Shown here one piece after another: positions 1 through 64,000 of a stretch of DNA of 64,000 bases. This DNA comes from Dehalococcoidia bacterium (GTDB taxonomy: Bacteria > Chloroflexota > Dehalococcoidia > UBA6926): NCBI GenBank assembly GCA_963666115.2, contig CAXXET010000002.1, positions 1 to 64,000 of the forward strand, given 5' to 3'. The position numbers and the translations under genes were made by a program. The notes under the pieces were generated by a model. That model was not told the DNA's origin. It saw only the letters and a list, made by a program, of their open reading frames with translations, and did no database searches. Every line of letters starts with the position of its first letter. Position 1 is the stretch's first letter.

Positions 1-58
1 TGACACCGCCGCCTAGACGGCCGGCGCCTGAAGACAAAACCTGTTGGAGGTACACAAG

Positions 59-1102
59 ATGTTTGACCGCGTTCACCACGCCGGTATCGCAGTCGGTGAT
101 CTACAGGGAGCGACAGACCTCTTCGCGGACGCCCTCGGGCTGCGCGTGGACGGGATTCGCTCGCCGCGCCCGGGAGGCCGACAGCAGCGCGGCGCAGACC
201 CCACGGACATTATCGATATTCCCATCGGCCATTCCGAGCTTGAGCTGAACGCGGCGGCGGCCGAAGGCACCGGCGTCCATCGCTTCGTCGAATCGCGCGG
301 CGGCCTTGGCGCGCTCCACCACGTTTGCCTCCACACCACCAACATGGCCGATGACGTCGGCCACCTCCGCGCCTCCGGCCTCCAGCAGGTCGCCGCGCCC
401 CCGGACGTTCTCGCCCAGAACGAGGCATGGCATGACGTCGCATTCTTCCATCCGCGCGACTGCATGGGCATCCTGCTCGAGATTTGGACGCCTGAGGTCC
501 ACCGCATTGACATGCGCTACCAGGGCGAGGGCGTGTTCACGCGCCTGGCGCACATCGGCGTCGTGGCGTCCGACATCGAGAAGTCGCGCCATTTCTGGAC
601 CAACGTCATTGGCTTCCGCGTGGACATGCTCAAGTCCAACGTCCTCAAGGGCGGGCGCCACGTCGAGTCCGACAACGTGACGGTGCTGGACCTGCCGATG
701 GGCGACTCCGGCATTACGTGCGTTCATCCCAACGACAGCGACAGCGGGACTGCGCGCTTCCTTGAGAAGTACGGCGCGAGGGCAGGGGGCACGATGCACC
801 ACATCTCCCTGGCCACGCCGGACGTGAAGGCCGCTGCGGACATGGTGCAGGATCGCGGCCTGAAGCTCATCGGCCCGGCCACGAACGACAACGCATGGAT
901 CCATCCCAAGAGCGCCGCGGGCGTCCTCATCGAGATCGTCAAGGACGACATGGCGCCCCCGCCGCGCAGCCGCGCCGAGCGTGAGCGCGCGATTGTGCAG
1001 GGCAAGACGGTAGGCCGCACGAACAAGGAGCTTGCGAGCGAATACGGCGTGAGCGAGGCCGAGGTCGAGGCGATCCTGAGCGCGCACGACAACCAGGGCT
1101 AG
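59..1102 (+). CDS. Tandem two-domain VOC/glyoxalase (methylmalonyl-CoA epimerase-like) protein with C-terminal HTH-like extension
   Basis: GGAGG at 46-50, ATG at 59. Two VOC modules (HHAGIAV..ELEL..LHHVC..HPRDCMGILLE; HIGVV..MHHIS..IHPKSAAGVLIE). Tail RERAIVQGKTVGRTNKELASEYGVSEAEVEAIL is HTH-like. Confidence 0.85.
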   Translation: MFDRVHHAGIAVGDLQGATDLFADALGLRVDGIRSPRPGGRQQRGADPTDIIDIPIGHSELELNAAAAEGTGVHRFVESRGGLGALHHVCLHTTNMADDVGHLRASGLQQVAAPPDVLAQNEAWHDVAFFHPRDCMGILLEIWTPEVHRIDMRYQGEGVFTRLAHIGVVASDIEKSRHFWTNVIGFRVDMLKSNVLKGGRHVESDNVTVLDLPMGDSGITCVHPNDSDSGTARFLEKYGARAGGTMHHISLATPDVKAAADMVQDRGLKLIGPATNDNAWIHPKSAAGVLIEIVKDDMAPPPRSRAERERAIVQGKTVGRTNKELASEYGVSEAEVEAILSAHDNQG

Positions 1103-1139
1103 CGACACAAGCCAACAAGCAGAAAGAGGAACAACGACA

Positions 1140-2051
1140 TTGTTTGATCGAATTCACCATGCAGGAATCGCCATCGCCGACCTCGTGACGGCCAAGAATG
1201 TCTTTGCCGACGGCCTTGGCCTGCGTGTCGATGAGACGCGCTCGCCGCTGCCGGAGGGCAGCAAACAGCGCGGCCCCGATCCAACGGACATCCTGGACAT
1301 CCCTGTCGGCAACGCCGAGCTTGAGATGAACGCGCCGCCCGCGGACGGCACAACGCCCGGCGGCACGCACCGCTTCATCGAGCAGCGGGGCGGCGTCGGC
1401 GCGCTCCACCACGTCTGCCTCCACTCCACCAACGTGCCGGACGACGTCGCCCACCTCCGCGCCTCAGGCATCCAGCAGATCGCCATATCCCCGGAGGAGC
1501 TTGCCGCAAACGAGCCGTTTGACAGCGTTGCGTTCTTCCACCCGCGCGACTGCATGGGCATCCTACTCGAGATCTGGTTCACGGACGACCATCACGTCGG
1601 CAAGCGGTACCAGGGCAAGGGCGTCTTCACCCGCATGAACCACATCGGCGTCGTTGCCGCCGACATGGAGAAGGCCCGCCATTTCTGGTGCAACGTCATC
1701 GGGATGCGCGCCGACGTGCTCAAGACCAACGTCCTCAAGGGCGGGCGTAAGATCGAGTCGGACAACGTCCACGTCCTCAGCATCCCCGTCGGCGACAACG
1801 GCGGAGGGATCCTTGCGGTCTCGCCGGACGACGGCACGAGCGGCACGGCGCGCTTCCTGGAGAAGTACGGTGGCCGCGCCGGCGGCACCATGCACCACAT
1901 CGCTTTTGCCACCAGGGACGTCAAGGCAGCCGCCGATTACGTGCAGGGCAACGGACTGAAGCTCATCGGCAAGCTGAATGACGAGTTCGCGTGGATTCAC
2001 CCCAAGAGCGCGGGGGGAGTGCTGATCCAGATTGTGAAGGACGAGGCGTAG
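1140..2051 (+). CDS. Tandem two-domain VOC/glyoxalase protein, paralog of upstream gene
   Basis: AGAGGA RBS, TTG start; long near-identical peptide and DNA blocks with 59-950; lacks the HTH tail. Confidence 0.85.
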   Translation: MFDRIHHAGIAIADLVTAKNVFADGLGLRVDETRSPLPEGSKQRGPDPTDILDIPVGNAELEMNAPPADGTTPGGTHRFIEQRGGVGALHHVCLHSTNVPDDVAHLRASGIQQIAISPEELAANEPFDSVAFFHPRDCMGILLEIWFTDDHHVGKRYQGKGVFTRMNHIGVVAADMEKARHFWCNVIGMRADVLKTNVLKGGRKIESDNVHVLSIPVGDNGGGILAVSPDDGTSGTARFLEKYGGRAGGTMHHIAFATRDVKAAADYVQGNGLKLIGKLNDEFAWIHPKSAGGVLIQIVKDEA

Positions 2052-2063
2052 CGGGCGTGCCGG

Positions 2064-2951
2064 ATGGCAAGGGTCGGCATCCTCTATCAAACCCGCACGC
2101 CGGAGCCGGAAACGGTCGCGCAGGCGCTGGCCGACCGCGTCCGCGAGTTGGGGCGCGATGTTTGGCTGCAATCATCCTGGGATGACGGCATCGACGACAT
2201 CGTCAACGGCGATACCGGGCTGATCATCAGCGTAGGCGGCGACGGCACGCTCCTTCGTGTCGCCCGCGTCGTCGCGCCGTCCGGCATCCCCATCCTTGGC
2301 GTCAATGCCGGGCGTTTGGGTTTCCTCACGGAGGTTGACGCCTCCGACGCGCCGGAGTTGCTGCCGCGCGCGCTCAACGGCGAGGGACGCATCGAGGAGC
2401 GGACGATGCTCGCTGTCGACCATGGCGGTGCAACATCATACGCGCTCAATGACGCCATCATCAGCCGCGGCGGCCCCGCCCGCACGGTGCAGGCTAATGT
2501 CTCTGTGAGCGGGGTCGAACTGCTCGCCTTTCGCGGCGATGGCATCCTTGTCGCCACCGCGACCGGCAGCACCGCCTACAACCTCGCCGCCGGCGGCCCC
2601 GTCCTCCCGCCCATCGCCACGGAGTTGATCATCAATCCGGTCTCCGCGCACCCCGCCTCGGAATCCCCCGTCCTCGTGGAGCCGGACGCGGAGATCGCCA
2701 TCCGCATCCGCACGGATCACGGCGCAATCCTCAGCCTGGACGGGCAGGACGATTTTCCGGTCGACGACGGCGCTCAAATCATCGCCAGGCAAAGCCCCCA
2801 CCGCGCCCGTTTCCTCCGATTCCGCGACCCCGGCTACTTCTACCGGAATCTCAGCGATTTGCTCAATCGCCGCCGCCGGCATCCGGACCTGCCGGACCCT
2901 GACGGCGCGCATGACGGCATTGCCACATCGCGGGGAGTCGCCGCGCCATGA
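2064..2951 (+). CDS. nadK: NAD kinase
   Basis: GGDGT motif, GVNAGRLGFLT, ND motif, DGILVATATGSTAYNLAAGGP. Confidence 0.95.
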   Translation: MARVGILYQTRTPEPETVAQALADRVRELGRDVWLQSSWDDGIDDIVNGDTGLIISVGGDGTLLRVARVVAPSGIPILGVNAGRLGFLTEVDASDAPELLPRALNGEGRIEERTMLAVDHGGATSYALNDAIISRGGPARTVQANVSVSGVELLAFRGDGILVATATGSTAYNLAAGGPVLPPIATELIINPVSAHPASESPVLVEPDAEIAIRIRTDHGAILSLDGQDDFPVDDGAQIIARQSPHRARFLRFRDPGYFYRNLSDLLNRRRRHPDLPDPDGAHDGIATSRGVAAP

Positions 2952-3526
2952 CCACACGTCTTGCCGAGGAGCTTGCCGTCAGGGAGGCCGCGCTCGCCCA
3001 GCGCGGTTTCCGCGTCCGCGCGGCGCGTCTCAGCGATGTCCCCCGGATGGCCGAGATGATCAACAACTTCGCCGGCCAGGGCGAGATGCTGCCGCGCAGC
3101 GCGTCCGAACTCTATGAGAATATCCGCGACTTCCTCATCATTGCCGACGAGAACGATGAGGTCGCCGCCACCGCCGCGCTCCACATCCTCTGGGACGATC
3201 TCGCCGAGATAAAGTCCGTCGCCGTCAGCGAGGCGCTGCATGGGCAGGGCATCGGCGCGTACCTGGTGGAGAAGTGCGTCGAGGAGGCGGCGCGGATGGA
3301 ACTGCCGACCGTCTTCGTCCTCACGCACAAGCCCGGCTTCTACGAGAAGCTGCAATTCGAGCGCGCCGACGTTCTCGCGTTTCCGCGCAAGGTGTGGTCG
3401 GAGTGCATCCGCTGCCCCAAGTTCTCCAACTGCAACGAAATCGCCATGAGCCGCCCCGTCGCCCGCGCCTTCACCGGCGAAATGCCCGAAGACGATGACC
3501 TCCTTGATCCAATCCCCCGCACGTAA
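2948..3526 (+). CDS. argA: GNAT N-acetyltransferase, short ArgA-like (amino-acid N-acetyltransferase)
   Basis: MLPRS.SELYENIRDF, ALHILWDDLAEIKSVAV, HGQGIG acetyl-CoA motif, PRKVWSECIRCPKF..CNE tail; ATGA overlap with nadK. Confidence 0.75.
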   Translation: MTTRLAEELAVREAALAQRGFRVRAARLSDVPRMAEMINNFAGQGEMLPRSASELYENIRDFLIIADENDEVAATAALHILWDDLAEIKSVAVSEALHGQGIGAYLVEKCVEEAARMELPTVFVLTHKPGFYEKLQFERADVLAFPRKVWSECIRCPKFSNCNEIAMSRPVARAFTGEMPEDDDLLDPIPRT

Positions 3527-3538
3527 GGGAAGGACGCC

Positions 3539-4072
3539 ATGGAACGCAAATCACGCCGCAACGTCTACGAGGGCCGCTACCTGACCATCTACGAAGATGA
3601 GATGATCGCCCCCGGCGGCAGCGCTCATCTCTGGACAACGGTTCATCACCCCGGTGCCATCGTCGTGGTTCCGGTCAGCAGGAACGGCGATATCCTGCTT
3701 GTTCGCCAGCCGCGTCCCTGCGCGGAAGACACCCTGCTGGAACTCCCTGCCGGCACGCGCGAAGAGAACGAGGAGCCGGTTGTGACCGCCCGCCGCGAAC
3801 TCCAGGAGGAAATCGCCCACGACCCCGGAACCATGACGCCCCTCGGCGGTTTCTACAGCGCGCCCGGCTTCTGCGATGAGTACCTGCACCTCTTCCTCGC
3901 CACCGACCTAACCCCCGTCGAGGGTGTAGCAGCGGACGAAGACGAAGAAATCACTGTCGTGCCGACTCCCGCTGACGCCATCCCGAACCTCATCCGCAGC
4001 GGCGAAATCCGCGACGCCAAATCCATCGCCGGCCTCCTCCGCTACCTCTACCTTGAAGGCGGCCTCAGCTAA
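3539..4072 (+). CDS. NUDIX hydrolase, ADP-ribose pyrophosphatase-like
   Basis: ELPAG...ARRELQEE Nudix box, FYSAPGFCDE, GEIRDAKSI. Confidence 0.88.
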   Translation: MERKSRRNVYEGRYLTIYEDEMIAPGGSAHLWTTVHHPGAIVVVPVSRNGDILLVRQPRPCAEDTLLELPAGTREENEEPVVTARRELQEEIAHDPGTMTPLGGFYSAPGFCDEYLHLFLATDLTPVEGVAADEDEEITVVPTPADAIPNLIRSGEIRDAKSIAGLLRYLYLEGGLS

Positions 4073-4124
4073 TCCCCCCCCCCGTATCATGTATCCTGTA
4101 TATCGCAAGGGAGCATGACCCCAC

Positions 4125-4514
4125 ATGACAAGCGCCACACAAAATCCTATCGCTGACTACGTTCAGCAGGCGCGCGGTTTCCTGCAAAAGGCGTATGACT
4201 ACCTTGAGCAGGGCGATTTGCATCAGGCCTCTGAGAAGGGATGGGGCGCCGCCTCTCACATGGCCAAGGCCGTTGGCCTCGCCCGGAACTGGCCCTATGA
4301 CAACCACAGCGAATACCGCCGGCTGATGCGGCAGGCAACGGAGGCGACGGGCAACGACACGCTCCGATTTCTCCACGGGCGGGCAGAGCAGTTGCACATG
4401 AACTACTACGAGCGCGCCCAATTCCTGGACGCCGGCACAATCCGTCAAGACATAGACGGAATGCGTGAACTCCTTGCCATCATGGAACCCCTCCTGGGGG
4501 ACGCCCTAAAGTAA
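4125..4514 (+). CDS. PaREP1/HEPN-like family protein
   Basis: GDLHQASEKGWGAA and LHMNYYE motifs typical of PaREP1-like proteins. Confidence 0.7.
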   Translation: MTSATQNPIADYVQQARGFLQKAYDYLEQGDLHQASEKGWGAASHMAKAVGLARNWPYDNHSEYRRLMRQATEATGNDTLRFLHGRAEQLHMNYYERAQFLDAGTIRQDIDGMRELLAIMEPLLGDALK

Positions 4515-4626
4515 ACTCGCCCTCTTCATCCCACACTTCCCCCACTCATACCCGCTCCAACTGCGAATCCCCCATCCCCGTTGCGCTACTATCTAAGTCA
4601 ATGACCGCCACGATTGGAGGCTCGCT

Positions 4627-5004
4627 ATGCTCTTTATACTCCTGTGCCGGGTGACTGAAGCGGGGCAGCAGGCGATGCTGCGCGACCCCGAGACGTTCGC
4701 GCACGTCGCCGAAGAAATCCACGTAGACGGCGCGCAGATACTCGCCCGCTACGCCGTTCTAGGACGCTACGACTACGTCGCGATGGTCGAAGCGGGGACG
4801 CACGAGGACGTCGCGCGCCTCTCCCTCGAACTGGGCGCGCGTGCGCGAGTACACATCGAAACCCTCTCAACAGTCTCCGTCCGGCAGCTAGTCGACCCCG
4901 GCGACGAAGAACTCAGAACGCTGGCAGGAGTTGAACTCCGCATCCCCGGCGCCCCGAGTGACAACCCGCCCCCAGACTACCCCGGGCCCGTAACAAGAAC
5001 CTAG
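4627..5004 (+). CDS. GYD domain protein
   Basis: GGAGG RBS; YAVLGRYDYVAMVEA...SLELGAR...IETL pattern. Confidence 0.8.
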   Translation: MLFILLCRVTEAGQQAMLRDPETFAHVAEEIHVDGAQILARYAVLGRYDYVAMVEAGTHEDVARLSLELGARARVHIETLSTVSVRQLVDPGDEELRTLAGVELRIPGAPSDNPPPDYPGPVTRT

Positions 5005-5012
5005 CCGCCGCC

Positions 5013-8000
5013 TTGTCAGAGGATGATCAGTTGTCACGCGGGATTTCCGTTGACCTTGAGGTTGGCGTCAAAGACAAGCGTATCCGCGCATTGGCAGGTG
5101 TGCGGCTCGATACGGACCAGTCGCTGAATCTGCTTGTCACGCGCGGCTCGTTGGCGGACGATCTCGCCCGGCTGGACGAGTTCGCCGATGGGGCGGACTT
5201 TCTGCTTGGCCACAACCTCATACGCTTCGACATGGAGCATCTGCGGGCCGCAAAACCTGACCTGCGGCTGTTGAACTTGCCTGTCGTAGACACGCTGATG
5301 CTGAACCCCCTCGCTTTTCCGCGCAACCCGTACCACCATCTCGTCAAGCACTACCAGGACGGATCGCTCAAGCGCGGGCGCGTCAATGATCCCGAACTCG
5401 ACGCGCGGCTGGCCATGGATGTCTTCCATAGGCAGTTGGACGAGTTTGAGAAGACTCCGCCGGGACTCCTGGCAGCGTGGCATTGGCTGACCACGACAGG
5501 ACAGCATGGCACGGGATTCGACAAGGTTTTCTCACATGTTCGGCAGATGCCCCGGCCAACCGCCGAAGAGGCCCGCGCTGCCATCGTAGGACGGTTTGGT
5601 CCGGTCAACGATGACATCCACAGCGCTATTGAGGGGCAGTTCGAACCCGTTGCTTGCATAACGCACGCGCAGGAAGCGCTCGCGGACGCCAAGCTCCATG
5701 GCTGGGCATTGGCCTATGCCCTTGCGTGGCTGCACGTTTCAGGTGGCAACTCAGTCATGCCGCCGTGGGTGCGCCACCAATTCCCGGAGGCGGGCGAGCT
5801 TGTCCGCAAGCTGCGCGACACGCGGTGCTCTGACTCTGCGTGCGCCTGGTGTGCCAAGAGGCATAACTCGCTTGCGGAACTCAAACGATGGTTCGGGTTT
5901 AGCGACTTTCGTGCCGAACCGGTCGACGAGCATTCCGGTCTCCCGATGCAGCAGGCCATTACGGAGGCGGCGATGGCGGGAGAGAACGTCCTTGGCATTC
6001 TCCCCACTGCTACGGGTAAATCGGTTTGCTACCAGGTTCCCGCCCTGTCGCGCTATGACAAGACTGGTGCCCTGACCGTCGTGATTTCACCGCTTGTTGC
6101 GTTGATGGCAGATCAGGTCGAAGGAATGAGAAAGCAGGGCATAGAATCCTGCGTTACTGTCAACGGCCTGCTTACGATGCCGGAAAGAGCCCATGCACTG
6201 GACAGGGTGCGCTTGGGTGATGCCGGCATCCTACTCATTTCTCCTGAGCAGCTTCGCAGCGTCTCTGTAGACCGCGCCCTGAAACAACGTGAGATAGGGA
6301 TGTGGGTGCTGGATGAGGCGCACTGCCTCTCGCGATGGGGCCATGATTTTCGCCCCGACTACCGGTATGTTGGGCGCTACATCCGCAAGAGGGCAGGCGA
6401 CGATCCTGTCCCGCCCGTTCTCTGCCTGACGGCCACCGCCAAGCCGGATGTTGTCGTGGATATTGCAGCCTACTTCCAGAAGGAGGTCGGCGTTCAGCTA
6501 AGCGTGTTCAATGGCGGCGTCCAACGGAGTAATCTCGAATTCGTTGTCCTTCCAACAACAACGGCTGAGAAGTATGAACACATCTATCAGATTTTGGAAT
6601 CCGATCTACCGGCCAATGAGCCGGGCGGCGCGATTGTCTATTGCGCGACACGCCCTCACACGGAAGCGGTCGCCCGCTTTCTCCAGGACAAAAGCGTAAA
6701 GGCCGACTTCTTTCATGCCGGACTCCCGCCCGAAACAAAGAAGAATGTCCAGCAGAGCTTCATTAACGGAAAACTGCAAGTCATCGTCGCGACAAACGCG
6801 TTTGGCATGGGCATCGATAAGCCGGACGTTCGGCTGGTGATTCACGCCGACATCCCCGGCTCGCTTGAAAACTACCTTCAGGAGGCTGGCCGCGCCGGAC
6901 GTGATCAACAAACGGCTAGGTGCGTCCTGTTGTATACCAACGATGACGTTGAGCGACAGTTTGGTATGTCGGCGCGCTCTCGGCTCGACAGGAGAGAAAT
7001 CCATGGCGTGCTGAGGGCGCTGCGGAACATTGATCGCAAACGACGCCGCAATGGGGAAGTGGTTGCGACCGTCGGCGAAATCCTGCTGGAGGACGACGAG
7101 GATGCCTTTCAGCGTGACTCCGCTACGGATGACACTCGCGGGAGAACGGCAGTCGCCTGGCTGGAAGAGTCGGAGTTGCTGACGCGCGAGCATAATTTCG
7201 TACAGGTTTTCCCGTCTTCGCTGCGTGTGAATACCGTGGAAGCGGCCAAGAAGCGGCTCGAACAACCCAACATCACTGAAGTACGGCGTGGCCAACTCCT
7301 GAGAATCGCTGAGGCTCTCTTCGAGGCGGACCCGGACGAAGGTATTTCCACCGATGAACTTATGCACGTAGGCGGACTTTCGTCGGAGGGTGTGCAGACC
7401 GCGCTGCACGATCTTGAGCATTTGGGGATTGCAAGCAACGAAACAGAGTTGACCGCCTTCGTCCATGCCGGCGTCCAGCGCTCATCACGTGAGCGCTTTG
7501 CTCAAGCTGTGGCGCTCGAAGAGGCTGTTATCCAACTGATGCGAGAGTCGGCCGGGGACATGGAGATCGGCGAGTCCGACGACTTACATCTCCGGCAATT
7601 TACGCAGAACCTCAAGGACCAGGGCTATTCCGATGCTCTGCCCGAACTCGTGCGAGGGATCATCCGCAGCATTGCCGCTGATGGCCGTGGTGAGGGCAGC
7701 GGCAGTGGCAGTTTGGATGTACGAAGCCGGGATGCGGATACCTTGCGGATTACCTTGCAGCGGGAGTGGTCGCTGCTGGCAAGGACGGCGGAACTGCGCC
7801 GCGCCGCCTCTGCAAGGCTGCTGAGCCATTTCCTGGAAAGTCTGCCTAAAGGCGCACGCGGAACCGACCTCCTTGCCAAAACCAATCTCGGCAAACTCCT
7901 GCAGGCGATCACGTCTGACATGACGCTGATGAACGACGTGAGAAATCCAAACGCATTGTTGGACCGCGCGCTGCTCTGGCTGCATGAGCAGGAAGTCGTT

Positions 8001-10175
8001 CGCCTGAACAGGGGGCTGACGGTGTTCCGACCGGCTATGACAATCCGGTTGCAGGAGGAGCGTCGAGGTTTTGCCAACGCGGACTTTGAGCCGCTCAGGA
8101 TTCACTATGATCAGCAAACCCAGCAAGTTCACGTCATAGCTGAATACGTGCGACTCGGCATTAAGGGAATGAAGGGAATGGTCGATGCCTGGCGCCTGGC
8201 AATGGATTACTTCAGCCTGCGGCGCGAGGAGTTCATACACCGATGGCTGCCTGACCGTGAACGGGAACTGGCCCGTCAGACGACTCCCGCGTCATGGAAG
8301 AAAATCGTAGGAAAACTCGATCCTGCTCAGCGCCGCATCGTCGCCGATGACCGTGAAACGACCAACGCGCTTGTCCTCGCGGGCCCCGGCTCCGGCAAGA
8401 CGCGCGTCCTCGTGCATCGCATTGCGTATCTCATCCGTGTGCGGAGAGAAAATCCCCGCAGCATCCTCGCGCTCTGCTACAACCGGCACGCGGCCATTGA
8501 GATTCGCCGACGCCTTGAAGCCCTTATCGGCGATGACGCGCGGGGCGTGCTGGTGATGACCTGCCACGCCTTGGCGATGCGGCTGACGGGCGCGAGCTTT
8601 TCCGGACGCGCGAACGAACTGCGGCAGACGGATTTCGACGATGTGTTGCGACAGGCCGTCGACTTGCTGCGCGGCGAAGGGCTGCCGTCCGATGACGCGG
8701 ATGAATACCGTTCACGCCTGCTTGCCGGATTCCGCTGGATACTCGTCGACGAATACCAGGACATTGAGAAAGATCAGTACGACTTGATCTCCGCCCTGGC
8801 GGGCCGAACGCTTCAGGAGGAAGACGACAAGCTCAGTCTGTTCGCGGTTGGCGACGACGACCAGAATATCTACTCGTTCAGCGGCTCGTCCGTGGAGTTC
8901 ATCCGCCGCTTCGAAAAGGATTACGCGGCAAGAACCGGCTATCTGACCGACAACTATCGCTCAACCGCAAACATCATCAGCGCCGCCAACGCCGTCATCG
9001 AACCGGCGCGGGATCGAATGAAGACCGGGCATCCAATCAGGGCGGATCGGGCGCGGCGGCAAGAGACGCCCGGCGTAGAGTGGGCGCAATGGGACCCTGT
9101 CGGCAGGGGAAGAGTGCAGATTCTTCCCGCCGGTGATTCGCCCATCACGCAGGCGCAATCGGCCATCGCGGAATTCAAGCGGCTGTCGGCCCTTGCTCCT
9201 GACTGGGACTGGTCAAGTTGCGCGGTGATTGCGCGAGATTGGAGCGTCCTTGATCCGATCCGCGCCCTGTGCGAGTTGGAGAACATCCCCGTTCAGATGG
9301 CGAACGAGGATTTTACCGGCATCTGGCGGCTCCGGGAAACACAAGCGTTGGTGACATGGCTCAGGGAAGATGAGAGACGCATCGTCACTGCGGAAGAGAT
9401 TCGCGGCTTTGTAGAGGCGTTGCCTGCAACACCATGGACTGAACTGCTGGCTGAGGCCATAGACGAATACACGTTGGAAACAGGCGGCGCGGAGATGCCC
9501 GCCGCAAGCGCCATCGAATGGCTGGCGGAATGGAGCAGGGACGCGCGCCGCCGGCAGCGCGGCTTGCTGCTGACGACAGCGCATCGCGCCAAGGGACTGG
9601 AGTTCGATCACGTCGTCGTGCTGGACGGCGAATGGGATAGAATCGGCCCGAATGAGGACGGGGACGCGCCGCGACGGCTCTACTACGTGGCGATGACGCG
9701 GGCGCGCAAGACGCTGACTCTGTGCCGGCTCGCAAACGCGCGAAACCCCTTTCACCATGCCCTGCAGGACAATCCCGGGGTGTTGCGGCGTGACCCAATA
9801 GCCTTGCCTCCTGCGGTTCCTGAACTGAACCGGCGCTACGTTCGGCTGAGCCTGCGAGACGTTTTTCTGGGTTTTGCGGGCTACAGGTCGCCCGATGACC
9901 CGGTGCATCAAGCCATTGCCGCGCTGTCTCCGGGCGATCTGCTAAACGTCCGCGTCGATGCGGATCGCTGGGAGCTGCTCGACAGCAATGGGATCGTCGT
10001 TGGCCGCCTCGCCGGGAGCTTCACCCCGCCCATGGAGATGCGCTGCGCCTATGCGACAGTTATGGCCGTCGCCAGGTGGGACAAGGACGCCTCAGAACCG
10101 GAATACCGGGACAACTTGCGCTGCGACAAGTGGGAAGCCGCCGTGCCCGAGTTGATCTTTGAGCCTGAACAGTGA
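5013..10175 (+). CDS. Fusion of DEDD-like exonuclease, RecQ (SF2) helicase, UvrD/REP (SF1) helicase and HIRAN-like C-terminus
   Basis: DLEV/GHNLIRFD/VDTL N-terminus; PTATGKS, DEAHCLSRWGHDFRPDY, ATNAFGMGIDKPDVR, QEAGRAGRD (RecQ); AGPGSGKT, LVDEYQD, VGDDDQNIY, NYRS, TAHRAKGLEFD, YVAMTRAR (UvrD). Confidence 0.9.
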   Translation: MSEDDQLSRGISVDLEVGVKDKRIRALAGVRLDTDQSLNLLVTRGSLADDLARLDEFADGADFLLGHNLIRFDMEHLRAAKPDLRLLNLPVVDTLMLNPLAFPRNPYHHLVKHYQDGSLKRGRVNDPELDARLAMDVFHRQLDEFEKTPPGLLAAWHWLTTTGQHGTGFDKVFSHVRQMPRPTAEEARAAIVGRFGPVNDDIHSAIEGQFEPVACITHAQEALADAKLHGWALAYALAWLHVSGGNSVMPPWVRHQFPEAGELVRKLRDTRCSDSACAWCAKRHNSLAELKRWFGFSDFRAEPVDEHSGLPMQQAITEAAMAGENVLGILPTATGKSVCYQVPALSRYDKTGALTVVISPLVALMADQVEGMRKQGIESCVTVNGLLTMPERAHALDRVRLGDAGILLISPEQLRSVSVDRALKQREIGMWVLDEAHCLSRWGHDFRPDYRYVGRYIRKRAGDDPVPPVLCLTATAKPDVVVDIAAYFQKEVGVQLSVFNGGVQRSNLEFVVLPTTTAEKYEHIYQILESDLPANEPGGAIVYCATRPHTEAVARFLQDKSVKADFFHAGLPPETKKNVQQSFINGKLQVIVATNAFGMGIDKPDVRLVIHADIPGSLENYLQEAGRAGRDQQTARCVLLYTNDDVERQFGMSARSRLDRREIHGVLRALRNIDRKRRRNGEVVATVGEILLEDDEDAFQRDSATDDTRGRTAVAWLEESELLTREHNFVQVFPSSLRVNTVEAAKKRLEQPNITEVRRGQLLRIAEALFEADPDEGISTDELMHVGGLSSEGVQTALHDLEHLGIASNETELTAFVHAGVQRSSRERFAQAVALEEAVIQLMRESAGDMEIGESDDLHLRQFTQNLKDQGYSDALPELVRGIIRSIAADGRGEGSGSGSLDVRSRDADTLRITLQREWSLLARTAELRRAASARLLSHFLESLPKGARGTDLLAKTNLGKLLQAITSDMTLMNDVRNPNALLDRALLWLHEQEVVRLNRGLTVFRPAMTIRLQEERRGFANADFEPLRIHYDQQTQQVHVIAEYVRLGIKGMKGMVDAWRLAMDYFSLRREEFIHRWLPDRERELARQTTPASWKKIVGKLDPAQRRIVADDRETTNALVLAGPGSGKTRVLVHRIAYLIRVRRENPRSILALCYNRHAAIEIRRRLEALIGDDARGVLVMTCHALAMRLTGASFSGRANELRQTDFDDVLRQAVDLLRGEGLPSDDADEYRSRLLAGFRWILVDEYQDIEKDQYDLISALAGRTLQEEDDKLSLFAVGDDDQNIYSFSGSSVEFIRRFEKDYAARTGYLTDNYRSTANIISAANAVIEPARDRMKTGHPIRADRARRQETPGVEWAQWDPVGRGRVQILPAGDSPITQAQSAIAEFKRLSALAPDWDWSSCAVIARDWSVLDPIRALCELENIPVQMANEDFTGIWRLRETQALVTWLREDERRIVTAEEIRGFVEALPATPWTELLAEAIDEYTLETGGAEMPAASAIEWLAEWSRDARRRQRGLLLTTAHRAKGLEFDHVVVLDGEWDRIGPNEDGDAPRRLYYVAMTRARKTLTLCRLANARNPFHHALQDNPGVLRRDPIALPPAVPELNRRYVRLSLRDVFLGFAGYRSPDDPVHQAIAALSPGDLLNVRVDADRWELLDSNGIVVGRLAGSFTPPMEMRCAYATVMAVARWDKDASEPEYRDNLRCDKWEAAVPELIFEPEQ

Positions 10176-10233
10176 ATCTGTGACAGCGCGTCGCATCCTG
10201 ACTTATACTCCAAACACCAACCACACCCTTCGC

Positions 10234-10257
10234 GGGAGGCCATCCGGCCTCCCTTTT
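10234..10257 (+). terminator. Intrinsic terminator-like hairpin
   Basis: GGGAGGCC-atcc-GGCCTCCC followed by TTTT. Confidence 0.7.
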
Positions 10258-10317
10258 GATACACACACTGATGCACGCGCAAAACACACCCGTAAACGGG
10301 TAGGGGAGAAACACAGA

Positions 10318-12549
10318 ATGGCAACAGCGCAGCAGCCTGCCGTTGGGGCGCCTATTGGCCGTAATGATGGGCCGGACAAGGTTACAGGGTTGGGGCGGTA
10401 TTCGTTGGATGTGACCTTGCCGGGGATGTTGTGGTGCAAGGTTCTTCGCTCGCCGTATCCCCATGCCCGCGTCGCGTCCATCGATGCCTCCGCCGCGCTC
10501 GCGCTGCCCGGCGTCCATGCCGTCCTGACCCCGGACGACGTGCAGGGGCTGCTTTTCGGCAAGCGGATCATGGACGAGCACGTCTTGGCGTTCGATGCCG
10601 CGCGCTATATCGGCGACGCGGTCGCAGCCGTTGCCGCAGAGGACGAGGACATCGCCGAGCGGGCGCTGGAGCTCATCGACGTCGAGTACGAGGAGCTGCC
10701 CGCCGCCGTCACGATGGACGACGCTTTGGCGGACGGCGCGCCGATTCTCCACCCCGAATTCAACTCCTATTTCGGCATCCCGGCCGAACAGGAGGCGCCC
10801 TCCAACATCTTTGCCAAGGGCACCTGGGGCAAGGGCGACGTTGCCGAGGGATTCGCGGAGGCCGACCTTATCGTTGAGCACACCTACACGACGCCCCGCA
10901 CGCACCAGGGCTATCTTGAAGTCCACAACACCATCGTCTGGATCGATGAGACCGGCCACGTGCAGGTCTGGCTCGGGTCAAAGTCGCCGTTCGCCAACCG
11001 CCGCGCAATCGCCCTCGTCATCGGCGAGGAGCCGGACAACATCACCGTGAACTACGCCTACGTAGGCGGCGATTTCGGCGGCAAGGGCGACATCAACGGC
11101 GCGCCCATCTGCTACTTCCTCGCCAGGAAGACGGGCAGGCCCGTCAAGCTCGCGTTCGACTACTCGGAAGAGCTTTCCGCAATGAACCCCCGCCATGAGA
11201 GCACGATGCGCGTCAAGGCGGGCGTCAAGCGCGACGGCACGCTCACCGCGTGGGAGGCGGAGGTCTATTTCAATTCCGGCGCGTACGGCAGCTACAAGCC
11301 CGTGCCCGGCTCCAACCTTCCCGGCATCGCGGAGATCGCGGGGCCGTACGTCATCCCCCACGTGCAGATCGATGCCTACCAGGTCTACACCAACACCGTT
11401 CCCTGCGGATTCCACCGCTCCCCAGGCGAGGTGCAGGGCATCTTTGCGGGCGAATCCCACATGGACCTCATCGCCCAGGAACTCGGCATGGACCCGTTGG
11501 AGTTGCGTATCAGGAACGTTCTCCATGACGGCGACGAGACGCCGGTAGGGCGCGTCTTCCTCGACGTGAAGGCCGAAGAAGTGCTGCGAGAGGCCGGCAG
11601 GCTGTCACAGTGGGATGCGCCCAGGAGTGAGAATGTTGGCCGTGGCATCGCCTTTGGCCATCGCACGCAGGGCGGCGGCCAGACCACGATTCGCGTCACC
11701 GTGAACGCGGACGGCAGCGTGCTTGCCGCCAGTTCCATCTATGACCCCGGCATGGGCAACCACACCATGATGCAGCAGGTCACGGCAGATGAACTGGGCA
11801 TTGACATCTCCCGCGTGTCCGTTGTCCCGCTCAACACGGATCAGGCCGAGTTCGACACCGGCGTTGGCGGCAGCCGCGGCAGCTTCATCATCACGGAGTC
11901 CGCCTTCATGGCCGCCGATGATGTCCGCGGCAAGCTCAAGCGGCTCGCGGCGGAGTTCAACGGTTGGGACGAGGAGATCGTGGAGTTTGAGTCGGGCGCT
12001 CTCACCAACACGCGAACCGGCGAATCCGTCCCAATGGAGCGCATTGCCGAACGGTCGGGCGAGCCGGTGTCCGGCCAGGGACGCCTGGAAGAGGCCGCGC
12101 AGAGTCCCTACACGTCGTTCGTCGCCCAGGTCGCGGAGGTTGAGGTTGACCGTGAGACGGGCGAGCCCCGCGTCAAGGTCATCACCGCCGTCCATGACAC
12201 CTCTCGCATCATCAACCCCGTCGGTTTCTACGGGCAGATCGAGGGCGGAATGATCAATGCCTACGGCTTTGCCATGATGGAAGAGTTGACGGTGGATGAG
12301 GGCGGTCGCGTCACGAATCCCTCGTTCGCCGACTTCAAGATGCCCACCGAGCCGGACATCCCCGAACTCCGCATCGGACTTGTCGAGACCAGCGAGGGCA
12401 GGGGCGCGTACCGCGTCAAGGCCGTCGGCGAGCACTCCAACCTCACCACCCTCCCGGCCATCGCCAACGCCATCGACGACGCCGTCGGCATCAGGATTGA
12501 CAGCGTGCCGTTCACGGCAGAAAAACTCCACCGCGCCCTGAACGGGTAA
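10318..12549 (+). CDS. Xanthine dehydrogenase/CoxL-family molybdopterin-binding large subunit
   Basis: GGGGAG RBS; KVTG..RY, LRSPYPHAR, VGGDFGGKG, GQIEGG, SFADFKMP, KAVGE motifs. Confidence 0.9.
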   Translation: MATAQQPAVGAPIGRNDGPDKVTGLGRYSLDVTLPGMLWCKVLRSPYPHARVASIDASAALALPGVHAVLTPDDVQGLLFGKRIMDEHVLAFDAARYIGDAVAAVAAEDEDIAERALELIDVEYEELPAAVTMDDALADGAPILHPEFNSYFGIPAEQEAPSNIFAKGTWGKGDVAEGFAEADLIVEHTYTTPRTHQGYLEVHNTIVWIDETGHVQVWLGSKSPFANRRAIALVIGEEPDNITVNYAYVGGDFGGKGDINGAPICYFLARKTGRPVKLAFDYSEELSAMNPRHESTMRVKAGVKRDGTLTAWEAEVYFNSGAYGSYKPVPGSNLPGIAEIAGPYVIPHVQIDAYQVYTNTVPCGFHRSPGEVQGIFAGESHMDLIAQELGMDPLELRIRNVLHDGDETPVGRVFLDVKAEEVLREAGRLSQWDAPRSENVGRGIAFGHRTQGGGQTTIRVTVNADGSVLAASSIYDPGMGNHTMMQQVTADELGIDISRVSVVPLNTDQAEFDTGVGGSRGSFIITESAFMAADDVRGKLKRLAAEFNGWDEEIVEFESGALTNTRTGESVPMERIAERSGEPVSGQGRLEEAAQSPYTSFVAQVAEVEVDRETGEPRVKVITAVHDTSRIINPVGFYGQIEGGMINAYGFAMMEELTVDEGGRVTNPSFADFKMPTEPDIPELRIGLVETSEGRGAYRVKAVGEHSNLTTLPAIANAIDDAVGIRIDSVPFTAEKLHRALNG

Positions 12550-12602
12550 GCCGGGTAGTGTAGCGGATGCAGGCTCGCGCCCGCCCGTGACACAATACGC
12601 CC

Positions 12603-13652
12603 ATGACGGAGCCTACAGAGGATCGGCTGGTCGCGTCGGAGCCGCAGAACGAGGACGCCGCTCTTGAGAGCGGGCTGCGGCCGCGCCGCCTGCCCGATTA
12701 CGTCGGCCAGGGCCGCGTCATTGACAACCTCAAGGTCTCTATCCAGGCCGCTCTTCAGCGCAAGGAGCCGCTGGATCACGTCCTGCTCCACGGCCCGCCC
12801 GGCCTTGGCAAGACAACACTCGCTTTCATCATCGCCGCTGAAATGGGCGTGAGCGTCCGCGTCACGGCGGGGCCGTCATTCACCCGCGCCGGCGACCTTG
12901 CCCAGATGCTCACCCAGCTCCGCCCCCATGACGTCCTCTTCGTCGACGAGTTCCATCGCCTGCCGCGCTCCGTCGAGGAAGTCTTATATCCGGTCATGGA
13001 GGACCACGTGCTGGACATCATGATCGGCAAGGGGCCGGGCGCGCACTCCGTCCGCGTCAGCCTGCCGCCCTTCACCCTCGTCGGCGCGACCACCCGATAT
13101 GCGCTCCTCAGCAATCCCCTCCGCGACCGTTTCGGCGCGACGTACCGGCTTGATTTCTACACCCCTGAGGAGATTGGCCGCATCCTGGTTCGCTCCGCCA
13201 GCGTGCTGAATGTCGATGCGGCAGACGATGGACTGGGGGAAATCGCCGGCCGGTCGCGCGGCACGCCCCGTGTGGCTAACCGTCTCCTCCGCCGCGTCCG
13301 CGACTATGCCCAGGTCAAGGGCGACGGCGTTGTGACCGGCGAGGCGGCGCGTGAGGCGTTGAACAGCTTGGGCATCGATTCGCTTGGACTGGATGACACG
13401 GACCACCGCGTGCTCGATAGCCTGATCAATACGTTTAGCGGCGGGCCCGTTGGACTGGAGACCCTGGCCTCCTCGATTGCGGAAGAGCCGGACACCGTCA
13501 TGGACGTGTATGAGCCGTACCTGCTCCAGCTTGGGTTCCTCGACCGCACGCCGCGCGGTCGCCGCGCAACACGCCGCGCCTATGAACACCTTGGCGTCGA
13601 GCCGCCGCCGCAGAACGGCGGTCCCGACCCATCGAGGCCGCCATTGTTGTAA
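12603..13652 (+). CDS. ruvB: Holliday junction branch migration helicase RuvB
   Basis: [56 protein letters not shown]. Confidence 0.98.
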
Positions 13653-13661
13653 TTGGCCGCC

Positions 13662-13670
13662 TGCTATAAT
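13662..13670 (+). promoter_or_regulatory. Extended -10 promoter (TGcTATAAT) for def operon
   Basis: Consensus TGnTATAAT 5 nt before in-frame GTG at 13676. Confidence 0.65.
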
Positions 13671-13675
13671 TTACA

Positions 13676-14311
13676 GTGCCGCTTATGAGTGTTATTCCCG
13701 TCCGTCACATACCTGATCCCGTCCTGCGCCAAAAGACAAAGCGCGTGCCGAACATCACATCCGCGCTGCGCGCGCTTGTCGATGACATGATTGAAACCAT
13801 GTACAAGGAGCACGGCGTCGGCATCGCCGCCAACCAGGTGGGGCGCAGCCTGCGTATGACGTACATCGAGATCCCGGAGCAGCGCGACGACGATGACAAC
13901 ATCGTGCAGGAACACTCGTCGCACGTCCTCATCAATCCGGAGATCATTCGCCGCGTCGGCGAACGGGAGGTTGAGGAGGGCTGCCTGAGCATCCCCGGCT
14001 GGCGCGGCAAGCTGATCCGATCCGAGCGCGTGACCGTCAAGGCGCTTGACCTGGACGGGCGCGAAATCAGGATCAAGGCCGAGGGCCTCCTGGCGCAGGC
14101 GCTGGAGCATGAGACCGATCACCTCAACGGCATCGTCTACATCGACCGCATGGAGAATATCGAGGACTTGTGCCCGCTTGATTTGCGAGCCGATGAGGAC
14201 GATGAAGGGCAGGCGGCCAAAGACGATGATGGCAAGCCGCCGCCCGATCCGAATCTCATATGGCGCCTGCGTCGGCCGGCCCCTCCCGTCACGCGGCGGC
14301 GGTCAGCGTGA
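13676..14311 (+). CDS. def: Peptide deformylase
   Basis: GVGIAANQVG, EGCLS, HETDHLNG motifs; start GTG 13676 or ATG 13685. Confidence 0.96.
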   Translation: MPLMSVIPVRHIPDPVLRQKTKRVPNITSALRALVDDMIETMYKEHGVGIAANQVGRSLRMTYIEIPEQRDDDDNIVQEHSSHVLINPEIIRRVGEREVEEGCLSIPGWRGKLIRSERVTVKALDLDGREIRIKAEGLLAQALEHETDHLNGIVYIDRMENIEDLCPLDLRADEDDEGQAAKDDDGKPPPDPNLIWRLRRPAPPVTRRRSA

Positions 14312-15852
14312 TGGCCACTTCTGCCGACAGCTCTGCAACAGCGATGGGCGAGATGCTCGAACGCGCCCGCGCCTTTCTTGCCGATCAACAAGTGGCCGCG
14401 TGGGTGGTCGGCGGCTCCGTCCGCGATATGCTCCTGGATGTTCCCACCGCCGATGCTGATCTGGTGGTGGATGCGGCGAGCGTTCCGCAGCTTGGCAGGC
14501 AGTTCGCGGACGAGATCGGCGGAGCGTTCTACCATCTTGACCAGGAACGGAACTATGTCCGTGTGCTCTCAGAACCGGACGCAAACGGGGAGCGGGCGCG
14601 TCTCGACATCACGCCGCTTGGCGACCGTGACATTGCCTCCGAACTTGCGCGGCGCGATTTCACTGTCAACGCGATGGCCCTGCCGCTGGAAACGTGGCGC
14701 GCGCCGGACAACCTCATTGATCCGCTCGGCGGCTGCGCCGATCTTGAGCAGCGCGTCCTCCGCGCCGTCAAACCCACCATCTACATCAGTGACGGGATTC
14801 GCCTCATGCGCCTGGCGAGGCTGGCAGGGCAGTTGGGATTCACCGTCGACGCGGAGACCGCAGCGTTCGCAAAGCGCGATGCCGCCCACATCGCGGACGT
14901 GTCGCCGGATCGCCTGCGCGACGAGCTGTGCAAGGTGCTGGCGCTGCGTGATACGAAATTCGCCCTGCGCCTGCTCGATGACATCGGCGTGCTTAGCCGC
15001 ATCATGCCGGAGCTTGATGCCGCGCGCGGCGTGACCCAGCCAATCGAGCATTACTGGGATGTGTTCAACCATCTCATGGAGACCGTCGGATTCATGGACG
15101 GCCTCCTTGACGCGGAGAGGCGTGAGGCAGACCCCATCCTCTCGCAGATGCCATGGAGCGATCACGTCGCCGCCTATTTCGTGGAAGAAATCTCCGGCGG
15201 CGTTGACCGCGCCGTTCTAACCAAACTCGCCTGCCTCCTCCATGACATCGCCAAACCGCAGACCAAGACCGTCGAAGAGTCCGGCAGGACGCGCTTTCTC
15301 GGCCACCCGGAGGAGGGAGCTGAAACCTCAGAGGAGGTCATGGAGCGCCTGCGCTTCAGCCGCCGCGCCAACGCCTACGTCACGCTGCTCGTGCGGCAGC
15401 ACCTCCGTCCCATGCAGCTCAGCAACAATCTTGAGACGCCCACGCGCCGCGCCCTCTACCGCTTCAAGCGCGATCTTGGCGATGCGGCAATCGGGGCGGT
15501 GTGGTTGAGCATGGCCGACTTTCTTGGCGCAAAGGGCCCCATGCTCGACCCCAATGAGTGGCGAAGGAGGGTCAGCCACTGTAGCCTAGTGATGGAGTCG
15601 ATACTCGCAGAGCCTGCTGATGACACGGCCCCGCCAACGGTGGTGAACGGCCACGTGCTCATGCAAGCCCTTGGCGTTGGCCCCGGCCCGCAGTTGGGGA
15701 AGATGCTTGAGGCGGTCAGGGAAGCGCTGGCCGCAGGCGACATATCGACGCCGGAGGAGGCGCTTGAGTTTGCCCGCCGGGAATGGGAGCCGCGGTTCGG
15801 CCCCCTGGCGGGCGAGCGCGGGGAGACAAAGGCAGTGAGGAGAGGAAACTGA
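14311..15852 (+). CDS. CCA-adding/poly(A) polymerase-family tRNA nucleotidyltransferase with HD domain
   Basis: VGGSVRD, DADL, LARRDFTVNAMA, HYWDVFNH, LLHDIAKP. Confidence 0.9.
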   Translation: MATSADSSATAMGEMLERARAFLADQQVAAWVVGGSVRDMLLDVPTADADLVVDAASVPQLGRQFADEIGGAFYHLDQERNYVRVLSEPDANGERARLDITPLGDRDIASELARRDFTVNAMALPLETWRAPDNLIDPLGGCADLEQRVLRAVKPTIYISDGIRLMRLARLAGQLGFTVDAETAAFAKRDAAHIADVSPDRLRDELCKVLALRDTKFALRLLDDIGVLSRIMPELDAARGVTQPIEHYWDVFNHLMETVGFMDGLLDAERREADPILSQMPWSDHVAAYFVEEISGGVDRAVLTKLACLLHDIAKPQTKTVEESGRTRFLGHPEEGAETSEEVMERLRFSRRANAYVTLLVRQHLRPMQLSNNLETPTRRALYRFKRDLGDAAIGAVWLSMADFLGAKGPMLDPNEWRRRVSHCSLVMESILAEPADDTAPPTVVNGHVLMQALGVGPGPQLGKMLEAVREALAAGDISTPEEALEFARREWEPRFGPLAGERGETKAVRRGN

Positions 15853-15853
15853 G

Positions 15854-17536
15854 TTGGAGCGATTGAGCGGCTTACCCGGCGCAGTCGCGCGTCGGCTGCA
15901 AAGATGGATCATACCCGGTTTCATCGTTCTCTTTGTTTTGTTCGCGGCGCTCAGCCTCGCGCGCGATGAATGGCGCATTCCGCTGACAGACATCGAGCGC
16001 GGCCACCAGGACACCCCGCTTGGCCTCACGCTTGGCCTCGACCTGCAGGGAGGCGTCCACCTCGTCTACGAAACAGTCGATCCCAATCCCACGGTGGAGC
16101 AGTTGAATGGCGTGGTGCAGATCATCCGCACGCGCGTCGACCAATTTGGCGTGGCGGAGCCTCTCATTCAGACACTCGGCGAAAATCGCATTGTCGTGCA
16201 GTTGCCCGGCGTCCAGGACGTGCAGGCGGCCAAAGACCTCATCGGCGCGCCCGCCGTCCTCGATTTCCGCGAACTTGTCCCAATCCCCATCGAGCCCGGC
16301 GAAGAGGTGGTCGGTGAGGTCGTGGTGACGCCCACGGACGAAACAGGGGCAGAGGCGACTCCTGAGGCGGAATCCACCATCGACGATGGCGCGGACTCAA
16401 CCGCAGGCCCGTCCGACGGAACCACGTCCGCCCCCAAACTTGCCAACGTCGCACAATCCATACCGGCCCAGACCACCCCGGAACCCGCCGAAGCGGAGAC
16501 GCCCGCCCCGGATGCCACTCCTGAGCCTGCGCCAATTAGTGAGACTGACGATGCAACAGTCGCGCCTGCCGAAGATGGAGCAGTGGCAGAGGAGACGCCG
16601 ACGCCTGAGCCGGTGCCTGAGTACCGCCTGGAATGGCAGATTGCGACGGCAGTCGTTGACGGCGAAGAGGTTGAGTTGACGGGCGACCGCCTGGAGCCCG
16701 GCTCCGCGTCGGTGGGATTCAACCCGACGACCGGCGCGCCGGAAGTCTATTTCCAGATGGACCAGCAGGGGCGCGAAGCGTTCAGGCAGGTGTCCGGGCG
16801 GATGGTGGGAGAACTGCTCGGCATCTTCCTCGATGGCGAACCCGTGTTGACCCCGCGCATCCAGTCCGAGATCCCGACAAGCCCCCGCATCACCGGCCTC
16901 GATCTTGAAGAGGCCAACATTCTCGCCATTCAGCTCAACGCGGGCGCGTTCCCAATACCGCTTGAAAAGGAGCCGATCCTGGAGCGTGACGTGGATGCGT
17001 TCCTCGGAGCGGACGCCCTCTCACGCGGCCTCCGCGCCGGCATGGTCGGTATCCTGCTCGTCGCGCTGTTCATGGTGCTCTACTACCGCATGAACGGCGT
17101 CGTGGCAGCCGTCGCGCTCATCATCTACGCCATCCTCGTGCTCGGCATGTTCAAGTCGATCCCCGTCGTGCTCACCCTCTCCGGCCTCGCGGCATTCGTC
17201 CTCTCGTTCGGCTTTGCCGTCGATGCCAACGTCCTGATATTCGAGCGGATGAAGGAGGAGCTGCGCGCGGGCCGCAGCATGGGTTCGGCCATCGACATCG
17301 GGTTCAACCGCGCCTGGCCCGCCATCAGGGACGGCAACTTCACCACGCTGATCATTGCCGCCATCCTCTTCTGGTTCGGCGAGCGGCTCGGCGCAAGCCT
17401 CGTGCAGGGCTTCGCGCTCACGCTGGCCATCGGCGTCGTGCTCAGCATGTTCAGCGCGCTGGTCATCACGCGCCGCCTGCTGCGCCTCGTGACCGGCTTT
17501 GAGCCGCTCCGCAAGACAAGGCTCTTCATTCCGTAG
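15854..17536 (+). CDS. secD: Protein translocase subunit SecD
   Basis: LGLDLQGG, RVDQFGVAEP, RIVVQLPG, GFAVDANVLIFERMKEE, AIRDGNFTT. Confidence 0.96.
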   Translation: MERLSGLPGAVARRLQRWIIPGFIVLFVLFAALSLARDEWRIPLTDIERGHQDTPLGLTLGLDLQGGVHLVYETVDPNPTVEQLNGVVQIIRTRVDQFGVAEPLIQTLGENRIVVQLPGVQDVQAAKDLIGAPAVLDFRELVPIPIEPGEEVVGEVVVTPTDETGAEATPEAESTIDDGADSTAGPSDGTTSAPKLANVAQSIPAQTTPEPAEAETPAPDATPEPAPISETDDATVAPAEDGAVAEETPTPEPVPEYRLEWQIATAVVDGEEVELTGDRLEPGSASVGFNPTTGAPEVYFQMDQQGREAFRQVSGRMVGELLGIFLDGEPVLTPRIQSEIPTSPRITGLDLEEANILAIQLNAGAFPIPLEKEPILERDVDAFLGADALSRGLRAGMVGILLVALFMVLYYRMNGVVAAVALIIYAILVLGMFKSIPVVLTLSGLAAFVLSFGFAVDANVLIFERMKEELRAGRSMGSAIDIGFNRAWPAIRDGNFTTLIIAAILFWFGERLGASLVQGFALTLAIGVVLSMFSALVITRRLLRLVTGFEPLRKTRLFIP

Positions 17537-17550
17537 GGAGAAGTGAAAAA

Positions 17551-18516
17551 GTGATCAACTTTGCGAAATACCGCGCCACGTACTTCCTGTTCTCCCTCGT
17601 GCTCATTGCCGCCGGCATGGCCGCGCTCTTCCTCGGCCCCGGCCTGAGCTTCAGCATCGAGTTCAGCAGCGGCGCCGCCGTAGACGCCACGTTTGAAAAT
17701 CCCACGCCGCAGGAGTCCGTGGACGCGGCCATTGATTCGCTTGGGTATGAGGGCGCGGTGGTGCAGGGTTTCGGCGACCGCGAGTATTTCCTGCGGCTGC
17801 CGTTGGCGGAGGCGTCCGAGCGGCAGCAGCTTGACGTGCGCAACGCGCTGGAGGAATACGCCGGGCCGCTGCAGGGCTACAGCTTTGACCTCGTGTCGCC
17901 CGCCGTCGCCCGTGAGACGGTGCGAAACGGGCTCATCGCCGTCCTGATCGCCGTTGTCGGCATCCTCGGCTATATCGTCTACGCCTTCCGCAGCATTCGC
18001 CACCCGTTCCGCTACGGCATCGCGGCCATCATCGCCCTTGTGCATGACATCGCCGTCGCATTCGCCGTGGCAGGGCTGTTCATACTCGTCGGCTCGCAGT
18101 GGCTCCACCTTGAAATCAGCAGCATGTTCCTCGTCGGCGTGCTGACCCTGCTCGGCTACAGCATCAACGACACCATCGTCGTCTTTGACCGTATCCGTGA
18201 GAACATCCTGCGCGACACGAACCGCGACATCGTCGCCACTGCCAACTACTCGATCATGGAGAGCATGGGACGTTCCATCAACACCAGCTTTACGACGCTC
18301 GTCGTCTTGCTGGCGCTGTTCCTGCTAGGCCCAACGACGATCCGCGATTTCCTCTTCGTCATGATCATCGGCGTCGTCTCCGGAACCTACAGCTCCATCT
18401 TCACCGCCTCCCAGGTGATCGTGTCATGGGAGACGCGCAGCCTCGGCAAGCTCCCCTTCATCGGCGGGCGCGGCGGCGCAGCGCCGTCCCCCACCACCCC
18501 TGCCACAACAACCTAA
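17551..18516 (+). CDS. secF: Protein translocase subunit SecF
   Basis: SIEFSSG, ALVHD, GYSINDTIVVFDRIRE, RSINTSFTT, GTYSSIF. Confidence 0.96.
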   Translation: MINFAKYRATYFLFSLVLIAAGMAALFLGPGLSFSIEFSSGAAVDATFENPTPQESVDAAIDSLGYEGAVVQGFGDREYFLRLPLAEASERQQLDVRNALEEYAGPLQGYSFDLVSPAVARETVRNGLIAVLIAVVGILGYIVYAFRSIRHPFRYGIAAIIALVHDIAVAFAVAGLFILVGSQWLHLEISSMFLVGVLTLLGYSINDTIVVFDRIRENILRDTNRDIVATANYSIMESMGRSINTSFTTLVVLLALFLLGPTTIRDFLFVMIIGVVSGTYSSIFTASQVIVSWETRSLGKLPFIGGRGGAAPSPTTPATTT

Positions 18517-18522
18517 CGCGCC

Positions 18523-19323
18523 ATGCCCGTCACAACCGAACCCATCACCATAGACAGCGGCGGCATTCAACTCGTCGGCGCAATCTCCGTGCCGGAAGGG
18601 CAGGGGCCCCATCCCGTGGTCGTCATCTGCCACGGCCTCCCTGCCGCCCGCCCCACGCCAACGGCGGACATCACCCTGTCCGCCCCAACGGATGAGGGTC
18701 TGACCTACGCCGAGATCGCTGAACTCTGCGCCCACCGCGGCCTAGCCGCCGTGATCTTCAACTTTCGCGGCACGGGCGAAAGCGGTGGCAATTTTCACCC
18801 GCTCGGCTGGGCGCAGGACCTCGAAGCCGTCCTGTCATGGGTGTGGGAGCGGTCCGAAGTGGACATCGACCGCATCGGCGTGCTCGGATCGAGCATGGGC
18901 GCGCGCGTGGCGATTCACGTTGCGGCGCGAAGGCCGGAGGTTGCCGCCGTGCTCTCGTTCGCCTCGCCCGCCCGCTCGCGCTGGAACCGCTCGCCGGAGG
19001 AGATGATCCAGAACGCCCGCGACGTCGGCATCATCCGCGACCCCGACTTTCCCCCCTCAGCAGAACGCTGGGCTGATGAGTACAGGGAGATGGACGTCAT
19101 CGCATCCGTCAGCCGCGTCGCCCCCCGCCCCCTGCTGCTCATGCACGGCGACGCCGATGATGTCGTCCCGCCCGAGGACGCCCGCGCGCTCTTGGCAGCC
19201 TCCGACCAATCCACCACCCGCCTAATGATGCTCCCAGGCGCAGGCCACCGCTTCCGCAGCAACGTAGAAGCCGTAGACCTCGCCGTCAACTGGCTGGTAG
19301 AGACGCTCGCCATCGAGCCATGA
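18523..19323 (+). CDS. Alpha/beta-fold hydrolase
   Basis: CHG, FNFRGTGESGG, GSSMG nucleophile elbow, HGDADDVV, GAGH. Confidence 0.88.
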   Translation: MPVTTEPITIDSGGIQLVGAISVPEGQGPHPVVVICHGLPAARPTPTADITLSAPTDEGLTYAEIAELCAHRGLAAVIFNFRGTGESGGNFHPLGWAQDLEAVLSWVWERSEVDIDRIGVLGSSMGARVAIHVAARRPEVAAVLSFASPARSRWNRSPEEMIQNARDVGIIRDPDFPPSAERWADEYREMDVIASVSRVAPRPLLLMHGDADDVVPPEDARALLAASDQSTTRLMMLPGAGHRFRSNVEAVDLAVNWLVETLAIEP

Positions 19324-19949
19324 CATCCCTCCTTGAATCCCTCGCCAACTGGATACAGGAATTCATCCTCGCCATCGGCTACCCCGGCATCGTCATCGTC
19401 ATGGCCGTTGAAAACATCTTCCCGCCGATACCCTCTGAACTCGTCCTCCCGTTCGGCGGCGCGCTCTCCGCGCAGGGCGAGATGAACTTCTGGGGCGTCG
19501 TCGCCGCCGGAACCGCCGGTTCGGTCATTGGAGCGATTGTCCTCTACACGGTCGGATACGTTGCTCGCGAGGCCGGCGTCCGCCGCCTCATCGCGGCATA
19601 CGGTAAATACGTCTTTATCTCGGAAAACGATCTTGACCGCGCCGCCGCCTGGTTCGAGCGATACGGCGAGGCCGTCGTCTTCTTTGGACGCCTAATCCCC
19701 ATCATCCGCAGCATCATCTCGATACCCGCCGGCTACACACGCATGAACATCGGACGCTTCCTGCTGTTCACGACGCTTGGCACGCTGCTGTGGAGCCTGC
19801 TGCTCACCTATATCGGACGCGTCCTGGGCGAAAACTGGGAAACCATCGCGGAGTTCACCGGCCCATACCAAAACGCCACCCTAATCGTGCTGATCGTGGC
19901 CGTTGTCGCATTCATCGGATGGCGTGCGCTAATGCGCCAGCGGCGATAG
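19320..19949 (+). CDS. DedA family membrane protein
   Basis: ENIFPPIPSELVLP, WFERYG, FFGRLIPIIRSIISIPAG. Confidence 0.93.
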   Translation: MTSLLESLANWIQEFILAIGYPGIVIVMAVENIFPPIPSELVLPFGGALSAQGEMNFWGVVAAGTAGSVIGAIVLYTVGYVAREAGVRRLIAAYGKYVFISENDLDRAAAWFERYGEAVVFFGRLIPIIRSIISIPAGYTRMNIGRFLLFTTLGTLLWSLLLTYIGRVLGENWETIAEFTGPYQNATLIVLIVAVVAFIGWRALMRQRR

Positions 19950-21398
19950 ATCCGGCATATGCTCCCCGTGGTGGATGCGTGACCGCCGCGCCACTCCCGT
20001 CCGGAGCGCCGCCTTGCTCACCGCCCGCGAAACCGCCGTCACCACGCGCGAATTGAACAGGCTTGGGATGATATTCTCCTCGCTCAGCTCGCGGTTGGAG
20101 ACGACGGCGGCCAGCGCCTGCGCAGCCGCCATCTTCATGTCCTCATTGATGCTCCGCGCGCGCACGTCCAGCACCCCGCGGAACAGGCCGGGGAAGCACA
20201 ACGCATTATTGATCTGGTTCGGGTAGTCCGACCGCCCCGTCGCCACCACGCGCACGTATCGATGCGCCTCCTCCGGGGATACCTCGGGATCGGGGTTGGC
20301 CAGCGCAAACACGATGCCGTCGCTGTTCATGCGCGCCAGGTCCTCCGGCTCGATGACCCCCGGCCCGGAGAGGCCGATGAAGAGGTCGGAATCGTTCAGT
20401 CCGGCGCGAATATCCCCGGCGAAATTGCGCGGGTTCGTGTTCTCGGCAAGCCACATCTTGCCCGCGTTGCCCTCGATGTCGCCGCGGTCGCGGTGAATCG
20501 CTCCCTGCCGGTCAAACACGATGATGTCGCGGAGGCCCGCCGCGACGAGCATCCGCGTCGTCGCCACCCCGCTCGCCCCGGCGCCGGTCATGACGGCGCG
20601 AAGCTCGCCGATGTCCTTGTCGACGATCTTGAGCGCGTTCAGCAGCGCCGCCGTCACAACGACTGCCGTCCCGTGCTGGTCGTCGTGGAAGACGGGAATA
20701 TCCAGTTCCTCTTTCAGCCGCTCCTCGATTTCAAAGCAGCGCGGCGCGGAAATGTCCTCCAAATTGATGCCGCCGAACCCCACGGCCAGCGCCTTGACCG
20801 TATCCACAATCTGGTCGGGGTCGCTTGTGTCCAGGCAGATCGGCCACGCGTCCACGTCGGCGAGTTCCTTGAAGAGGATCGCCTTGCCTTCCATGACGGG
20901 CAGGGCGGCCTCAGGGCCAATGTTGCCAAGACCCAGCACGGCGGTTCCGTCCGAGACAACGGCCACCGTGTTCGCCTTGGACGTAAGCGACCACACGGAC
21001 TCCGGGTTCGCGCCGATGTAGGAGGCCACGCGGCCAACGCCCGGCGTGTACACCTGCGAGAGGTCGCGGTGGTTCTCCACGGGCGTCCGCGTGTGCATCT
21101 CGATCTTGCCGCCCGTGTGGACGAGGAATGATGGGTCGGTGAACGCGATGATTCGCGCGCCCGCCTTGCGCAGCGCCCGCGCCACGCGCTGGCCGTGCTC
21201 CATGTTCATCACCCCGATGGTGAGGTCACGGACGATGCGCTTGCCGCGCGTGCGAACCAGGTCAACGGCGGTGATATCGGCCTCGTGCTCGCCAACGGTG
21301 GTCGTTATCATGCCGAGCATTCCGATCTTGTTCGGATACTCCAGGCGAATCGTGACCGTATACCCGTATTCGGGATAATCGGATGAGACCACTGGCAC
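19929..21398 (-). CDS. NAD(P)-dependent malic enzyme with N-terminal ACT domain
   Basis: YTPGV, DGTAVLGLGNIGP, PVMEGK, INLEDISAPRCF, FHDDQHGTA, GAGASG, NQINN; ACT-like N-terminus. Confidence 0.93.
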   Translation of the reverse strand: MPVVSSDYPEYGYTVTIRLEYPNKIGMLGMITTTVGEHEADITAVDLVRTRGKRIVRDLTIGVMNMEHGQRVARALRKAGARIIAFTDPSFLVHTGGKIEMHTRTPVENHRDLSQVYTPGVGRVASYIGANPESVWSLTSKANTVAVVSDGTAVLGLGNIGPEAALPVMEGKAILFKELADVDAWPICLDTSDPDQIVDTVKALAVGFGGINLEDISAPRCFEIEERLKEELDIPVFHDDQHGTAVVVTAALLNALKIVDKDIGELRAVMTGAGASGVATTRMLVAAGLRDIIVFDRQGAIHRDRGDIEGNAGKMWLAENTNPRNFAGDIRAGLNDSDLFIGLSGPGVIEPEDLARMNSDGIVFALANPDPEVSPEEAHRYVRVVATGRSDYPNQINNALCFPGLFRGVLDVRARSINEDMKMAAAQALAAVVSNRELSEENIIPSLFNSRVVTAVSRAVSKAALRTGVARRSRIHHGEHMPDLSPLAH

Positions 21399-21471
21399 CT
21401 CCCCCCAGGCGCATCAAGGCGTGAACAGCCAGTATAGCCGCCACCGCCCCCCGCACGCCAACACGCCCGCG

Positions 21472-22641
21472 TCACTCCCCGAACGTCTCTACCTGCGCCC
21501 CCTCCACGCTCATCCGCACCAGCTCGCTCACGTCAAGCGCCGCCTCTGTCCGCTCAGCCTCGCGTACCGAAGACCGCAGTACAGGATGGCGCGGCACGAA
21601 GAGCGAGCAGCAATCCTCGTCCGGCAAGATTGAAATATCAAACGTCCCCAAGTGGCGCGCCTCTGCGATGATCTCCTGCTTGTCCATCCCGATCAGGGGC
21701 CGCAGCGCCGGCATCGTCGCTGCCGAATCAATCGTCGCGATGTTCTCCACCGTCTGGCTCGCCACCTGCCCGATGCTCTCGCCCGTCACCAGCGCCAACG
21801 CCCCCACCCGCCGCGCGATCTCCTCCGCCACGCGCACCATGAATCGCCGGTAGGCAACCACCCGGTACGCCGGCTTGACCGCCGCTACGATCTGCCTCTG
21901 CGCGTCCGCGAACGGCACAAGGTGAAGCCGCGACCCGAATTGCGATTCGTCCAGCGTCCTCACCAGGTCCCGCGCCTTGTCCCGCGATGAGCCGTCCACG
22001 AGCGGGAAACTGTGGAAATGGACAAAATCCACCGTGCAGCCGCGCCTGAACATGCGCGCCGCCGCCACCGGCGAATCAATCCCGCCGGACAGCAGCGCCA
22101 TCACGTGGCCGGAACTCCCAACCGGCAGCCCTCCCGCGCCCGCAACCGACTCCACGTACACGAACGCGCCCCTCTCGCGCACGTCAACCCGGAGGTCGAT
22201 GTCCGGCCCCCGCAGCTTAACCGTCGCCCCCGTCTCGGCCTCCACCAATGCGCCGATCTCTGTGTTCAACTCAACCGACGTCATCGGATAGCGTTTGTCC
22301 GAGCGAGACGCCGACACACGGAACGTCTCTGCACCGTTCCATTCCGCGCGAATGAGGTCTCTCACGCCGTCCACAATCTCATCGAACCCCAGGCCTGTGC
22401 GGAGGGCCGGCGCGATGCGCGCAATCCCATAAACGCGTGAGAGGGCGCGCAGGGCAGGGGAGGCATCCGATCCGTCCGGCAAGTCCACGCGAATCTGGCT
22501 GCGCTCCTGCCGCACCGGATGATCGAGCCCCGCCCGCGCCAGCGCCTTGCGAACGTTCGTCGCCAGCGCGCCCGTGAACATGCCGCGGTTCTTTCCCTTG
22601 AGCCCCACCTCGTGGTAGCGAATCAGCAGGTGTCGTGACAT
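21472..22641 (-). CDS. thiI: tRNA 4-thiouridine synthase ThiI (no rhodanese domain)
   Basis: RYHEVGLKGKNR, THUMP region, LLSGGIDSPVA, TGESIGQVASQT, RPLIGMDK, DCC. Confidence 0.95.
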   Translation of the reverse strand: MSRHLLIRYHEVGLKGKNRGMFTGALATNVRKALARAGLDHPVRQERSQIRVDLPDGSDASPALRALSRVYGIARIAPALRTGLGFDEIVDGVRDLIRAEWNGAETFRVSASRSDKRYPMTSVELNTEIGALVEAETGATVKLRGPDIDLRVDVRERGAFVYVESVAGAGGLPVGSSGHVMALLSGGIDSPVAAARMFRRGCTVDFVHFHSFPLVDGSSRDKARDLVRTLDESQFGSRLHLVPFADAQRQIVAAVKPAYRVVAYRRFMVRVAEEIARRVGALALVTGESIGQVASQTVENIATIDSAATMPALRPLIGMDKQEIIAEARHLGTFDISILPDEDCCSLFVPRHPVLRSSVREAERTEAALDVSELVRMSVEGAQVETFGE

Positions 22642-22715
22642 TCCTCTCGCGCCGTTCCCCGTTGCATAGCCGCCCATCAATACTAACGCGGTCTACTCGC
22701 GCCGCGCCCCGCTCC

Positions 22716-22745
22716 TTGACACGCAATTGGGCGGCGGCGTACAGT
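22716..22745 (+). promoter_or_regulatory. Sigma70-type promoter for YHS gene
   Basis: TTGACA (22716-21), 18 nt spacer, TACAGT (22740-45). Confidence 0.55.
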
Positions 22746-22792
22746 CGGCATGACTTATTGCCTTGAACACGTAGAAAGTGGGGGAGTGGGAG

Positions 22793-22996
22793 ATGCCTGA
22801 AACTGATCCTGTCACCGGGTACGAGTTCTCCGACAGCGAGGTCACGGAGATCGACAACGGCAACAACCGCGTCGGCACCAAGTTCCGGCACGATAGCAAG
22901 TGGTACTACTTCAGGAGCCTGTCTGAGCGCCAGAAGTTCATCGGCAACCCCGAGGCCTACCTCGGCGGCGGCGAAAACTCAGACTCCAACGACTAG
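22793..22996 (+). CDS. Small YHS-domain-like protein (Cys-less)
   Basis: GGGAG RBS; DPVTG...YYFRS....KFIGNPEAYL matches the YHS/TRASH pattern without cysteines. Confidence 0.7.
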   Translation: MPETDPVTGYEFSDSEVTEIDNGNNRVGTKFRHDSKWYYFRSLSERQKFIGNPEAYLGGGENSDSND

Positions 22997-24453
22997 GCCG
23001 CCGGCCTCTCCACAAGTTCATCAACCAGGTCCCAATACGCTGTTGCCAGCGACGGATCCCTGTCATTCAGGTAGTCGTCCAGCGTCGGGAATATCACCAC
23101 GTTCGGCGTGATTCCAATCGTCTGGATTTGACGCCCGAACGGAGTGTGCCAGTTGGAGACGGTCACGTACAGCGCGGAGCCGTCGCTTAGCTCCTGAAAT
23201 GCCTGCACGCTGCCCTTGCCGTACGTTGTCGTGCCGTACACCGTGGCGCGGCCGTAGTCCTGCAGCGCCCCGGCCACCACCTCGGACGCGCTCGCGGAGA
23301 ACCCGTTGACCAGCACCGCCAGGGGCAGTTCATACGCCTGCCCGTCCCCATCAACCTCCCATTCAGTGCGGCTGCCGTCCCGCGCCACCTCGTACATCGC
23401 CAGCCCCTCCGGCACGAATTCGCCCACGATGCTGACCGCGCCGGACAGCGAGCCCCCCGGATTCGAACGAAAATCCAGGATGAGCGCCGCGATGGCCCGT
23501 TCGAGCAGCGTCCCCAGCGCCTCCTCGAAATCATCCCCCGTCTCCCGGTGGAAGCGTTCAACCCGTATGTAGCCAATCAGCGGCCGTTCCGTGTCCTCGC
23601 CAAAGATTCGGATCTCGAGGGACGTCGGAACCACCCCGCGCACAACCGTCACGCTCAGTTGGCTGTCGGCATCGTCCCACGGCCGTCGTATCTCAAGCAC
23701 AACCTCCGTCCCGCTCTCCCCCTTGACGATTTCCACCAGTTCCTCGACGGCCATCCCCGTCACGTCCACGCCGTCCACGGCGATGATGCCGTCGCCCTCC
23801 TGCAAGCCCGCCGCCTCCGCCGGCCCTCCAATGAACACGTCTGAGATGACGTTGATCTCGCCCGTATTCCCAACCCGCGCTCCGATGCCCTCATACGAGC
23901 TTTCCGCGAAATAATCCTGCGCGCTCTCATACTGCCCGGCATCCAGGAACGTCAGAGCAGGGTCCTCGCCGCGCACGAACAGCCCCCGCCGCGCAGCCTC
24001 CGTGATCGCCGCCGCCGCCGCGTCCGGATAATCCCGCCGCAGAATCTGCATGGCCCGCCACACATCCTCCAGCCCGGGCGGCACGGACGAGGGCGCTTCC
24101 TGGTCGAAATTTTCCACTTCGGACAGGATGTGCTCCATGGTCGTGAAGCCCCGATCGCCGGACGCCGCAATGGTCATGAAGTAGATGGCGCGGTCGATGT
24201 CCTCCTGGCCGGGACGCAGTGGAATACCCGTCGTCTCCTCAAAGACGCGCATCGCCTCGGTCAAAATGCCGAAGTTCCCCGGCCCGCCGAACGACAACCG
24301 CTCTGACCCCGGCGCGACGAACGTCTCACGCGTTCCCACGACCAGCACGATGAAAACCATGAGCAGGGACAGCCCAACCGTAAACGACAGCGCGCGGCCT
24401 GCGTTCAGTCGAGGCTCAGGGCGATGTTCCGGTTCAGGATGATTCAGATTCAT
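22993..24453 (-). CDS. S41 family C-terminal processing peptidase (PDZ) with N-terminal TM anchor
   Basis: [48 protein letters not shown]; start 24453 or 24465. Confidence 0.92.
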
Positions 24454-24586
24454 GGCTGGTTTCATTCTACGCGCGTCGCGCAGCCTGACTACCCACGACG
24501 CGGGTTCGCTGCCGTTGCGTCGTATACTTGAACGCACACAACGAACCGTCACGGTTTGCCGCCGTGAGCGGCATACACGGAGGCAG

Positions 24587-25758
24587 ATGAGCAAGCGACA
24601 CAGCGGCAGCGGCCCCGGATCAAACGGCCACGCCACCGCCCGGCCCGGCGAGCGGGCGCTGCTCATCGGTGCGGCGGTCAAGGGCAGGGGAGCGTCCTCG
24701 GCCCTCGATGAGTCCCTTGACGAACTCAGTTCGCTCGCGCAGAGCGCCGGCGCAACCGTTGTGGCTGTTGAGCGCCAGCGGCTCGATAGATTCACGCCGC
24801 ACTACATGGGCAGCGGCAAGCTCGAGGATATGCTGCGCCTCTCGCGTGACGAGGACATCTCAACGGTCATCCTCGACGACGAGCTGACGCCAACCCAGCA
24901 GCGCAACCTGGAAGAATCCTTCAAGGTCAAGGTGCTGGACAGGACGGCGTTGATCCTGGACATCTTCGCGCAGCGCGCCCAGTCCATGGAGGGGCGGCTG
25001 CAGGTTGAATTGGCGCAGCACGAATACCTGCTGCCGCGCATTCGAGGGCAGTGGAGCCACCTGGAGCGGCTTGGCGGCGGCATTGGAACGCGCGGCCCCG
25101 GCGAATCGCAGTTGGAAACGGACCGCCGCCTTGTCCGCAACCGCATCCACCGGCTCAAAAGACAGTTGGAGGACGTGCGCCGCCGCCGCGCCCAACACCG
25201 TGAATCCCGCAGGAACAAGGGCCTGCCCACCGTCTCCCTCATCGGCTACACCAACGCCGGCAAGAGCACCCTGATGAACGCGCTGACACGCGCCGACGTG
25301 CTTGCTGAGGACAAACCGTTTGCAACCCTTGACCCGTAACGCGCATGATGCGCCTGCCAGCAGGCGGCGAGGGGCTGCTCACCGACACGGTCGGCTTTAT
25401 CCAAAAACTCCCGCACAGCCTCGTCGCGGCCTTTCGTGCAACGCTTGAGGAGCTGCAGGACGCCGACCTTCTCCTCCACGTCGCGGACGCCAACGCGCCC
25501 GCCGCGTCCATGCACTACAAATCCGTGCTTTCGCTGCTGGACGAACTAGACGTCGCGCAAAAGCCGCGCATCCTCGTCATGAACAAGATGGACCTCGTTG
25601 ACGCCGAATCCTCCCCGGAATACCGCGCCCTCGTAGACCAGGCCCTCGGCAAGGCTCCCGACCTCACAATAATCCCGGCATCGGCGATTTCAGGCCGCGG
25701 TCTGGACGACCTCCGCGCGGCAATTGAATATCAACTCGCCGCCACGATACGACGGTAG
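24587..25758 (+). CDS. hflX: GTPase HflX, split by a one-base deletion near 25336
   Basis: [42 protein letters not shown] then frame change to DTVGFI, NKMD, SA. Adding one base at gac ccg ^ta acg restores the frame (a G gives DPVTR). Confidence 0.9.
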
Positions 25759-25936
25759 ATTCTTCACTCCGCTGCGCTCCGTTCAGAATGACATTTGCCG
25801 TGTCATTCGCGGTGTTTCGTGAAACCGTCGGGGCAGTGGGGTCATGGCGCGTTTTCGTCACCCCATATCAAACTTCGCACAATAGATATTATGTCGTTTT
25901 CAATACGGCTGTCATTCTGAGCGCAGCGAAGAATCT
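25757..25936. repeat. Inverted pair of REP-like palindromes (TGTCATTCTGA..GAAGAATCT) around an AT-richer spacer
   Basis: Reverse copy 25757-25793 overlapping the hflX TAG; forward copy 25910-25936. Confidence 0.85.
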
Positions 25937-25984
25937 TCCCGCGCCGTTGACATCCCGCAACCCCAGACCCCACGATTAATCGCC

Positions 25985-26359
25985 ATGAACAAAGTCTACC
26001 GAAACTACATCATCGGCCTCGTCGCCGTCGGATTCATCGTCCTCAACCCGCTCCACCTCCCGTGGACCATGCAGTGGTTCATCGAGAACCAGGCCGGCAC
26101 GCCGCTCGGCGATTTCGCCGCCGAGTATGAGTCGCAGATCATCGTCGGCGCGACCGTCTACTTCACGGCGGTGATGATTCCCGTCTACATCTGGCTGTGG
26201 CGTCGGAGGCGCAACGCCGGGCAAACCCCTCGGAGAGAAGCCCCCGCGCCGGTTGAGAACCCGGAGCCCGGCGAGCCATCCTATCGCGGCCCCGGCGGCG
26301 GCAAACGCCTTCCGCCCAGCATGAGACCCAGCGCCAACCGCCGCCGCCGCAGACGCTAA
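25985..26359 (+). CDS. Hypothetical two-TM membrane protein with basic tail
   Basis: Two hydrophobic segments, host-like codon usage; TTGACA at 25947 upstream. Confidence 0.7.
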   Translation: MNKVYRNYIIGLVAVGFIVLNPLHLPWTMQWFIENQAGTPLGDFAAEYESQIIVGATVYFTAVMIPVYIWLWRRRRNAGQTPRREAPAPVENPEPGEPSYRGPGGGKRLPPSMRPSANRRRRRR

Positions 26360-26367
26360 CGCCCCCC

Positions 26368-26874
26368 ATGCGCCGCTACGAACCCGAAACCGTCAAAGAC
26401 ATCGTTCTCGGCTACCTGGGACGCGGCGGCTATATCCTGCCGACAAATGAGTCCGGCGAGCAGCCGCCCATCGGCGACCTTGTCATCCTCCAGGGCCGCG
26501 GCCACCGCGCAGTCGCCCGATTCGAGTTCGGCGTGTCTCCGGGCAATCTCGGCCCAGCCGTCGTGGAGGAGTTCAGCAACCAAAAGGAGTCGCTTCAGGC
26601 TGCCGCCGCTTTTCTGATCACGGATGGAGAGCTCTCGAACGAGGCAAGGGAGCGCGTGCAGGAGGCCGGCGTCACCGTCATCGCCGGGAAATCACTGGAA
26701 AACCTGGTCGTGGCCTATCGAGGCGCGACGTGGCCTCCGCTCAGGCCGCCGGAGGAACCGCTCCCGTTCCAGAAATACATCCCCTGGTTCGTCGGAATAT
26801 CCCTGGTCGTCATCGTCCTCATCGTGCTGGCCCTAATCTCCGCCGAACTAACCATTCGCCCCATACCGTTCTAG
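26368..26874 (+). CDS. Mrr-like restriction-endonuclease-fold protein with C-terminal TM (catalytic motif degenerate)
   Basis: [32 protein letters not shown] resemble Mrr_cat; hydrophobic C-terminus. Confidence 0.6.
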
Positions 26875-27335
26875 CCCCGCCGCGCCCGCCCACGCTCCTC
26901 GCTGTCGATGATCACCGTCACCGGCCCGTCATTGACCAACTCCACCTCCATCATCGCCCCGAAACGCCCCGTCGCCACCGCCAGACCCTGACCTCGCAGC
27001 TCAGCGACCAGCAGCTCATAAAGCCGTTCCGCCTCCGTGGGCGGCGCCGCCGCCGCGAAGCTCGGCCTGCGCCCCTTGCGCGTGTCCGCGTACAAAGTGA
27101 ACTGGCTGACGACAAGCAGCGATCCGCCCGTTTCGCTCACGGAACGCTCGAAATGCTTGTCCCCGTCCGCGAATATCCGCATCCCGGCGATCTTCCCTGC
27201 CAGGTAGCGAACATCATCCTCGGTATCGCCCTCGCGCACCCCGGCGAGAATCAGCCCCCCAGGCCCAATCTCCCCGACAACCTCCCCGCCAACGCGCACG
27301 CTAGCCCGCAAAACCCGCTGAATGACGACCCTCAT
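26871..27335 (-). CDS. dtd: D-aminoacyl-tRNA deacylase
   Basis: [38 protein letters not shown]. Confidence 0.97.
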
Positions 27336-27354
27336 ATCTGAATGACGATCCTCA

Positions 27355-27381
27355 TGTCATTCTGAGCGCAGCGAAGAATCT
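27355..27381 (+). repeat. REP-like palindrome
   Basis: TGTCATTCTGAGCGCAGCGAAGAATCT, identical to 25910-25936; overlaps TAG of the adjacent minus-strand gene. Confidence 0.9.
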
Positions 27382-27697
27382 AATGCGGATGCGGGTGTGG
27401 ATGGGAGTGGTCTGATGCCCCGGCGGAAGCGTGGTCGTGCCCGTCGCCGTTAGAGGAATCCCCGCCCGAGTCGCCGCCGTCATCATCGGACTCCCTGGAG
27501 GATGGCTGCCCCGTCTTCCTGCCGCCGTAATCGTTCACATAAAAGCCGCTTCCCTTGAACACGACGGCGGGCATGGAGATACGCTGCTTCGCCTCGTCGC
27601 CGCACTCTGGGCACGTCGCCTTCCGGGCGTCATGATACCCTTGCCGCACGGTAAAGCGATGCGGGCATGATGGGCACTCATAGTCGTACATCGGCAT
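27380..27697 (-). CDS. FmdB-family zinc-ribbon protein with His-rich tail
   Basis: MPMYDYECPSC...CPEC...VVFKGSGFYVNDY; ends HDH..HSHPHPHPH. Confidence 0.88.
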   Translation of the reverse strand: MPMYDYECPSCPHRFTVRQGYHDARKATCPECGDEAKQRISMPAVVFKGSGFYVNDYGGRKTGQPSSRESDDDGGDSGGDSSNGDGHDHASAGASDHSHPHPHPH

Positions 27698-27713
27698 GAC
27701 TGGTATTCCCGAC

Positions 27714-27977
27714 CTAGTACGCGCCGACTCCCGTATCCGGGTCCATCCTGCCTTGGTCCTCGGCCTCCGCCTTGCGGTTCCAGTAGCTGCCGAACCCGGT
27801 CTTCTTCTTCTCGCTTGTGTAGAACCCGTCCGAGTTGTACACCACCTGCGGCGCGTAGAGAACCCGCTTGCTCTCTGCGTTGCATGACGGACACGGCGCG
27901 ACCGGCTCCGAGTCAAAACTCTGTCGAAGCTCAAACCGTTCCCCGCACTTCGGGCAGTCGTAATCGTATCGTGGCAC
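27714..27977 (-). CDS. FmdB-family zinc-ribbon protein (second paralog)
   Basis: GGGAG RBS, GTG start; PRYDYDCPKC...CPSC...DGFYT. Confidence 0.85.
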   Translation of the reverse strand: MPRYDYDCPKCGERFELRQSFDSEPVAPCPSCNAESKRVLYAPQVVYNSDGFYTSEKKKTGFGSYWNRKAEAEDQGRMDPDTGVGAY

Positions 27978-28105
27978 TCTTGTCTCCCAGTTCCCGCGTG
28001 GCCTTAACAAAATCAAGCGAAGGCACATAAGATTGTATGTGTGGCCGTATCTGCGGTCAACCAACCCGCGCGGCGGCGCGCGGCAAGCATCGGGGGAGTT
28101 CGCAC

Positions 28106-28762
28106 GTGGCGCAGGACATCAGGCTGGGGCGATTCTTCGTTGTCGTGGGTCTGCTGAGCCTGATCGTCCTCGTGCTGGCCGCGTGCTCTGCCGAACCGAC
28201 GCCCACCCCCACCCCGCAGCCCGCCGCTCCGGACGCGACCCCCGACCCGTGCGCCGGCGCCACGTCAGGTGAGGACTGGCTCAGCCGGGACTACTGGACC
28301 AACGCGGACGCGGCCCAGGTGCAGCTCGACCTTGACTGTGGCGCTGATGCTGTCGCAGCGAACGATAATGGATGGACGCCCCTGCACTACTCCACCTCGT
28401 ACAACAACGCCGCCGATGTCACCGGGGCGCTGGTCGACGCCGGCGCGGATATCGAGGCGAAGGACCCCAAGTACGGCTTCACGCCCCTCCACCTCGCGTC
28501 CTACTACACCTCAAACCCGGACCTCATCCGCGTCCTTGTTGACGCCGGCGCCAACCTGCAGGCCCAGGACAAGGAGGGTCAATCACCCCTGCACCACGCC
28601 GCCGCCAACAACAAGACGGCGAGCGTCACCGAGGCGCTGCTGGACGCCGGCGCGGACACTGCGGCGCAGGACGCGGGCGGCAGGACGCCGCTGGACACCG
28701 CAGAGGGCAGGGGCAACCCCGTCGCCGCGGAATTGTTGCAGGAAGCGGCTGGTTCCTCGTAG
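28106..28762 (+). CDS. Ankyrin-repeat lipoprotein
   Basis: GGGGAG RBS; signal peptide with LAAC lipobox, PTPTPTP linker, GWTPLH/GFTPLH/GQSPLH/GRTPLD repeats. Confidence 0.9.
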
Positions 28763-28829
28763 GCAGCCCGCCCTGCCCTGCGTGCTATACTGGCCTGAGT
28801 ACGGATTTCTTATCAAAAAGGGGTGGCTC

Positions 28830-29654
28830 TTGACGACTGACGGCGAGGCAACGACGGCCAGCGAGGAAACAACGACGATTCAGGCTGCGGCGGAAGCGCC
28901 GCCGGCTCCCGACGAGGACGGTGACAAGCCTGAAATCACCATGAAGACGCTGCTGGAGGCCGGAGTCCATTTCGGACACCCCACCCGCCGCTGGCACCCC
29001 AAGATGAAGCCCTTTGTGTTCACGCAGCGCAACGGCATCCACATCATCGATCTCCAGAAGACCCTCAACCGGCTTGAGGCCGCCGCCGAGTTCGTCCGGG
29101 AAGTAGCCGTGACCGGCAAGAAGGTGCTTTTCGTCGGTACCAAGAAGCAGGCGCAGGACGCCATCTCATCGGAGGCCACCCGCGCCGATCAGCCCTGGGT
29201 CAACCAGCGGTGGCTCGGCGGCACTCTCACCAACTTCCGCACCATCCAGTCGCGCATCGACTACCTCGTCCGCCAGGAAGACCGCCGTTCCAAGGGAGAG
29301 TTCGCCTTCCTGCCCAAGAAGGAGGCCGGACGCCTCGAGGACCGAATCGCCAAGCTCAACCGCTATCTCGGCGGCATCAAGGCCATGACCGAAATGCCCG
29401 GCGCGATCTTCGTCATCGACGCCTCCCGCGAGAAGATCGCCATTGCCGAGGGGCGCAAGATGGGCATTCCCATCATCGCCATCGCGGATACCGACTGCAA
29501 CGTTGACCTTATCGATTACCCCATCCCCGGCAATGATGACGCCATCCGCGCCCTCCGCTTGATGACCGGCCGCATCGCCGACGCCGTCATCGAGGGCGCA
29601 ACCGAAGGACAGAACATGAGGCAAGAGGGCGAGGCCGCCGCAGCGACCGCCTGA
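28830..29654 (+). CDS. rpsB: 30S ribosomal protein S2
   Basis: [45 protein letters not shown]; start TTG 28830 or ATG 28941; TGcTATACT at 28784. Confidence 0.97.
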
Positions 29655-29691
29655 CCATCAACTGCCCTACCCCAACTAACAGGAGTGTGAT

Positions 29692-30201
29692 GTGACGACA
29701 ATCTCGGCTGATGCCATCAGGGAACTGCGCGAGCGAACTGGCGCGGGCATCATGGACTGCAAGCGCGCCCTCGAGGACGCGCAGGGCGACATGGACAAGG
29801 CAAGCGGCCTCCTCAAGGAGCGCGGCATCGCCACCGTCGCCAAGAAGGCATCCCGCGCCGCCAACGAGGGACTCATCGAAACCTACGTCCACGCAGGCGG
29901 GCGCATCGGTGTGATTGTCGAGCTCAACTGCGAGACGGATTTCGTCGCCCGGACGGAGGACTTCAAGGATCTGGCCCACAACATCGCCCTCCAGGTCGCC
30001 GCGATGAACCCGCAGGCCGTTGACGACGAAATCCCGCTCGATGACCTCGACACGTCCGGCGGAGAGCCGCGCCTCCTCCACCAGCCGTTCGTCAAGGACG
30101 GGAGCCTCACAATCGGCAGCCTCCTCACGGACACTGTCGCCAAAGTCGGCGAGAACATCGTCATCAGGCGCTTCGCCCGCTACGGCATCGGCGAAGAATA
30201 G
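29692..30201 (+). CDS. tsf: Elongation factor Ts (short form)
   Basis: [36 protein letters not shown]. Confidence 0.97.
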
Positions 30202-30217
30202 AGAAAGGAGCGGGGGC

Positions 30218-30949
30218 GTGTCCGGCGATAAACCCCGGCGAGTCCTCCTCAAACTCAGCGGCGAGGCCCTGATGGGTGCTCGCGCATCCGGCATCGACGT
30301 CGATACCGTCCGCGTCGTCGCATCCGAGGTCTTTGACGTTCTGCAAACCGGCGTGCAGATGGGCATCGTCGTGGGCGGCGGCAATATCTGGCGCGGCAGG
30401 ATCGCCGAGGAGTCCGGCATGGACCGCGCCACCGCCGACTACTCCGGCATGTTGGCAACCGTCATCAACGCCCTCGCGCTCCAGACCACGCTTGAAAGCC
30501 TCGGCGCGGACGTCCGCACCCTCTCCGCCATCGCCATCCAGGCCGTCGCGGAGCCGTACATCCGCCGACGCGCCATCCGCCACATGGAAAAGGGGCGCGT
30601 CGTCATCTGCGCCGCCGGAACCGGCAACCCCTATATGACGACGGACACTGCCGCGTCGCTGCGCGCGGTGGAGGTGGGCGCGGATGTCCTCCTCATGTCC
30701 AAGAACAAGGTGGACGGCATCTACGACGCCGACCCCAACGAGCAGCCGGACGCGAAACGCTATTCCGCCATCAGCTATATGGAGGCCCTCAACCTGCGGC
30801 TCGGCGTCATGGACAGCACGGCTCTCACCCTGTGCATGGACAACACCCTGCCCATCGTCGTCTTTGACATCTTTGACAAGGGAAGTCTTGGCAGAATACT
30901 AAAGGGGGAAACCGTCGGCACCCTCGTCAACGCCACCGGCTCACGCTAA
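30218..30949 (+). CDS. pyrH: UMP kinase
   Basis: [39 protein letters not shown]. Confidence 0.97.
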
Positions 30950-30951
30950 TA

Positions 30952-30986
30952 TCCCCTCTCCCCCGGGGAGAGGGCCAGGGTGAGGG
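30952..30986 (+). repeat. Second palindromic repeat family (CCCCTCTCCC..GGGAGAGGG..GGGTGAGGG)
   Basis: Related copy at 44812-44840; both lie just after stop codons. Confidence 0.75.
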
Positions 30987-31000
30987 TAAAGGAGACAAAA

Positions 31001-31558
31001 ATGACCCAGGAAATCCTTGACGACGCCGAACACCGTATGCAAGTCACCTGCGACGTCCTTAACCGCGAACTCGCAGGCATCCGCACCGGCCGCGCCTCCC
31101 CTACCCTGATCGAGGAACTCCGCGTCGATTACTACGGCGCGCCCACCCCCCTCAAGCAGCTCGCCACCATCACCGCGCCGGAGCCCCAGCTCCTTGTCGT
31201 CCAGCCCTATGACCGCTCCGCCACAACGGCCATCGAGCGCGCCATCCTCAAAACGGATCTGGGACTCTCGCCCGTCGCGGACGGCCAGCTCCTCCGCATT
31301 CCCATCCCGCAGATGACCGAGGAGCGCCGCAAGGAGATGACTCGACTGGTTCGCTCCAAGGCCGAGGATGAGCGCGTGGCCATACGCAACGTGCGCCGCG
31401 ACGCCATGGACCACCTGCGCCGCCTCCAGCGCGACAAGGACATCTCCGAGGACGAGGAGCGCCGCGCGGCGGATCAGCTCCAGAAGATCACCGACCGCTA
31501 CACCGGGCAGGTGGATGAGATGGGGGCGGCCAAGGAAGCCGCGGTCATGGAAGTCTAG
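31001..31558 (+). CDS. frr: Ribosome recycling factor
   Basis: IRTGRASP, VDYYG, PQMTEERRKE, RVAIRNVRR. Confidence 0.97.
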   Translation: MTQEILDDAEHRMQVTCDVLNRELAGIRTGRASPTLIEELRVDYYGAPTPLKQLATITAPEPQLLVVQPYDRSATTAIERAILKTDLGLSPVADGQLLRIPIPQMTEERRKEMTRLVRSKAEDERVAIRNVRRDAMDHLRRLQRDKDISEDEERRAADQLQKITDRYTGQVDEMGAAKEAAVMEV

Positions 31559-31577
31559 TGCCTGCATCGATCCGCGC

Positions 31578-32303
31578 ATGACGCCGTCCAACAGCGAACA
31601 CGACCCCGCCTCGATTCCCGTGCACGTCGCCATCGTCATGGACGGCAACGGACGATGGGCGCGCGAACGCGAACTTCCCCGCGAGCAGGGGCATCAACAT
31701 GGCCGCGTCAAGCTCCATGACGTCGTGCGCGCCTTCTCGGAGCGCGGCGTCCGCTATCTGACCCTCTATGCCTTCTCCACCGAGAATTGGCGGCGGCCAT
31801 CCGAAGAAGTCCATGGCCTGATGGCGCTCGCCGCCGAGGCCATCAAGGAGGACGCCCCCCGCCTGCACGAGGAGGGCGCGCGCCTCGTCCATCTTGGACG
31901 CAAAGACCGCATCGACCCGCACATCGCCGCCGCCATCAACCGCGTCGTTGACATGACGAAGCACAACACCGGCATAACCCTAAGCGTCGCGTTCGACTAC
32001 GGAGGCCGCGAAGAAATCCTCGAAGCGGCGAGAACGCTCCTAAGAGACGAAGTACCCCCCGATGACGTAGACGAATCCACCTTCGCCAGCCGCCTATTCA
32101 CCAACGGCCTGCCCGACCCCGACCTCATCATCCGCACCGGCGGCGAACTCCGCATCAGCAACTTCCTGCTCTGGCAAGCTGCCTACGCCGAACTCTACTT
32201 CACCCCAACCCTCTGGCCGGATTTCGGCCCCGAAGAAGTAACCAAAGCCCTAAACGCCTACACCAACCGCAAACGCCGCTTCGGCGCCGTAGACGTAGAG
32301 TAG
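31578..32303 (+). CDS. uppS: Isoprenyl transferase (undecaprenyl diphosphate synthase)
   Basis: HVAIVMDGNGRWA, YAFSTENWRRP, PDLIIRTGGELRISNFLLWQ. Confidence 0.96.
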   Translation: MTPSNSEHDPASIPVHVAIVMDGNGRWARERELPREQGHQHGRVKLHDVVRAFSERGVRYLTLYAFSTENWRRPSEEVHGLMALAAEAIKEDAPRLHEEGARLVHLGRKDRIDPHIAAAINRVVDMTKHNTGITLSVAFDYGGREEILEAARTLLRDEVPPDDVDESTFASRLFTNGLPDPDLIIRTGGELRISNFLLWQAAYAELYFTPTLWPDFGPEEVTKALNAYTNRKRRFGAVDVE

Positions 32304-32340
32304 ACGACCGTACCGCGCCCTTCTCCCCCATAATCTCCCT

Positions 32341-33033
32341 ATGGACACGAACGCGGATAACGGCGCATCGCCGCCGACGGCCAGCCGTGACGCCCTCCCA
32401 CTCCGTCTTGCCACGGCCGCTGTCGGCATCCCTCTGCTCGCCGCCGCCGTCTGGCTGGGCGGCATTCCCCTGCTGCTCGTCGCGGCGGTTGTCGCGTTAG
32501 TCGCGGCGTGGGAACTGCGCGCCCTCCTCAGCCGATTCAACCCCGTCATCTGGCTGGGAATATCCTTCGCCATCGCCGCCTCTCTCTGGTCCGGGCTCAC
32601 GCTCCGCGAATCGGACGACGGCCTCGCCTGGCTCGGGTGTGCAATCCTCATCACGTTCGCCTCCGACACCGCCGCCTACGCCGTCGGCAGCCTCACCGGT
32701 CGCCACCGCCTCGCCCCATCAATCAGCCCCGGCAAGACCTGGGAGGGCGCGGCGGGCGGAATCATCGGCGCGGCGGCAGTGAGCGCCGTCTTTGCCTGGT
32801 TCATTGAACTGGACGCCCTCCCGGTAGTGACAGCGATAATCCTCGGCGCGTCGCTCTCCGTGCTCGGTCAACTGGGAGACCTGACCGAATCCTGGCTCAA
32901 GCGGAAAGCCGGCGCAAAGGACTCCGGCAGCCTCCTCCCCGGCCACGGCGGCATCCTCGACCGTCTGGATTCCCTCCTGCCGATTCTCCCTGCCGTCCTT
33001 GTCTATGCCACCATCGCCACTACTATGGAATGA
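32341..33033 (+). CDS. cdsA: Phosphatidate cytidylyltransferase
   Basis: SDTAAY, ISPGKTWEG, GDLTESWLKR, KDSG.LLPGHGGILDRLDS. Confidence 0.95.
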   Translation: MDTNADNGASPPTASRDALPLRLATAAVGIPLLAAAVWLGGIPLLLVAAVVALVAAWELRALLSRFNPVIWLGISFAIAASLWSGLTLRESDDGLAWLGCAILITFASDTAAYAVGSLTGRHRLAPSISPGKTWEGAAGGIIGAAAVSAVFAWFIELDALPVVTAIILGASLSVLGQLGDLTESWLKRKAGAKDSGSLLPGHGGILDRLDSLLPILPAVLVYATIATTME

Positions 33034-33034
33034 C

Positions 33035-34147
33035 ATGAACCAGCAGCAGAAACGCATCGCCGTCCTCGGGTCAACCGGTTCCATCGGCACGCAGACGTTG
33101 GACGTTGTCCGCCGCCATGCCGATCGATTCCGTGTCGTCGCCCTTGCCGCGGGCCACAACAGCGACGCCTTCAAGGCGCAGGTGGCGGAGTTCAGCCCCG
33201 CCCTAACGGCCACCGAATCCGCCGCCACGCCGGAGGGCCTGTCGCAGATCGCGCGCCACCCGGACGTAGACGCCGTCGTCCTGGCAATTCCCGGCCTCGC
33301 CGCCCTTGCCCCTGCCCTCGCCGCCATTCAGGCAGGCAAGACCGTCGCGCTCGCGAGCAAGGAAGTCCTCGTCGTCGCCGGTGAACTCGTCATGAGCGAA
33401 GTGGCGCGGACCGGCGCGGCGCTCCTCCCCGTCGACAGCGAGCACAACGCCCTGTGGCAATGCCTGGCCGGAGAGCCGAAAGAGAGCATCAGCCGCCTGA
33501 TCCTCACCGCGTCCGGCGGCCCGTTCTTTGCCCGGGACGACGCGGAGCTTGAAGCCGTCACGCCGGAAGAGGCGTTGGCGCACCCCACGTGGCGCATGGG
33601 GCCCAAGGTCACCATCGACTCCGCCACCCTGATGAACAAGGCGTTCGAGGTCATTGAAGCGCGTTGGCTCTACGACGTTGGCTACGACCGCATAGACGTC
33701 ATGATCCACCGCCGCAGCATCGTCCACTCCATGGTCGAGTTCACCAACGGCACGCTCAAGGCGCAGCTCTCCATGCCGGACATGCGCCTCCCAATCCAAT
33801 ACGCGCTCGCCTACCCGGAGCGCATCGAGCGCCCCTCCAATTGGCGCGAGATGGACTACGACATCGACCTGACCTTCGAGGCGCTTGAACGTGGTCGATT
33901 CCCATGTTTCTGGCTTGCCGTCGATGCTGCCCGAAGCGGCAAGACCTACCCCGCCGTCCTCAACGCCGCCGACGAAATCGCCGTCGAACTCTTCCTCTCC
34001 GGCGCGGTTCCCTTCACCGCCATCCCCGGCCTCATACAAGGCGCGCTCGACGCCCACACTCCCACCAATTCACCCGCGCTGGACGACCTGCTCGCGGCTG
34101 ACGCATGGGCGCGCGACCACGTTAAGAGTGCCGCTCGGGACCGCTGA
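33035..34147 (+). CDS. dxr: 1-deoxy-D-xylulose-5-phosphate reductoisomerase
   Basis: LGSTGSIG, PVDSEH, LTASGGPF, HPTWRMGPKVTIDSATLMNK. Confidence 0.97.
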   Translation: MNQQQKRIAVLGSTGSIGTQTLDVVRRHADRFRVVALAAGHNSDAFKAQVAEFSPALTATESAATPEGLSQIARHPDVDAVVLAIPGLAALAPALAAIQAGKTVALASKEVLVVAGELVMSEVARTGAALLPVDSEHNALWQCLAGEPKESISRLILTASGGPFFARDDAELEAVTPEEALAHPTWRMGPKVTIDSATLMNKAFEVIEARWLYDVGYDRIDVMIHRRSIVHSMVEFTNGTLKAQLSMPDMRLPIQYALAYPERIERPSNWREMDYDIDLTFEALERGRFPCFWLAVDAARSGKTYPAVLNAADEIAVELFLSGAVPFTAIPGLIQGALDAHTPTNSPALDDLLAADAWARDHVKSAARDR

Positions 34148-34149
34148 AA

Positions 34150-35218
34150 ATGTCCATCCTCATCACCATCGCCGCCTTCGTGGTCGTGCTCAGCTTCCTC
34201 GTCCTCATCCATGAACTCGGCCATTTCTGGGCAGCCCGCCTGCTCGGCATCCGCGTCCGCGAGCTTGGCATCGGCTTCCCGCCCCGCGTCAAGGGCATCT
34301 GGCGCAACGGAATCGTCTATTCCCTGAACTGGATTCCCGTCGGCGGGTTCGTCCGCCTGGAGGGGGAGAGCGATCCGACCGTGCCTGATGGCTACGCCGG
34401 CAAACCCGTCTGGGCGCGCTTCGTCGTCCTTGTCGCAGGCTCCGCCATGAACATCCTGCTCGCGTGGTTCATCTTCGGCGCGCTCGCCTCCCCTGCCCGT
34501 CGAGCGCCTCGTCGACAGTGAAATCGTGATCGAGGAGGTCGTCCCCGGCTCCCCGGCGGACGAGGCCGGCCTCCGCCCCGGCGATGTCATTCGCGCAGTG
34601 GACGGCGAGGACGTGCTCACGCTTGGCCAGCTCTCCGACCGTATCAACCGCGCGGACGGCGATGAGGTGGAGTTGCGCGTGCTGCGTGGAACCGTCCCGC
34701 TTGCCGTGTACCTTGCGCCGCGCGCGAATCCCCCGCCCGGTGAAGGGCCGATGGGCGTGTCGATCCGCCTGCTGAACCCCGTCTATGAGCGCCGCGCCGC
34801 CCCGGTCTGGCAAGCCCCGTGGAACGGCATCGTGCTCATGGGCAACGTCATCACGGCCACCGCGAGCGAGTTCAGCCGCGCCGTCGGCTCCAATTCCAAC
34901 CCCGGCATTGCCGGCCCGGTCGGCATCGCCCAGGCAACCGGCGAGGCGGCGCAGCAGGGAGCCATTCCCCTCCTGGTCATCGTCGGTCTGCTCAGCCTCA
35001 ACCTGGGCATCCTCAACCTGCTGCCCATCCCTGCCCTGGACGGCGGCCGCATCCCATTCCTCATCCTGGAAGTGATCCGGCGCGGACGGCGCCTCTCCCC
35101 CCAGCGCGAAAACCTCGTCCACCTCATCGGCTTCGTCTTCCTGATCTCACTCGTCCTCTTCGTCACCGTCGGCATAGACCTCCCCCGCCTAATCCAGGGA
35201 GACCCCATCCTCCCCTAG
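34150..35218 (+). CDS. rseP: RIP metalloprotease RseP, split by one extra C near 34490-34493
   Basis: HELGH, IPVGGFV, AGSAMN, then PDZ and LNLLPIPALDGG in the next frame; deleting one C of the C4 run joins the frames (ASLPVERLVDSEIVIEEV). Confidence 0.9.
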
Positions 35219-35317
35219 CCTCCCCCCTGATAGCCCGTCTCAATTGGCCGCCGGCTCTCCCTCCCTGTGGTATCGTGTAGGTAGGATTTCAGACGCCGTA
35301 GCGATAGGAGAACGACC

Positions 35318-36472
35318 ATGCCGGAGCGTCGTGTTTCTCGGCAAATCCATGTTGGAAAGGTCCCCGTGGGCGGTGATGCCCCTGTCGCGGTGCAGTCTAT
35401 GACCAAGACCGATACCCGCGATGTGGAAGCAACGGTCTCCCAGATCTATGAGGTTGCCGCCGCCGGATGTGACATCATCCGCTGCGCCGTCCCCAACATG
35501 GACGCCGCAAAGGCCCTCAAGTGGATTTGCAGCCGCGCCCCCATCCCCGTCATCGCGGACATCCACTTCCACCACCTGCTCGCGCTTGAGGCCATCAGGA
35601 GCGGCGTCAGCGGCATCCGCCTCAACCCCGGCAACATCCGCGACGCCGACAAGGTGCGGGAAGTCGTCACGCTCGCCAGGGAATACGAGATTCCCATCCG
35701 CATCGGCGTCAACTTCGGCTCCCTGCCCCCCATCGGCGGCATCGGCAAGACCGGCGATTTCCATCGACTTGCAGACGGCGTGAACAAGCTCGCCAAGGCC
35801 AGTCAGGAAGGCGAGGGCGAGTACACCGTCGTCGACCACATGGTGGCGACCGCCCTGTGGGAGGTCGGAATTCTCGAGGATATGGGCTTCGACCAGATCA
35901 AGATTTCCGTCAAGGGATTCGATGTTCCCATGACCGTCGAGGCCTACCGCCGCGTCGCCGAACAGGTTGACTATCCCCTGCACCTGGGAATCACGGAGGC
36001 GGGCACCCCGTTTGGCGGCTCGATCCGCAGCGCCGTTGGCCTCGGCCACCTGCTCTATGAGGGCATCGGCGACACCATCCGCGTCTCCCTCGCCGGCGAC
36101 CCCGTGAAAGAGGTTGAGGCCGGCTGGGAGATCCTCAAGTCGCTCAACATGCGCAACAAGGGCGTCACCCTCATCGCCTGCCCTTCCTGCGGGCGCGCCG
36201 ACGTTGACATCATCAAGTACTCGGAGATGGTGGACGAAGCGCTCAAGAAGGTGGACAAGCCCGTGCGCGTCGCCGTCATGGGCTGTGAGGTCAACGGCCC
36301 CGGCGAGGCTAAGGACGCCGACGTGGGAATCGCCGCCGGCAATGGCCGCGGCATCATCTTCCGCAAGGGCCAAAAGGTCCGCGTCGTCCCGGAGTCGGAG
36401 TTCGTCTCCGCCCTAATGGAAGAAATAGAACAGATAGAACTCGCCCCCGAGGCCGAACCCGCCGCCACCTAA
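35318..36472 (+). CDS. ispG: (E)-4-hydroxy-3-methylbut-2-enyl-diphosphate synthase
   Basis: VQSMT, ADIHF, RLNPGNI, RIGVNFGSL, PLHLGITEAG, CPSCGR, MGCEVNGPGE. Confidence 0.97.
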   Translation: MPERRVSRQIHVGKVPVGGDAPVAVQSMTKTDTRDVEATVSQIYEVAAAGCDIIRCAVPNMDAAKALKWICSRAPIPVIADIHFHHLLALEAIRSGVSGIRLNPGNIRDADKVREVVTLAREYEIPIRIGVNFGSLPPIGGIGKTGDFHRLADGVNKLAKASQEGEGEYTVVDHMVATALWEVGILEDMGFDQIKISVKGFDVPMTVEAYRRVAEQVDYPLHLGITEAGTPFGGSIRSAVGLGHLLYEGIGDTIRVSLAGDPVKEVEAGWEILKSLNMRNKGVTLIACPSCGRADVDIIKYSEMVDEALKKVDKPVRVAVMGCEVNGPGEAKDADVGIAAGNGRGIIFRKGQKVRVVPESEFVSALMEEIEQIELAPEAEPAAT

Positions 36473-36584
36473 GCATCCCCCAACTGACAACCCTGCCCTC
36501 TCCGCTGTATCCTAGTCTCAATACAGTTGCGGCTAACCCGCGCGTATCGGCGCGCCCGCCGCATGAATATGGGAGGACAACCCC

Positions 36585-38249
<1,665 letters not shown>

Positions 38250-38311
38250 CCCAGAACGAAGCAAAACAACACAAACCCACACCGCAAAACCAGGGAGGCC
38301 AACTCAAAAAA

Positions 38312-39115
38312 ATGTTTAAGCGCATAGACCATATCGGCGTCGTCGTCCGCGACCTCAAAACCGCCACGGACGCCTTTGAAAACCTCTACGGCCTGAAAGT
38401 CGCCGCCCAGGAAACCATCGAGGAGCGCGGCCTCATCGCAGCCCTCATCCCCACCTCCAACGTTCGTTTCGAGGTCATGCAGCCCATCAACCCGGAGAGC
38501 GCCGTCGGCAGGTTCATCGAGCGCCGCGGCGAGGGCATCCAGCATATCTGCTTCGAGGTAGAGGACATTCGCTCCACCATCGCCACCTTGAAGGAGCGCG
38601 AAGTCCAGCTCATCCAGGGCGAGCCTGAGGGCGGCTTTGTTGGCGAAGTGGAGTTCATCCACCCCCGCGCCGCCAACGGCGTCCTAACCGAAATCGCACA
38701 GGTCACCCGTCGCACCCCCACCGACCATGACCTCAATGTTCACCACATCACCATCGCAACGCCCGACCGCGACGCCGCAGTTGAACACTGGTCGAAGAGC
38801 TTTGACATGAACCTCAACCGTAACTCCGAGCGCGAGAACGCCGGCATCATCGCCGGCTGGCTTGACGCCGGCGATGCCGAGGTCGAATTCGCCCAGCAGA
38901 CCTCCGACGAGGGCCCGCTGGCCAGGTTCATCGAGGAGCGCGGTCCCGGCGTCTTCGGCGTCGTCCTCGAATCCAACGACGCCGCCGGCCTGGCCGAGCA
39001 CGTCAAGTCTCAGGGCCTCCGCGTCATCGAAGACCCGGAGGGTGACGACGTCATCCGCGTCGTCCACCCCCAGGATTTCTTCGGTACCCTAATCATGATC
39101 AACCAGCGAGGCTAA
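38312..39115 (+). CDS. Two-domain VOC protein; N-domain methylmalonyl-CoA epimerase-like
   Basis: IDHIGVVV, RFEV, RGEGIQHICFEV, FIHPRAANGVLTE; second VOC module degenerate. Confidence 0.85.
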   Translation: MFKRIDHIGVVVRDLKTATDAFENLYGLKVAAQETIEERGLIAALIPTSNVRFEVMQPINPESAVGRFIERRGEGIQHICFEVEDIRSTIATLKEREVQLIQGEPEGGFVGEVEFIHPRAANGVLTEIAQVTRRTPTDHDLNVHHITIATPDRDAAVEHWSKSFDMNLNRNSERENAGIIAGWLDAGDAEVEFAQQTSDEGPLARFIEERGPGVFGVVLESNDAAGLAEHVKSQGLRVIEDPEGDDVIRVVHPQDFFGTLIMINQRG

Positions 39116-39119
39116 CCCT

Positions 39120-39986
39120 ATGGCAGACCAGCAAGACCTCCTCCTCCAACGCTTTGACCAGGTCGGCCTCCTCGTCCGGGACATCGACGAAGCCGCCCAA
39201 AAATTTGATGACGTCCTCGGCCTCGCCGCAACCGTCACGCGCGAAGCGCCCGACGAGGGCTACCGTGCCGCCATCATTCCCCTCCGCGTTGGCCGCATCC
39301 TGCTCCTCCAGCCCACCACCGACGACGGCCCGCTCGCCGAGCAGTTGGCAGAGCGCGGCGAGGGCATGCACCACGTCAGCTTCCACGTCGATGACGTCGA
39401 AAAGGCAACAGCGGAGATTCAGGAGCGTGGCGGCGAGTTTATCGCCCACACCCCGCAACAGGGAATCACCGGCAAGAGCGCCATCATCTCCCCCGCCAGC
39501 GCCGGCGGCGTCCCCGTGGAAATCAAGGAAACCACCCTCTTCACCCCCGGCGCGTCCCGCGACATCGGCCTCCATCACGTAACCATCCGTACCTACGACG
39601 TCGGAACTGCGGCAGCGACCTGGCAGCATCTCTTCCGCATGCCGCTCAAACGCCGCGCCGTCTCCGAGGGTTTCGGCATGGACACCGCGTGGCTCGACGC
39701 CGGCGATGCTGAGGTCGAATTCGCCCAGGATCTGCGTGAAGACGGCCCCGTTGCCCGCGCCCTCAAGCTGATGGGCGAGGGACTGCATGCCGTCGTGCTG
39801 GAAACGGATGACCCGGTGGCCGTCGAAGAGCGCGTCCGTGCCGCGGGCGTCCGCATGATCGTGGACGACGGCGAGCCCACGAATGTCCTCCGCGCCGTCC
39901 ACCCACTTGATTTCCTCGGTACGCTAGTATTGATAGCGCAGCGTGACGCCGCCCACGCGGGCATGGCCACGGGAGAGGAGCACTAA
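39120..39986 (+). CDS. Two-domain VOC protein, epimerase-like with degenerate metal ligands
   Basis: [15 protein letters not shown]; C-domain shares [13 protein letters not shown] and VHP.DF.GTL with the preceding gene. Confidence 0.8.
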
Positions 39987-39988
39987 CA

Positions 39989-40405
39989 ATGACAACGGCA
40001 ACAGCCCCCGCGCGAGTCCTCATCGCCAAGCCCGGCCTTGACGGCCACGACCGCGGCGCGAAGGTCGTCGCGCGCGCCCTGCGTGACGCCGGCTTCGAGG
40101 TCATCTACACCGGCATCCGCCAGACACCTGAGATGATCGTCCAGGCCGCCGTCCAGGAAGACGTGGACGCTATCGGCCTCAGCATCCTCTCCGGCGCGCA
40201 CCTTGATCTTCTGCCTGCCATCGTCAACGGCCTGCGCGAAAACGGCCTCGATATCCCCGTCTTCTCCGGCGGCATCATCCCCAAGGAAGACTACGACGCC
40301 CTCACCGAAATGGGCATCGCCGGCATCTTCGGCCCCGGCGCCAGCCTAAAAGACATCGTAGACTTCACCCGCCAGGTCACCAACACCCCCGCCCCCACAG
40401 AATAA
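39989..40405 (+). CDS. Methylmalonyl-CoA mutase small (cobalamin-binding) subunit
   Basis: [10 protein letters not shown] (DxHxxG), [14 protein letters not shown]. Confidence 0.95.
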
Positions 40406-40458
40406 GAACCGCACACAGCCAAGAACCGTACACTGAATAAGAACCGAACACAGATAAG
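40397..40458 (+). repeat. Imperfect tandem repeat, 17-18 bp unit, about 3.5 copies
   Basis: acagaataagaaccgcac / acagccaagaaccgtac / actgaataagaaccgaac / acagataag. Confidence 0.75.
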
Positions 40459-40486
40459 CTCTCAAAGCTGGAAAGGCCTTTAAAAC

Positions 40487-40678
40487 ATGCCGCCACTACC
40501 GAAACGGCGACGCTCGCGAGCGCGCCAAAACAAACGACTCGCGCACACCGCCAAATCCCCCGTCCTCACGTCCCAGTGCCCCGATTGCCCGAGCCAAAGA
40601 GTTCCGCACCGCGCCTGCCCCACCTGCGGCATGTACAACGGCAGGCAGGTCTTCACGCCCCGCCGCGCCGCCGAATAG
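40487..40678 (+). CDS. rpmF: 50S ribosomal protein L32 (Zn-binding form)
   Basis: PLPKRR.SRAR, CPDC...PHRACPTCGMYNGR. Confidence 0.95.
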   Translation: MPPLPKRRRSRARQNKRLAHTAKSPVLTSQCPDCPSQRVPHRACPTCGMYNGRQVFTPRRAAE

Positions 40679-40708
40679 CAGCACAACACACAAGGGAGTT
40701 GACCAAAA

Positions 40709-41629
40709 ATGACAGTCGCATATCTCTTCCCCGGCCAGGGCGCGCAGGCAGTCGGCATGGGCAAGGACCTCTATGACGCCGTTCCCGCCGCGAAAGCCAT
40801 ATTTGACGAGGCCGACCAGGCCCTCGGCTTCTCGCTCTCCCAGCTCTGCTTTGAGGGCCCCATGGAAGACCTCACGCAGACCATCAACACCCAGCCCGCC
40901 ATCCTCACCGCCTCCGTCGCCACGCTCGAAGCCGCGCGGGAAATCCTGGGCGATAAGGGACTCACGCCCTCCCACACCGCCGGCCACAGCCTCGGCGAGT
41001 ATTCGTCCCTCGTCGCCGCCGGTTCCATGACTTTCAGCGACGCCGTCAAGCTCGTCCGTGAGCGCGGACGCCTCATGCAGGCCGCCGGCGACCAGGCCGA
41101 GGGCGCGATGGCAGCCGTCATGGGTATGCCCGAGGACCAACTGCAGGCCATCTGTGAGGCCAACGGCGTGGATATGGCCAACCTCAATTCCGCTGACCAG
41201 ATCGTCATCAGCGGCTCGAAGGAAGGCGTTGAGGCCGCGCAGAAGGCCGCCGAAGAGGGCGGCGCGCGCCGCGTCGTCGCCCTCCGCGTCAGCGCCGCCT
41301 TCCACTCCTCCCTCATGGACCCCGCCGTTCCCGGCATGAGAACCGCCCTTGAGGGCGCGTCCATCTCCGCCCCCGCCTACCCCGTCGTTGGCAACGTCAC
41401 CGCCCAGCCGCTTGAAACGGCGGACGAGGTTGTCGATGAGCTTGCCCGCCAAATCCGCAGTTCCGTCCAGTGGTTCCGCACCGTGGAGTACCTCCGCGAC
41501 AACGGCGTCACCACGTTCATCGAGATTGGCCCCGGCAAGGTCCTCACCGGCCTCGTCAAGCGCACCTTTGAAGAGGCGGAGACCATAAACGTCGGCAACC
41601 TGGAGGAGCTTGAGGCTCTAAAGGCCTAG
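40709..41629 (+). CDS. fabD: Malonyl-CoA-ACP transacylase
   Basis: FPGQGAQ, GHSLGEY, VSAAFHS, EIGPGKVL. Confidence 0.97.
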   Translation: MTVAYLFPGQGAQAVGMGKDLYDAVPAAKAIFDEADQALGFSLSQLCFEGPMEDLTQTINTQPAILTASVATLEAAREILGDKGLTPSHTAGHSLGEYSSLVAAGSMTFSDAVKLVRERGRLMQAAGDQAEGAMAAVMGMPEDQLQAICEANGVDMANLNSADQIVISGSKEGVEAAQKAAEEGGARRVVALRVSAAFHSSLMDPAVPGMRTALEGASISAPAYPVVGNVTAQPLETADEVVDELARQIRSSVQWFRTVEYLRDNGVTTFIEIGPGKVLTGLVKRTFEEAETINVGNLEELEALKA

Positions 41630-41651
41630 GCGGGCATAGACGGGCGAAGTC

Positions 41652-42116
41652 GTGTCCGGAGCGTCAGGGAGCGCCGCCGCGGTGTCCGGGCAATTCACCG
41701 AATCTCGCCGCAGCGCGCGCGCCCTTGCGCTCCAGGCCCTCTATGAGTGGGACGCCGTCAGGCACCCGCCCGCCGACTCCGTTGGCCGCATCGCCGACGA
41801 TTTCCTTGAGGATACCGTCCGCGAATCCGTCCTGTCGTATGCCGCCATGCTCGTTGCTGACGTTCAGCAGGATGAAGATCGCCTTGACCGCTTGATCCAG
41901 GCGCACGCCACCGCCTACCCCGTCAGGCAGCTCGCCGCCGTTGACCGCAACGCGCTGCGCCTCGCGCTCTCTGAAATCACAAACGAGCGCGTGCCCGCCG
42001 CCATTGCGATCGATGAGGCCGTTGAGCTTGCCAGGACGTACGGCGCGGAATCCTCGGCCCGATTTGTGCACGGCGTCTTGGGCGGCGTGCTTGCGGAACT
42101 CTCGCTCGCCCCCTAA
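41652..42116 (+). CDS. nusB: Transcription antitermination factor NusB
   Basis: [40 protein letters not shown]. Confidence 0.93.
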
Positions 42117-42159
42117 TGTAAAACAAGAAGAAACACTCAGCGCAGGGAGGGATTGTTAC

Positions 42160-42420
42160 GTGGCTACCGTTGAAGAGAGAGTCAAAGAGGTCATCGTCGC
42201 GCAGCTCGGCGTCGAAGAGGAAAACGTCACCCCCGGAGCATCGTTCACTGAGGATCTCAACGTCGATTCGCTGGATATGGTCGAACTCGTGATGGCGTTT
42301 GAAGAGGAATTCGAGAAGAGCGCCGAGTTCTCCATCTCGGACGAGGACGCCGAGAAGATTCTCACCGTTCAGGACGCAATCAACTATTTCAAGGACGAGG
42401 TTGGAATCGCTGACGAATAG
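42160..42420 (+). CDS. acpP: Acyl carrier protein
   Basis: GGAGG RBS, GTG start; [16 protein letters not shown]. Confidence 0.96.
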
Positions 42421-43096
42421 ACCCGGCTCCCCCGCCCCTGACGCCGCGGAGGCGCTCCGCGCCATCGCCGCCGAAATCGCGGCGTGTACGGAATGCCGCC
42501 TTGCCGAGGGTCGCACTCATGCCGTCCCCGGTGAGGGCGCGCCCGATGCCGACGTCATGTTCATCGGCGAAGGGCCCGGCTTCTACGAAGATCAGCAGGG
42601 ACGCCCCTTCGTCGGCGCTGCCGGAAAGTTCCTTGATGAGTTGCTCGCCACCATCGGCTGGGCGCGCAAGGATGTTTACATCACTAACACCGTCAAGTGC
42701 CGCCCCCCTGACAACCGCGACCCCCGCGATGATGAGTTGGACACCTGCGAGTCCCTCTACCTGCGCAGGCAGCTCCAGCTAGTCAACCCCGCCCTCCTCG
42801 TCACCCTCGGCCGCTTCTCGCTGACGCGCCTCTTTCCCGGCCAGGCCATCTCACGCGCGCGCGGCCAACTCCTCTACAAGGACGGCCTCGCCGTCTACCC
42901 CGTCTACCACCCAGCCGCCGCCCTGCACCAACAGCGCCTCCGGGATGTCATCGTCGAGGACTTTCGCAACATCCCCGCCGCCCTTGAGACCGCCCGCCGC
43001 CGCCTAACCCGAGCAGTGGCCGACCAACAGGCGGCCTATGACGCGGACGATTCCAACGGAAACGACGCCGCAGAAGAGCAGCCGAGCCTCTTCTAG
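42401..43096 (+). CDS. Uracil-DNA glycosylase family 4
   Basis: [37 protein letters not shown]; start uncertain. Confidence 0.92.
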
Positions 43097-43098
43097 CC

Positions 43099-44805
43099 AT
43101 GTCCACCGCAAATCCGCCGCTCCGCATTATCCCGCTCGGCGGGCTTGGCGAAATCGGCAAGAACATGATGGCCGTCGAATACGGCGATGACATCCTGGTA
43201 ATCGACTGCGGCCTCATGTTCCCGGATGAGGCGCATCACGGCGTCGATATCGTTCTCCCGGACGCCCAATACGTCATTGACCGCGCCGAAAACGTCGTCG
43301 GCATGGTCATCACGCACGGCCATGAAGACCACATCGGCGCCCTGCCCCACATCCTCCCTGACGTGCGTTCGCCCGTCTACGGCAGCGCCCTCACCATCGG
43401 CCTTGTCTCCGTCAAACTCCGGGAGTCCCGCCGCCTCCGCGGCATCACGCTCGAAACCGTCGAACCGGGCGACACGTTCAGCCTGGGCGTGTTTGATGTC
43501 ACACTCTTCCGCGTCAACCACTCCATCCCCGATGCCACCGGCGTCATCATTGACACTCCCGTTGGGACGATTGTCCACACCGGCGATTTCAAGCTCGACC
43601 ACACACCCGTTGACGGCAAGCCGACTGACTACCAGCGACTCGCGCAGGCGGGCGAAGACGGCGTGCTCCTGCTGCTGTCGGATTCCACCTACGCCGATGT
43701 CTCCGGCCATACTCCCTCGGAAGCCGTGGTCGGCAAGGCGCTCAACCGCTACATCGGCGAGGCTGAGGGCCGCGTCATCGTCGCCAGCTTTGCATCCCTT
43801 ATCTCGCGCATCCAGCAGGTGGCAGACGCCGCCGCCGCCCACGGGCGCAGGCTCGCTATCATCGGACGCAGCATGGTCGATAACGTCCGCGTCGCCACGG
43901 AACTCGGCTATCTCCGCTTGCCGGACGGCTTGATGATTCCCCCCAACCAGCTTGATTCGAGCGCGCCGGAGGAGACCGTCATCATGACCACCGGCGCGCA
44001 GGGTGAGCCAACATCCGCCCTCGTCCGCATGGCGCGCGGCGCCCACCAGCAGGTCCGCATCGAGCCTGGCGACACGGTCATCATCTCCTCCAACCCTATT
44101 CCCGGCAATGAGGCCGTTGTCGGCCGGACCATTGACGGTCTGTTCCGTCTTGGCGCGAACGTTCTCTACAGCCGCACAGACCAGGTCCACGTCCGCGGCC
44201 ACGGCGGCCAGGAAGACCTCAAGCTCATGATGCGCCTCACCAAGCCGCGCTACTTCGTGCCTGTCCAGGGCGACTTTCGCCACCTCGTTCACCACACCCG
44301 GCTCGCCGAGTCCGTTGGCATCCCGGACGACAATATCTTCCTCATGACGGACGGCGACGTGCTGGAAATCGACGATATGGGCGATGCGCGGATCGCCGAG
44401 CCCCTCGACCTGCGCGACAGGTTCGTCTCCGGCATCCACATCGGCAGCGTCGACAACGAGGTCCTGCGTGAACGCGCCGCCCTCTCCCGCGACGGAGTCG
44501 TCACCGTTGCCCTCCCCATCGACTCCGAAACCTACGACCTCGTAGGAGACCCCGTAATCTCAATGATCGGCTTCCTAGATCAGGAACGCGCCGATGACCT
44601 CTCCGCCCGCCTAATAGAAGTAGTAGAAGACGCCGTAGCCAAATCCCAAACCACCGCCCTCTCCAAGACCGCTCACCTTTCCCGCGAAGGCGGGAACCCA
44701 GCCCTCAACGTAATCGAATCCGCCGTCCGCGAAGAACTAAACAACATCATCTACAAAGAAACACGCCGCCGGCCCCGCCTCCTGATTCAGACGACGCCGC
44801 TCTAA
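43099..44805 (+). CDS. rnj: Ribonuclease J
   Basis: PLGGLGEIGKNM, THGHEDHIG, NHSIPD, HTGDFK, GAQGEP, HV.GH. Confidence 0.96.
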   Translation: MSTANPPLRIIPLGGLGEIGKNMMAVEYGDDILVIDCGLMFPDEAHHGVDIVLPDAQYVIDRAENVVGMVITHGHEDHIGALPHILPDVRSPVYGSALTIGLVSVKLRESRRLRGITLETVEPGDTFSLGVFDVTLFRVNHSIPDATGVIIDTPVGTIVHTGDFKLDHTPVDGKPTDYQRLAQAGEDGVLLLLSDSTYADVSGHTPSEAVVGKALNRYIGEAEGRVIVASFASLISRIQQVADAAAAHGRRLAIIGRSMVDNVRVATELGYLRLPDGLMIPPNQLDSSAPEETVIMTTGAQGEPTSALVRMARGAHQQVRIEPGDTVIISSNPIPGNEAVVGRTIDGLFRLGANVLYSRTDQVHVRGHGGQEDLKLMMRLTKPRYFVPVQGDFRHLVHHTRLAESVGIPDDNIFLMTDGDVLEIDDMGDARIAEPLDLRDRFVSGIHIGSVDNEVLRERAALSRDGVVTVALPIDSETYDLVGDPVISMIGFLDQERADDLSARLIEVVEDAVAKSQTTALSKTAHLSREGGNPALNVIESAVREELNNIIYKETRRRPRLLIQTTPL

Positions 44806-44811
44806 CAGAAA

Positions 44812-44939
44812 TCCCCTCTCCCGGGGGGAGAGGGTGAGGGCCAAAATGTCATTCTGAGGGGCGCAGCCCCGAAGAATCCAAGGGCGTGTTTGGCCGCACC
44901 ATTCAGGCTTTGGATTCTTCGCTGCGCTCAGAATGACAT
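44812..44939. repeat. Composite repeat cluster: CCCTCTCC element plus inverted TGTCATTCTGA dimer (REPIN-like hairpin)
   Basis: 44812-44840 matches the 30952 family; 44846-44881 and 44910-44939 are inverted copies of the 25910 family. Confidence 0.85.
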
Positions 44940-45130
44940 GACCGCTGTCAGCCTGACAGTCGTAGTTGCCAATATCACCGTAAGGTCAGCGTAAAAGTGT
45001 GATCGGTCACCATCTTGTAATACCAAAACTAGTATCATTAACCTATGGCTACCCCGCCCCACACCGGCAGACGAATAACCTTGACGTCGCGTACCCCCCC
45101 CCCCACGAACGCGCGTTCGGAAGGCGCGCC

Positions 45131-48100
45131 ATGCGCTGGCTGACGCTGGGCGCCCTCGCCCTCCTTATAGGAGCGATGGTGTGGGCTGCCCTCCCTGCCG
45201 CCGCGCAATCCGCCCCTGCCAACCCTACTAACCTCACTACTACGCGCACCGTCGGCCAGATCGTCGTCTCGTGGGACGCTGTGACGGGCGCGACCGGGTA
45301 CAACCTCGTCATCAGCCAGGACGGCAAACATTCCTGGACGCGCGTGGTCGACGGCGAGAACATCACCACCAAGACCATTACGGGGCTGGACAACACCCTC
45401 GTCTACCACGTGTCCGTGCAGGCGGTGAACGCGCACGGTTCGAGCGCTTGGGTCAACTCGCCGGCCATTTACACGGACTTCCTGGTCCTGAACCCGCCCG
45501 CCTCCGTGACCATCTCCTCGCACACGCCCCTGGGACTGACCGTCTCCTGGGACACCGTGACCAGCGCGCAGGGCTACAATGTGAACCTCACCGCCAACGG
45601 CGGCCTGAGCTGGACGCGCGTCTCCTCGGGCGTCACCGGCACGTCGTTGGCCATCACCACGGCGAACTTTTCCGCGTTCAACGGCGGCGCGACGTACATC
45701 GCGGCCGTGCAGTCCGTCCACTCAGGCGGAGGCGTCGGATGGAGGAACTCCGCGTCCAGTTCGCCCACCTATTCCCTCAGCGCGCCCGCGTCCGTCACGG
45801 CCTACCGGGGAGACAACTTCATCGACGTGGAGTGGCCGCACGTGACCGGCGCGACGGGGTATGACGTCAACTACGCCTTCAAGGGCGCCAACTGGACCCG
45901 CGCCGTGAGCAACCAGTCCGGCGGCACGGGCGCGACGCGCACCGTTCGCATCAGCAGTGTCCCCAACCAGAGCTGGCATGTCGTCGCCGTCCGCGCGCGC
46001 ACCAGCAGCGGCCTCAGCCGGTGGACGAACTCCGCGCACGTCAACTTCGCGGACTATCCCCTGCCGGTCACGGGCCTCACTGTGGAGCGAACCGTGTCCG
46101 GCGAGATCGACGTGAGTTGGGACGTGTGCGATACAACAGCCTGGTCCTGCACGGGCGGCTCGCCGATCACCAAGTACGCGATCAACCTGAGCGACGACGG
46201 GGGCTTTAGCTGGACGCGCGCCGCGACGGTGGCGGCAGCCGACTACACCTCCGGCGACAGCGTAACCCTCCGGGGAGTGACGGATTCGACGGCGTACCGC
46301 GTGGCGGTGGCCATGCGTACACGCGTGGGCGGCAAGTGGGTCAACGCCAACGTTGGCCCGTACGTGGGACTGACCGCTTCGGACATCACGACAACGAGCG
46401 CAACGCTTACTATCGCGGGCCACACGGACAGTTGGCGCTACAAGGCGAACGCCGCGCCGGACAACGCCTGTTCGGCGACGGCGGTGAGCGCGGGAACCTC
46501 GACGACGGCATTGACAGGACTGTCGCCCGGCACGTCCTACACCTATAGCGCCTACAGCGATTCCTCCTGCGCCACCCTGCTGGTCACAGTGGTATTCAGC
46601 ACGCTCGCCCTGGGTGATCGCAATTCCGGCGAAGACATCACGACCATCAGCGACTCGTCCAACAATGATCCCACCGGCATCTGGTCGGATGGCACAACCA
46701 TGTGGGTCGCGGACGACGTGGACGACAAGCTCTACGCCTACAAGATGTCGGACTTGTCCCGCGACTCCTCCAAGGACTTCAACACCCTGAGCGCCGCAGG
46801 CAACAATAATCCCAGGGGCATTTGGGCTGACGGCACAACTATGTGGGTTATGGACGCCGATGATTACCGCATCTACGCCTACAAGATGTCCGACAAGTCC
46901 ACGGATACAGGCAAGGAGTTCGACCTCCAGCTGGCTGAGCCGACCAATGTTGGCCCCACCGGCATCTGGTCTGACGGCACGACCATGTGGGTGGGAGACC
47001 ACTACCTGACCAAGGTGTTCGCATACAAGATGTCGGATCAGACGAGAGACTCGGGCAAGGATTTTAACACGCTGAGCGCCGCAGGCAACACTAACCCCGC
47101 TGGCATCTGGTCGGATGGCACGACCGCGTGGATCGTCGACGACAACAGTAAGAAGGTGTACGCCTACAAGCTGTCCGACAAGTCCAGGGATGCGAGCAAG
47201 GATTTCGACACGCTGGACGCCGCCGGCAACGATAACCCCTGGGGCATCTGGTCCGATGGCTCCACCACGTGGATAGCGGACGACGTGGACGACAAGCTCT
47301 ACGCCTACTACCCCTACACAGCGCTGCTGCCGACCGTCGTCGGCTCCACCATGGCCACCCTGACCCTCAACGGCTATTCCGGCGACTGGTGGCTCAAGAA
47401 GACCGCGCCAACCCCGGCCGGAACGTGCACGGTGGGCGAGTCTGATTTCTCCCACGCCCTGACCGCGCTCACCGCCAACACGACCTATACCTACAAGGCG
47501 TACGACACGAGCAACTGCGCTAGCGCCGACGAGATCGGCGAGACAACGTTTGCGACCGTCTCAGTGGGCGATCGCAACGCCGCTCAGGACGTCAACACCG
47601 TCTTTGAAGCCGGCAACACGTTCCCGAAGGGCGTCTGGTCGAATGGCACAACCATGTGGGTCGCAGACGCCACCAACGACAAGCTCTACGCCTACAAGAT
47701 GTCGGACAAGTCCAGGGATGCCAGCAAGGACTTCAACACCCTGAGCGCCGCAGGCAACAATGACCCCAGGGGCATCTGGTCGAACGGTACGACAATGTGG
47801 GTCGCAGACGAGATAGACAAGAAGCTCTATGCCTACAAGATGTCGGACAAGTCCAGGGATGCCGCCAAGGACTTTGCGACGCTGGACGCCGCAGACAACG
47901 ACGACCCCCAGGGAATCTGGTCCGATGGCACGACCATGTGGGTCGCGGACAGGACTGACAGCAAGCTCTACGCCTACAAAATGTCGGACAAGTCCAGGGA
48001 CGCCGCCAAGGACTTCAACACCCTGAACGCTGCGGGCAACAACCACAGCGATGGCATCGGCTCCGACGGCACGACGATGTGGGTCGCAGACTACCTGGAC

Positions 48101-48274
48101 GACAAGCTCTACGCCTACAAGGTCTCCGACAAATCTAGGGACGCCACAAAGGACATCACCACCGTAAGCGACAGCGCCGACCCCGTCCCAACAGGCATCT
48201 GGACGGACGGCATCACCATCTGGGTAATAGAAGCCTCCCTATCAGACACCAAGATCTACGCCTACTACGCCTAA
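45131..48274 (+). CDS. Secreted protein with FN3-like domains and two blocks of five ~47-aa GIWSDGTTMWV repeats (beta-propeller-like); putative adhesin
   Basis: Signal peptide ending AAAQ; VSW..V.GATGY FN3 motifs; ten repeats visible in protein and DNA. Confidence 0.85.
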   Translation: MRWLTLGALALLIGAMVWAALPAAAQSAPANPTNLTTTRTVGQIVVSWDAVTGATGYNLVISQDGKHSWTRVVDGENITTKTITGLDNTLVYHVSVQAVNAHGSSAWVNSPAIYTDFLVLNPPASVTISSHTPLGLTVSWDTVTSAQGYNVNLTANGGLSWTRVSSGVTGTSLAITTANFSAFNGGATYIAAVQSVHSGGGVGWRNSASSSPTYSLSAPASVTAYRGDNFIDVEWPHVTGATGYDVNYAFKGANWTRAVSNQSGGTGATRTVRISSVPNQSWHVVAVRARTSSGLSRWTNSAHVNFADYPLPVTGLTVERTVSGEIDVSWDVCDTTAWSCTGGSPITKYAINLSDDGGFSWTRAATVAAADYTSGDSVTLRGVTDSTAYRVAVAMRTRVGGKWVNANVGPYVGLTASDITTTSATLTIAGHTDSWRYKANAAPDNACSATAVSAGTSTTALTGLSPGTSYTYSAYSDSSCATLLVTVVFSTLALGDRNSGEDITTISDSSNNDPTGIWSDGTTMWVADDVDDKLYAYKMSDLSRDSSKDFNTLSAAGNNNPRGIWADGTTMWVMDADDYRIYAYKMSDKSTDTGKEFDLQLAEPTNVGPTGIWSDGTTMWVGDHYLTKVFAYKMSDQTRDSGKDFNTLSAAGNTNPAGIWSDGTTAWIVDDNSKKVYAYKLSDKSRDASKDFDTLDAAGNDNPWGIWSDGSTTWIADDVDDKLYAYYPYTALLPTVVGSTMATLTLNGYSGDWWLKKTAPTPAGTCTVGESDFSHALTALTANTTYTYKAYDTSNCASADEIGETTFATVSVGDRNAAQDVNTVFEAGNTFPKGVWSNGTTMWVADATNDKLYAYKMSDKSRDASKDFNTLSAAGNNDPRGIWSNGTTMWVADEIDKKLYAYKMSDKSRDAAKDFATLDAADNDDPQGIWSDGTTMWVADRTDSKLYAYKMSDKSRDAAKDFNTLNAAGNNHSDGIGSDGTTMWVADYLDDKLYAYKVSDKSRDATKDITTVSDSADPVPTGIWTDGITIWVIEASLSDTKIYAYYA

Positions 48275-48306
48275 CCCCCCATGCATGTCGCCCTGACCGC
48301 CCCCTT

Positions 48307-48333
48307 GTCATTCTGAGCGTAGCGAAGAATCTA
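48307..48333 (+). repeat. REP-like palindrome
   Basis: TGTCATTCTGAGCGTAGCGAAGAATCT, one mismatch to 25910. Confidence 0.9.
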
Positions 48334-48374
48334 ACGTCCCATCCGCTACAATCATCACAGGGGGTGAACGACCA

Positions 48375-50777
48375 ATGACGAACGGCAATCAGCAGGGCGC
48401 CCTAGCCCACCTCCGCATCATCGAATATGGGGATATTCCGGCGTCTTATGCTGCCCGATGGCTTGGCGACCTTGGCGCGGACATCATCAAGGTTGAGCCG
48501 CCCGGCGGCGATCCCAACCGCCTCCTCCCGCCCTTCGCCGGCAATGTCCAGGACCCGGAGCGCAGCCTCACCTTCATCAACGCCAACCTCAACAAGCGAT
48601 CCGTCGTCCTCGACGTGCTCAACTCCGAGACAGACCGCCAAACATTCGCCGATCTCCTCGCCGGAGCCGACGCCCTCATCGAGGCCACGCCGCCCGGCAC
48701 GCTCGAATCCATCGGCCTCACGCAGGAATCCCTCCTCGGGCGCAACCCCCACCTCGTCACCACCTCCATGACCCCGTTCGGCCAGTGGGGCCCCTACTCC
48801 GGCTACAAGGGCAGCTACGCCGTCATCGAGGCCCTCTCCGGTTTCATGAGCGCCCACGGCGATGACAAAAAGCCGCCCGTCGTCACGCCCGCCCACCAGA
48901 CCTACCAGGTCGCTGCCGTCCACGCCGCCTACCTCACGCTCGCCGGCATCCGCCACGCCCGCCTCACCGGCGCCGGCCAGCGCATCGACCTCTCCATCGC
49001 GGAAGCCACAACCTACATGGGCTCCAGCGCCGTCGCCCGCTACACCCAGCGCAGTGAGATCGTGGAGCGCGTCGGCTCCAAGCCCCAGGGCGGCGCGTCC
49101 AACATCTACCGCTGCCGCGATGGGCGCTACGTCTATCTGGCCATCTACATCCTCCCCCACTGGCACGTCATCACGCGCGAGTGGATGGAAGACGCCGTCC
49201 TCTCCGCGCCCGAGTGGGACGACCAGGAGTACCGCGGCGCGAACGACGATGTCATCAACGCTCTCTTCCAGTCGTTTATCGAGCAGTTCGACGCCGATGA
49301 GTTCGTCGAAGAGTGCCAGCGGCGCGGCCTCCCGTGCGCCCCCGTCAACAGCCCCGGCGACTTCCTGGCAAGCCCCCAGATCGCGCACCGCCGGTGGATA
49401 CAGGAGCTTGAGCATCCCGTCATCGGCGGCTACCGCGCCCCCGGCTTCCTCTTCAAGATGGAAGAGACCCCCATGCGCGCCTGGAAGCCCTCCCCGACCA
49501 CGGGCGAGCACCAGCAGGAAATCCTGTCCGAAGCGCAAAACGGACGACAGCCGTTCGCCGCCTCCGCCTCCCGCAACGGCCACGCGCAGGATGACTCCAT
49601 GCTCGCCGGCGTCCGCGTCGCCGATCTCACCCGATTCTTCGCCGGCCCTATCGGCACCATGTTCCTCGGCTTCTACGGCGCGGAGGTCATCAAGGTTGAA
49701 TCCGAACTCCTCGTCGCCAACCGCGAGGCCAACAGCCCGCTCTACCCTGACATGAACCGCAACAAGCTCAGCGTCACCATTGACCTCCGCCATGAGGACG
49801 GCAAGAAGCTCATGGACGCCCTCCTCGAAAAGAGCGATGTCCTCGTCGACAATTTTTCGCCCCGTGTCATCGACCGCCTCGGCTATGGCTGGGAGCACAC
49901 GCGGGAGGTCAACCCCGGCGCTATCCAGATCACCGCCCCCGGCATGGGGCTGGACGGCCCCCTCACCTCGTGGGTCACGTGGGGCAACCAGCTCGTCGCC
50001 TACACCGGCCTCTCCTACATGTGGGGTTTCAAGGAATCGCCGATGGACGCGCACGGCAAGCTCGTCATCCCCGATTACCTTGGCGCGAGCCTCGTCGCCC
50101 TCTCGTCCATCGCCGCCCTCGAGTACCGCGACCTCACCGGCAAGGGCCAGTTCATCGAGCTTGCCCAGGTCGAAGCCCAGGGCGCAATCATGGGCCCTGC
50201 CATCCTGGATTCCACCGTCAACGGCAACGAATGGCAAGCGATGGGCTACGGCGAGGTTCTCGGCAGCCGCTGCGCCCCCTATGGCGCGTACCCCTGCAAG
50301 GGCGATGATGAATGGGTGGTGGCCGCCGTCGAAACCGACGACGAATGGCAGGGATTCATCCAGGCGATGGGCTCGCCAACGTGGGCGCAGAATCCCATTT
50401 ACTCCACCCACTCCGGCCGCGTCGCCGCCAAAGACGAACTCGATATGCAGATCGGCAACTGGACGCGCGGCTTCACCAAGCGGCAGGCAATGCGAATTCT
50501 CCAGAACAACGGCGTCCCTGCCGCCGCAAAATACACCGGCGAAGACCTCCACTCAGACGTCCACTTCCGCCAGCGAGGCCACATAGTAGACGTCCACGAA
50601 CCCCCCTGGGGCGATCTCTCCCACCAGGGCCTCCCCGGCATCCCCACCCTGGCAGAAGCCCACGCCGACGGCCCCCCACCCTGGATAGGCGCCCACAACG
50701 AATACGTCTTCAAAACCCTCCTAAACCTCACCGAAGAAGCCTACACCGCCCACCAAAAATCCGGCGCAATCCGCTAA
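48375..50777 (+). CDS. Family III (CaiB/BaiF) CoA transferase, fused double domain
   Basis: LGADIIKVEPPGGD/NLNKRS and YGAEVIKVES/NRNKLS; Asp in IPDY only in the second half. Confidence 0.92.
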   Translation: MTNGNQQGALAHLRIIEYGDIPASYAARWLGDLGADIIKVEPPGGDPNRLLPPFAGNVQDPERSLTFINANLNKRSVVLDVLNSETDRQTFADLLAGADALIEATPPGTLESIGLTQESLLGRNPHLVTTSMTPFGQWGPYSGYKGSYAVIEALSGFMSAHGDDKKPPVVTPAHQTYQVAAVHAAYLTLAGIRHARLTGAGQRIDLSIAEATTYMGSSAVARYTQRSEIVERVGSKPQGGASNIYRCRDGRYVYLAIYILPHWHVITREWMEDAVLSAPEWDDQEYRGANDDVINALFQSFIEQFDADEFVEECQRRGLPCAPVNSPGDFLASPQIAHRRWIQELEHPVIGGYRAPGFLFKMEETPMRAWKPSPTTGEHQQEILSEAQNGRQPFAASASRNGHAQDDSMLAGVRVADLTRFFAGPIGTMFLGFYGAEVIKVESELLVANREANSPLYPDMNRNKLSVTIDLRHEDGKKLMDALLEKSDVLVDNFSPRVIDRLGYGWEHTREVNPGAIQITAPGMGLDGPLTSWVTWGNQLVAYTGLSYMWGFKESPMDAHGKLVIPDYLGASLVALSSIAALEYRDLTGKGQFIELAQVEAQGAIMGPAILDSTVNGNEWQAMGYGEVLGSRCAPYGAYPCKGDDEWVVAAVETDDEWQGFIQAMGSPTWAQNPIYSTHSGRVAAKDELDMQIGNWTRGFTKRQAMRILQNNGVPAAAKYTGEDLHSDVHFRQRGHIVDVHEPPWGDLSHQGLPGIPTLAEAHADGPPPWIGAHNEYVFKTLLNLTEEAYTAHQKSGAIR

Positions 50778-50785
50778 TCCATCCC

Positions 50786-50810
50786 CTCATACCGGCGAAA
50801 GCCGGTATCC
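50786..50810 (+). repeat. REP-like palindrome (CTCATACCGGCGAAAGCCGGTATCC)
   Basis: Same layout as 59668-59692; between convergent genes. Confidence 0.7.
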
Positions 50811-50833
50811 ATCGGGGATCCCCCCAACCCCCT

Positions 50834-53800
50834 TTACGCGGATCCGCAGTAATCGCCGACAAAGCGGATGCCCATGGCCCACTCCCGGAACATATCGTTC
50901 GCTGGCGCGCAGAGCCCTTCGTTGTCGTTGAAGAGGAAGTCGCCCAGATTCGCCAGCCTGGTCAGGGTATGCGGCACCTCACCTTGGAGTTGATTCCTCG
51001 CGATGCTCAGGTATGTCAGCTTCGATAGCTCGCCCAATTCGGTTGGAACGTCCCCGTCCAGGTCATTGGAACGGAGATCCAGCGACTCTAGGTTTGAGAG
51101 ATTCGCCAGCTCGACTGGAATCCGTCCACTGAGCCTGTTCCCGCGGAGGGAGAGGTGCGTAAGGTTGTCCAGCGATCCTAGCCCAACTGGAATAGTGCCC
51201 TCCAGCACATTGCCTCCCAAGTCCAGCCGTTCCAGGCGGGAGAGTTCGCCGAGTTGAGTCGGAATTTCACCGCTCAGTCTGTTGCCGTAGAGGGACAGGA
51301 ACTTCAGGTTGGACAGTCTGGCTAGCTCAATCGGAATCTGTCCACCTAAATCATTGAATCGCAGGTTGACGTATTCAAGCTGAAGGAGATCGGCGAGTTG
51401 AACAGGAATCGCCCCGCTCAGCCTGTTTTCGTGAAGTCTCAAGGACACCAAGTTCGAGAGCCCGCCGACGCTGGAGGGTATCGGGCCGCTCAACTGATTA
51501 TTGTTGAGGCTCAGGTGAGTCAGGTTGGAGAGGCTGCCCAGTTCCGCCGGTATTCTGCCCGTCAACTCGTTCTGGCTCAAGTCTAGTTTCGCAAGACGTG
51601 CAAGTTTGCCGAGCGTCGCCGGAATCTCGCCCCCAAGAACATTCTCGCTCAAATCGAGATGCGCCAGGTGTGGCAGGTTGCCGAGCGTGCCCGGAATCAC
51701 CGCGCTTAGCCCGTTGCCACTGAGGTCGATCTCTTCAAGCCTGGCAAGTCTGCCAAGCTCGGCCGGTATTGGCCCCACCAAATCGGCATTCTTCGAAAGT
51801 TCCAGCGTCTCCAGCCAGGCAAGGTTGCCCAACTCAGCCGGCAGTGATCCCCTCAATCTGTTGCCGCTCAGGGCTAACGCAATGACTCGCCCCTCCGCAT
51901 CGGTAGTGACACCGTGCCACTCACTAAGCGGCGAATCACTCAGCCAATTCATGCTGTCAATCCAGTACCAGCCGGTGGTGGCGCCATAGAGAGCAATCAG
52001 CGCCGCCCTCTCCGGAGAATCCCCGTCAGCAATCGGCCCTCCAGTAGTCCAGCATGTGTCAGCGCTGCCATACTGTAAATTGCGAACCCATGCTTCGATC
52101 ACGCCATCCGGCGGTGCGCACAGGCCATGGTTGTCGGCCAGCGTAACCCGAATGATGGACTCCAGTTCGGTCAGGGCCTCCGGAATCTCCCCGGACAACC
52201 GGTTTCGTTCAAGATCGAGGTGTTCCAGCTCACTAAGCCTGCTCAACTGGCCTGGCACCGCCCCCCACAATCTGTTGTCGCTTATGTTCAGGTAGCGCAG
52301 TTCAGCAAGCTCGCCGAGCTGGGGCGGTATCTCCCCGCTCAACTCATTTCCCCCCAGCCAGAGCGCTTCCAGATCATCGAGATCGGCAAGCTGAACGGGA
52401 ATCGTCCCTTCCAGTAGATTCCAACTGAGCGACAGTTCCTTCAGTGCAGTCAGGCCGCCGACTTCAGGTGGTATGCCCCCGCTCAACAGATTCCTCTCCA
52501 GGTGCAGCCCCTCCAGGTTGGCGAGATTGCCAAGTTGAGAAGGTATGCTTCCGCGCAGGTCATTGCCGACGAGGTCCATTTCCGTCAATTGGGAAAGTCT
52601 TCCCAGTTCTGGCGGTACCTCTCCTCCCAGGCGCGTATACGAGAGAAGCAGGCGTTTCAATTGCGAAAGGCTGCCCAGTTCCGGCGGTATCTCCCCATCC
52701 AACTTGGTAGACGAAAGGTCGAGTACTTCCAAACCCTCGAGAGCGCCAATCTCTGGGGGAATGGGTCCGCTCAACTCGGTGCCGGCCAGGTCTAATTCCC
52801 TTAGGTTGGAGAGTTCACCCAATTCCGGAGGGATTTGTCCGGTTAACTCATTGCCCCGAAGGTACAATTTCGAAAGCACTGACAGCCCCGCCAGTTCAGG
52901 GGGAATCTCCCCAGTCAACTCATTCCGCGAGAGGTCCAGCCCGATGACGCGCCCAGTAGCGTCCGTCGTAACACCGTGCCAGTACTCCAACGGATAACCA
53001 AGGAACCAGTTTCGGCTGCTATCCCAACCCGCGCCGTCGGCGGCGTCATAGAGCGCAATCAGCGCTTCTCTATCCGTGGCAGCCTCAGGCGAATACAGGC
53101 TTGGTGAAACGGACTGAACAGGCGTCCATCCCGCTGCATAGTCCTCTCTAATCTCCATTGCGTAGATGCTCACCTGTTGTACTGGCATAAGCATCTTTGT
53201 GCCCTCGGGAAGCCACGGCATGGCGACCTCCTTCATGACGCTTGGCTTCTCAACTGAATAAAGGAGTTTTGTGCCGTCGGGAGACCATGCGGGGACACCC
53301 TCATCAAACTTGGTGGTCGTGACGCGTAGAAGCTTATTTCCATCGACTTCACCCACGTAGACATCGTAGTTATCATCACGCATGGACATAAACGCGATGC
53401 GCTCGCCATCCGGCGACCACGCGGGGACGGCGCCCCGCCCATACTCCTCGGCGGTCCCGTATGGCACAGACGTCGGTTCGCTCCCGTCGATGCCAATCAA
53501 CTCGATATCCCCCGCAGGCGAGTGGCGGGCGATTCTGGTGCCGTCAGGAGACCATGCGGGAGGCCCAGAGGATCCGTCAACGCGCCGCCAGGCTTCTGGA
53601 TTGAGGCCCGTCAAGACCGTGAGCTCACCTCTATCCACGTCAAGAACACTGATGCCCTCAATTCCGGCGGAGGACATGAAGGCCAACCGTCGCCCATCAG
53701 GCGACCACACCGGGGAGCTCTCTCTACGTTGGCCGTCGATAAGTCGCCTCAGATTGGAGCCGTCGGCGTTCACCACGTATGTTCCCCAGCTTTGGGAGCC

Positions 53801-54451
53801 GTCGCCATAATCCTCAGGATCAGCGGTGATGAATGCAATCCGCGTGCCGTCTGGAGACCACTGGAGCGCCGCTATCCACTCTCTGGCCGAAGTCAAACGC
53901 CGCAAATTCGTTCCGTTCGCATCTATCATGTAGATTGCAGTGCCTTCGCCGCCATAGACACTGAAAGTAAAGGCAATTCGCTCCCCATCCGGAGACCATG
54001 TGGGAGTCCCGGAAGTGGTCGCCCAGGGATCGAGAGTACCGTAGGGCACAACCGCCCTGGGGTTGCTTCCATCGGCGTCCATCACATACAGCCCAACATC
54101 CTCCTCAGCGCCCCTGTAGGAAACAAAAGCGATCTGTGAACCGTCCGGCGACCACACCGGATCCCTGCCGTCATCAGTCAAGAGTCTCGTACGGACAAAT
54201 AGCTCAGCCGATGGTATTGGTGTGGGCGTAGGCGCGGGCACAGGTGTGGCTGTAGGCTGTTGCGTTGCCGTTGGCCGCGCCGTCGGCTGGGGAACACTCG
54301 TCGGGGTTGCGGTAGAGCGCAGGGTTATCGTCGGCGTAAACGCCGGTTCCCGCGCCGTCGGTGTCACGGCGCCGCTGGTCTCCCCGTCATCACAAGCGGC
54401 CAGCATGAAAACGACGCCCAGCGCCAACAGGCCCAGGATGATGATTCTCAT
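50834..54451 (-). CDS. Lipoprotein with TolB/PD40 propeller and two plant-type leucine-rich-repeat cassettes
   Basis: LAAC lipobox, P/T linker, six WSPDG repeats, two ALIALY..W..WHGVTTD..GRV caps, 24-aa LxxLxLxxNxLsGxIP repeats. Confidence 0.92.
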   Translation of the reverse strand: MRIIILGLLALGVVFMLAACDDGETSGAVTPTAREPAFTPTITLRSTATPTSVPQPTARPTATQQPTATPVPAPTPTPIPSAELFVRTRLLTDDGRDPVWSPDGSQIAFVSYRGAEEDVGLYVMDADGSNPRAVVPYGTLDPWATTSGTPTWSPDGERIAFTFSVYGGEGTAIYMIDANGTNLRRLTSAREWIAALQWSPDGTRIAFITADPEDYGDGSQSWGTYVVNADGSNLRRLIDGQRRESSPVWSPDGRRLAFMSSAGIEGISVLDVDRGELTVLTGLNPEAWRRVDGSSGPPAWSPDGTRIARHSPAGDIELIGIDGSEPTSVPYGTAEEYGRGAVPAWSPDGERIAFMSMRDDNYDVYVGEVDGNKLLRVTTTKFDEGVPAWSPDGTKLLYSVEKPSVMKEVAMPWLPEGTKMLMPVQQVSIYAMEIREDYAAGWTPVQSVSPSLYSPEAATDREALIALYDAADGAGWDSSRNWFLGYPLEYWHGVTTDATGRVIGLDLSRNELTGEIPPELAGLSVLSKLYLRGNELTGQIPPELGELSNLRELDLAGTELSGPIPPEIGALEGLEVLDLSSTKLDGEIPPELGSLSQLKRLLLSYTRLGGEVPPELGRLSQLTEMDLVGNDLRGSIPSQLGNLANLEGLHLERNLLSGGIPPEVGGLTALKELSLSWNLLEGTIPVQLADLDDLEALWLGGNELSGEIPPQLGELAELRYLNISDNRLWGAVPGQLSRLSELEHLDLERNRLSGEIPEALTELESIIRVTLADNHGLCAPPDGVIEAWVRNLQYGSADTCWTTGGPIADGDSPERAALIALYGATTGWYWIDSMNWLSDSPLSEWHGVTTDAEGRVIALALSGNRLRGSLPAELGNLAWLETLELSKNADLVGPIPAELGRLARLEEIDLSGNGLSAVIPGTLGNLPHLAHLDLSENVLGGEIPATLGKLARLAKLDLSQNELTGRIPAELGSLSNLTHLSLNNNQLSGPIPSSVGGLSNLVSLRLHENRLSGAIPVQLADLLQLEYVNLRFNDLGGQIPIELARLSNLKFLSLYGNRLSGEIPTQLGELSRLERLDLGGNVLEGTIPVGLGSLDNLTHLSLRGNRLSGRIPVELANLSNLESLDLRSNDLDGDVPTELGELSKLTYLSIARNQLQGEVPHTLTRLANLGDFLFNDNEGLCAPANDMFREWAMGIRFVGDYCGSA

Positions 54452-54786
54452 CATTCACCCCCGCCCCGCAGCGCCCCATCCAATTCCCGCAAATACTGAA
54501 AGGTAAATATCCCCGTCTCGTGCGCGTCCGACCAGAGGAACTGTACCGCGTAGCGCCCCACCTGCATCCAGTCCAGCGCGATCACGTCCTCCGGCACGTC
54601 CGACTCAAACACCACGCGCTGGTTCGTCCCCTCCAGCACGCACATCGCGCACGGGCAGTTGCCGCGCAGGAACCGGTACGGGTAGTGGCTCCCGTGACCG
54701 TCCTCCCACACCGCGTGGATGCCGTCCGGCTCCAGCCGCAAAATCGTGATCCCCGGCACGCGCTCCGGATTCTGCCTCATCGTCAT
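54451..54786 (-). CDS. DUF971 / gamma-butyrobetaine hydroxylase N-terminal-like protein
   Basis: WEDGH...LRGNCPCAMC...VGRYAVQF.WSDAHETGIF. Confidence 0.85.
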   Translation of the reverse strand: MTMRQNPERVPGITILRLEPDGIHAVWEDGHGSHYPYRFLRGNCPCAMCVLEGTNQRVVFESDVPEDVIALDWMQVGRYAVQFLWSDAHETGIFTFQYLRELDGALRGGGE

Positions 54787-54792
54787 GCGCCC

Positions 54793-54814
54793 AGTGTACG
54801 TCACGACGTACAAT
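54793..54814. promoter_or_regulatory. Palindromic bidirectional promoter/operator
   Basis: TGTACGTC-ac-GACGTACA containing TACACT (minus) and TACAAT (plus) between divergent genes. Confidence 0.6.
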
Positions 54815-54868
54815 TGACGCATCGACCAATAAGATAAGCCGCAGCCGCGCGGCACATGGGGACGGACA

Positions 54869-55360
54869 ATGACGATGACAGCAGAGAGGCCGATCGGAGA
54901 ACCGGGCATCGTGGAGCTGCCGGAACAGCGCATCACCTATATCAATATGCGCGGCCCCTATGAGCAGTTCCCGGACGCGCTGGGCAAGCTCCTCGCGTGG
55001 ATCGAATCCGCGGGCGTGACCATCGTCGCCCCGCCCGGCGGAACCTACCAGGACGACCCATCCACCACCCCGCAGGATCAACTTAACTGGAGCGCGTGGG
55101 CGCCCATCGACCCCTCAACACCGGAGCAGGAGGCGAACGATGACGGCATCGGCGTCGTCACCATCCCCGCCGGCCGGTTCGCCACCGTCCTCCACAAAGG
55201 CCCCTACGACAGCATCCCCGCGTCCTACGGCCTCCTCTTCACCTGGCTGGCCCAGCAGGAGATCCAGCCCGTCGGCCCGCCCATGGAGGTCTACCTCTCA
55301 GACCCCGCCGAAACGCCGGAGGCAGACCTCATCACAGAAGTCCGCGCCCCCATCCTCTAG
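54869..55360 (+). CDS. GyrI-like small-molecule-binding domain protein
   Basis: RGPYE, Y.DDP, HKGPYD, EVYLSDP...LITE. Confidence 0.88.
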   Translation: MTMTAERPIGEPGIVELPEQRITYINMRGPYEQFPDALGKLLAWIESAGVTIVAPPGGTYQDDPSTTPQDQLNWSAWAPIDPSTPEQEANDDGIGVVTIPAGRFATVLHKGPYDSIPASYGLLFTWLAQQEIQPVGPPMEVYLSDPAETPEADLITEVRAPIL

Positions 55361-55398
55361 TACAATGGGAGGTGCCAGCCACAGAGCGGGAGCAAACC

Positions 55399-55980
55399 AT
55401 GGCAACCACTGAACAGGCGCGAACGACAGTCCTCGGAACAGAGCCCATCACCGCAGACCAGCTGCTGGAGATGTACGCCAGGGGCATGCGCGGCGAACTC
55501 ATACGGGGGGTATTCTGTCCGGCCATGCCAGCAAATGAAGAGCACGCACAGATCGTCATGAAACTCGGTTGGCTGCTTGGGAACGTCGTCAACCCCGGCA
55601 AGCTCGGCAGAATCCTTGGGTCGGACGGCGGCGTGCTTGTCGAGTCAGACCCACCGACTGTCCGCGAGCCGGACCTCGCATTCATTTCCAGCGCGCGCAG
55701 ACCCCCTGGAACTGTCATCAGGGACTATACGGAGATTGCGCCTGACCTCGTTGCCGAGGTGGTGTCGCCGTCTGAGTCCGTGCGGGGAATCAACGACAAG
55801 GCGCGGATGTGGCTGGATGCCGGTGTTCAACTTGTGTGGGTCATCTGGCCGGATTCGAGGACTATCGAAGTCCACCGCCCCAACCAACCCGCCGCCACGC
55901 TTTACGAAACTGACACCCTCACTGCCGAAGACGTCCTCCCCCAACTAAGCATCCCAATCGCAGAAATCTTCGAAACCTAG
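55399..55980 (+). CDS. Uma2 family (DUF820) endonuclease-fold protein
   Basis: RGELIRG, VREPDLAFIS, APDLVAEVVSPS, WLDAGVQLVWVI. Confidence 0.9.
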   Translation: MATTEQARTTVLGTEPITADQLLEMYARGMRGELIRGVFCPAMPANEEHAQIVMKLGWLLGNVVNPGKLGRILGSDGGVLVESDPPTVREPDLAFISSARRPPGTVIRDYTEIAPDLVAEVVSPSESVRGINDKARMWLDAGVQLVWVIWPDSRTIEVHRPNQPAATLYETDTLTAEDVLPQLSIPIAEIFET

Positions 55981-56009
55981 ACCCGCCCCCCGCGTCTCGG
56001 CCAAGGCAA

Positions 56010-56444
56010 ATGCGGATAGCAAGGCAGGCGATCCTGATAGCCTGCGTTTCTGTGGCCGTTATCCTGGGGCTTGCATGTTCCGACGAGTAGGAGGAAATCG
56101 AAGTTGATACGGCCTTGATGGTTGGCCCTCCGACTGGCCAAGAAGAAGCGACGCCGGAGCAGATCGCTTACCTTGCTCTGCAGCACGCCGAAATCACGCC
56201 GGAGTCCACAATGTCCGTCAAGAAGATGACGCGGGAAGAACTCTCCTACCTCCACCTAACAACCGTTGACATCCCTGACGATTCCCTTGTGTGGGTAGTG
56301 CGCTTTGGCGGATCCCTTCCCGACGATCCCACACGCGTCTACCGGCAAGTCTGTGTACTAGACGCTGCGACCCTGGCCGACCAGGGTTGCCAGTACACGT
56401 CAGACCGTGTGCCGCCCGTCGCGCAGACAGCCGTGGCAGGTTAG
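56010..56444 (+). pseudogene. Putative lipoprotein interrupted by in-frame TAG at 56088-56090
   Basis: MRIARQAILIACVSVAVILGLAC-SDE*EEIEV continues in frame into ORF 56115-56444. Confidence 0.65.
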
Positions 56445-56457
56445 CCGTGCTATTCCC

Positions 56458-57951
56458 CTATCCCAGCGCAGGCGCCAACGTCGGCGCCCTCCGATGCTTC
56501 GTCCCCTGCTCAAACGCATATGCGTAGGTGAGAAGCGCCGCCTCCGTCCACGGTGTTGAGAGCATTTCTAGGCCAACCGGATGACCGTCCACCGTATACC
56601 CCGCCGGAACGGTGGTCGCCGGATACCCGCTCCATGCCGAGAGATGACAGTTGCTCCCCTCTTGGCGCCGGCCGATCGGCGCGGGCGGCAAACTCAGCGT
56701 CGGATACACCAGCGCGTCCAGGCTGTGCTCCGCCATCGCAGACTGAACCGCCTCCCGTGTGTAGTCAGTACTCTCGGAGAGCGCCTTGCGGGACTCCGGC
56801 GAGTTCGTCCCTCCCGTCGCCGTGTACGGCAAGATGAGCGGCGCGCCCGTGCCCATGTCCCGCAGCTCCTCGTACGTCACCGGGGCGAGGTCGCCCAGGC
56901 CCTTAAGGTAGGCATCGAGCGCGTCGCCGTTCTCATAGTTCCACCGCCCCCACGTCGTGCTCCCGTGCGCCAGGATAGTGTCCGCATGAAGAATCTCGAC
57001 AGGGTCGATAACCGTCGCGCCAAGGCGGCTCAGGTCCGCTATCGCGGCATTCATCACTGACGTCACCTTATCGGCCTTCGCTCCCGTTCCGAAGAATGAC
57101 CGAATGACGCCCAGCCGCGCGCCTTGAAGCCCCGCCGAACTCAGCCCCTCCGTATAAGACGCAGGCACATGCCCCTCCGCGTCGGCAGTGGCCGGGTCCC
57201 TGTGATCAGGCCCCGCGATCACCCCAAGCACAATCGCGGCATCCCGAACGGTGCGCGTCATCGGCCCCACTGTGTCGGACGTTGGCGCGTCGGGCATGAT
57301 CCCCGCGTTGCTGTTCAGCCCGTATGTTGGCCGCAGACCGACAAGTGACCCATACGCCGATGGGTTCCTGATGGAGCCTCAAGTATCCGTGCCGATGCCC
57401 GCCACGCCGAAGTTGGCGGCGATGCTCACGCCCGTGCCGGCGCTCGATCCCGATGGATTCACGCTCGTGTCGTACGCATTGCGCGTCTGCCCGCCCAGCC
57501 CGCTCGCCCCGTTGATCCCACGCGCCATCTCATCGAGGTTCGACTTCGCCAGGATGATTGCGCCCGCGTCACGCATCCGCGCAACGATCGTCGCGTCATC
57601 CAGCGTCATCATCCCGTTCAGCGCCAGGTTCCCGCCCGTCGTCGGCATCCGGTCCGCCGTGTGCATCAGGTCCTTGATGATGACGGGAATGCCATGCAGC
57701 GCCCCCCACTCGTCGCGGGGCAGATTCCTGGCGTCTATCTCCTCCGCCAGCCTCAGCGCATCCGGGTTGATCGAAATGATTGAATTGAAAGCAGGCCCGG
57801 ACTTGTCATACGCGCTGATCCGCAAAATATACGACTTCACCAGCTCCCGGCACGTAATCTCCCCCGACTCCAAAGCGTCATGAATACCCGCAATCGTGGC
57901 CTCCACGACATCAAACCCGCCGCCTGCACCCTGCCGCGCATCACCACTCAC
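56458..57951 (-). CDS. Amidase-signature family enzyme with in-frame TGA at 57379-57381 (candidate Sec, or nonsense)
   Basis: LHGIPVIIKD, GAIILAKSNL, GSSAG, GTDT*GSIRNP, GLRPTYG, DTVGPMTRTVRD, YPATTVPAG all in one frame across the TGA. Confidence 0.85.
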
Positions 57952-57968
57952 CAAAATACGCCCCCCAT

Positions 57969-59648
57969 TTAATGCGTAACCGCCCCCCGTGATGCCGAAG
58001 ACACCAGCCGCGCGTATTTCGCCAGCGCGCCCCGCGAATGTTTCGGCGCAGGCTGCGTCCACCGCGCCCGCCGCTCAGCCATCTCAACCTCTGAGAGTTC
58101 AACGTTGATCTCGCGGCTCTCCACGTCAAGCACGATGATATCGCCATCCTCCAGCAGACCCATCGGCCCGCCCGTCATAGCCTCCGGCGCGACGTGCCCG
58201 ACGGCCAACCCATGCGTCCCGCCCGAGAACCGCCCGTCCGTGAGCAGCGCAACCTTCTCGCCGAGCCCCTGCCCTGTGATCGCCGCCGTCACCGCGAGCA
58301 TCTCGCGCATTCCCGGCCCGCCCTGCGGCCCCTCGTAGCGAATCACGACGACGTCGCCCTCGACGATCTCGCGAGCCTGCACCGCGTCGAATGCGTCTTC
58401 CTCGCGGTCGAAGACCCGCGCCGGCCCGCGGTGATGACGAATCGGCGTCCCTGCAATTTTGATCACCGCGCCCTCCGGCGCGAGATTCCCCTTGAGAATG
58501 GCAATGCCGCCCGTCGGCCCAAGCGCGTCGGAAAAGTCATGCACCACTCCCGCGCCGCCGCCGGGCCGCACCGGCGCCAGCGTCTCCGTAAGAGTCTTGC
58601 CCGTCACCGTCATGCAGTCGCCGTGCAGGTAGCCCGCGTCAAGCAGCCGCTTCAGCACCACCGGCACCCCGCCCGCCTTGTCCAGGTCGGACATCACGTA
58701 CCGCCCGCCCGGCTTCATATCCGTGATATACGGCGTCTTGTCGCTGATCTCACCGAAGTCCTCGATATCAAGCTCCACTCCCGCCTCGTGCGCGATGGCC
58801 AGCAGATGCAGCACGACGTTCGTCGACCCCCCCATCGCCATCGCCGCTGTGATCCCGTTCTCCAGCGACTCCCGTGTGATGATGTCGCGCGGGCGGCGGT
58901 TCTCGCGCACCATGTCCATCACCTGCTCCCCGCTCCGGAACGCCAGTTGCTCGCGCCGCGCGTCAACCGCCGGCACGGACGCCGAACCGGGCAAGCACAC
59001 GCCCATCGCCTCAAAGACGGACGCCATCGTGTTGGCCGTGAACAGCCCGCCGCACGAGCCCTCGCCGGGGCAGGCGCACTCCTCGAGCGCCGTCACCGCC
59101 TCTAGTGGAATCGTACCCGCCGCGTACGCGCCAACGGCCTCAAAGACATCGACAATCGTTACGTCCCTGCCCTCGTAGCTGCCGGGCAGAATCGTGCCCC
59201 CGTAGAGGAAGATCGAAGGGATATTCGTCCGCGCCATCGCCATCACCGATCCCGGCAGCGACTTGTCGCACCCCGCCAGCGTCACCATCCCGTCCAGCGC
59301 CTCCGCCATCGCCACCAACTCAAAAGAATCCGCGATGACGTCGCGGCTCACCAGCGACGCCTTCATGCCCTCGTGCCCCATGGCGATGGCGTCTGAGACG
59401 GCGATGGCCGTGAACTCGATGGGAGTTCCGCCCGCCGCGCGGATGCCCTGCTTGACGTGGTCGGCCAGCCTTCCAAGGTTCAGGTTGCACGGCGTCACCT
59501 CATTGGCCGTGCTCGCCACGCCGATGAGCGGCTTCCGCAAATCCTCCGGCGTGAACCCCATCGCGTAGAACATGGAGCGGTGCGGCGCGCGCTCCACCCC
59601 GTCCGTCACCTGCCACGAATTCGGCTTCGGCGCCGCCCCCTGCGTCAT
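57969..59648 (-). CDS. ilvD: Dihydroxy-acid dehydratase
   Basis: [57 protein letters not shown]. Confidence 0.97.
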
Positions 59649-59667
59649 CGTCCCTCCCCCTCAGTCC

Positions 59668-59692
59668 GTCATTCCCGCGAAAGCGGGAATCT
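59668..59692 (+). repeat. REP-like palindrome GTCATTCCCGCGAAAGCGGGAATCT
   Basis: CGTC-tagged hairpin overlapping the TAG of the dehydratase gene. Confidence 0.85.
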
Positions 59693-60044
59693 ACGCTTCC
59701 TCAAACACCGCGTCCGTCTTCACCGCCATGATGAAATCGTTGACGTGCAGCCCCTTGATCTTATGCGTCCACCACCACACCGTCGCCCTGCCCCATTCCG
59801 TCGACACCAGCGGATGATGCCCTTCGTCCTCCGCAATCTCCCCCACGCGGTTCGTAAACGCAAGCGCCCTGGCGAAATCCTTGAAGCGATACGTCCGCCG
59901 CAGCTTTAGCACGCCGCCGTCGTCCAGCAGTTCCCACTCCGGTGCCTGCGGATGGAACGACGCAATCTCCGCCTCCGTCACCCGTGGCGAATCCGCCCGG
60001 CACGCCACGCACTTCTGCCCCGCCAACTCAACCGCCTGCGCCAT
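59691..60044 (-). CDS. phhB: Pterin-4-alpha-carbinolamine dehydratase
   Basis: FKDFARALAF, AEDEGHHP, WWTHKIKGLH.NDFIMA. Confidence 0.92.
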   Translation of the reverse strand: MAQAVELAGQKCVACRADSPRVTEAEIASFHPQAPEWELLDDGGVLKLRRTYRFKDFARALAFTNRVGEIAEDEGHHPLVSTEWGRATVWWWTHKIKGLHVNDFIMAVKTDAVFEEA

Positions 60045-60417
60045 TGGAATCCCCCTCCGGCTGCTCCATCAACTGCAAGATATTCCCGTCCGGGTCACGG
60101 AACGTCGCAACCCACCCGCCCCACGCCTCCTGCTCCGGCGGACGGATGAACACTGCCCCATTATCAACCATTCGCGAATGGACGGCATGGATATCATCGA
60201 CCCCCAGGTTCACCATGATCCGAAACGGGTCCAGGGCCTCCTCCGTCCATATCTGGCTGTGCCGCCCGATGTTCAGCCGCAGCCCCGGCCGCACGTCGAA
60301 CGTGATCAGGTCGCCGTGATCCGAATGTTGCTCCAGCCCGACAACATCCCGGTAAAACGCCGCCATCGTGTCCAACCGCGCCGTAAACACATTCACCCCA
60401 ATAATATCCTGGATCAT
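60028..60417 (-). CDS. Single-domain VOC/glyoxalase protein
   Basis: AFYRDVVGL, VDDI, WGG..ATFRDPDGNILQL. Confidence 0.88.
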   Translation of the reverse strand: MIQDIIGVNVFTARLDTMAAFYRDVVGLEQHSDHGDLITFDVRPGLRLNIGRHSQIWTEEALDPFRIMVNLGVDDIHAVHSRMVDNGAVFIRPPEQEAWGGWVATFRDPDGNILQLMEQPEGDSNGAGG

Positions 60418-61178
60418 CCCCGCGCCCCCTCCACAAACCCCCGCGCCGCCCTACCTGCCAACCCCGCGAAATTCGTCGCAATATACCGGAACCCTCGCCC
60501 CTGCCACTCAACCGCCTGCTCAGCCGTCCCAACGATTGTCCCCGCCACAAGCCCCGCCGCCATAACAGCGCTGCCCGCCTCTGCGATCGCGTTCACCACG
60601 CGCTCATCTCGCGTCTGACCCGGAATCCCCATCGACGACGACAAATCCGTCGCCCCAAAGAAAACGACGTCAATCCCCGGCACGCTGATGATCGCATCCA
60701 GGTTCACAAGAGCTTCCATGGTCTCGATTTGCACGATGACCAGCATCTGCTCATTCGCCGTCGCCGCATATTCCGCCACGGACTCCCGCAGCCCAAATCC
60801 CCCCGCCCTAACTCCCGCCAGACCGCGCCGGCCCTGCGGCGGATACAACGCCGCGGCCACCGCCGCCCGCGCCTCGTTCGGCCCGTTCACCATCGGAACC
60901 TGCAAACCCTGCGCGCCGGTATCGAGGTATCTGAGGATATTCTGCGGTTCGTTGCTCGCGACACGAACGAGGGGCGTCGTTCCTGACGCCTCCGCCGCTC
61001 TCACCATATTCGCAACCGTCTCCGGTCCCTGCGGCCCATGCTCTGCGTCGACGATGACGAAATCAAAGCCCGCCCACCCCAGCAACTCAACCGCCTCAGG
61101 GCTGGGCAAATTGCAAAAAGACCCAACAACCGCCTCCCCGTTGCCCAACCGCTCCTTAACCGCATTACCCCGTGCCAT
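60414..61178 (-). CDS. HpcH/HpaI aldolase family protein
   Basis: GFDFVIVDAEH, LDTGAQG..VPMV, YPPQGRRG, VQIET, GATDLS. Confidence 0.92.
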   Translation of the reverse strand: MARGNAVKERLGNGEAVVGSFCNLPSPEAVELLGWAGFDFVIVDAEHGPQGPETVANMVRAAEASGTTPLVRVASNEPQNILRYLDTGAQGLQVPMVNGPNEARAAVAAALYPPQGRRGLAGVRAGGFGLRESVAEYAATANEQMLVIVQIETMEALVNLDAIISVPGIDVVFFGATDLSSSMGIPGQTRDERVVNAIAEAGSAVMAAGLVAGTIVGTAEQAVEWQGRGFRYIATNFAGLAGRAARGFVEGARG

Positions 61179-61193
61179 AACCCCCCTCTACCC

Positions 61194-61216
61194 GTTCACC
61201 CTGAGCCTGTCGAAGG
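61194..61216 (+). repeat. REP-like element GTTCACCCTGAGCCTGTCGAAGG
   Basis: Intergenic; shares the CTGAGC..CGAAG core with the 25910 family; single copy here. Confidence 0.55.
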
Positions 61217-61246
61217 ATACCCCCCAATTGTATCCCCCCTTCTTCA

Positions 61247-62740
61247 CTACCTAATCGGCAACTCCATTTCAGTACCATCCTCACCGGGTCTATCCCGCAG
61301 GTAGTGGGCGAGCGCGTACCCGAGGCCGGCTGCAATGCCAACCGCGCACAGCCCCACAATCACACGTGGAATGCCCGCCTGCAGCCAGATTATGTGCGCC
61401 AGCAGGAACATCACGTTCGTCGCTAGCACGAAGCCCATGATGATCGGTACGTGCCTCCATTTCCGCCGCCTCAGCATGACGGCGACGAGGCCGACGGCAG
61501 CCAGGATAGGTATTGCCAAGATGGTAATATCTTGGTCGCCGAGGGGCCATGGGATGGTGGCATCGTCATTGTTGGGGAACAAAGCGAATACCGCAAAGTA
61601 AAATGCTCCGGCCGCTGCGGGGGCGATAACGCCAAGACATGCCTCTCCGGAGTAGGCATTGCGCGTGGTGGAGCCAGCGAGGATAAGCGTAGATGCTGCC
61701 ACCACGAATGACAGCGTAAGGGATGCCGCCCAATAGGCGTGCAGGTCTAGCAATTCTTGCAGCTTCGAACCAAAAGAGAAATCCGTCGGTGTGTACGGCC
61801 CCACGCCGACCCTATGCCATTGATTGTCCGGCGTTCCTATGACCACACCTTCGATCCCCAGTGCTAGGATGACGTTGCCGCTCGCGTCGTCGTACACCAC
61901 TGATAATGGCTCCCTCGCTAGCACCCGTTCACCAAGGCCGGACGTTTCCCTCTCTTGGAGCCACTTATTCCCTGCGCTCCCCAGAAACGCCGTCGAATAG
62001 ACGAGCCGAGCTTGCCCATCCGTAGTCTTCAATATCACGTCTGTACCTTCGATCACATACACGCCGCGCGGCGTTGCAACCTTGGGGCCGCCCAACGTAA
62101 TGTCCGGCTCTAGACTGGATATACTGTTCCAAGTGACTCCCTCGTCGGCGATCCAGGAATCAGCAGATAACCTGTATACCAATCCGGCGAAAGCATAGAT
62201 GACTCCTTCGTGGTCTACGCCAACGCCTATAACGCCCTCATCAGGTTCCGGCGGCGATGTTGCAATACTGGCAAGCACCGCAAGGCTCGCGATGAGCAGC
62301 GTCCACCGGCGGCGCAGAACGTCGCGCTCGACGCCTGCCCGTCTCCATATCCAAAGCGCCAGCATCACCGCGAACGGAATGACCAGCGAATCCGTCGCGT
62401 CTTGGGGCGAGCTCGGCGTGTAGCGGAAGACCAGGCTGGCAGTGTCGATGAACGTCCGGTAGACCGGCGTGAACGTGTTGTAGAGGAAGTAGAGGAGCGG
62501 CAGTCCCGCATAAGCGCCCGCGAACGCCCATTGTCGGTAGCTCACCCTTGCAGACCCCAATGACAGCAGCCACGCCAACAGCGGCATAGCGAATACCAGC
62601 CAGGCAAAATCGCTCAGCTTGCCCGTCGCCCACGAGCCGGGCCACAGCGATTTCAGAACGAGGTCATTGACCAGGAGCAGGCCGAGTGCGCCAATCGTGA
62701 CCGGATGCGTTAGGGCGGACGCAGCGCGGTTATCCATCAT
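61247..62740 (-). CDS. Hypothetical multi-pass membrane protein with central extracytoplasmic domain
   Basis: N-terminal LLLVND.VLK...[10 protein letters not shown] block, soluble middle, about five C-terminal TMs; overlaps lepA stop. Confidence 0.75.
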
Positions 62741-64000
62741 CCCCCAGCTTGAGCAGCGCCAAAAACGCTTCCTGCGGCACTTCCACACGCCCCACGCGCT
62801 TCATGCGGCGCTTCCCCTCCGCCTGCTTCTCCAGCAGCTTGCGCTTGCGCGTGACGTCGCCCCCGTAGCACTTCGCCAGCACGTTCTTCCGCAGCGCCCG
62901 CACTGTCTCGCGCGAGATGATCCGCCCCCCAATCGCCGCCTGTATCGGCACGTCGAACATCTGGCGAGGTATCGTCTCCCGCAGCCGCGAGACCAACGCC
63001 CGCCCCCGGTGATACGCTGCCTCTCGCGGATAGATTGCGCTCAAAGCGTCCACCGGCTCCTCATTCACCAGGATGTCCAGCCTGACCAGGCTCGCCTCCC
63101 GCGCGTCGATTACCTCGTAGTCCAGCGACGCGTACCCCTGCGTCCGCGACTTCAACTGGTCGAAGAAGTCGATCAGCATTTCGGCCAGCGGCATCCTGTA
63201 CCGCATCGAAACGCGAGCCTGCCCGCCGACGGCCCCCGCGCCCGACTGGATATACTCCATCTCCTCGTACTCCGCGCGCCGCTCGGACATCAACTCCATC
63301 ACCGGCCCGACGACCTCGTTCGGGCACAGGATCGTCGCGCGTATCCACGGCTCGTACATCGTGTCGATGGTCGTCGGATTCGGCATTTCTGCCGGGTTGT
63401 GAATCGTCAACGTGGAGCCGTCCGTTTGAAGGATGTCGTATGCCACGCTCGGAGCGGTGATCAGGATTTCCAGCCCGTACTCCCTCTCCAGCCGCTCCTG
63501 CACGATTTCCATGTGGAGCAGCCCCAGGAATCCGCACCGGAATCCGAATCCGAGCGCGATGCTGTTCTCCGGCTCATACGAAAGCGCCGCGTCGTTCAGT
63601 TGCAGCTTCGCCAGCGCGTCCCGCAGTTCCCCGTACTCTGTGTCGCCGGATGGATACAGCCCCGCGAAGATCATCGGCTTCAGCGGGCGATACCCCGGCA
63701 GCGGCTCGGACGCGGGCCGTTCCGCCAGCGTGATCGTGTCCCCCACCCGGCACTCCCGCACGTCTTTCAGGCCCGTCGCGACGTACCCCACTTCTCCCAT
63801 CGCCAGCCCGTCGCGCGTTGAAATCAGCCACGGCGTGAACACGCCCACGTCCAGCGGCTCCACTTCCCGCCCGTTGGACATCAGTTGCAGGCGTGCCCCC
63901 GGTGTCACCGCCCCGTCGTACACGCGCACGTACGCCACCACGCCGCGGTACGGGTCGTACTTGGAATCAAAAACAAGCGCCCGCAGCGGCGCGTCCGTGT
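62730..64000 (-). CDS. lepA: Elongation factor 4 (LepA), 5' part outside window
   Basis: [52 protein letters not shown]. Confidence 0.98.

What the first reader, a model, noticed from the sequence alone, without database searches (positions are those of the whole stretch)
56458..57951. Candidate selenocysteine-containing amidase: in-frame UGA at the active site followed by a bSECIS-like hairpin
Seen: the two ORFs are one frame (497 codons from GTG 57951). The only interruption is TGA at codon 191, in GTDT-*-GSIRNP, two residues before the catalytic Ser; the Lys and Ser-Ser triad motifs are intact. Starting 13 nt after the UGA is ACCCAU-cggcgu-AUGGGU (57365-57348), extended by CAGG/CUUG pairing, with the loop 19 nt from the UGA and a G among its first two bases. 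Established: this geometry fits the bacterial SECIS model, and Sec usually aligns to Cys. From memory, unverified: this amidase subgroup often has G[ST]DTCGSIR. Inference: a Sec-amidase, which I do not know as a standard selenoprotein family. Alternative: a GGA/TGC-to-TGA nonsense change or base error; the neighbouring gene also has a premature stop.
Basis: partly seen in the sequence, partly recalled or inferred. Interest (0 to 1): 0.8.

Follow-up and report, generated by a model that had tools for sequence, protein, structure and literature searches.

The report
Selenocysteine-containing amidase gene in Dehalococcoidia
This is very probably a real, intact amidase gene whose single in-frame TGA is read as selenocysteine next to the catalytic serine, a kind of selenoprotein I could not find described, conserved across one genus of Dehalococcoidia bacteria.

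Summary
Window 56458-57951 (-) is one 497-codon amidase-signature gene with a single TGA at codon 191, in GTDT-U-GSIR, two residues before the nucleophile Ser193.

- **Not a broken gene.** The same TGA sits at the same codon in 18 of 22 genomes of the genus, with no other stop or frameshift.
- **Translated past the TGA.** dN/dS is 0.07 upstream and 0.12 downstream. It is 0.04 in the 27 codons just after the TGA.
- **Cys in the nearest homologs.** The nearest stop-free homologs carry Cys there, and 44 of 116 family members do.
- **Sec machinery present.** The genome has selA, selB, selD and tRNA-Sec, plus at least eight other TGA-containing genes.
- **Hairpin conserved.** It is kept in 18/18, with one compensatory A-U to G-C change and frozen synonymous sites.

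The Sec form looks like a cytoplasmic derivative of exported Cys-type enzymes. What Sec191 does is inferred only, probably a Sec191/Cys435 pair at the active site. I found no description of a Sec amidase in the selenoprotein literature I could search.

The parts
56458..57951 (-). Complete coding sequence of the Sec-containing amidase-signature enzyme (497 codons, GTG start, TAG stop at 56460-56458)
   Evidence: One open frame apart from a single TGA. Pfam PF01425 over residues 36-474, 7e-82. AlphaFold2 model has pLDDT 95.7. Best solved matches are peptide amidase 1m21/1m22, TM 0.84-0.87.
57379..57381 (-). In-frame TGA, codon 191, read as selenocysteine (inferred)
   Evidence: TGA at the same codon in 18 of 18 orthologs found in the genus. 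TGT/TGC in the two nearest Cys-type loci fetched. Pattern hits in 18 of 401 genomes of the class, all in one genus.
57344..57369 (-). bSECIS-like hairpin: 6-bp upper stem 57365-57360 / 57353-57348, loop CGGCGU 57359-57354, outer pairs A57369-U57344 and G57368-C57345
   Evidence: Upper stem paired in all 16 distinct sequences, with an A-U to G-C double change in 4 of them. All 18 orthologs fold locally to this hairpin, -9.1 to -12.1 kcal/mol; the two Cys-type loci do not. Of codons +5 to +11, five are invariant and the other two covary, against 88% synonymous variation gene-wide.
57373..57375 (-). Codon of Ser193, the predicted nucleophile of the Ser-cisSer-Lys triad
   Evidence: Invariant in the 98-sequence alignment. 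Aligned to the GS of peptide amidase GTETDGSI. Its assignment as nucleophile rests on established knowledge of the family (recalled).
57442..57447 (-). Codons of Ser169-Ser170 (GSS motif; cis-Ser)
   Evidence: Invariant G168 S169 S170.
57673..57675 (-). Codon of Lys93 (triad lysine)
   Evidence: Invariant K93.
56647..56649 (-). Codon of Cys435, the proposed partner of Sec191
   Evidence: Cys in all 20 Sec-type and close Cys-type loci. Among 116 homologs, Cys here in 44 of 44 with Cys at 191 and in 0 of 72 without. Only 1 independent contrast lies on supported branches.
57969..59648 (-). Upstream ilvD/edd-family dehydratase gene, ending 18 nt before the amidase start
   Evidence: Pfam ILVD_EDD_N and ILV_EDD_C, full length. 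ilvD lies upstream of the amidase in 18 of 18 Sec-type loci.

Best explanation
The locus is a functional selenoprotein gene. It encodes an amidase-signature (Ser-cisSer-Lys) hydrolase of the peptide-amidase-like branch.

Codon 191 (UGA) is decoded as selenocysteine by SelB and tRNA-Sec, guided by a hairpin that starts 13 nt downstream inside the coding sequence.

**Shown**
- The UGA, the frame on both sides of it and the hairpin are conserved under selection in 18 species of one Dehalococcoidia genus.
- Homologs have Cys at the site.
- The genome has the complete Sec machinery and other UGA-containing genes.

**Inferred**
- The inserted residue is Sec.
- Sec191 lies in the loop GTDT-U-G-S193 that forms the oxyanion hole. 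It replaces the Cys of a Cys191/Cys435 pair that marks one subgroup of these enzymes.
- My preferred reading is that the pair forms a selenenylsulfide/selenol-thiol couple at the mouth of the active site, which staples or redox-gates the catalytic loop. I put this at about 0.3, inference only.
- The Sec form arose when an exported Cys-type enzyme lost its signal peptide and became cytoplasmic.
For: 1. **Conserved TGA.** Each of 17 other species of the genus has an ortholog at 85-89% identity with exactly one TGA, at the same codon. There are no other stops or frameshifts.
2. **Selection.** Median dN/dS over 153 pairs is 0.071 upstream and 0.119 downstream, at dS about 0.6.
   - In the 27 codons straight after the TGA, pN/pS is 0.038. 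Nineteen columns vary in codon but only 1 in residue.
   - The ATG of the apparent downstream ORF exists in only 2 of 18 species.
3. **Cys homologs.** TGT/TGC in the nearest stop-free loci. Cys in 44 of 116 homologs, Gly in 64.
4. **Phylogeny.** The 18 TGA forms are one clade (support 100) nested among 9 Cys-type sequences.
5. **Machinery.** selD 387 bits (itself with a TGA), selB 330 bits, selA 539 bits, tRNA-Sec 68 bits with anticodon TCA.
6. **Other Sec use in this genome.** Eight further genes have one in-frame TGA: GrdA, a DsbA-like protein, an AhpC/TSA-like protein, a GrdB-like protein, DUF3179, SelD, a CoA-transferase-family protein and DUF427.
7. **Hairpin.**
   - The 6-bp stem is paired in all 16 distinct sequences, with an A-U to G-C double change in 4.
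   - All 18 orthologs give the same local fold; the 2 Cys-type loci do not.
   - Synonymous sites are frozen: 5 of 7 codons are invariant against 12% gene-wide.
   - The loop starts at position 23, within the 19-37 range read from the folds of this genome's other TGA genes.
8. **TGA is otherwise a stop.** It ends 653 of 1489 open frames of 300 codons or more. The paralogous amidases have no internal TGA.
9. **Relocation.** The nearest full-length Cys-type homologs (P0002-P0007) have N-terminal hydrophobic signal/anchor segments. The Sec type starts at what is an internal Met in P0002.
Against: - No direct evidence of selenium incorporation or of translation. No RNA run holding the gene was listed.
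- The hairpin's free energy is not better than shuffled sequence (z -0.39). No Rfam model matches it.
- The single compensatory change occurs in 4 related sequences and may be one evolutionary event.
- The CAGG/CUUG extension is not conserved.
- The Cys191/Cys435 coupling is perfect in counts. On the tree, however, it gives only 1 independent contrast on supported branches and 3 on all branches, so it is not statistically established.
- I could not read coordinates of the model, so the distance between residues 191 and 435 is unknown.
- Sec next to a serine nucleophile has no known catalytic rationale.
- All 18 species belong to one genus, so they are not fully independent.
Confidence: 0.88

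Rival explanations
1. The TGA is a nonsense mutation or a sequencing/assembly error, and the gene is a pseudogene.
For: A one-base change from GGA or TGC/TGT gives TGA. Gly is the commonest residue at this column (64 of 116). Public gene calls split the gene into a 188-190-aa piece and a 279-aa piece.
Against: The TGA is at the same codon in 18 species at dS about 0.6, with no second stop or frameshift. dN/dS downstream is 0.119, and 0.038 just after the TGA. The TGA recurs in independent assemblies and metagenome contigs.
Confidence: 0.02
2. The locus encodes two polypeptides, residues 1-190 and a C-terminal piece restarted downstream, that assemble into a split amidase.
For: In this window an ATG at 57297 opens a 279-aa ORF. 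Databases hold both halves as separate proteins.
Against: That ATG is present in only 2 of 18 species; the others have Leu or Ile codons there. The 27 codons between the TGA and that position include the nucleophile Ser193. They are the most strongly constrained stretch measured: pN/pS 0.038, with 1 of 27 columns varying in residue. A split at this point would leave Ser193 on neither piece.
Confidence: 0.02
3. The UGA is read through, but not as Sec. Either a near-cognate or suppressor tRNA inserts Trp, Cys, Gly or Arg, or the organism uses a changed genetic code.
For: In code-25 lineages the homologous GatA codon is often TGA read as Gly. In the genome-collection scan, 25 of 50 pattern hits were such genes, with 2-28 in-frame TGAs each. 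The inserted residue has not been observed.
Against: Here there is exactly one TGA per gene. TGA ends 653 of 1489 long open frames, and the paralogous amidases have none. The Sec machinery is complete, and other genes carry a TGA at the position expected of known Sec families. The nearest homologs have Cys, the usual counterpart of Sec. A conserved hairpin lies at SECIS distance.
Confidence: 0.06

Closest known systems
Peptide amidase Pam of Stenotrophomonas maltophilia (PDB 1m21/1m22; engineered form 5ac3), amidase-signature family
   Same: Closest solved relative by sequence (E 2e-84 over residues 13-491) and by fold (TM 0.84-0.87). It has the same Lys / GSS / GS motifs and a similar length.
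   Different: Pam has Asp where this protein has Sec (GTET-D-GSI against GTDT-U-GSI), and Ser where this one has Cys435. Identity is about 37-38%. Substrate specificity here is untested.
Cys-type homologs of the same subgroup (P0002-P0008; loci L039, L040), motif G[ST]DTCGSIR with a second Cys at the 435 column
   Same: 69-82% identity. Cys at both the 191 and 435 columns. The Sec clade is nested among them.
   Different: They have TGT/TGC, not TGA. They lack the conserved hairpin. They carry an N-terminal hydrophobic signal/anchor and a linker of 40-110 residues that the Sec form lacks. ilvD was not found beside the two fetched loci, L039 and L040.
Bacterial SECIS elements of the fdhF type (stem-loop directly downstream of the UGA, bound by SelB)
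   Same: A hairpin inside the coding sequence, with its loop 19 nt after the UGA and G among the first two loop bases. This geometry was checked against criteria I recall from bSECISearch, not against a tool. It also lies within the range of this genome's other TGA genes.
   Different: No sequence or covariance-model match (Rfam: nothing at E up to 10). The 6-nt loop CGGCGU and the 6-bp stem are shorter than most hairpins of the genome's other Sec genes. SelB binding is untested.
[quoted passage not shown]
   Same: Another predicted bacterial selenoprotein in an amide-hydrolysing domain rather than a classical oxidoreductase. I read passages of PMC12013277 and PMC13188914.
   Different: It is an unrelated fold. 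By my recollection of class I amidotransferases, Sec there takes the place of the nucleophile Cys. Here the nucleophile remains Ser, and Sec sits two residues before it.

Membership tests
Amidase-signature (AS) family, Pfam PF01425 | Profile match above the curated threshold over the whole domain | tested here: met
   276 bits against a cut-off of 27, profile positions 1-445 of 445.
Amidase-signature (AS) family, Pfam PF01425 | Ser-cisSer-Lys catalytic triad residues present | tested here: met
   K93, S169/S170 and S193 are invariant in 98 sequences and align to the motifs of peptide amidase. Which residues are catalytic is taken from established knowledge of the family (recalled).
Amidase-signature (AS) family, Pfam PF01425 | AS fold | tested here: met
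   Model pLDDT 95.7, pTM 0.94. The top 49 listed PDB matches are all AS enzymes, the best at TM 0.87.
Amidase-signature (AS) family, Pfam PF01425 | Amide-hydrolysing activity | not testable with these tools
   Needs an enzyme assay.
Peptide amidase (Pam) function | Hydrolysis of C-terminal peptide amides | not testable with these tools
   Only similarity is shown. The active-site loop residue differs (Asp in Pam, Sec here).
Bacterial selenoprotein (UGA recoded through a SECIS element) | In-frame UGA conserved in orthologs, with the downstream frame under purifying selection | tested here: met
   18 of 18 orthologs. dN/dS 0.119 downstream, and 0.038 in the first 27 codons.
Bacterial selenoprotein (UGA recoded through a SECIS element) | Cys-containing homologs aligned to the UGA | tested here: met
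   L039 TGT and L040 TGC. Cys in 44 of 116 homologs.
Bacterial selenoprotein (UGA recoded through a SECIS element) | Stem-loop directly downstream of the UGA, conserved as structure | tested here: met
   Upper stem 100% paired, one compensatory pair, frozen synonymous sites, and the same fold in 18 of 18. Caveats: energy z -0.39 and no Rfam match.
Bacterial selenoprotein (UGA recoded through a SECIS element) | selA, selB, selD and tRNA-Sec in the same genome | tested here: met
   All are above the curated cut-offs. ARAGORN calls tRNA-SeC with anticodon TCA.
Bacterial selenoprotein (UGA recoded through a SECIS element) | Selenium shown in the protein | not testable with these tools
   Needs 75Se labelling or mass spectrometry.
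Any already described selenoprotein family | A curated selenoprotein model, or a listing in reviews or databases of selenoprotein families | tested here: not met
   All listed NCBIfam release 20 matches (best 25 of 26) are generic amidase, GatA, indoleacetamide, AtzE or allophanate hydrolase models, and all are below their cut-offs. 'Amidase' has 0 occurrences in the main texts searched, and 'PF01425' has 0 in the one review where I searched for it. Supplementary tables could not be seen.

The most novel reading that the evidence does not exclude
Sec191 and Cys435 form a selenenylsulfide across the mouth of the active site of a serine hydrolase. In the exported Cys-type ancestors the same two positions form a disulfide that holds the oxyanion-hole loop. 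When the enzyme lost its signal peptide and moved to the reducing cytoplasm of an anaerobe, Cys191 was replaced by Sec. The cross-link could then still form, or became a fast redox switch for amidase activity. This would be a non-oxidoreductase use of Sec: a structural or regulatory chalcogen bond controlling a Ser-cisSer-Lys catalytic loop.
Probability: 0.25. Interest if true: 0.8.

Novelty: new member of a known kind. Interest (0 to 1): 0.65.

Why it matters
Almost all known selenoproteins are oxidoreductases in which Sec is the redox-active residue. This case places Sec in the oxyanion-hole loop of a serine amidase, two residues from the nucleophile.

It is a natural test of what selenium can do outside classical redox catalysis. 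It comes with ready-made comparators: Cys-type and Gly-type homologs, one of them a paralog in the same genus.

It also shows an annotation gap. Public protein collections hold this gene as two fragments, of 188-190 aa and 279 aa. The enzyme is therefore invisible to family-based selenoprotein searches in a lineage whose class includes MAGs reported among the most selenoprotein-rich bacteria (passage of PMC13326102).

The scope is limited. The Sec form was found in one genus only, and its substrate and the role of Sec are unknown.

Tried and rejected
**Tried without a useful result**
- Rfam scan of 57200-57500 at E up to 10: no match.
- Thermodynamic significance of the hairpin: z -0.39, so not informative.
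- My first genome-wide scan for in-frame TGA by codon-usage score gave 706 candidates and was too unspecific. A stricter filter gave 27 but lost both the amidase and selD. I therefore used it only to pick examples, and I claim no selenoprotein count for the genome.
- Independent-contrast test of the 191/435 coupling: only 1 supported contrast, so no statistical claim.
- Distance between residues 191 and 435 in the model: the tool returns no coordinates.
- Sequencing runs: no RNA holder listed. Only small shares (0.17 or less) were found in 3 DNA runs of 2 studies.

**Wider search for TGA at this site**
- The genome-contig scan returned 50 stretches, possibly a cap. It listed only 12 contigs matching at 84-88%, fewer than the 17 in-genus species that carry the pattern.
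  - 12 were the same-genus amidase.
  - 25 were GatA-like genes with 2-28 TGAs, in code-25-type lineages.
  - 13 were not amidases. Seven of these are the antisense strand of a conserved WEHAYYLKYQNRR motif, which I recognise from memory as Fe/Mn superoxide dismutase.
- The metagenome scan gave 11 stretches: 2 of the same genus type, 1 distinct amidase (L097), 1 GatA-like gene with 7 TGAs, and 7 non-amidase.
- The pattern was found in 18 of 401 genomes of the class, all in one of 223 genera. The reversed-pattern control gave 0.
- Among the 120 best short proteins, from 192 hits, 5 clusters end exactly at GTDT, all of this genus. Two more distant ones end at GTET and could not be followed.

**Rejected**
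- Pseudogene, split gene and genome-wide recoding (see the rival explanations).
- The 'neighbouring gene with a premature stop'.

**Literature**
- Full-text searches: 'selenoprotein'+'amidase'+'selenocysteine' gave 14 papers, none on a Sec amidase by title or abstract. 'Sec-containing'+'amidase' gave 1 irrelevant paper. 'Amidase signature'+'disulfide' gave 7, none relevant by title or abstract.
- I used term look-ups and passages only, not whole texts, in these papers: PMC13326102, PMC12013277, PMC13188914, PMC5029168, PMC9312934, bioRxiv 10.1101/2022.07.06.499078, PMC1794560 and PMC2398784.
- Supplementary tables are closed, and they may list families that the main texts do not.
- PMC12013261 is not held.
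Full report
**Observation**

The minus strand of window 56458-57951 is a single 497-codon frame that starts at GTG 57951 and ends at TAG 56460-56458. Its only interruption is TGA at 57381-57379, codon 191, in the sequence GIGTDT*GSIRNP.

Read through, the frame matches Pfam Amidase PF01425 end to end: residues 36-474, profile positions 1-445 of 445, 7e-82. K93, G168-S169-S170 and S193 are invariant in a 98-sequence alignment of homologs. By established knowledge of the family these are the Lys, the cis-Ser and the nucleophile Ser of the amidase signature.

- The arms are ACCCAU (57365-57360) and AUGGGU (57353-57348), around the loop CGGCGU.
- There are 13 nt between the UGA and the stem, and 19 nt between the UGA and the loop.

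**Is the TGA real and conserved?**

A search of 41 genomes, the own genome plus 40 relatives, found an ortholog at 85-89% identity in 17 of the 21 other species of the genus. Each has exactly one TGA.

I located the motif in each fetched locus. The TGA is at the same codon in all 18, counting the window. A codon alignment shows no other stop and no frameshift in any of them.

A degenerate DNA pattern for G-[ST]-D-T-TGA-G-S-[IV]-R-x-P, written to exclude Gln after the Arg, gave these results.
- It matched 18 of 401 genomes sampled from the class, all in this one genus out of 223 genera. The reversed pattern used as a control matched none.
- A slightly wider form of the pattern, run over a collection of 185,579 species genomes, returned 50 stretches.
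  - 12 were this gene in Dehalococcoidia or Chloroflexota MAGs (84-88% identity).
  - 25 were GatA-like genes with 2-28 in-frame TGAs, mostly from Gracilibacteria, Absconditabacteria, SR1 and records labelled Peribacteria. There TGA is read as Gly; this is my knowledge of code 25.
  - 13 were not amidases. Seven of them are the antisense strand of a conserved superoxide-dismutase-like motif.
  - Fifty may be a cap, so this list is not exhaustive.
- A metagenome scan added two more contigs of the same gene. It also found one different amidase with a TGA at the same site (L097, see below).

The TGA recurs in many independent assemblies, so a base error is excluded.

**Is the downstream part translated?**

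- Over all 153 pairs of the 18 orthologs, median dN/dS is 0.071 upstream of the TGA and 0.119 downstream, at dS about 0.6.
- The 27 codons immediately after the TGA contain Ser193. There pN/pS is 0.038. Nineteen of the 27 columns vary in codon, but only one varies in residue.
- The ATG that opens the apparent 279-aa downstream ORF in this window exists in only 2 of 18 species.

These results reject both the pseudogene and the split-gene readings.

TGA is otherwise an ordinary stop here. It ends 653 of 1489 open frames of 300 codons or more. The paralogous amidases of the genome have no internal TGA.

**What is inserted?**

The genome (2.07 Mb, 9 contigs, 63% G+C) has all four parts of the Sec machinery.
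- selD scores 387 bits and itself carries one TGA.
- selB scores 330 bits and selA 539 bits.
- A tRNA-Sec scores 68 bits, and ARAGORN calls it tRNA-SeC with anticodon TCA.

Eight further genes of the genome have one in-frame TGA. Read through, they match the following:

| Gene | Context of U, or note |
|---|---|
| GRDA | CFVUTAAG |
| DsbA-like | UPWC |
| AhpC/TSA-like | WUPSC |
| GRDB-like | |
| DUF3179 | |
| SelD | |
| CoA-transferase family | |
| DUF427 | |

Several of these are classical selenoprotein families.

The two nearest stop-free loci fetched have TGT and TGC at the site. Of 116 homologs of 400 aa or more taken from the best 120 database hits, the column is Cys in 44, Gly in 64, Ser in 4 and other residues in 4.

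On a FastTree of 136 sequences the 18 TGA forms are one clade (support 100). They are nested among nine Cys-type sequences under midpoint rooting, which was chosen for drawing only.

A Sec/Cys pair in a Sec-using organism is the standard signature of a selenoprotein. The identity of the residue remains an inference.

**The hairpin**

On the alignment of the 18 orthologs (16 distinct rows):
- The 6-bp upper stem is paired in every sequence.
- One pair shows a double change, A-U to G-C, in 4 rows. It falls at the third positions of a Pro and a Tyr codon.
- A different extension, A-U and G-C with or without a third G-C, holds in 99.3% of cells.
- Local folding returns the same hairpin for all 18 Sec-type sequences, at -9.1 to -12.1 kcal/mol. 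The two Cys-type loci give different folds.

Synonymous sites give independent support.
- Across the gene, 275 of 313 columns with a conserved, degenerate residue show synonymous variation (88%).
- In codons +5 to +11, which make up the stem and loop, five of seven are invariant in all 18 species. The other two are the covarying pair.
- The codon before the TGA (ACT) is also invariant.

Results against the hairpin:
- The free energy of the 57-nt stretch is not better than shuffles (z -0.39).
- No Rfam family matches it.
- The compensatory change may be a single event in related species.

Read from the folds, the genome's other TGA genes have hairpins whose apical loops begin 19-37 nt from the start of the UGA, most with G in the first two loop bases. 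The amidase loop begins at position 23, within that range.

**What kind of enzyme, and where does Sec sit?**

An AlphaFold2 model built with Cys at 191 has pLDDT 95.7 and pTM 0.94.

The closest solved structures are the peptide amidase Pam of Stenotrophomonas maltophilia (1m21/1m22; E 2e-84 by sequence, TM 0.84-0.87 by fold) and an uncharacterised Bacillus anthracis amidase (5ewq). GatA, Tse8 and FAAH are more distant. Pam has Asp, and 5ewq has Thr, where this protein has Sec.

By established knowledge of the family (recalled), the four residues ending at the nucleophile Ser supply the backbone amides of the oxyanion hole. Sec191 is therefore part of the catalytic loop, not a remote residue.

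A second Cys, C435, behaves as a partner of residue 191.
- Among the 116 homologs, the 435 column is Cys in 44 of the 44 with Cys at 191, and in none of the 72 others. In those it is mostly Arg.
- It is Cys in all 20 Sec-type and close Cys-type loci.
- The states are clustered on the tree, giving only one independent contrast on supported branches. The coupling is therefore suggestive, not proven.
- I could not measure the distance in the model, because no coordinates are returned.

**Origin**

The nearest full-length Cys-type homologs (P0002-P0007, 69-80% identity) begin with a basic and hydrophobic signal or anchor segment, followed by a linker. P0002 then continues AMSVDAQTAAGFDV, which is essentially the N-terminus of the Sec forms (MSxDAQ..GFDV). 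All 18 Sec forms lack any such segment.

One species (G021) has both a Sec-type and a Cys-type copy, so they are paralogs.

The Sec type always follows an ilvD/edd-family dehydratase gene (18 of 18). In some species a Uma2-family gene lies between them.

I infer that an exported Cys/Cys enzyme was duplicated, lost its export signal, and changed Cys191 to Sec.

**Mechanism proposed**

The SelB-dependent decoding of UGA191 is well supported, at about 0.88.

For the role of Sec I commit to a Sec191/Cys435 selenenylsulfide or selenol-thiol couple that staples or redox-gates the oxyanion-hole loop, at about 0.25-0.3. This rests on three points.
- The perfect co-occurrence of the two residues.
- The location of residue 191.
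- The change of cellular compartment.

Alternatives are a substrate-contacting selenol, or a role in binding a soft metal or a thiol substrate. None was testable here.

**Novelty**

No NCBIfam model specific to a Sec amidase exists in release 20. All listed matches are generic amidase-type models scoring below their cut-offs.

Neither 'amidase' nor 'amidohydrolase' occurs in the main text of eight selenoprotein surveys, reviews and database papers that I searched by term. In one review I also searched for 'PF01425' and 'COG0154', and neither occurs. Three full-text searches found no paper on a Sec amidase.

Supplementary tables and the BSepDB website could not be seen, so prior listing cannot be excluded.

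One passage reports Dehalococcoidia MAGs among the ten most selenoprotein-rich bacteria (PMC13326102). That fits a lineage in which new Sec families arise.

I rate this a new member of a known kind: a new selenoprotein family decoded by the known mechanism. Its placement of Sec is unusual.

**Limits**

- All positive genomes belong to one genus.
- There is no expression or protein evidence.

Noticed in passing
L097 (metagenome contig, minus strand of the locus; TGA at base 4189 of the reverse complement): A different amidase, 45% identical over 300 aa, with motif GSDT-TGA-GSIRIP and a signal-peptide-like N-terminus. It has its only in-frame TGA at the same codon. The frame runs off the contig end. 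The best downstream hairpin has no G in its first two loop bases. It is a single contig, so an independent Sec form and a nonsense change cannot be told apart.
   Followed up: partly
G000:C4:503946-504791 (+) = L107 and G000:C4:324831-325286 (-) = L108 (same genome, outside the window): A CoA-transferase-family gene (context STUPVT) and a DUF427 gene (context STUPFK) each have one in-frame TGA followed by a strong hairpin. Neither name occurs in the 2026 review's text by the terms I searched. Conservation of these TGAs in relatives was not checked.
   Followed up: no
L042, L045, L050, L054, L059-L062, L064, L066-L068, L070-L073, L075-L077, L083, L084, L087, L089 and others (genome-contig hits): GatA-like genes of Gracilibacteria, Absconditabacteria, SR1 and 'Peribacteria'-labelled MAGs carry TGA at the homologous codon, together with 2-28 other in-frame TGAs. 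This fits TGA read as Gly. It serves as a natural contrast to the single-TGA case here.
   Followed up: partly
L041, L049, L053, L057, L069, L074, L086, L092, L098, L101: A recurrent non-amidase match to the search pattern (GSDT*GSMRAP). It is the antisense strand of a highly conserved ...DVWEHAYYLKYQNRR... coding motif, found from archaea to planctomycetes. I recognise it from memory as Fe/Mn superoxide dismutase. There is no Rfam match.
   Followed up: partly
window 55372-55980 (+); also L026, L030, L031, L035, L038: A Uma2-family (putative restriction endonuclease, PF05685) gene lies next to the amidase here. In some related species it sits between ilvD and the amidase, twice in L035. This suggests a mobile or repeatedly inserted small gene.
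   Followed up: no
P0181 (227 aa) and P0190 (217 aa): Two distant short amidase fragments (44-45% identity) end exactly at ...GTET, the position before the Sec-equivalent codon. They could be cut by a contig end or by a stop. Their DNA could not be fetched.
   Followed up: no
window 50834-54454 (-): A 1206-aa protein that combines PD40/WD40-like beta-propeller repeats with a long leucine-rich-repeat region. This is an unusual architecture for a 2-Mb Dehalococcoidia genome.
   Followed up: no
L039:2047-2118 (Cys-type homolog): The Cys-type copy lacks the Sec-type hairpin. Instead it can form a different stem of 6-7 bp (UCCGAA...UUCGGA) over the same codons, at -7.5 kcal/mol. This may be chance.
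   Followed up: no
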